From contig JBBKWS010000012.1 in assembly GCA_037969075.1 (NCBI GenBank), positions 1 through 29,991 on the forward strand: DNA of 29,991 nucleotides, written 5' to 3'. The notes below the pieces were generated by a model that was given only the letters and a program-made list of their open reading frames with translations, was not told where the DNA came from and did not search any database. Origin of the DNA: Bdellovibrionales bacterium (GTDB lineage Bacteria > Bdellovibrionota > Bdellovibrionia > Bdellovibrionales > UBA840). Below are positions 1 to 29,991 of the stretch, piece after piece. Position 1 is the stretch's first letter. Each line of letters begins with the position of its first letter. Made by a program: the position numbers and the translations under genes.

Positions 1-1151
1 GTGCCAAGATTTGGCACAGTGACTACACTAGAATAGGATGCAGCTCTTTGAGTACCAGGATATTTTCCTAACTTGAATTCTTCTAATTTAATTGGGAATC
101 CAATATCAATTTGCTGATTACGCCAAGACATGATGTAAGCCGTGGTGCTAGTGAACACCCTTAGTAAGGAATTCAACTCTTGCCAATACTCTTGCTCTTG
201 GTACTTAACTTTAATGGCCGCCATTGTTTTTTCCGTAGGTCGAGGACGTGGCATGAATTCATTTTTTTCTTTGGCTTTTTTAACGTACTCAAGAACTTGA
301 AATTGTAGCCCCATCCAGCCTGTCTGGATACTGTCCCCCACTTTTATAGTCCCATACTTAGATGGTATATCTTTAAGATAATTAACCGCGTATGAAACAT
401 CGTTCTTACCTTTTTTTGAAGTTAGCACGAGTGAGTTTTCTCGCTCCGTCGGCTTATATTCTTTTGTGGTCAATATAACTTTAGCGGGCCCTAAAGCATA
501 CACTGCGTCCCGTGTGCCTCGTTGCAAAACCCACTCTGATACATTCACGCTATCATTTGCAAGCGAGAATTTTACTGCAGGACCAAAGTTTTCATCATCA
601 GTTTCAATGACTCGTGTGTTTTTTAACGCAAAAGGAACGTAATCAATAATTTCAATATTGCCCTCATCCGTTGGAATAGAAATGGGATGTTTATCTGGTG
701 AATTTATATAAAACTCACCGTCGCCCTTATAAAGGCTTGCGTATTTTTGCCCATCATAACTAGCATAGACTTCAAGTTCTTTTGGAGTGATAGAGACCCA
801 TTGGTTTTCTTCTTTTAAGGGTATGACTAAACTACCGTCGATACCATAGCGCTGAGTGACCCAAGAACCATAAATTAAAGTCATAATCCCTAAATGCGCT
901 ACTAAAAATGGAGTGTGTCGCTTTTTCCAGGGCCAGCGGCTAAGAGCTGAAAACAAAATGCATACAAATAATCCAATCAATCCAATATACATGTAAACGG
1001 TTTTGTACATAAGAAGGCCTGCGATTTCGGCATTGTACTTAGACTCTAAAATAGTTCCGATAGCAGAAATAACAGCAAGATAAAGAATAACAACAACTGC
1101 GAATTTTAAACTTCCTAAGAATAAGAATATGCGACGCAAAAATTGTTTCAT
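1..1151 (-). CDS. resB: Cytochrome c biogenesis protein ResB/Ccs1 family (system II), 3' end runs off the window
   Basis: Not in the ORF track. Manual translation from ATG at 1151 gives MKQFLRRIFLFLGSLKFAVVVILYLAVISAIGTILES...RWPWKKRHTPFLVAHLGIMTLIYGSWVTQRYGIDG, and near the window edge FPIKLEEFKLGKYPGTQRAASYSSVV. Three N-terminal TM helices, the conserved His and the C-terminal motif are typical of ResB. Confidence 0.85.
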   Translation of the reverse strand, partial: MKQFLRRIFLFLGSLKFAVVVILYLAVISAIGTILESKYNAEIAGLLMYKTVYMYIGLIGLFVCILFSALSRWPWKKRHTPFLVAHLGIMTLIYGSWVTQRYGIDGSLVIPLKEENQWVSITPKELEVYASYDGQKYASLYKGDGEFYINSPDKHPISIPTDEGNIEIIDYVPFALKNTRVIETDDENFGPAVKFSLANDSVNVSEWVLQRGTRDAVYALGPAKVILTTKEYKPTERENSLVLTSKKGKNDVSYAVNYLKDIPSKYGTIKVGDSIQTGWMGLQFQVLEYVKKAKEKNEFMPRPRPTEKTMAAIKVKYQEQEYWQELNSLLRVFTSTTAYIMSWRNQQIDIGFPIKLEEFKLGKYPGTQRAASYSSVVTVPNLG

Positions 1152-1180
1152 TGCTATTTTCTTACTCTTAATAGTAACGA

Positions 1181-1206
1181 AAGCCAAGCGAAACGCGATT
1201 GTGCTT
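1181..1206. terminator. Imperfect hairpin between mtaB and resB, possible terminator or processing element
   Basis: AAGC-CAA-GCG-AAA-CGC-GA-TTG-T-GCTT can fold into a stem; only a short U-tract follows on the minus strand. Confidence 0.25.
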
Positions 1207-1268
1207 AAAATAGGCTCACTGAATTCGTAGCTACAAAGTCAAACCTAGTTTACTCTAATATGAGTTAC

Positions 1269-2633
1269 CTAAAGAATTTCACCTAAGAGAACCCCATCCA
1301 TTCTTGATGCATGGGAAGTGTCATATCCTAAAATTTTGATTTGATATTCTTTATCGCGAGACAAATCTTGAAGCTCTTCTTTTAAATAGATAGTCCAATA
1401 ATCCCGACTCACTGCTTGCGACCTTTTTGCACTTTGTAAAAGTAAACTTTGTTTTGTCTTACCAACCTGTTCGATTGCCTTCATAGAATATCTTTCGCTC
1501 GATAGCCGGCGCAGTAATTTAGCACGCCTAGAAATATTATGTTGCGCTACTTTTTCAGTGTAAGTTTCGGCTAGTGTTCCAGGTCTTTCGCTATAAGGAA
1601 ACACATGAATTCTGGTCCAATCTAAACCATTCAATCGATCGTAGGTGTCTTTAAAATCTTCTTCTGTTTCACCCGGAAACCCTACAATCACATCCATCCC
1701 AACAAAGACATTAGGAATTTTTTTATGAATTATTGTTAGGGATTCTTCAACATCTTCTGCTGTATACTTTCTCTTCATCGCAGCAAGAATTTTAGTGTTG
1801 GCCGATTGTATACTCATATGAAAATGCGGACACATTCTCTCGTCTTGATAAATATCAAGCATCCTGTCGCTCACTTCTTTTGGCTCTAAACTTGATAGTC
1901 TAAATCTAGGCATTTTGGTTTTTAATAATAAGGTCTCCACCAGATCTTCTAGATAATTATATTTTTCTGGTAATTTTTTTCCGCGAGCGGCTGCTAAAAT
2001 ATCTTCATTGGTTTTATGCGAAGCATAGTCTGCAATATGCACTCCTGTTAAAACTGTTTCTCTAACACCGCTATCATAGAGTTCGTTCACCCTATCTACT
2101 AATTGAGTTATAGGAATGCTACGACTTTTACCTCTGGCAAAAGGAATCACGCAGTAGGTACAAAAACTATTACAACCGTCTTGAATTTTTAGAAAGGCTC
2201 TTGTGTGACCCAATTCAATCCCGCCACCTGCTTCTAAGTCTTCTTTTTTAAAAATATTTGAATGAAAAACTTTTTCTGTAAGCGTTCCTTTAAAGTGCGA
2301 ATCTAAAATTTCTTCTAGTTGTCCTTTATGAGAATTAGCAATCACAAGATCCGCCCCCGGCACACTTACTTTTTTAGTATCAACTTGCGCCGCACAGCCT
2401 GTTACCACCACTGTAGAAAAGGGATCTTTGGCCTTAATATATCTGATTTGTTTAATGGCTTCTTTTGTAGCTTCTGCCGTTACGGCACAGGTATTTAAAA
2501 TATGAACCTTTGGCTTTTGATTTACTGTATACCCCGCCTTATTCATACGGTTTTCTAATAAACCTGTATCGTAAGTATTTACCTTACAACCATAGGTATG
2601 AATCTTATACGTGTAGCGCTCATCCGTTGACAA
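1269..2633 (-). CDS. mtaB: tRNA t6A37 methylthiotransferase MtaB (radical SAM)
   Basis: UPF0004 domain (TYGCKVN, NTCAVT, TGCAAQ), radical SAM CxxxCxxC (GCNSFCTYC), RAFLKIQDGC, HVFPYSERPGT. Likely TTG start at 2633, 5 nt after GGAGG (ORF track starts at 2645). Confidence 0.93.
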   Translation of the reverse strand: MSTDERYTYKIHTYGCKVNTYDTGLLENRMNKAGYTVNQKPKVHILNTCAVTAEATKEAIKQIRYIKAKDPFSTVVVTGCAAQVDTKKVSVPGADLVIANSHKGQLEEILDSHFKGTLTEKVFHSNIFKKEDLEAGGGIELGHTRAFLKIQDGCNSFCTYCVIPFARGKSRSIPITQLVDRVNELYDSGVRETVLTGVHIADYASHKTNEDILAAARGKKLPEKYNYLEDLVETLLLKTKMPRFRLSSLEPKEVSDRMLDIYQDERMCPHFHMSIQSANTKILAAMKRKYTAEDVEESLTIIHKKIPNVFVGMDVIVGFPGETEEDFKDTYDRLNGLDWTRIHVFPYSERPGTLAETYTEKVAQHNISRRAKLLRRLSSERYSMKAIEQVGKTKQSLLLQSAKRSQAVSRDYWTIYLKEELQDLSRDKEYQIKILGYDTSHASRMDGVLLGEIL

Positions 2634-3702
2634 ACCAGCCTCCACCTATCAATGCATTTTCTCGGTAAAAAACCGCCGCTTGCCCTGGAGTGATCGCTCT
2701 TTGCGGCTCTTCAAATACTAGGTCTGCCCTACCGTCATCCTTTATTCTCACAAGTGCCGTAGCACCTTTATGCTGGTATCTAATCTTAACCCTAAGTCTC
2801 TCGCCTTCACGAACACTACCTAACAAATGTAAGTTTTCAATTTCGGCAGTAGATTTATATAAATATTTTTCATCCCCTATCCAAACATCATGAGTAGTAG
2901 CATCAATTTTCATAACATATAGAGTTTCATGATGATCAATCCCAAGGCCTCGTCTTTGCCCGTAGGTAAAGGTGTGGATCCCTTTGTGTTGACCTAAAAT
3001 TTCACCATTTGGATAACGTCTCAAATTTCCTGTTTTAAATGCGTCACTCCCCACTTGTGAAGAAATAAAATTAGTGTAGCCTTGGTTCCCAACAAAACAA
3101 ATTCCGGTGGAATCTTTTTTTCTTGCTACAGTCAGGCCTTTTTCTTCAGCGTAAGCTCTAACTTTATCCTTCTTCATATCTCCTATAGGAAATATAAGCT
3201 TTGGCACGATCTCTGGATCTAAGGTAAATAAAAAGTAGGTTTGATCTTTCCAATCATCTTCGCTAGTCACAATATAGTGCTTGTTATCATCGGCCTCTAC
3301 AATCTTGGCATAATGCCCGGTTGCCAAATAATCGCAATCCAGCTCTTTCATCTTTTGAATCAAATGATCAAATTTTAAAAATGTATTACAATCTACGCAT
3401 GGAAGAGGTGTCTTACCCTCAAGATAGTTTGCGACAAATGGGTCTATTACTTTTTCTTTAAATTTCTCTTCGCAATTTAGAACATAAAAAGGAATTCCAA
3501 TTTTATCCGCAACACTTCTTGCATCATCCACGTCAATACTTGAGCAACAGGTCCCGCTACCCTCGACGATATCACATTTAGAGTAATCCCATACTTGCAT
3601 GGTAACACCAACTACATCATAACCTTCTTCCACTAACATTGCTGCCGCAACGGATGAATCAACTCCGCCGCTCATGGCAACTAGCACTCTACCTTTAGTC
3701 AT
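2620..3702 (-). CDS. mnmA: tRNA-specific 2-thiouridylase MnmA (CxxC+C type)
   Basis: PP-loop AMSGGVDS, PCVDCN, ATGHYA, KDQTYFL, KKDSTGICF, AITPGQAAVFY. ATG at 3702 with GAGG upstream (ORF track starts at 3714). Confidence 0.96.
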   Translation of the reverse strand: MTKGRVLVAMSGGVDSSVAAAMLVEEGYDVVGVTMQVWDYSKCDIVEGSGTCCSSIDVDDARSVADKIGIPFYVLNCEEKFKEKVIDPFVANYLEGKTPLPCVDCNTFLKFDHLIQKMKELDCDYLATGHYAKIVEADDNKHYIVTSEDDWKDQTYFLFTLDPEIVPKLIFPIGDMKKDKVRAYAEEKGLTVARKKDSTGICFVGNQGYTNFISSQVGSDAFKTGNLRRYPNGEILGQHKGIHTFTYGQRRGLGIDHHETLYVMKIDATTHDVWIGDEKYLYKSTAEIENLHLLGSVREGERLRVKIRYQHKGATALVRIKDDGRADLVFEEPQRAITPGQAAVFYRENALIGGGWFVNG

Positions 3703-4900
3703 TTTTAACCTCACCTAAATCACGGATTCTTTTTACTACTTGCTTTAATGTTTCTACAAACTTAAGTACTTCCTCTCTGGTATTTCCCCAACCTAAGGAT
3801 ACCCTAAGAGATTGTTGCGCTTCGGCTCTAGTTAGTCCCATCGCCAATAGCACGGGGCTTGGCTCGGGGTTTCCTGAACTACAAGCGGCTCCTGTTGAAA
3901 CAGAAAAGCCTTTCATATCTAAGTTCATAAGCAAGGTTTCACCGTCCACCCCATCTAGAATCAAACTGCTTGAGCCACAAACTCTATCTACGCCATTACC
4001 ATTTATTTGAACTCCAGATATTTCTTTTAAAATTAGGGATTCCATTTCATCACGTAAAACCTTGGTCTCGTAACATAATTGTGAGTACACAGACCTTGAT
4101 TGCATCATCATCCCAAAACTAGCTATTGCTAAAATATTCTCTGTCCCGGCCCTTCGATATCTTTCTTGCGCTCCTCCCCAAATTAAATTTTCAATGGGAG
4201 TTCCTCTTTTAACAAACAGAAGACCTGCTCCTTTTAACGAATAAAATTTATGAGCAGAAAAGGTCATTAGGTCCACATTTAGATCAGTAATATTAAAATC
4301 CATTTTACCCAGCGCTTGCACCCCATCGCAATGCATATATGCACCAACAGCGTGGGCCATTTGGGTAATTTCTTTTACAGGAAAAATACAGCCCGTTTCA
4401 TTGTTGGCAAGCATTACTGAAACCAAACCTGTTTTTTTTGATAATTTACTTTTGATAAATTCTAAATCAATGATCCCATCTCGATTAACCGGGATAAAAT
4501 CAATATGAATTCCTTTTGAAGCCAAGTACTCGCAGGTTTTAACAATACTGGGGTGCTCTACACTTGAAACTAAAAAGTGAGTTCGATCGTTCTTAATGCA
4601 CCAGTCGACCATTCCAGTAAAAGCGTAGTTATTGGATTCAGATCCTCCTGATGTAAACACCAATTCTAAAGGATGACATCCTAAGAAGTCTGAGAGCATT
4701 TGTCTTGATTCACGCAGGATGGCTTTTGGACCGCGACCGTTAAAATGAATACTTCCGGCATTGCCCCACTCCTCAACTAATCCAGGAATGGCTTCTTTAA
4801 TAAACCCCGCTATAGGAGTCGTGGCATTATGATCGAAGTAAATATTCTTTCCGTTTGCAGCAAAAGCTTCCCGTGTTAAAGGCATGGGACTTTTGTACAT
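3695..4900 (-). CDS. iscS: Cysteine desulfurase, IscS/NifS group I
   Basis: YFDHNATT, FTSGGSESNN, EHPS, SAHKFY (PLP lysine), STGAACSSG (catalytic Cys). Confidence 0.93.
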   Translation of the reverse strand: MYKSPMPLTREAFAANGKNIYFDHNATTPIAGFIKEAIPGLVEEWGNAGSIHFNGRGPKAILRESRQMLSDFLGCHPLELVFTSGGSESNNYAFTGMVDWCIKNDRTHFLVSSVEHPSIVKTCEYLASKGIHIDFIPVNRDGIIDLEFIKSKLSKKTGLVSVMLANNETGCIFPVKEITQMAHAVGAYMHCDGVQALGKMDFNITDLNVDLMTFSAHKFYSLKGAGLLFVKRGTPIENLIWGGAQERYRRAGTENILAIASFGMMMQSRSVYSQLCYETKVLRDEMESLILKEISGVQINGNGVDRVCGSSSLILDGVDGETLLMNLDMKGFSVSTGAACSSGNPEPSPVLLAMGLTRAEAQQSLRVSLGWGNTREEVLKFVETLKQVVKRIRDLGEVKND

Positions 4901-4981
4901 AATGACGATTTAGTATCATAATACTGTTATAAATTACAATGAATTCATGGGTTTATTATATAATCAAAGGCTGTATTGGTT

Positions 4982-5497
4982 TTAGAATGTAATCGCGAAA
5001 AGTTTACCTTCATCTTCATCCGGCGTCAGCCTAAATGGCCCCTCATAAGTTAGGCCCAATTTTTCTAAAACCCCAATAGAGGCCATGTTATGCATTTTAG
5101 TGATACCTAAAATCTTCTTCATTTTAAGTACTTCTTTTGCGTATTTTAATACCCCAGCAGAAGACTCAAGAGCGTAGCCCTGACGAAAAAATTTGGGTAA
5201 AAAAGCAAATCCAACATCTGCATGTTCAAAGATATCTCTTTTTACTAAACCGCAGATCCCGATCTTTTCACCGGCTTCTTTTAACTCTACGAGATAAAGT
5301 CCGTAACCATTGATGCTGTAACTTTGGTTAGGCCCATTGACAATATAAGCCTTCGCATCCTCAAGATTTCGGACTTTTCTATCGCCAATATTTTCTAAAA
5401 AGCCTGGGGAATTTAGGAGTTCTAAAATAAACTCGCCATCTGTTTCGGCTAGCTTTTTTAAAGCAAGTCTCTTTGTCTCTACTATTAGGTCACTCAT
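4982..5497 (-). CDS. GNAT/RimJ-like N-acetyltransferase
   Basis: ETKRLAL, IGICGLVKR, DVGFAFLP..RQGYALE, NMASIGVLEKLG. Confidence 0.9.
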   Translation of the reverse strand: MSDLIVETKRLALKKLAETDGEFILELLNSPGFLENIGDRKVRNLEDAKAYIVNGPNQSYSINGYGLYLVELKEAGEKIGICGLVKRDIFEHADVGFAFLPKFFRQGYALESSAGVLKYAKEVLKMKKILGITKMHNMASIGVLEKLGLTYEGPFRLTPDEDEGKLFAITF

Positions 5498-5708
5498 ATT
5501 TCTTTAACTCTGTTTCGAGCTTTAGGGCAAAGTTCCCAGCTTCTGATTGCACCATATAAGCTGGCTTTTCTTTTGAGCCATTTCTTTTTATATTTTTACC
5601 TTTTATAACCTTAATAACAGGAGACGTGTAGATGTCTATGACTTTGCCATCTACCAGCCCGCCCATCCAAGGCCATGAAACCTTGCTACCTTTCTTATAT
5701 TTTGCCAT
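5490..5708 (-). CDS. DUF2945 / Tudor-like (HVA1 family) small protein
   Basis: KGSKVSWPW.GG..DGKV...IKGKNIKRNGSKEKPAY.VQSE.G..ALK pattern. Probable ATG at 5708 (GTG at 5714 is an alternative). Confidence 0.8.
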   Translation of the reverse strand: MAKYKKGSKVSWPWMGGLVDGKVIDIYTSPVIKVIKGKNIKRNGSKEKPAYMVQSEAGNFALKLETELKKYE

Positions 5709-5714
5709 AGGCAC

Positions 5715-6194
5715 CTATAGTATTGATTTAATGTCTTTAATAATTTCTTTCGGAGTATCTTTAGGGGCAAAGCGTTTAAATGGTTTACCATTTTTATCGA
5801 TGACAAACTTGGTAAAGTTCCATTTAACTGCCTCTGTTCCAAAAATGCCTGCTAACTCTGATTTTAAATACTTATACAAAGGGTGAGCATCGTCGCCATT
5901 TACGTCAACTTTTGCAAACAGCGGAAAACTTACGTTGTAAGTAAGGCTACAGAAATTCTTGATTTCACTCTCATCCCCTGGCTCTTGTGCGCCGAACTGA
6001 TTACAAGGGAAGGCTAAGATCTCAAGCCCTTGGCTTTTATATTCTCTATAGATCTGCTCTAAACCTTCGTACTGTGGGGTGAACCCGCATTTAGAAGCGA
6101 CGTTTACAATTAATAAGGTCTTGCCTTTATATTTTTCTAAGGTTTGAGTAGCTCCATCGACAGTTTTTACTGGGATCGTAAATAAATCAGACAT
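5715..6194 (-). CDS. gpx: Glutathione/thioredoxin peroxidase (Cys-type Gpx, BtuE-like)
   Basis: NVASKCGFTPQY, LAFPCNQFGAQEPG, KWNFTKF; AGGAG SD. Confidence 0.95.
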   Translation of the reverse strand: MSDLFTIPVKTVDGATQTLEKYKGKTLLIVNVASKCGFTPQYEGLEQIYREYKSQGLEILAFPCNQFGAQEPGDESEIKNFCSLTYNVSFPLFAKVDVNGDDAHPLYKYLKSELAGIFGTEAVKWNFTKFVIDKNGKPFKRFAPKDTPKEIIKDIKSIL

Positions 6195-6210
6195 TTTTAA
6201 ACTCCTTGGT

Positions 6211-6240
6211 TTGACGTATATATAAAGTTTTCAATATTTT
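6211..6240 (+). promoter_or_regulatory. Possible sigma70 promoter for sua5
   Basis: TTGACG-N18-TATTTT in the gpx/sua5 divergent intergenic region. Confidence 0.3.
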
Positions 6241-6301
6241 GGCCTTTTCTTTCAGCTCACACTTCCGCGTGGTAAAACCCCACTAAATAGCTAGAGGACT
6301 C

Positions 6302-7207
6302 ATGCTGATATCTAAGACAGATGCCATACAACAACTTAAGAACTCACAGATAGTAGCAATACCTACGGAGACTGTCTACGGACTTGCTGCAAGATATGAT
6401 GATATAAAAGCCGTTGAGGCCATCTTTGCTATCAAAGAGCGCCCCTACTTTGACCCGTTGATATGTCATGTATCAGACGTTAAAATGCTAGATTTACTAG
6501 TTAATACCATAAATCCATTAGCTAAAAAATTAATTGAACAATATTGGCCAGGGCCTTTGACATTAGTACTGCCAAAGAGCTCTAAAGTTAGCGATTTAAT
6601 CACAGCTTCTTTAGATACCGTTGCAGTACGAATGCCAAATCACCCTATTGCTCTTGAGATCATTAAAGAAGTAGGTGTTCCATTGTGTGCACCAAGTGCC
6701 AATAAATTTGGTAAAGTCTCCCCTACGACTGGTAAACACGTCGAAGAGGAATTTGACGGAAAAGTTGCCATTGTTGACGGCGGAGATACAAGTATTGGTA
6801 TTGAATCCACTGTAGTTCGAGTTTTAGATGATAAACTAGAAATCTTACGACCTGGCAGAATCACAGCAAGTGAGCTGCGAGTGCTGTTTCCTGAAATCGA
6901 AATTACTACCATAAAAAAGGACCCTGCAAGCCCAGGCCATATAGATTCGCATTACCAGCCAACAAAGCCATTTTACTTAGTAGACCGAACAAAAACAAAA
7001 GACTTTTTACTAGCGAATATATTTACTGAGTGGCAACTAGATGAGAACCCATTACTTGCGGCAAGAAAACTATATGCCGATATGAGAGAGCAATCCAATA
7101 CTACCAAAGGATTTTACTGCATTAAGGATGCAACCCTAAACCACGGACTTTGGGAAGCAATTTGGAACCGATTAGAAAAAGCCTCCTACAGTAAGGAGTA
7201 TTTATGA
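6302..7207 (+). CDS. tsaC: Threonylcarbamoyl-AMP synthase Sua5/TsaC2
   Basis: AIPTETVYGLA, KERP..DPLICH, WPGPLT, APSANKFG, GIESTV, and the SUA5 linker SPG...SHY; GAGG SD. Confidence 0.95.
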   Translation: MLISKTDAIQQLKNSQIVAIPTETVYGLAARYDDIKAVEAIFAIKERPYFDPLICHVSDVKMLDLLVNTINPLAKKLIEQYWPGPLTLVLPKSSKVSDLITASLDTVAVRMPNHPIALEIIKEVGVPLCAPSANKFGKVSPTTGKHVEEEFDGKVAIVDGGDTSIGIESTVVRVLDDKLEILRPGRITASELRVLFPEIEITTIKKDPASPGHIDSHYQPTKPFYLVDRTKTKDFLLANIFTEWQLDENPLLAARKLYADMREQSNTTKGFYCIKDATLNHGLWEAIWNRLEKASYSKEYL

Positions 7208-7581
7208 TTATACTCTTATTACTATTAAAACTAAGCCTAGCGAACGCAAGCACATGCAAAAATCCATTTCCATTGCATGTGAATGAAAAAGTAATCTCAG
7301 CTTGCTTGAAAGCAGAAAAAATTCAAAAAGTTGGCCACTTACTGTTTGTGCAAATGCCTAGAGCTATTTATTCAGACGATCAAAGCAGCTCATCAGTAAC
7401 TTATTTTGCAAACACTGGAAAAACCAGACAAAAACTTTGCAAGATATTTAAAATGAAGAGAGAGATGGCAGATTACACTTTGTACGATAAGTCCAAAAGT
7501 GGGATTGCCTACGGTAGAAACGGATTTACTATTAACAAACAGGCTAACACCTTAAAGATGTTAGCCTGCAGCATTCTTTAA
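7204..7581 (+). CDS. Hypothetical exported protein with four Cys
   Basis: Signal-peptide-like [19 protein letters not shown] overlap with the sua5 stop; TTAA overlap with the icd stop. Confidence 0.65.
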
Positions 7582-8801
7582 GAAAGAGCTTTCTTTAGGT
7601 TTTCATCAATCTTATTTAAAAATTCTTCTGTATTTAAATAGTGATCTGGCTTTAGATCTTTACCGTGAATACACAAGGCAAGATCTTTTGTCATTGAGCC
7701 AGCTTCTACCGTCTGCACACACACTTTTTCTAGAGTTTCAGAAAATCTAACCAGCTCAGCGTTGTTATCAAGCTTTCCTCTAAATGCTAAGCCACGAGTC
7801 CATGCAAAAATAGATGCGATAGGATTAGTAGATGTAGGGTTACCTTTTTGGTGTTCTCTGTAATGCCTGGTCACTGTACCATGGGCAGCTTCAGCCTCCA
7901 TAACTTTACCATCTGGCGTGGTCAAAACAGATGTCATTAGGCCAAGCGAACCAAAGCCTTGAGCCACAGTATCAGACTGCACATCACCGTCATAGTTTTT
8001 ACATGCCCAAACAAACTCCCCATGCCACTTAAGGGCTGACGCTACCATGTCATCGATCAAACGATGCTCATAGTAAATACCAGCCGCTTCAAACTTAGCT
8101 TTATATTCTTTTTCATAGATATCTTGAAAAATATCTTTAAAGCGTCCGTCATAGGTTTTTAAGATTGTATTTTTAGTACTTAAAAATAATGGCCAGCTCT
8201 TCATTAATGAATAGTTAAAACAAGATTTTGCAAATCCAATGATCGATTCATCAGTGTTATACATTCCCATAGCAATACCAGGGGTCTTAAACTTATAGAT
8301 CTCCCACTCTTGCGTTTCGCCGTTTTCACCTTTAAAGGTCATAGTGACAGTTCCAGCTCCTGGAATTTTTACGTCCGTTGCTCGGTATTGATCACCAAAT
8401 GCGTGTCTTCCGATGACAATAGGCTTTGTCCAATTTGGAACTAATCTTGGTACATTTTTGCAAATGATTGGCTCACGAAATACCGTGCCATCTAAAATAT
8501 TACGGATGGTGCCGTTTGGTGATTTCCACATTTTTTTAAGTTTGAATTCTTTTACTCGATCTTCATCTGGAGTGATGGTTGCGCACTTGATAGCGACTTG
8601 ATACTTTTTAGTCGCTTCTGCTGCATCGATCGTGATTTGATCATCAGTTTTATCTCTGCTTTCAATGCCTAAATCATAATACTTTATATCTAATTCAAGA
8701 TATGGTAAAATTAGTTTTTGTTTAATGAATGACCATATAATTCTAGTCATTTCATCGCCGTCCATCTCAACTACTGGGTTTTTAACCACAATCTTTTTCA
8801 T
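7578..8801 (-). CDS. icd: NADP-dependent isocitrate dehydrogenase (type II, eukaryote-like)
   Basis: [60 protein letters not shown] at 8801 with AGGAG SD (ORF track starts at 8807). Confidence 0.97.
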
Positions 8802-9055
8802 TACCACTCCTATGAATTGAAGTAGTTAATCTCGTCTATAAGTAAAAGAATGTCAAAATCTCAGCTCTGATAAATTAGATGCCCTGTGCGTTAATAGTTT
8901 AATTTTTTAGCACCCGCGGATAAGATAAGCCTGTTATGGGTTAGCAATCACTCTTTTTTGTTCTGATAAACTTACCTTGATTTAAATTTCATTGGTGTGA
9001 AGGTAAGTAAATTCAAAAAAAAGGCAATAAAAAGCATTAGAACTAAAGAATTAGA

Positions 9056-11365
9056 TTACCCAGCTCTACGATTAAACTCATCCACTTCATGCAAATGAAC
9101 CCAATCATCAAAGCCAGTTTTCCAAATAAAGGTGGATCTGGTGATATGCCCTGCTTCCAATGCTTTCTTGATATCATCAAAAGAGTATGGTCCCATGGAT
9201 TCGCCTTTAGGGCCGTAGATAAACCACTCATTGGCAAAGGAGCTACGTTGCACATCTTCAGTCACTGACTGTTTCGGCGGAGAAGTCGGAGGTTTTGAAT
9301 TTCTTCTATCTACTCCTAGAAAGCCTATCATTGGCTTCATTTCTGTTTCGCCCTCATTACAGATCAAAGCAAGTCTTGGATCAAAATCTCCGTGTGCCAT
9401 TTTTACTTTGATTTGCTCTAAGCTAAATGGACCTGTTTTTGCGCCCGTTAATGGGTCAGCAATTACATGATACGTTGCAGGGCTTGGCATATTAACCACT
9501 GTCTTCTCTAAACTCTCTACCTTTTCTTCTTCACTAAGAAATTCAGGTGCCACTTGATTTTGGATCGTAGCAATCACATCTGCTGATAACGTTGTCTGCA
9601 TTCCACTTTCATTCATATATCCAATAACTCGGCAAACCCGCAAATGATTTGCTTTACCTTTAACTTGAACTTTTAATTGTGGCCCACATACGACTTTCTT
9701 TTTTTCAATCAAAATTTGAGTGGCATCACTCACTAAAATATCCGCACCAAAAACTTTCGTGGCTGCTTCGATTCGGCTGGCCTGATTTACGGTGTCCCCG
9801 ATGCATGTGTATTCTAAACGCTCTTCTGAGCCAATATTTCCTGCTACAACTTCGCCTGTGTGTAAGCCTATTCCGATCTTTAATTCTGATTTTCCTTCAA
9901 GCACTCGCTTTTCATTAAACGTCTTCATGAAATCACGCATCTCAAGACTAGCCATTACCGCATTGTAGGCATCGTCAGGTTTAGTTTCGGGAGTTCCCCA
10001 AACCGCCATGATCGCATCCCCTATATACTTATCTACAATGCCATGCCACTTATCAATGATCTTAACCATTCCGGTTAGATATTCATTTAGTAGTTGCACC
10101 ACTTCATCGGGGCTCATGTTTTCGCTCATTGAAGTAAAACCACGAATATCACTAAATAAAACGGTGGCAATTTTTCTCTCCCCGCCTAGCTTGATTTCGC
10201 CCGACAGAAGTTTTGCTGCAATCTCTTTAGAGTGAAACTTATTAAATGCAGTCTTGATTTTTTCTCTTTCTTTTAAACCTAAAGCCATATCGTTAAATGC
10301 AAGTGTTAGAGCGCCTAACTCATCACTAGAGGTTTTCTTGAGACTGACGTCATAATTTCCTTCAATAATTTTTGATGTAGCAAGATATAGCCTACGAAGT
10401 GGCTCAGTTAAACTATGAGAAAAACTGTAATTAATAAAAAAGGCAAAACAGACAATAATAAGCATAACTAAAAAAGAGCGGTACTGGACCTGTCTAATTG
10501 TAGCCAATGCTTTTGATTTTGGTACTTGTGCAACCACACTGAGTCCTGCCAAATCTAATTTGCGGTAAGCTCCCAACACTGGCTCATTGCTACTCGTTAC
10601 ATATTCCATCTGATGATTATTAAACTTAGATTGTAGTAGATGCTGCACAATTGGCTGATCAGAGACTTTTAATCCTTGATAAATCTTATGAGATTCAACA
10701 GGACTAGAATGCGCCAAAACTTCGCCATTTGCTGCCACTACATAAGAGGTTATTTCTTTATATTCAGGCAGCGCACTACTTAAAGTACTTTGTCTAATCT
10801 CGGCCCTAAACAGCCATTCTTGCTGATCTTTTGTCGTAGATACAAACCCTACACTTAAAATAGGCCTATTTAATTGTTTCGCAGAATTGATGACAATCAC
10901 TTCATTGGCGGTCCCACCAGTTACTTCAAGTATTTCTTTTAGTGGCAGCTCTTCAAGCTGTCTTTTATCAATGTCGTACTCGCTAAGAGAAGTATCTAAC
11001 ACACTTGAGAAGTAAAGCTCTACTTCACCTTTTTTAGATTTCTTATAAATGTAAAATGACAAGAAACTATCAAATCCCGAAAGAATTCTGTGTACGGTGG
11101 TTTTAGTTTGTTCTGATTGATAACCACCATCATTTACCACCTGCGCCATAAGCTTCATCTTGGCTGTAACATCTTCTAAATTACTTTTAATTTTAACACT
11201 AGCATTCAATACCGAATCTTTATTGTTTACTTGAATACGATTGATAGACTCTTCAAGGTATAAATCGCTAGCAATATAAACCACCGAACCAATAGCAATC
11301 ACAATGATTGAGGTCACCACTAGTAGTAGTTTTGAAGTAATTCCTAATTTATAACCTAACTTCAT
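9056..11365 (-). CDS. Membrane class III adenylate cyclase: TM-Cache-like sensor-TM-HAMP-cyclase-2x GYF_2 (DUF4339)
   Basis: HAMP (PLRRL...DELGALTLAFNDM); cyclase LFSDIRGFT, DKYIGDAIMA, GIGLHTG, EYTCIGDTVNQASRIE, VKGK; C-terminal GPFSLEQI and GPYSFDDI...IWKTGFDDW repeats. Confidence 0.92.
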   Translation of the reverse strand: MKLGYKLGITSKLLLVVTSIIVIAIGSVVYIASDLYLEESINRIQVNNKDSVLNASVKIKSNLEDVTAKMKLMAQVVNDGGYQSEQTKTTVHRILSGFDSFLSFYIYKKSKKGEVELYFSSVLDTSLSEYDIDKRQLEELPLKEILEVTGGTANEVIVINSAKQLNRPILSVGFVSTTKDQQEWLFRAEIRQSTLSSALPEYKEITSYVVAANGEVLAHSSPVESHKIYQGLKVSDQPIVQHLLQSKFNNHQMEYVTSSNEPVLGAYRKLDLAGLSVVAQVPKSKALATIRQVQYRSFLVMLIIVCFAFFINYSFSHSLTEPLRRLYLATSKIIEGNYDVSLKKTSSDELGALTLAFNDMALGLKEREKIKTAFNKFHSKEIAAKLLSGEIKLGGERKIATVLFSDIRGFTSMSENMSPDEVVQLLNEYLTGMVKIIDKWHGIVDKYIGDAIMAVWGTPETKPDDAYNAVMASLEMRDFMKTFNEKRVLEGKSELKIGIGLHTGEVVAGNIGSEERLEYTCIGDTVNQASRIEAATKVFGADILVSDATQILIEKKKVVCGPQLKVQVKGKANHLRVCRVIGYMNESGMQTTLSADVIATIQNQVAPEFLSEEEKVESLEKTVVNMPSPATYHVIADPLTGAKTGPFSLEQIKVKMAHGDFDPRLALICNEGETEMKPMIGFLGVDRRNSKPPTSPPKQSVTEDVQRSSFANEWFIYGPKGESMGPYSFDDIKKALEAGHITRSTFIWKTGFDDWVHLHEVDEFNRRAG

Positions 11366-11373
11366 ATATATTA

Positions 11374-11400
11374 AGATCGGCCTTTGATGGCCTGGACTTA
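11374..11400 (-). promoter_or_regulatory. Sigma28/FliA-like promoter for the adenylate cyclase
   Basis: Minus strand reads TAAG-N15-GCCGATCT (consensus TAAA-N15-GCCGATAA), ending 8 nt before the ATG. Confidence 0.6.
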
Positions 11401-11468
11401 AATCGATAAAATGGAACTAGACCCCTGATTGAAGTAGAGACAAAAACTACGTAAACTATATCTACAAA

Positions 11469-13592
11469 ATGAAGAACTTTCTTATCCTATTTCCAGTACT
11501 TACAATTTTAATATGGGCAAGCTTTAGCCTATGGGAGGACTTTGACAAGAAGGCCCCTACAAAAAATAGCCAGCAAGTAGAAACCGTTGGGTACATAACC
11601 ACAAGTGCGAATACAGTAAAACGAAAATCAGAAGTTGATCCACTTTGGTACAATCTATCTTCACAAGAATATGTTTTTGATAAAGATGTCATTAAAACTG
11701 GCGTTGATAGCTCTACAACCATTGTTTTAAATGACAAAACAATAATAAGTCTTGATGAAAACTCATTGGTAGCCCTTGAAAAAACAAACTCAAGCTTTCA
11801 AATTGATTTAAAGCTCGGTGATTTTTCAACTAAAAATACATCTGAAAATGTAATTTTAAAAGTAAAAGACACTATCATCCAAGGTAATCAAGCTGATTTA
11901 TTTATATCAACAGACCTAGATAATAATACACAAGTTCAGGTACAAAAAGGTAATGCCACCATTACCGATAAAAACAACCAACAAATCAAAATCGACCGCA
12001 ACAAACTCTTAGAAATTAGCGCAAACGGCAAGGTGCAAGCCCTACAAACAGTCGTATTACTAAGTTCTCCCGAGAACAATGCAAAACTAAAAGACCCTAG
12101 GTTACAAGTATCCTATCCTTTCACCTGGGCTGTATTAGTTGACGATGTAAAACAAGAGACCCTAGAAATTTCACAAAATGAAGACTTTAGTGGTCCGACT
12201 ACTAAGTTAAAACGCGGGCATCAGGGTATTGATGGAAATATTCAGCAAGGGATAAACTACTGGCGTGTCAGCTGGAGTCGACTTGATCCAACCACTAACA
12301 AACAAAAGATTTTTTATTCTGTAACGAGAAAAATATACCTAGAAGGGGATGACAGGGTAATTCTTAGTTCACCTAAAGACAATACTGCTTTTGAATTTCT
12401 TCCTGGAGAACAAAATATCAACTTCGAATGGACCACAAAAGAAGCGTCAGAATATTTTATAATTGAGATCTCTAGTACACCAAACTTTAGAACAATCATC
12501 AAAAATGAAAAAATAAATATGAAATCATTTTCTATTAAAGATTTAAACTCCGCCGGCTATTACTGGAGAGTCAGGGCCTTTGATAAAAACAATACCTTAC
12601 AGGGGCTCAGTCAAACGAGATCGTTTACAGTAAAAAATATTTTCCCAAGCTATCCTACCCTGTTAAGCCCATCATCACAGTTAGTATGGTCATTAAACGA
12701 ACCTCTTCTTGTAGAATGGAAACCTTATGACAAAGCCAATATGTATGTACTCACCATTGCAAAAGATAGTGAGTTTAAAAACATTTCTTATACCCAGAAG
12801 TTAAGTGACGTAAAAGCAACTTGGGCTTGGTCAGAGGAAGGCAAATACTACTGGCAAGTAGCGGCTTATAAAGATGATCTACGGATATCTGAGAGTACAA
12901 TTGATACTTTCTCGATCAAACCAGCATTAAAAAAAGACAATATCACGCTACTACTACCAAAAAATCAAGAGCTCATACCTAGAGAAAAACGCAAACAAGT
13001 TGATCCTGTAGTCTTTGAGTGGAAACCACAGATGCAGGTTACCCCTAAATATCAAATCCACTTAAGCACATCACCTAATCTTAGCGAGGGGAAACTTTAT
13101 GGACCCATCAGTTCTCTACGTCACAACATCTCTGTAGATACCGCAGGTACATACTATTGGAAAGTAGATTGGCTCAATGAAAAAAACGAAGTGAAGTTTA
13201 CAAGCCCGATTCAGGTCTTTCAATTGCAATTCACCACTTCACTACCATCTGTTATTACTGAAACCCCGATTGATAAATCTATCTTTTACACACCAATAGA
13301 TGCCAAAATAGAGTTTCAATGGCAAAAAGTTGAAGAAGCTCTTCAATACCGACTTACCATTGAAGCCTGGAATGATAGGTTGCAAACAAAAGTTCCATAT
13401 AGAGATGTAAAAACAACTAGTAATACGAATGCGGCGAATTTAGAGAAAGTTCCTCCAGGGAAATACTTTTGGAAAATAAGAGCTATAGACTCTGACAAAC
13501 TAGAAGGAACATGGAGCGTTGAGAAGACCTTCGATGTAGAATTAAAAGAAGCACTAGGTGCACCACGCCTTAGACCACCAGTTGTAAAATAA
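11469..13592 (+). CDS. FecR-domain protein with N-terminal anchor/signal and five Fn3/Ig-like repeats
   Basis: FecR-like VKRK....W...D.IKTG.DS...I.L.D...I.LDENSLV. Five repeats of L..P...F.W......Y...IS....F...G.YYW.V.A. Confidence 0.82.
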   Translation: MKNFLILFPVLTILIWASFSLWEDFDKKAPTKNSQQVETVGYITTSANTVKRKSEVDPLWYNLSSQEYVFDKDVIKTGVDSSTTIVLNDKTIISLDENSLVALEKTNSSFQIDLKLGDFSTKNTSENVILKVKDTIIQGNQADLFISTDLDNNTQVQVQKGNATITDKNNQQIKIDRNKLLEISANGKVQALQTVVLLSSPENNAKLKDPRLQVSYPFTWAVLVDDVKQETLEISQNEDFSGPTTKLKRGHQGIDGNIQQGINYWRVSWSRLDPTTNKQKIFYSVTRKIYLEGDDRVILSSPKDNTAFEFLPGEQNINFEWTTKEASEYFIIEISSTPNFRTIIKNEKINMKSFSIKDLNSAGYYWRVRAFDKNNTLQGLSQTRSFTVKNIFPSYPTLLSPSSQLVWSLNEPLLVEWKPYDKANMYVLTIAKDSEFKNISYTQKLSDVKATWAWSEEGKYYWQVAAYKDDLRISESTIDTFSIKPALKKDNITLLLPKNQELIPREKRKQVDPVVFEWKPQMQVTPKYQIHLSTSPNLSEGKLYGPISSLRHNISVDTAGTYYWKVDWLNEKNEVKFTSPIQVFQLQFTTSLPSVITETPIDKSIFYTPIDAKIEFQWQKVEEALQYRLTIEAWNDRLQTKVPYRDVKTTSNTNAANLEKVPPGKYFWKIRAIDSDKLEGTWSVEKTFDVELKEALGAPRLRPPVVK

Positions 13593-13632
13593 GTTCTGGA
13601 TTTTTTGTTAAACTCATCTAATACTTAAAGAA

Positions 13633-15111
13633 ATGATATTATTATACGTTCTTACATCGATTTGTTTTAGCCGCATGGTTGATTTTAGCTGGGAGCCTTT
13701 CAATGATGCCAAGGCCTATCAAATACAAGTAGCCAGTGACACTGACTTTACAAAGACATTACAAAAAAAACTTACCAAATCCCCGTCTTACTCAGTCGAA
13801 TTGGGTTATGGGCTTTATTATTACCGCGTAAGAGCCATTGATAACTCTAAGCGCCCAGGAGTATGGTCAGAAACCGAGCGTATTATTGTCAAGCCCTACT
13901 CCCCTGAGCTCTTATTGCCAAAAGATGCTGACGTGGTTAGAAGGTTTGAAAAAGATATAAAAGTAGTATTCACCTGGAAGTCTACTCCTGATATTAAAAA
14001 ATTTCAGATATCTATCGCTAAGGATACAGGTGAAACCATATTAGAAGAAGAAGTAAACGGTAAAAAATGGACTTGGACACCTGAAAAGGAAGGTCGCTAT
14101 CGCTGGAAAGTAAAAGCTCTTTTTGATTCTACCAACACAAGCGAATACTCTGAGGATCGAATTTTTGATGTAGAAAGAAGAAATTTAAACGAACCACTTT
14201 TAATTAAGCCTGATGATAAAGGTTACTTTCCAGCGTACAGAAAAATAAAATTTGAATGGGAAACATTCCCTCCCTCTACTCTTAGCCATATTGAAATTGA
14301 AGGACCAGAAACATACAAAAAACAGAATCTTCGTCTACTTGACCATAGCATTGAGGGTCTACAGCCTGGAGATTACAAGTGGCGCGTACTAAGTAGTGAA
14401 TCAAAAAACGCACCCACCATTGCTAGTGAATGGAAAAGCTTTACCGTAAATGAAGAAGTTTTATCTAACCAAGATTATTATATAGGAATGAACTTTGCCT
14501 TATTAAAAAATGAAACCAGTTATAAAACTTCAAGGACCACTGCCACAAGCACCAATCTTGATGAAAAAGATAGTTTGTTTCAATACACTTGGTATGCGAA
14601 TTGGCAAATGTCTAAAACTAGTTCGCTATTCTTACAAATGAAAAAATCTGAATATGACTTCTCTACACAACTAGACCGTAATGCGATAGATATTGCATAT
14701 TTTGCTAGAATTGGAGTACCTAACTTTCAACAGGTATTCTTTATAGGTTTAAGACAGAGCCAGTACATTGAAGAATGGAGAGAGGCCAGTGTTCAAACAA
14801 ATATCTTATCAGGCCGAGGGCCCATTTTAGGCTTTAAAATGTTAGGTCGCCTGCCGTCTGACCACAGACTACACATTGATTTTTTATATCACAAAATAGA
14901 AAGTTCGCAGCAAAACTTTGGAGATTTAAAAGGCGACGCCTACGAATTTAAATTAGGCTTATCAAAAAAACTGTGGCATAAAATCTGGTGGAAAATTGAA
15001 GCTGGATTTAACAAAGAATTAATAAAGTTTACAAATAACACGCAAGGGACAACAAAATGGAATTCAGAAGAATTCGAACCTATAAGTATTGGTTTCGAAT
15101 ACAGGCACTGA
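13633..15111 (+). CDS. Secreted protein with three Fn3-like repeats and a C-terminal outer-membrane beta-barrel
   Basis: Signal peptide; FSW..YQIQVA..YYYRVRA, FTW..YRWKVKA and FEW..YKWRV repeats; amphipathic strands ending SIGFEYRH. Confidence 0.75.
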   Translation: MILLYVLTSICFSRMVDFSWEPFNDAKAYQIQVASDTDFTKTLQKKLTKSPSYSVELGYGLYYYRVRAIDNSKRPGVWSETERIIVKPYSPELLLPKDADVVRRFEKDIKVVFTWKSTPDIKKFQISIAKDTGETILEEEVNGKKWTWTPEKEGRYRWKVKALFDSTNTSEYSEDRIFDVERRNLNEPLLIKPDDKGYFPAYRKIKFEWETFPPSTLSHIEIEGPETYKKQNLRLLDHSIEGLQPGDYKWRVLSSESKNAPTIASEWKSFTVNEEVLSNQDYYIGMNFALLKNETSYKTSRTTATSTNLDEKDSLFQYTWYANWQMSKTSSLFLQMKKSEYDFSTQLDRNAIDIAYFARIGVPNFQQVFFIGLRQSQYIEEWREASVQTNILSGRGPILGFKMLGRLPSDHRLHIDFLYHKIESSQQNFGDLKGDAYEFKLGLSKKLWHKIWWKIEAGFNKELIKFTNNTQGTTKWNSEEFEPISIGFEYRH

Positions 15112-15713
15112 TACTATTAGTATCAAGCCTTTGTAGTGCAGCCAGTATTAAAACTATTAGCCTTGAGAGCGGTCTTTCAGGCTCAATTTCATATACTGAT
15201 TATGACGGCGCGCATTTTGGCGCAGGCACCGGCTACCAATATGGTTTATATTCTGTGTGGGATATAAAAAAAGACTGGGAGTTATCCGTATCTATTCAAA
15301 ATATTACATTAGAACAAGCGCTGTACACCAGAGCCGACGTTTCTAATACCGAAAGCATTCAGCATTTACAACAAAAGTGGACCCTACTGGGCGTTGGCGC
15401 CCAGTGGACCAAAGACTTTTGGTTTTACGAATACGCCGGAGGATTTGCCATTGGTGACAATAGTCAAATTGGCCTTGATACCGAAACAGCCTCTAGCAAT
15501 AAACGAACTAATCTACGAGCAAGAACTACGAACTTCTTTTTTGTGGGCGCTAGTATTGGCTATCAAAAAGAGATTTATAAAAGATGGAATGTAGTCAGCA
15601 GACTACAGACGTTTTTTGTTTTAGATTCAATCTATAAGACAGACGGCTTTGATGATAATTTCTTTGCCGTCTTGCCCTTTATGTTTAATATCGGGTTTGA
15701 ATACAATTATTGA
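15057..15713 (+). CDS. Small outer-membrane beta-barrel protein (about 8 strands)
   Basis: Hydrophobic signal region LILLVSSLCSA; alternating aromatic/Gly strands; terminal FNIGFEYNY beta-signal. Start uncertain. Confidence 0.72.
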   Translation: MEFRRIRTYKYWFRIQALILLVSSLCSAASIKTISLESGLSGSISYTDYDGAHFGAGTGYQYGLYSVWDIKKDWELSVSIQNITLEQALYTRADVSNTESIQHLQQKWTLLGVGAQWTKDFWFYEYAGGFAIGDNSQIGLDTETASSNKRTNLRARTTNFFFVGASIGYQKEIYKRWNVVSRLQTFFVLDSIYKTDGFDDNFFAVLPFMFNIGFEYNY

Positions 15714-15728
15714 ACCATTTGGTTTAAG

Positions 15729-16586
15729 TTATTGGCAGCCTTCATTTTTAATTCCAAGAGGCTTATACTTACCAAACGTCTTTTCGGTCATCAACTTGTG
15801 ATGCCAAAAACATAAAAGCCTTAAGTTATTTGCAGTGTGATTACCCCCCAATGCCTGTGGTTTTATATGATCATATTGCAAGAGGTGCTTTGATTCGCAG
15901 TTTTGATACGAGCATATGCCCTTATCTCTTTTAAAAACTTGGCGCTTCACAATAGCAGAAATAGATTTTTTTACTGTTGCCGCTTGCGCCGGTGGTGATT
16001 TTTTAGGCTTTGGTTGTTTTAGCATTTTATCTGCTAAAATTTCTAATAGCTCTGCGTAGTTCATACTTGGGTTTATGTGGGACAACTGCGATTTTAAGTC
16101 GTTTAGTTTTTGTTGTAAGTCTTCACTGATTACAATTTTTAACTCTATTTTATTGTTTCCTAGCTCTCTTTGTTTTTCTGCTGGCGCTAATTCGGGTGCA
16201 AGACCTGCTAAAACTTTTGCGGTTTGCCGGTAGCTTTTGCCCGAGATTTTCTCTAAGATGTCTTGTTTATCTTGTGCTGTGGCATTGGTTTTTCTAAAAA
16301 ATACGTTTGCCTGGGCTAGTGTTGATAGATTTAGTTCCCCCTTTTTTACCTTATCTTCAATTCCTGGTAATTCCGTTAATAGTCTTGCTGATTGAATTCT
16401 TCTATTAGCGGCTCCTTCTTCATAGCCCAGTTCACGGGTGGTAAAATCAAAGAGTGAAGAAAAGCCAAGTTCAAGATAATATTTTCGTTTATCTAATTCA
16501 CTTAATAATTTGATTACCTCTATTGTTAAAGATTTTTCATTAGCTACGGTTTGTTTTAGTTTTAAAATCAGTTGTTGGTTAGTCAT
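15729..16586 (-). CDS. HNH endonuclease with helical DUF222-like N-terminal domain
   Basis: N-terminal LGFSSLFDF..ELGY.EG.A.RRI.SARL; C-terminal VFKRDKGICSYQNCES..LQYDHIKP..LGG.....NLRLLCFWHH (Zn-binding HNH); GAGG SD. Confidence 0.88.
   Translation of the reverse strand: MTNQQLILKLKQTVANEKSLTIEVIKLLSELDKRKYYLELGFSSLFDFTTRELGYEEGAANRRIQSARLLTELPGIEDKVKKGELNLSTLAQANVFFRKTNATAQDKQDILEKISGKSYRQTAKVLAGLAPELAPAEKQRELGNNKIELKIVISEDLQQKLNDLKSQLSHINPSMNYAELLEILADKMLKQPKPKKSPPAQAATVKKSISAIVKRQVFKRDKGICSYQNCESKHLLQYDHIKPQALGGNHTANNLRLLCFWHHKLMTEKTFGKYKPLGIKNEGCQ
15976..15992 (-). repeat. Inverted repeat copy A, inside the HNH coding linker
   Basis: GTTGCCGCTTGCGCCGG; its reverse complement matches 16833..16849 at 16 of 17 positions. 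Confidence 0.85.
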
Positions 16587-16646
16587 TTTTTACCTCTTAA
16601 AAAAAGATTACCCCAACTTTTAAAATTGAATTTTTAGCTTTATGTA

Positions 16647-16714
16647 CCGGACAGTCGTGGCCGGTTTTATTTTTGATAATAGCAATCTATAACCTCAACC
16701 TGCGACTGGTCCGG
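16647..16714 (-). ncRNA. Long GC-rich stem-loop upstream of the HNH gene (candidate structured RNA or DNA hairpin)
   Basis: Minus strand reads CCGGAC(C)AGUCG-CA-GGUU-GA-GGUU...AACC-GGCC-A-CGACU-GUCCGG. Two G-U pairs form only on this strand. Confidence 0.45.
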
Positions 16715-16832
16715 CCCAGAGCAGCTTAGATAAGCAAATTACAGATCCGGCTCTTAAAACTAAAATTAGAGATCAAAAACCCACGTCAAATCTTTTTTTA
16801 TTTTTGCAGCGCAGATAATTTTATAAACACAT

Positions 16833-16849
16833 CCGGCGCAAGCGGTAAC
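16833..16849 (+). repeat. Inverted repeat copy B, upstream of the HNH gene
   Basis: CCGGCGCAAGCGGTAAC; exact 13-bp core CCGGCGCAAGCGG shared in inverted orientation with 15980..15992. Confidence 0.85.
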
Positions 16850-16885
16850 TCAGAAAACTAATAATTATCTATAGCCAATACCTAG

Positions 16886-18388
16886 TTAATTCACTTTTTT
16901 AGGAGGAAGCTTCTTTGGAAGCTTTCTTGGAACTTTTTTAGATCTCACCTTTTTAGATTTTTTCTTTTCATAAACAGCTTTTGGCTCTGGATCATTCCAT
17001 CCCTGGTAGCCATAGTCACTAGCGTATCCTTGCCATTTACCCTCTTGCATAACAATCACTTCTACCCGGCGGTTCTTCTGGCGCCCTTGGTAGTTACCGT
17101 TATCAGCAATTGGCAAAGACTCGCCGTAACCAACGGATCTGATTTCGGAAGATTTAATATTATGATTTTCGATTAGATATTTCTCAACTGTCTTCGCTCT
17201 TTGCTGACTTAGTTTTTTATTATAAGATTCACTTCCAACAGAGTCTGTATGTCCTGCTACCACGATTTCAGAATAGCCTTTTTCAAGAACTCGGTTTGCT
17301 ACCGCATCCAATTCTTTTTTTGCTTCCCCAACCGCACGGTAACTTGATGCAAATTTAAATTCAACTTTTGCTAGTTTATAAATTTCACCTTTTTCAATTT
17401 GTTCGATCTCTGGCAGATCCTCATCAAACTCCTCTATCTCAGCAACCTCAATGTCTTCACTAGTAATCGCAGGCATTGGCGTAGGCTTTGGCTTATCTTT
17501 AATAAGTGGTCCGATGGCATAATTTAGACCTGCATACAGTCGTAAATCGGGAGATGCTGACCCATTAAATAGCTCTGTCGACACACCCGCGTGAAACGAT
17601 AAGTTGGTTGTACGATCATATTTTAAACCAATAAGAGCCTCTGTGCTACTCTCTTCTCTGGCGGTATTATTAGGTCTTCCCTCAGATGGCCATCCCGCAA
17701 AAACTTCTGTAATTATTTTTGTATCGATAGATGGAAATAAATAACTGGCAGCAATTGATGCAATGAATGAGTCGCCGTAAGGTTCAATGTCTGGGTCAAT
17801 TTGACTTCCAGCCTGCCTAAAGCGATACCCTAAATTACTACCTACTGCAAAATTTCCAAGAGTCATATCGCCAGCAAGCTCTACAACGGTAACAAAACCA
17901 GCGTTTTTACCCAGGTATGGATTATCATCCACCATATTAAAATCTGTACTTAATACAGCCGCAAGCCCGTGCTTATCATCGCCAAAAAATCTATACTTTG
18001 TATTTAGCCTAACCTCAGTCAATCCTCTGTTAACAAACTCTCCGTGATCAAGATCACTATCTACATTCTGATCAATTAGATGTGGTAAATTAATCCCGAC
18101 ATCCCAATTTTTTCCTAAACCTAAACCTATATTTAAATCTCCATATAATAATGAATCATTATAACTACTTCTGTTTTGTATAGAGGTTGCATCTTCAAAA
18201 TAAGGCAGAGTATTTACAGCATAATTAATAAAATACCCAAAATTCATCACCCATGGCTCTAGAGTTTCAGAGGACTGTACGGTCACAAAGTCGATGCCAT
18301 TTGTCGTAGGGTTGAAATTTTGAAATTCTCCACCAACCACGTTTGCGTATATACTCTGTGTCCATATGAGAATAAGTAAGTATGCCAT
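16886..18388 (-). CDS. OmpA-family outer-membrane protein: N-terminal beta-barrel, acidic linker, peptidoglycan-binding OmpA domain, Lys-rich tail
   Basis: GHTDSVGSESYNKKLSQQRA and GYGES.PIADN....GRQKNRRVE motifs; barrel region ending YAGLNY; signal peptide. Confidence 0.9.
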   Translation of the reverse strand: MAYLLILIWTQSIYANVVGGEFQNFNPTTNGIDFVTVQSSETLEPWVMNFGYFINYAVNTLPYFEDATSIQNRSSYNDSLLYGDLNIGLGLGKNWDVGINLPHLIDQNVDSDLDHGEFVNRGLTEVRLNTKYRFFGDDKHGLAAVLSTDFNMVDDNPYLGKNAGFVTVVELAGDMTLGNFAVGSNLGYRFRQAGSQIDPDIEPYGDSFIASIAASYLFPSIDTKIITEVFAGWPSEGRPNNTAREESSTEALIGLKYDRTTNLSFHAGVSTELFNGSASPDLRLYAGLNYAIGPLIKDKPKPTPMPAITSEDIEVAEIEEFDEDLPEIEQIEKGEIYKLAKVEFKFASSYRAVGEAKKELDAVANRVLEKGYSEIVVAGHTDSVGSESYNKKLSQQRAKTVEKYLIENHNIKSSEIRSVGYGESLPIADNGNYQGRQKNRRVEVIVMQEGKWQGYASDYGYQGWNDPEPKAVYEKKKSKKVRSKKVPRKLPKKLPPKKVN

Positions 18389-18470
18389 ACCCTATTAAAA
18401 CGTGTTATCAGAGTCATTACAAAACCCTAATCTACACACAAGACCATGGTCCAGAATCTCCCGACTTTCT

Positions 18471-18498
18471 TAAATGTTAAAGCCTTAAATTCCGATAA
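18471..18498 (+). promoter_or_regulatory. Sigma28/FliA-like promoter
   Basis: TAAATGTT-N12-TCCGATAA (consensus TAAAGTTT-N11-GCCGATAA), 7 nt before the ATG at 18506; no SD. Confidence 0.5.
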
Positions 18499-18505
18499 GT
18501 AACCA

Positions 18506-19516
18506 ATGAGCTGGGAAAGTTTACCTTTATTAAAATCGAGTTTTTTTACTAACTTAGAAGTTAGTACTATCTCGCATTTACTAAAAACTGGGGATTATTG
18601 GTCCGAAAGTTTAATGCCCGTAGGACTTTGGGAAAATTCTGCCATTATCGCAACCTCTGACCCTAGTTATAAAGTACCTGACATGGGAGTTCCTTGCATT
18701 TTAGTTAGAGCAGAAAAAACAGATTTAAAAAAATTATACCAAAGCGCCTTCTCACAAAATGCTGAGCCAATAGCTGAGTCTAAAATCAGTGCCGCATCTG
18801 TATCACCTGTTATAGGTGAATTAGAAGCACCCGTAGTTCCAAATATTCCTGATTTTCAGATACCCTCCATGCCTATAGAGGAAGAAGTTTCTCCCGCATC
18901 AGCAGAACCAATACCAGAAATCAATCTTGCCATTCCTGATGTGCCAGATGTAAATATCGATTTTTCTGGTCTAAATACTACAGAAGAAAATCACACTCCC
19001 CCTCCTGTGGTCACAGAGACAGAGGAAGTTACAAAGCGTTTTGTAACACCAGAGGCACCCGTAGCGGTAGTGAATAATGTAGTTGCTATGCCTACTGCCT
19101 CAAACACTAGTGCACCCGCATCTGATTGGGATATTCAACCCTTCTTAAAAGATTTTGATAAGGTCATGTTTTTAAAATGGATGGGAACCCATTTAGAAAT
19201 TGCGAATTGGTTAGGCCCATGGGAAATCAATCCACATGCTAGTAAAAAAATTGATATAAGCAGTAATAGCATATTTAAAATTCCCTTAAAATCAACATAC
19301 CCGTATCACGGACACGTGATTGGAAATCCTGTGAATGATTCTTTTTTTCAAAACTTCAATGCTGGCAGAACACCAGAACATGTGACTATATTTCCTGTTT
19401 ACAGTGATGATAACTTTTGTGGAGAAGTGGTTTGTTTTACTACTAAAGCAAAGGGCGAAAAAATCAATTTAGATTCTTATGATCAACATTTGCATAAAGC
19501 ACAAAAAGCTTCCTAG
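18506..19516 (+). CDS. Hypothetical cytoplasmic protein: small N-terminal domain, Pro/Glu-rich linker, GAF-like C-terminal domain
   Basis: 336-aa ORF with a low-complexity middle; C-terminal SIFKI...PYHGHV....FF......PEHVTIFPV has a GAF-like pattern (inference). Confidence 0.7.
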   Translation: MSWESLPLLKSSFFTNLEVSTISHLLKTGDYWSESLMPVGLWENSAIIATSDPSYKVPDMGVPCILVRAEKTDLKKLYQSAFSQNAEPIAESKISAASVSPVIGELEAPVVPNIPDFQIPSMPIEEEVSPASAEPIPEINLAIPDVPDVNIDFSGLNTTEENHTPPPVVTETEEVTKRFVTPEAPVAVVNNVVAMPTASNTSAPASDWDIQPFLKDFDKVMFLKWMGTHLEIANWLGPWEINPHASKKIDISSNSIFKIPLKSTYPYHGHVIGNPVNDSFFQNFNAGRTPEHVTIFPVYSDDNFCGEVVCFTTKAKGEKINLDSYDQHLHKAQKAS

Positions 19517-20239
19517 TTATTTTAATAATTTTGCCATCTTACGAACAGATTTTTTAAGTCCCATTTTTATCGCGTAACAAACCAACGAATGACCAATATT
19601 AAGCTCTTGCAAATGGGGAAGCTTTTTGATTCGTCTTGCTGTCACATAATCTAACCCATGTCCCGCATGCACACGCATCTTTAGCTTATGACATAGCTCT
19701 GCGCAGTCTTTAAGACGCTTCCACTCAGTTTTCTCTTTAGGACCTTTAAGATGTACCCATTTGCCTGTATGAAACTCGAGGGCATCAACGTCAAGCTCTG
19801 CTGATTTTTTTACATCGGCAATATTTGGCGCAATAAAAAGAGATACTTTAATCCCCTTGTCTTTTAATTTTTTTACCATTGGCGCAAGTTTTTTAGATAG
19901 CCTGATCACATCTAAACCACCTTCAGTGGTTAGCTCCTGTCTTTTCTCAGGGACAATACACACCCAATCCGGCTTATATAACAAGGCCTTTTTTAACATC
20001 TCAGGAGTCGCTGCAATTTCTAAATTAATAAGACCCGGTCTTTTTTTGCAAAGTATATCTACATCTTTATCTTGAATATGCCTTCTATCTTCACGTAAAT
20101 GAACCGTAATTTGCTTTGCCCCACCGGCGATTGCTAGTTCAGCTGCTTCGTAGACGCTGGGATATACAGTTGTATCCCCTCTAACTTGTCTTAGAGTAGC
20201 GACATGATCTATATTCACGCCAAGGCGAATTTTTTTCAT
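19517..20239 (-). CDS. pdxJ: Pyridoxine 5'-phosphate synthase
   Basis: LGVNIDHVATLRQ, TVHLREDRRHIQD, PEKRQELTTEGGLD, AGHGLDY, ELNIGH. Confidence 0.97.
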   Translation of the reverse strand: MKKIRLGVNIDHVATLRQVRGDTTVYPSVYEAAELAIAGGAKQITVHLREDRRHIQDKDVDILCKKRPGLINLEIAATPEMLKKALLYKPDWVCIVPEKRQELTTEGGLDVIRLSKKLAPMVKKLKDKGIKVSLFIAPNIADVKKSAELDVDALEFHTGKWVHLKGPKEKTEWKRLKDCAELCHKLKMRVHAGHGLDYVTARRIKKLPHLQELNIGHSLVCYAIKMGLKKSVRKMAKLLK

Positions 20240-21601
20240 TTAAGTAAGTTCTTTCTTTAATAAATCAGCAATTTCATTTGCATAGGATTGTATTTTACTT
20301 AATGACGGTCCTTCGACAAGAATACGAAGTAGCGGCTCAGTCCCAGAATACCTAATAAATGTACGCCCTTGCCCCTTTAGACGGTCTCGTATACTACTTA
20401 TCAATTCAGTGTAGCCATTTACTTTTTCTAAATCTACCCGCTTAGACACACGAAGATTCAAGAGTACTTGCGGAACGTCTTCCATCACAGCATTTAACTC
20501 GCTTAAGCGGCACTTCTTTTCTTTCATTACGGCAATCACATTTAAAGCTGCAATTATTCCGTCACCCGTAGTTGAATGCTCTAAGAAAATAATATGACCA
20601 CTTTGCTCTCCACCAAGCATATATGAATTTTTCTTCATCTCATCAACTACATGCTTATCACCAACATCCGTAGTAACTAACTGGATTTGATTTAACGCCA
20701 TAAGTTTATGAAGACCAAAATTACTCATCTCAGTACAAACAATAGTATTATTTTTTAATTTATTTTTTTCTTTCATATATAGAGCGCAGATTGCTAATAT
20801 ATGATCGCCATTTAGTAGCTTTCCAGCTTCATCCACCATTACCACTCTGTCGGCATCCCCATCTAATGACACCCCTAAATCAGCTCGGTACTTTAAAACC
20901 ATTTCTGCGACCCTACCAGGATACAAAGCACCAAACTTATCATTGATATTTAAACCGTTTGGTTCATCACCAATCACAATGACTTCAGCTCCTAATTCTT
21001 GAAAAATAGCAGGAGCCGCTTTGTAAGCAGCACCATTTGCACAATCTAAAACGATTCGCATACCATCTAAACTTGAATCCGCAGGAAATGCCCCCTTCAC
21101 GTAAACAATATATCTTCCTAAGCTATCGTCAATTCTTCTGGACCTACCCACATCAGCAGATGCAGCCAACTTGTCATTAAGCTCTTCGTCAAACACGAGT
21201 CTTTCAATTTCTTTTTCCATTTGCTCAGATATTTTATATCCGTCAGCACCAAATATTTTTATGCCATTATCAAAATATTGATTATGTGATGCCGAAATTA
21301 CAATTCCTGCATCCACCCGCATGTTTCTGGCTAAAAAACCAATACCAGGAGTAGGAAGAGGACCCACCAGTTGCACCTGCACGCCCATAGAATTTAATCC
21401 ACTAGCTAGAGCCATTTCGATCATATAACCAGATAGCCTTGTATCCTTTCCGATCAAAACTTTTGTTTTTGCACCTTTAGGCTTATTTTTACGAAGAAGA
21501 TATCCTAAAGCCTGCCCTACACGTAAAACAATATCATTTGTAATAGGAAATTGGTTTGCCGTTCCTCTAATACCATCTGTACCAAATAATTTCTTACTCA
21601 A
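20240..21601 (-). CDS. glmM: Phosphoglucosamine mutase
   Basis: LFGTDGIRG, GKDTRLSGYM, ISASHN, DGDADR, GGEQSGH, RYSGTEP. TTG start at 21601 after GAGGAG (ORF track starts at 21640). Confidence 0.96.
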   Translation of the reverse strand: MSKKLFGTDGIRGTANQFPITNDIVLRVGQALGYLLRKNKPKGAKTKVLIGKDTRLSGYMIEMALASGLNSMGVQVQLVGPLPTPGIGFLARNMRVDAGIVISASHNQYFDNGIKIFGADGYKISEQMEKEIERLVFDEELNDKLAASADVGRSRRIDDSLGRYIVYVKGAFPADSSLDGMRIVLDCANGAAYKAAPAIFQELGAEVIVIGDEPNGLNINDKFGALYPGRVAEMVLKYRADLGVSLDGDADRVVMVDEAGKLLNGDHILAICALYMKEKNKLKNNTIVCTEMSNFGLHKLMALNQIQLVTTDVGDKHVVDEMKKNSYMLGGEQSGHIIFLEHSTTGDGIIAALNVIAVMKEKKCRLSELNAVMEDVPQVLLNLRVSKRVDLEKVNGYTELISSIRDRLKGQGRTFIRYSGTEPLLRILVEGPSLSKIQSYANEIADLLKKELT

Positions 21602-22052
21602 GATTACTCTCCTCAAGACGTCCTGGCCCAGCTTCCCCATCCCTTACGGCGTCTTTATATCCAGAACGAGGTTTGATACGCATACTAAAATGTCTCGGAG
21701 TGATTGAAACTACTCGTAGCCCGTATGGAAGCTCAAGCATGTTATCATTGATCTCAACACTTAAATCATTTTTTTCAATATTATAAATATCGTATCTAAT
21801 TGATTTCTTATGATTAAAATATCTACGAAGCAACTTAGGCGTACCCTTTAGAGTCACTTGCACCTTGTTAGGGTGCAACAAATACAGTTCGTGTGTTGTT
21901 GGGAGATATACTTCCATTAACATATCTTTGCTTTCAATAGCATCATCACGCCCCATTACGAATGTCCATAAAAAGACCGTAACTACTAAAGCTAAAATCT
22001 TATAGCCTATGTTTTCAGTGAAGAATTGCTTGATTGGTTCAGGTCTAGGCAT
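21594..22052 (-). CDS. cdaR: CdaR/YbbR-like regulator, single YbbR domain
   Basis: N.GYKILAL....FLW.FV TM anchor, P.KVQVTLKG, LP.GL.VVSITP; lies between cdaA and glmM. Confidence 0.78.
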   Translation of the reverse strand: MPRPEPIKQFFTENIGYKILALVVTVFLWTFVMGRDDAIESKDMLMEVYLPTTHELYLLHPNKVQVTLKGTPKLLRRYFNHKKSIRYDIYNIEKNDLSVEINDNMLELPYGLRVVSITPRHFSMRIKPRSGYKDAVRDGEAGPGRLEESNLE

Positions 22053-22854
22053 GCGTCACAACCTTTCCAGTTGGTTTTAGTTGCAAGCTTTTAACTAAAC
22101 TAGAACGTAGGGACTTTAAATCACTAATTGTAACTAAGATACCTTGCTCAACCATCGAAATCTGCTGCCTCTCTTCACTAACTACTAATACTATTGCATC
22201 CGTTTCTTCGGTGATCCCAAGAGCGGCCCGGTGTCGAGTGCCATATTGTTTATCGATATTTGGATTTCTTGAAAGTGGTAAAAAAGTGCCTGCGCTTGCA
22301 AGTCTTCCACCCCTAATTACCACTGCTCCATCATGCAGAGGGCCTTGCGGGTGAAATAAACTGATTAGCAATTCACTGGAAATTTGTGAATCAACAGCCT
22401 CTCCTCTTTCAATATAATTTTCTAAACCAATTTCTTTTTCAATAACTATTAAAGCTCCGTAGCCAAGCTCTGACAACCGAAAGGCGCCGATACATAGCTC
22501 TTCAATGGCTTCCATCTCTTGACTTGCAGTGATATTAGAGAAAAATGGATTTCTACCAATGTGAGCAAGTGCTCTACGAATTTCTGCCTGAAATAAAATA
22601 ATTACTATCAAAAATAAGTTGTCAAAAAATTGCTGTAAACCCCAGTTAAGAGTACTTAACTCAAGCCAGATACTTAAAATATAACTGATAGCAACGATCC
22701 CAAGGCCTGCTAAAATTTGTACAGCCCCAGTTCCTTTTATAAAAGTTAATAGCTTATAGACAACTAGCCAGACCAGCAAGATATCAAAGAAGTCATTCCA
22801 TTCTAAATGACCCCAGGTAAGCCACAAATTGTGTGCAATATGATTTAAATTCAC
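22045..22854 (-). CDS. cdaA: Membrane diadenylate cyclase CdaA/DacA
   Basis: Three TM helices, FQAEIRRAL, GALIVIE, PLHDGAV (DGA), GTRHRAA (RHR), VVSEE. Confidence 0.95.
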   Translation of the reverse strand: MNLNHIAHNLWLTWGHLEWNDFFDILLVWLVVYKLLTFIKGTGAVQILAGLGIVAISYILSIWLELSTLNWGLQQFFDNLFLIVIILFQAEIRRALAHIGRNPFFSNITASQEMEAIEELCIGAFRLSELGYGALIVIEKEIGLENYIERGEAVDSQISSELLISLFHPQGPLHDGAVVIRGGRLASAGTFLPLSRNPNIDKQYGTRHRAALGITEETDAIVLVVSEERQQISMVEQGILVTISDLKSLRSSLVKSLQLKPTGKVVTHA

Positions 22855-22865
22855 AATATCTTTCG

Positions 22866-24869
22866 CTACACAACGATTGGGTCAGAGTCCCCACCGCTTA
22901 CGGAGCCTTTTTTCTTTTTATCTTCTGCTTGCTTCAATTTTTCAATTCGCTCTTTTTCTAAAAGCTTGCGCTGTGATTCTTTGTCTTCAGCCGCTAATAA
23001 ATCATCGTGCTTAACTCGAATTTCTTTTAAATCCTCTAGAGTTTTACCCTGCATAATAAGGTCAATCTCTTTACCCTCGATGGTCTCAAGCTCTAGTAGT
23101 GCAAGAGATAGCGTATGTAATTTATCAATATTATCTTCCAAAGATTTTTTAGCATCAGTATAGGCGGTATCAATAAATTTTTTCATCTCAATATCGATAT
23201 CGCGTCTTACCTCATCAGAAAAATTATGAGTATGCTGCGATTGTTGTAAACCAACAAACACAGGTCCTTCATGTTTTTCATAGGCAATAGGTCCAAGCTT
23301 ATCAGACATACCCCACTCGCAAACCATCCTTCTAGCAATGTCCGTGGCTCTTTCAATATCGTTACTTGCACCACTTGTAATATCTTTAAAAATTAACTCT
23401 TCGGCTATTCTTCCACCAAACATATAGGCAAGCATAGCCAGAGCTTTTGATTTAGAGTAATTTAGCATATCTTCATCAGGCTGAATCTGCGTAAACCCTA
23501 AAGCCATACCACGAGGAACAATTGTAACCTTATTGACCGGATCACCATTTGGAATAAGCTTTGCCACTATTGTATGGCCAGCTTCATGATAAGCTGTGAT
23601 CTTTCTATCTTTTTCACTGACCACCATGGATCTTCTCTCGCCACCCATAATCACTTTATCTTTGGCGTATTCAAAATCCTTCATAGTAAGTAGATTTTTA
23701 TTGGCACGAGCCGCACAAAGCGCCGCTTCGTTTACTAAGCTCTCTAGTTCTGCTCCAGTGAAACCAGGAGTACCAGCAGCAATGTGATGTAAACTTACGT
23801 TTTGTGCCAGCGGCGTTTTTCTTGTGTGTACTTTTAAAATCTCTTCTCTTCCTCTTACATCAGGACGAGGCACCATCACTCTACGATCAAAACGACCAGG
23901 TCTTAAAAGCGCTGGGTCTAAGATATCTGGACGGTTTGTTGCGGCAATAATAATAACTCCATCATTTGCTTCAAAACCATCCATCTCAACTAGCAACTGA
24001 TCTAAAGTTTGTTCTCTCTCATCGTGTCCTCCACCCATACCGGCACCACGATGTCTACCTACAGCATCAATCTCGTCGATAAAAATAATACAAGGAGCGT
24101 TTTTCTTGCCTTGCTCAAACAAATCACGAACACGACTTGCCCCTACACCCACGAACATTTCGACGAAATCAGATCCAGAGATACTAAAGAATGGAACACC
24201 AGCCTCGCCTGCAACAGCTCTTGCTAATAAAGTTTTACCCGTTCCCGGTGCTCCTGCTAGCAATACACCTTTAGGGATACGGCCACCAAGTCTGGTGAAT
24301 TTCTTAGGGTCTTTTAAAAAGTCGACAATCTCTTGCAATTCTTCTTTGCACTCTTCAACGCCTGCAACCTCTTTAAAAGTAACTTTGTTTTTACTTTCAC
24401 TAAGAAGCTTTGCTTTGGATTTTCCAAAACTCATGGCTTTTCCGCCGCCCGCTTGCAGCTGTCTCATGAAGAACAAGAAAATTAAGAAGAATAAAATAAA
24501 CGGAAGCCAATTAATTAAAAGAGAAGCTAAAAATGAATTTCCTTCTGCCTTTTCATAATTTGGGATGATGTTATATTTCTCCGTAAGGGTTTTGTAAACT
24601 TCATCTCCTGTATTACCAACGATCAAAAAAGTTTCTGCCTTGTATAGCTCTTTTCCTTTTTCGTTAAACTTACCTAATATCTCACCGCTATCTTTTCGAA
24701 ATACGATGGAGTCTTTTTGAATTTCTTCATTTTGAATAGAGGTCATAAACTTTGAAAAATTAAATTCAGAAGCTACACTTTTTTGCCTCTGTTCAAAAGT
24801 TTGATAGATCACTAAAAACCCGATTAAAAGTAAAACCCAGAGAGCCAATGTTTTTTGATTTGATCGCAT
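22866..24869 (-). CDS. ftsH: ATP-dependent zinc metalloprotease FtsH
   Basis: Two TMs, Walker [34 protein letters not shown]...RPGRFDR, HEAGH. ATG at 24869 with AAGGA SD (ORF track starts at 24905). Confidence 0.97.
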
Positions 24870-24968
24870 ATAAATCCTTATTTGTCTTAAGCTATAAGAT
24901 AACAAGAGACGGGTTTTTACTCAAGCAGATGAGGTATAATTGGCTCATCTTTGAGACAATCCTGCACC

Positions 24969-25913
24969 TTAATCAAGCAAGCTAGCTTCTACCCACTCGG
25001 GACTAACTTTCCAAACACATCCTATCATTTTAAATGTGAACTCACTATCCCTTCTGTCAAGTAGCTTAGTGATTTCCTCTAGTTGAGAGCGCCTGTATTG
25101 GTTTACATTTTTTAACTTTAGATACTCTACCAATACCTGCATTTGATGCATTTGGTCTAATGCCGAAAAAGCCAGCCGTTTGATTCGATCATCAACGATC
25201 CAAGTCTTAAAAAAAGCTGCCCTATTGTCCCAGAGGAAGACTATATTTTCTAAACTCTGTCCCAAACCCTGAACAGACCCGACCTTATAAGCCTCGATAC
25301 TTGGCAGAAGCTCATTGCGAATCCAGTTTCGAAAATATTTTGTGTCAGTATTTGTGGGGTCTTGCACAAAAGAAATATTATGTTTCTGAACATAATCCTC
25401 TAATTCACTCTGTGAACTTGCAAGCATCGGACGAAAATTTTTCCCGTTGAACTCTTCCATTGCGGATAGACCTGATATTCCTGTTCCTCTAAGCAAACGG
25501 TGCAATCTAGTTTCTAATAAATCTTGCTGATGGTGTCCTGTAACTAAAACATCACCATCAATAGCAATTTTAGCCCATTCTTCTTGCCGAAACTCTCTAA
25601 AATCCGCTTCGCTCGCTAAATTGTTCTTAGCCTCTTCATTAGTAACAACTTCAATGTTTGCATCGGCGCAGGTGCTTACCACTAATTTTTTTGCTTTATT
25701 TCTGTACTCTACGTTTGAATCAGTTCCGTGATGAACATGAAAGACCTTCAACTTAAAAGGTCTCCACTCTGAATGTAGCTCTAAAAAAGCATTCAGTAGG
25801 ATCATTGAGTCTCTTCCGCCGGAGACCGATAGATATATGTTTTTCTCAATAAGATTATATTTTTCTAATGATTTACGAATGTAAAATGATAAAACACTTA
25901 GAGGTTTTCCCAT
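24969..25913 (-). CDS. tilS: tRNA(Ile)-lysidine synthase, short form
   Basis: SVSGGRDS, HVHHG, TGHHQQDLLET...LLRGTG, RPML, DPTN....RNWIR; upstream of ftsH. Confidence 0.92.
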   Translation of the reverse strand: MGKPLSVLSFYIRKSLEKYNLIEKNIYLSVSGGRDSMILLNAFLELHSEWRPFKLKVFHVHHGTDSNVEYRNKAKKLVVSTCADANIEVVTNEEAKNNLASEADFREFRQEEWAKIAIDGDVLVTGHHQQDLLETRLHRLLRGTGISGLSAMEEFNGKNFRPMLASSQSELEDYVQKHNISFVQDPTNTDTKYFRNWIRNELLPSIEAYKVGSVQGLGQSLENIVFLWDNRAAFFKTWIVDDRIKRLAFSALDQMHQMQVLVEYLKLKNVNQYRRSQLEEITKLLDRRDSEFTFKMIGCVWKVSPEWVEASLLD

Positions 25914-26758
25914 TAATTTCCAAGTTTCTTTGTTAGATCAATGTAGCCGCCTGCATACAAAGATACGGCTTTATAACCAGCATCAACAAGGGTCATCAAT
26001 GCACAGCTGGCACCAATACTATCATCATCTAAAACCACAATTTTATCACTTTTAGAAACGCCCAAAGACTCAAGCCGCCTTCCAATAGAAACTTTTGCCC
26101 TACCGTCATTAGTCAAAAACTCTCTCCAATGTATATTTATAACGTGCGAATCCACTTCGGCATCCCATGCATGACGTACTTTTAAAAAAGTTTTTTCATC
26201 TCTTGTATCAATCACCTTGAAAGCTACTTTTGATTTAATTCTCGTCACTAGCTCTTGTGGCGTTAGTAACAAGGCTTCATTGAAAGCAGGCTCCCAATAC
26301 TTGATATCTTCTTGTAGCGGTGGATTGGTATTGGTAACTCGTTTAGATTTTATAGATTCATCACTAGTGATTTGAACATTATTAATGCCCATATATAAAA
26401 GTGTCCAAGCGAGCCTGCATTCTTCACCTTTGCCGTTTTTTCCTTGTCCCAGAACTATAACTCTGGAATTTGGCTTAACACCTTTTCTAGCTAAGACTCT
26501 GGCTTCACTAAAAAGATCGTTCTTAGGCCATGTGGTCTTTTTTTCAAAGTATTTTTTAATATCTTCGTGATAGGCACCAGCTACATGACTACTGGTATAG
26601 TAAAAGAACGGTCTTGCATCTAGCAGTACATCGTCATCGACTACTTCGATATTGGCGGCATACTTTGGCCTTGGATAAATCTCGTTTGTTGTAGTTGGGG
26701 TTTGAACCAAATACGAACAACCCGAAATCAAAAGAAAACTTAAAAACAAATATTTCAT
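25913..26758 (-). CDS. Tandem rhodanese-domain lipoprotein, apparently lacking the canonical catalytic Cys
   Basis: Lipobox LISGC; LLDARP..Y..SHVAGA; RLAWTL..G; VIDTR...F; LYAGG. Confidence 0.8.
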   Translation of the reverse strand: MKYLFLSFLLISGCSYLVQTPTTTNEIYPRPKYAANIEVVDDDVLLDARPFFYYTSSHVAGAYHEDIKKYFEKKTTWPKNDLFSEARVLARKGVKPNSRVIVLGQGKNGKGEECRLAWTLLYMGINNVQITSDESIKSKRVTNTNPPLQEDIKYWEPAFNEALLLTPQELVTRIKSKVAFKVIDTRDEKTFLKVRHAWDAEVDSHVINIHWREFLTNDGRAKVSIGRRLESLGVSKSDKIVVLDDDSIGASCALMTLVDAGYKAVSLYAGGYIDLTKKLGN

Positions 26759-28234
26759 TTATTTTTCAGGCCTTAGAGTCGGAAACAAAATCACGTCCCT
26801 AATGCTTTCTTTACCTGTTAGTAACATTACGACTCTTTCAATCCCCAGTCCCACTCCACCTGTTGGTGGCATACCAACATCAATGGCATGAATGAAGTCT
26901 TCGTCCATGGGCTGGGCCTCATCATTAACAGCCCTTTGAGCGTCTTGTTGCTTTAAGCGCTCAAGCTGATCTTCAGGGTCATTTAACTCAGAATATGAAT
27001 TAGCAATTTCTGTCCCTGCAATAAATAACTCGAAACGCTCTACTAAGCCTTTGTGCTCTCTATGCATTTTAGTTAAAGGAGATATCTCAACTGGATAATC
27101 CGTAATAAAAGTTGGTTGCCACAAATGCTCTTCGGCTACTAATTCAAAAAGCTCAGAGACCATCTCGCCTCTTAGCGCAGCTTTATCACGAATTGATCCA
27201 TGCTTTTTAATAGCAGCAAACAAATCTGCATCTGATAAATCATTCACATTGATTTGACCAAATTCTTTGATGGCATCATACATGGTGAGTCGGCGCCAAG
27301 GACGGGCAAAATCAACAGTCTTACCCTTAAATTCGACTTGCAAAGAATTATTAGTTTTTTCACATAGTTTTGTTACGAGCTCTTCTACCCGGTTCATTTG
27401 GTCATGATAGTCTGTGTACGCTTCATACCATTCGATCATTGTGAATTCTGGGTTATGGGTTCTATCCATTCCTTCATTTCTGAAGTTACGGTTCATGTCG
27501 TAAACTTTTTCAAAGCCACCAACGATCAACCGCTTAAGGTATGTTTCAGGACTGATCTTTAAAAAAAGCTGCATATCTAAAGTATTATGATGAGTAACAA
27601 AAGGGCGTGCTGCTGCACCACCGTAGATTTTTTGTAAAATAGGAGTTTCAACTTCTAAAAACCCAAGATCATCTAAATACTTTCTTGTTTCTCTTAAAAT
27701 TGTCGCACGCTTTCTATAAACTTCTCTTGATTCAGGGTCAGTGATTAAATCTAAATGTCTGTATCGGTATTTTAATTCGATATCAGCCAGTCCATGATAT
27801 TTTTCAGGTAGTGGCTCTAAAGTTTTACACAGCATTTCTACTTTTTTTGCATGAATGCTTACTTCGCCCTTTTGGGTTTTAAACATATAGCCTTCAACAC
27901 CCAAGATATCTCCGATATCGACTAAAGAAAATACTGTATTAGACGTCTCATCTAACTCTTCTTTACGAAGATAGATTTGTATGTTTCCACTTTCATCTTG
28001 GATATTGAAAAAGGCGGCCTTACCCATCGGACGCTTTGTCATCAATCGACCAGCAATCTTAACTACATCAGCTTCGACAATGTCACCTGTGTTAAGGCCA
28101 GCGTATTTTTCTTTTAGCTTTGCTGCCTCATGAGTTTTGTCATAATTGTACGGATAAGGATTAATTCCTTTTTCACGAAGCTCTTTTAATTTTCTTCTTT
28201 TTTCCTGACGAAGAGGATTTTCTTTTTCTGTCAT
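26759..28234 (-). CDS. lysS: Lysyl-tRNA synthetase, class II
   Basis: IAGRLM.KR.MGK, YRYRHLDL, GGAAARPF.THHN, FRNEG.DRTHNPEFT, GMPPTGG.GLGIER. Confidence 0.98.
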   Translation of the reverse strand: MTEKENPLRQEKRRKLKELREKGINPYPYNYDKTHEAAKLKEKYAGLNTGDIVEADVVKIAGRLMTKRPMGKAAFFNIQDESGNIQIYLRKEELDETSNTVFSLVDIGDILGVEGYMFKTQKGEVSIHAKKVEMLCKTLEPLPEKYHGLADIELKYRYRHLDLITDPESREVYRKRATILRETRKYLDDLGFLEVETPILQKIYGGAAARPFVTHHNTLDMQLFLKISPETYLKRLIVGGFEKVYDMNRNFRNEGMDRTHNPEFTMIEWYEAYTDYHDQMNRVEELVTKLCEKTNNSLQVEFKGKTVDFARPWRRLTMYDAIKEFGQINVNDLSDADLFAAIKKHGSIRDKAALRGEMVSELFELVAEEHLWQPTFITDYPVEISPLTKMHREHKGLVERFELFIAGTEIANSYSELNDPEDQLERLKQQDAQRAVNDEAQPMDEDFIHAIDVGMPPTGGVGLGIERVVMLLTGKESIRDVILFPTLRPEK

Positions 28235-28237
28235 TTT

Positions 28238-29155
28238 TTAGCCTTTAACAAATATGTCCATTACATTGTGTAGTAACTCGATCGCTTCTTTTTCTGGGCG
28301 CTGAAATGCATTTCTTCCCATTATGCTTCCAAAGGCTCCGCCCTTAGCTAGCTCTTTTACTTCCTTTAAAAGATCAGGAGTAGATTTCGCCTCTCCGCCG
28401 CTGAAAATTACAATTCGTCTTCCATCAAATGAAGATTGAACCACATGCTTGATTCTTTCACTTAGTGTGCTTACTGGAATTTTTTCAGATTCATAAACTT
28501 TTTTAGCATCCGCTTGTTCGATATGTTCTGTCGGAGGTTTTACTTTGATGATATGTGCGCCAAGTTGCGCAGCGATTTGCGCGCAATAAGAAATTACATC
28601 AATCGCAGTTTCTCCTTGTTTTGAAAGCTGCTCGCCTCGGGCGTAGGCCCAAATTACAACAACTAAGCCTCGCTCTTTGGCTTCACTTGCAATCATTGCA
28701 ATTTCTTCATACATGTTTTTTCTCTCGGCCGATCCTGGGTAAATGGTAAATCCGATTCCAACACATCCCAATCTTAGAGCGTCGTCTACACATGAGGTAA
28801 CAGCCGAGATCGGGGCTTTGTTACTAAAAAGAGTTTCTGAGTTATTTACTTTTAAAATCAATGGGATTTGGCCCGCATATTTTCTGGCACCGGCTTCGAT
28901 AAAACCAAGAGGAGCCGCATAAGCGGAGCAACCTGCTTTAATGGCTAACTCAAAGTGGTACTCTGGATTATAGGCCTTAGGATTTTTAGCAAAGCTTCTG
29001 GCGGGTCCATGCTCAAAGCCCTGATCTACGGGTAAAATTACCAATTTTCCACTACCGGCGGTTCTTCCGTGGTTTAATAATCTTGCTAAATTAGTTAGAG
29101 TTCCTGGGTTATCTGCCCCATACCATGATAGAATTTCTTGTACCTTTTGGCTCAT
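28238..29155 (-). CDS. fbaB: Class I fructose-bisphosphate aldolase (FbaB/DhnA)
   Basis: ILPVDQGFEHGP, GFTIYPGS, LGAHIIKVK, FSGG, GRNAFQR. ATG at 29155 with AAGGA SD. Confidence 0.95.
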   Translation of the reverse strand: MSQKVQEILSWYGADNPGTLTNLARLLNHGRTAGSGKLVILPVDQGFEHGPARSFAKNPKAYNPEYHFELAIKAGCSAYAAPLGFIEAGARKYAGQIPLILKVNNSETLFSNKAPISAVTSCVDDALRLGCVGIGFTIYPGSAERKNMYEEIAMIASEAKERGLVVVIWAYARGEQLSKQGETAIDVISYCAQIAAQLGAHIIKVKPPTEHIEQADAKKVYESEKIPVSTLSERIKHVVQSSFDGRRIVIFSGGEAKSTPDLLKEVKELAKGGAFGSIMGRNAFQRPEKEAIELLHNVMDIFVKG

Positions 29156-29278
29156 ATGTATCCTTATTTTTAATATCACGTGAGAGTAGAGATTTTAAGG
29201 CTCGAAATCAAGCCATACTGTATGACAAGGATTGTAAATCTCTGAGATTTATGTTAAAAATGCCACCTCGAGGTACAT

Positions 29279-29830
29279 ATGAGTGAAACAGTAAAAGTTT
29301 GGGCAGAAGAAACACCGAATCCACAAAGTCGTAAATTTTTGGTAAATCAAAAAATTGCCGATGGAATGCATGATTTTCCTTCTTCAGAAGAAGCAGCTCA
29401 CTCACCCCTTGCCACTAAATTATTTGGATTTCCTTGGATGCAGGCCGTGTTTATTGGTGAAAATTTCATCACAATTACTAAGCAAGAATGGGTGGATTGG
29501 ACTATTTTAGAGCAACCCCTTTGTGGCCTACTTAAAGAGCATATCCAAAACAAAGAGGCCGTTGTTTTAGATAAAACCGCAAACGATGAAGGCCTTACTG
29601 ATACGGATGATGTTAGATTGATTAAAAGAGTATTAGAGAGAGAAATTCGCCCGCAGGTTGCCCTAGATGGAGGCGATGTGGTGTTTCATAAATACGAAGA
29701 TGGAATTTTACAGCTTAAAATGCTTGGCGCCTGTAACGGCTGTCCTAGCTCTTCGCAAACGCTTAAACTTGGCATTGAAGTTAGATTAAAAGAAGTACTA
29801 CCAGAAATAAAAGAAGTGGTTGGGGTTTAA
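29279..29830 (+). CDS. nfuA: Nfu-type Fe-S carrier (Nfu_N + NifU C-terminal domain)
   Basis: TPNP.SRKF, SPLA.KLF, IRPQVALDGGDV, GACNGCPSS.QTLK.GIE; GAGG SD. Confidence 0.92.
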   Translation: MSETVKVWAEETPNPQSRKFLVNQKIADGMHDFPSSEEAAHSPLATKLFGFPWMQAVFIGENFITITKQEWVDWTILEQPLCGLLKEHIQNKEAVVLDKTANDEGLTDTDDVRLIKRVLEREIRPQVALDGGDVVFHKYEDGILQLKMLGACNGCPSSSQTLKLGIEVRLKEVLPEIKEVVGV

Positions 29831-29991
29831 GTTCTATTTTTTAAAGCTATAAGCCAACCAGTAATATTTGCAAAAACAAAAATAAAACCACAAATAGTAA
29901 GTACCAAGTTATAAAAGAGTATTTTTCTATCAGAATCTGATCTCTTAAACTCACATACCATCTCGGTTCTTAAAATTTTGATATCATGTTT
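29827..29991 (-). CDS. 3' end of a gene entering from the right; coiled coil plus C-terminal TM helix (DUF1640-like)
   Basis: Manual translation KHDIKILRTEMVCEFKRSDSDRKILFYNLVLTICGFIFVFANITGWLIALKNRT*; its stop overlaps the nfuA stop (TTAA). Confidence 0.55.
   Translation of the reverse strand, partial: KHDIKILRTEMVCEFKRSDSDRKILFYNLVLTICGFIFVFANITGWLIALKNRT

Follow-up and report, generated by a model that had tools for sequence, protein, structure and literature searches.

The window analyzed here comprises 29,991 nucleotides of contig JBBKWS010000012.1 from a Bdellovibrionales bacterium (genome G000), and the part of it that concerns us is a mobile cassette composed of an upstream control region and a single nuclease gene (Table 1). 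In a congeneric genome (G001, contig C62) the genes flanking this cassette abut each other with overlapping stop codons and nothing lies between them, and therefore the DNA from approximately 15714 to 16885 is an insertion. The G001 copy of the cassette, 81% identical, is found after ffh instead; it has lost the DNA between the promoter region and the start of the gene, the start itself is gone, and its upstream dyad is poorly matched to its own linker. There is no transposase or recombinase in the cassette, a single gene being present between the host genes, and neither a target-site duplication nor defined ends were found in the comparison with G001, where identity is only about 75%. The empty G001 junction has no palindrome of the kind described below, and the carrier has two. 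The segment 16855-16875 of the window matches this empty junction in inverted orientation at 18 of 21 bases (13 exact; E 0.067 in a small search; A/T-rich) and may be a relic of insertion or a chance match. The adjoining part of the window (11469-15713) encodes FecR-domain proteins, proteins with fibronectin/Ig-like repeats and a probable outer-membrane protein, is adjoined by an adenylate cyclase gene (9056-11365) and is apparently an ordinary host locus.

Of 41 related genomes, 26 contain homologs of the nuclease, the largest number of matches in one genome being 33, and at E ≤1e-40 homologs are present in 81 of 301 genomes of the order. The named homologs belong to Bdellovibrionota, the family is multi-copy and dispersed, and the orientation of the flanking genes is mixed across it. 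No family match was obtained in phage and plasmid collections, in metagenome contigs searched by pattern or in genome contigs searched with a single-protein pattern. A broken divergent member (G000:C155:25992-26374; L002, L352), lying between a xerD-like gene and lexA, the latter about 2.8 kb away, has an internal deletion after approximately 25 codons, and a 15-bp inverted repeat that is perfect, non-palindromic and found nowhere else in the genome joins its deletion junction (26215) and its upstream DNA (26374).

Table 1. Positions in the window of the cassette, its neighbors, and the parts of the gene, protein and control region
Feature	Position	Strand	Remarks
Mobile cassette (upstream control region and nuclease gene), ~1.17 kb	15714..16885	-	Flanked by two convergent host genes, with a stop codon on either side
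Left host gene, 218 aa	15057..15713	+	No Pfam match; convergent with the cassette; present in 7/7 family genomes
Right host gene, OmpA-family	16886..18388	-	PF00691; reads into the cassette; ortholog in G001
285-aa gene	15729..16586	-	Long helix / ParB-type HTH / RHH-like / linker / HNH nuclease
Residues 15-132	16191..16544	-	Fold like the DNA-binding domains of KorB, ParB, Spo0J and SopB
Residues 144-198	15993..16157	-	Strand-helix-helix, RHH-like dimerization element
HNH nuclease domain, residues 202-275	15762..15983	-	PF01844 above cut-off
Linker copy: A-tract and degenerate 18-bp palindrome	15974..16008 (dyad 15979-15996)	-	Read as KKSPPAQAAT
Upstream palindrome copy	16829..16849	-	241-263 bases 5' of the start codon
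Conserved box (TTGAC, four bases, T-run) after an A/T tract	16775-16789	-	~200 bases 5' of the start

The encoded protein and its control region

The model of the 285-aa protein has a mean pLDDT of 91.9. Foldseek with this model returned nothing at E ≤0.001, P1 ParB occupying ranks 3, 4 and 7 with E of 0.04-0.15, and VIA-align comparisons of residues 15-132 with KorB, ParB, Spo0J and SopB gave Z of 7.0 (rmsd 3.5, 99 aligned), 6.7, 6.1, 5.5 and 5.3. These scores are middling, one family recurs in them, and the domain is predicted to have a ParB/KorB-like fold. Residues 144-198 resemble TacA2 and NikR weakly (Z 4.9), and the HNH part gave Z of 8.3 to GVE2 HNH and 8.0 to EcoKMcrA. The residues C225, C230, H240, N254 and C259 are invariant among 51 homologs, and the HNH active site appears to be intact; PADLOC gave a weak match at most. 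A homodimer prediction for residues 1-200 scored 0.75 compared with 0.00 for the best control, with at least 90% of contacts agreeing between runs, a pLDDT of 85 and the strand 145-158 within the interface, a mark that 20 of 30 solved homodimers attain, as does 1 of 23 single chains. The protein is predicted to form a two-fold symmetric homodimer with a ParB-type HTH, and the high score may come from its likeness to known RHH/ParB dimers. An earlier reading of this DNA, made from the sequence alone, had placed one of the two repeats described below in a linker between a helical DUF222-like domain and an HNH domain; the linker position and the HNH domain stand, while the DUF222 label corresponds to a weak match below the cut-off (PF02720, 13.3 versus 24.4 bits, E 0.051). 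DUF222 matches at E ≤0.05 were obtained for 10 of 51 homologs, the best with E 3e-6. The length of the linker is hypervariable in homologs (13-168 aa).

In the control region, TTGAC is present at -270 to -175 in 122 of 171 loci, a count made without a shuffle control, and is shared with the G001 copy. The box that contains it and a second one at 16600-16625 (A-run followed by CCATGnTA) are, family-wide, loose inverted copies of each other placed at a fixed distance of 158-181 bases, and the DNA between them is unconserved and unstructured: its folding has a mean z of -0.32 in 45 genomes, 5 of which are below -2, and a z of -1.2 in the window. A CCGGA motif that seemed to recur in this gap is not enriched there (8/49 versus 6.5), and no Rfam family reached its gathering score in this region of the window. 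A LexA box of Bdellovibrio has been described (PMC3323433, PMC8565304, available portions). The box TTAC-N3-GTAA occurs upstream of 20 of 171 loci compared with 28 in shuffles and is absent from the window promoter region. A few family members (L006, L015; see also L350) have in their upstream DNA a TTAC-containing motif resembling the one before lexA of G000, so a sub-clade may be LexA-controlled.

A worn palindrome in two copies

The sequence-only reading had described the segment 15976-15992 as the reverse complement of 16833-16849, with 16 of 17 positions in agreement, a core of 13 bp that is exact and a loose resemblance continuing on one side, and this is what we find, the likeness amounting to 84% over 25 nt. 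As it also stated, the internal copy translates as PAQAAT; it does so within the 285-aa ORF 16586..15729(-), in a linker of low pLDDT (residues 200-205 below 50). The 13-mer core occurs twice in the window, where 0.01 is expected, and the genome scan that had been proposed detected it three times in 2.5 Mb. Among 3,000 block shuffles of the cassette, 2 contained an exact inverted repeat of 13 bp in which 9 or more bases are G/C (285 of 3,000 if any composition is allowed), and a GC-rich one is present in 1 of 2,029 genome tiles of equal length, the window pair itself straddling two tiles. The 13-mer expectation, the shuffles and the tiles rule out a chance origin of the pair. The GC-GCAA-GC mini-hairpin that had been recognized in the core finds no support as a structure, the folding z of the two strands carrying the motif being +0.44 and +0.93. 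A GNRA mini-hairpin or terminator was rejected as a general role on account of weak folds and the absence of loops in the family palindromes.

Near-matches elsewhere in G000 identify both copies as worn versions of an 18-bp DNA palindrome, each of them departing from the perfect dyad at 4 of 18 positions, and because both are degenerate versions of one palindrome, their "inverted" arrangement is partly automatic. Seven sites in G000 are within 4 mismatches of this palindrome compared with 0-1 in three shuffled genomes. A perfect palindrome is located at G000:C97:1196, and other near-copies are found on C11, C65, C159 and C95, the last one probably by chance. The C97 and C11 copies are two variants of one junction after polA, the C65 copy follows a nitronate monooxygenase gene and the C159 copy a type III polyketide synthase-like gene. 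The A-tract flank of the linker is also present at the orphan copies, the C97 copy reads in frame as KKSPPAPAVT, near the linker consensus of close homologs, and an asymmetric base change is common to both window copies and C65. The orthologous polA and monooxygenase junctions of G001 have no palindrome and different downstream genes.

Three further observations were made in this genome and sample. The 3' region of polA is present twice in G000 (C11 and C97, 89% identity), which is consistent with the 5.7% contamination of G000. A shared element of 45-60 bases recurs at C97:1058-1118 and on C11, C53 (twice), C65, C141, C159 (twice), C182 and C188, and at C97 and C65 it stands after the orphan palindrome and upstream of lineage-specific hypothetical genes. 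Related cassettes on short contigs of the same sample (run X1; window 15975-16064 and 16582-16651) have variant palindrome arms and variant upstream DNA.

Covariation, symmetry and probable copying across the family

The linkers of homologs contain a lineage-specific loop-less palindrome of 16-22 bp, often with a matching copy upstream of the promoter region. Perfect zero-spacer palindromes number 20 in 171 linkers (17,178 bp) versus 0.4 in shuffles and 0 in N-terminal controls, and linker palindromes with a spacer of 0-1 are present in 14 of 68 genomes; genome-wide, the commonest spacer class is the 4-base loop. Most upstream copies lie 210-400 bases 5' of the start, just outside the TTGAC box.

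For each full-length locus, the covariation of the two copies was scored as the best ungapped match, in either orientation, between the linker DNA and the 485 bases upstream, with a threshold of at least 18. The discovery set started from 143 loci with a match, of which 105 were full-length with enough flank and 96 distinct, and 2 partial ones were dropped to leave 94; the new set, scored with the unchanged threshold, comprised 81 loci, 80 of them with a match and 3 dropped, which left 77 loci in 47 genomes from unrelated samples. The sequence-only reading had proposed to check whether the linker copy and the upstream copy co-vary locus by locus, and they do. In the discovery set the threshold was passed at 26 of the 94 loci when each linker was paired with its own upstream DNA, by 163 of 1,060 pairs formed within a genome and by 11 of 7,682 formed across genomes; without the genome G010 the numbers are 17 of 70, 12 of 508 for same-genome paralogs and 11 of 4,322 for other genomes. 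In the new genomes 22 of 77 own pairs (17 of 47 genomes) passed it compared with 14 of 98 same-genome and 80 of 5,754 cross-genome pairs, the relatives contained in these counts being non-independent samples. Among the controls in the new genomes, linker versus downstream DNA gave 3 of 77 and N-terminal coding DNA 0 of 77, and when one locus per genome was taken, a mean of 11.6 out of 47 were above the threshold versus 0.64 for deranged pairs. The pair exceeds the threshold in only 48 of 171 loci, and about three quarters show none. Downstream copies are near background in both sets (2/94 in the discovery set), and therefore the motif is not a marker of both cassette ends. The motif sequence is lineage-specific, and paralogs in one genome carry different motifs, as the few same-genome cross-matches outside G010 indicate.

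Fifty-one linker sites, chosen by their 6-bp core alone, have a symmetry at positions 5-8 of 0.47-0.61 compared with 0.24-0.36 for swapped arms and 0.24-0.34 for the rest of the gene; an outer arm is about twice as likely to match its own partner as to match an arm taken from another genome. The mismatches between arms have no strand polarity (G.T 6, A.C 11, other 20). In orientation, the 48 pairs are divided into 20 direct, 15 inverted and 13 symmetric ones that fit either. Asymmetric bases, or at least six non-palindromic bases, are common to both copies in 19 of 25 genomes, a count biased by the picking of segments for identity and by one locus that gives 6 of 17 shared positions; in the L310 pair, linker and upstream DNA share 50 bases. 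Such shared asymmetric and non-palindromic bases point to sequence having been physically copied from one of the two sites to the other. The recognition helix is nearly constant while the palindrome arms differ, as read by eye from the alignment, and no co-evolution of helix and motif was visible on a quick tree of 59 chosen loci. With the helix constant and the arms changing, drift through copying is a better fit than a strict read-out of sequence, and what the protein reads may be just the conserved center and ends of the palindrome, or its structure.

A divergent clade has a different helix and a different motif, which is arrayed upstream of the genes and present in up to four places inside them. 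Its 29 matches in G010 are accompanied by 415 copies of a one-way 10-base motif (6 in the control), which forms oriented tandem arrays upstream of the genes as well as occupying the intragenic places. In the first 805 kb of G010, 58 of 132 listed sites have a family gene at a distance of up to 1.5 kb, a zone that makes up 4.7% of this DNA, and 74 are farther from any; the remote ones are orphan intergenic arrays, sites in large repetitive genes and an array that precedes a Y1 transposase gene. Three orphan tandem arrays of G010 (L341, L342 and L343; 15-50 units with a period of 16-20) fill intergenic gaps with no family gene near. A CRISPR-like nature of the G010 array was rejected, as its units repeat one another and there are no unique spacers.

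Interpretation and relation to known systems

Self-recognition best accommodates the combination of a predicted ParB-type dimer, an apparently intact HNH domain and a loop-less dyad located both in the control region and in the linker of the gene. We hold, with confidence little above even, that the encoded protein itself reads both copies as sites in double-stranded DNA and that the cassette is a transposase-free selfish element. This was one of the three options of the sequence-only reading, and it is the best supported of them: the ParB-like domain, the predicted dimer, the loop-less dyads, the covariation and the empty site argue for it, while the binding by the protein is what we infer. 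The chief difficulty for this option is the recognition helix that hardly changes while the arms do. It is also weakened by the absence of a pair at about three quarters of the loci, the 4 mismatches of each window copy, the poor match within the G001 copy, the 74 remote sites of G010, the middling fold scores, the bias in the count of shared asymmetric bases, the dependence among relatives and the failure to find a target-site duplication or defined ends. The dimer would bind the dyad, the upstream copy serving as an operator or end marker and the linker copy as a second site, and the tethered HNH domain would nick near the bound dyad. Repair templated by the neighboring arm, copy or allele would then homogenize the sites, the same repair would seed orphan copies and tandem arrays, and repair copying would also carry the cassette into new intergenic junctions in a homing-like spread. 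Nicking followed by repair from the nearest similar DNA would explain the matched arms and copies, the orphans, the arrays, the hypervariable linkers and the transposase-free spread.

An unlikely alternative has the palindromes acting as structures, either cruciforms or single-strand hairpins, that are recognized by shape by the HNH domain or a copying intermediate, the symmetry and not the sequence being selected. It would account for arms that match their own partner instead of a consensus and are not tracked by the recognition helix, but the centers are self-complementary even though a hairpin would leave them unpaired, shuffled sequences fold as well as the window copies do (z -0.46 to +1.13), the mismatches lack strand polarity and the G010 motif is a one-way half-site.

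The copies could also be REP-like repeats spread in trans by a Y1 (RAYT/IS200-type) transposase and carried as passengers in a tolerant linker and upstream gap. The same genomes do contain multi-copy Y1 genes (7 matches in G000 and 17 in G010), 23 motif copies stand upstream of one of those in G010, the motif also occurs as intergenic orphans and in arrays, and intragenic REPs are described in the available portion of PMC3733652. However, 8 of the 9 G010 Y1 loci examined lack an upstream copy and the Y1 genes have a different repeated motif, none of the seven G000 palindrome sites shares a contig with a Y1 match, same-genome paralogs carry different motifs, and in G021 four of the six copies of one motif are at two nuclease loci, all of which makes this origin rather improbable. 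The Y1/IS200-type genes of G010, G021, G018 and G000 (L184-L213) have their own one-way upstream motifs of 12-14 bases, which are of two types by clade.

It is quite improbable that the copies are intrinsic terminators insulating the cassette from read-through of the flanking genes. The linker copy passes a terminator scan on the plus strand, with a T-run, 4 of its 5 departures from a perfect 22-base dyad are G.U-compatible on that strand, the genes on either side of the cassette are convergent, and stop codons precede the orphan copies. Even so, of the two copies only that in the linker forms a hairpin, and it is a weak one (-8.9 kcal/mol, z -0.46); in addition, the family palindromes are loop-less, 20 of the 48 pairs are direct and the flanking genes of the family are in mixed orientation.

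Little credence is due to the notion that an upstream-region RNA pairs with the linker of the mRNA or guides the nuclease. The matches are locus-specific and include non-palindromic bases, a fixed gap of 160-180 bases precedes the gene, and there is a weak likeness to IscB in the HNH part; against this, where a pair is direct and non-palindromic a sense transcript could not base-pair with the mRNA, the IscB match reaches 28.5 versus a cut-off of 175 bits, and the orientation of the pairs, the lack of an Rfam family above threshold and the lack of structure in the gap all tell against the RNA option as the sequence-only reading had framed it. Its remaining option, in which recombination at the repeats would invert a segment and so part the N-terminal half from the nuclease, is hardly credible: the pair is inverted at the window locus and in 15 of 48 pairs, and the broken member on C155 has its perfect 15-bp inverted repeat, but the cassette has no recombinase, direct pairs are as common, none of 225 loci with both halves (from 266 examined, not de-duplicated and chosen largely by whole-protein matches) has them on opposite strands, and three DNA runs of one sample gave no inverted joints, on contigs from which rare inversions could escape.

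Returning to self-recognition by the encoded protein, we consider it possible, if doubtful, that the family represents an undescribed class in which a single ParB-HTH/RHH/HNH homodimer encodes its own recognition site in its linker and nicks beside it, and repair copies the site, giving orphan palindromes, tandem arrays and in-frame expansions of the linker, and the element itself to new junctions; gene and site would diversify as a unit and drive genome turnover on a local scale in predatory bacteria. In several groups of bacteria, few unexplained repeats are as common as the DUF222-like HNH genes, whose transposase-free multiplication is puzzling. At each locus the paired co-varying palindromes yield a candidate substrate directly from the genome, which opens binding, nicking and mobility to direct testing. 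Were the favored reading true, the family would amount to a natural collection of small, sequence-specific nickases (~280 aa), and it would also generate tandem repeats and variable gene junctions in Bdellovibrionota.

DNA-binding domains of the ParB family recognize palindromic DNA with two-fold symmetry (PMC7383237, available portion). ParB-parS, Noc-NBS, the KorB operator and SopB-sopC resemble the present case in the fold of residues 15-132 and in a dimer, predicted here, on a short loop-less palindrome in several copies (same source and portion). The window protein differs in that no N-terminal CTPase (ParBc) domain was matched and only 14 residues precede the HTH domain, an RHH-like part and an HNH nuclease follow it, the candidate site is inside the protein's own gene and its sequence drifts between paralogs, and there is no ParA partner in the cassette. 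The RNA-guided HNH systems, OMEGA IscB and TIGR-TasH, likewise combine HNH with upstream non-coding DNA or a repeat array, but no RuvC or Nop domain was matched here, the NF040563 match being that of the HNH part only, and neither a structured RNA nor a dual-repeat array of the kind described in the available portion of PMC12045711 was found. REP/REPIN-RAYT systems also have short palindromes around a cognate mobile gene as well as in intergenic and in-frame intragenic positions (PMC3733652, in the same portion). In contrast, the cognate gene here is HNH and not a Y1 tyrosine transposase, the copy numbers are mostly low, and the palindromes have no loops and no GTAG/CGTC tag, the zero-spacer class being dominant. 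Flanking of Y1 genes by the repeats, a feature of REP/RAYT, is seen at 1 of 9 G010 Y1 loci and on 0 of 7 G000 Y1 contigs.

Free-standing HNH homing endonucleases have a DNA-binding domain tethered to an HNH nickase, are present or absent at intergenic positions, need no transposase and cut a site that is missing from the carrier allele. The cassette is like them in its tethered HNH, its presence or absence at intergenic junctions and its lack of a transposase, and unlike them in that its candidate site is inside the element, the empty G001 junction has no palindrome and its loci are numerous and dispersed within a genome.

Among described families, the mycobacterial 13E12 (DUF222-HNH) repeats come nearest. 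In the available portions of PMC3381160, PMC13157036 and PMC10589994, 13E12/REP13E12 are called insertion elements and are placed at inversion breakpoints, and no self-palindrome is mentioned for 13E12; nor was a description of paired self-palindromes in this HNH family found in the literature searched, which consisted of main texts, few of them from subscription journals. Both families consist of multi-copy dispersed HNH genes, and a fraction of the present homologs match DUF222 (PF02720). The differences are that the window protein is shorter and below the DUF222 cut-off, and that 13E12 is mostly LexA-controlled, whereas the LexA box is not enriched in the family described here. We conclude that the paired palindromes are real and family-wide, and we regard the cassette as a variant of mobile HNH elements with a candidate self-site open to testing.
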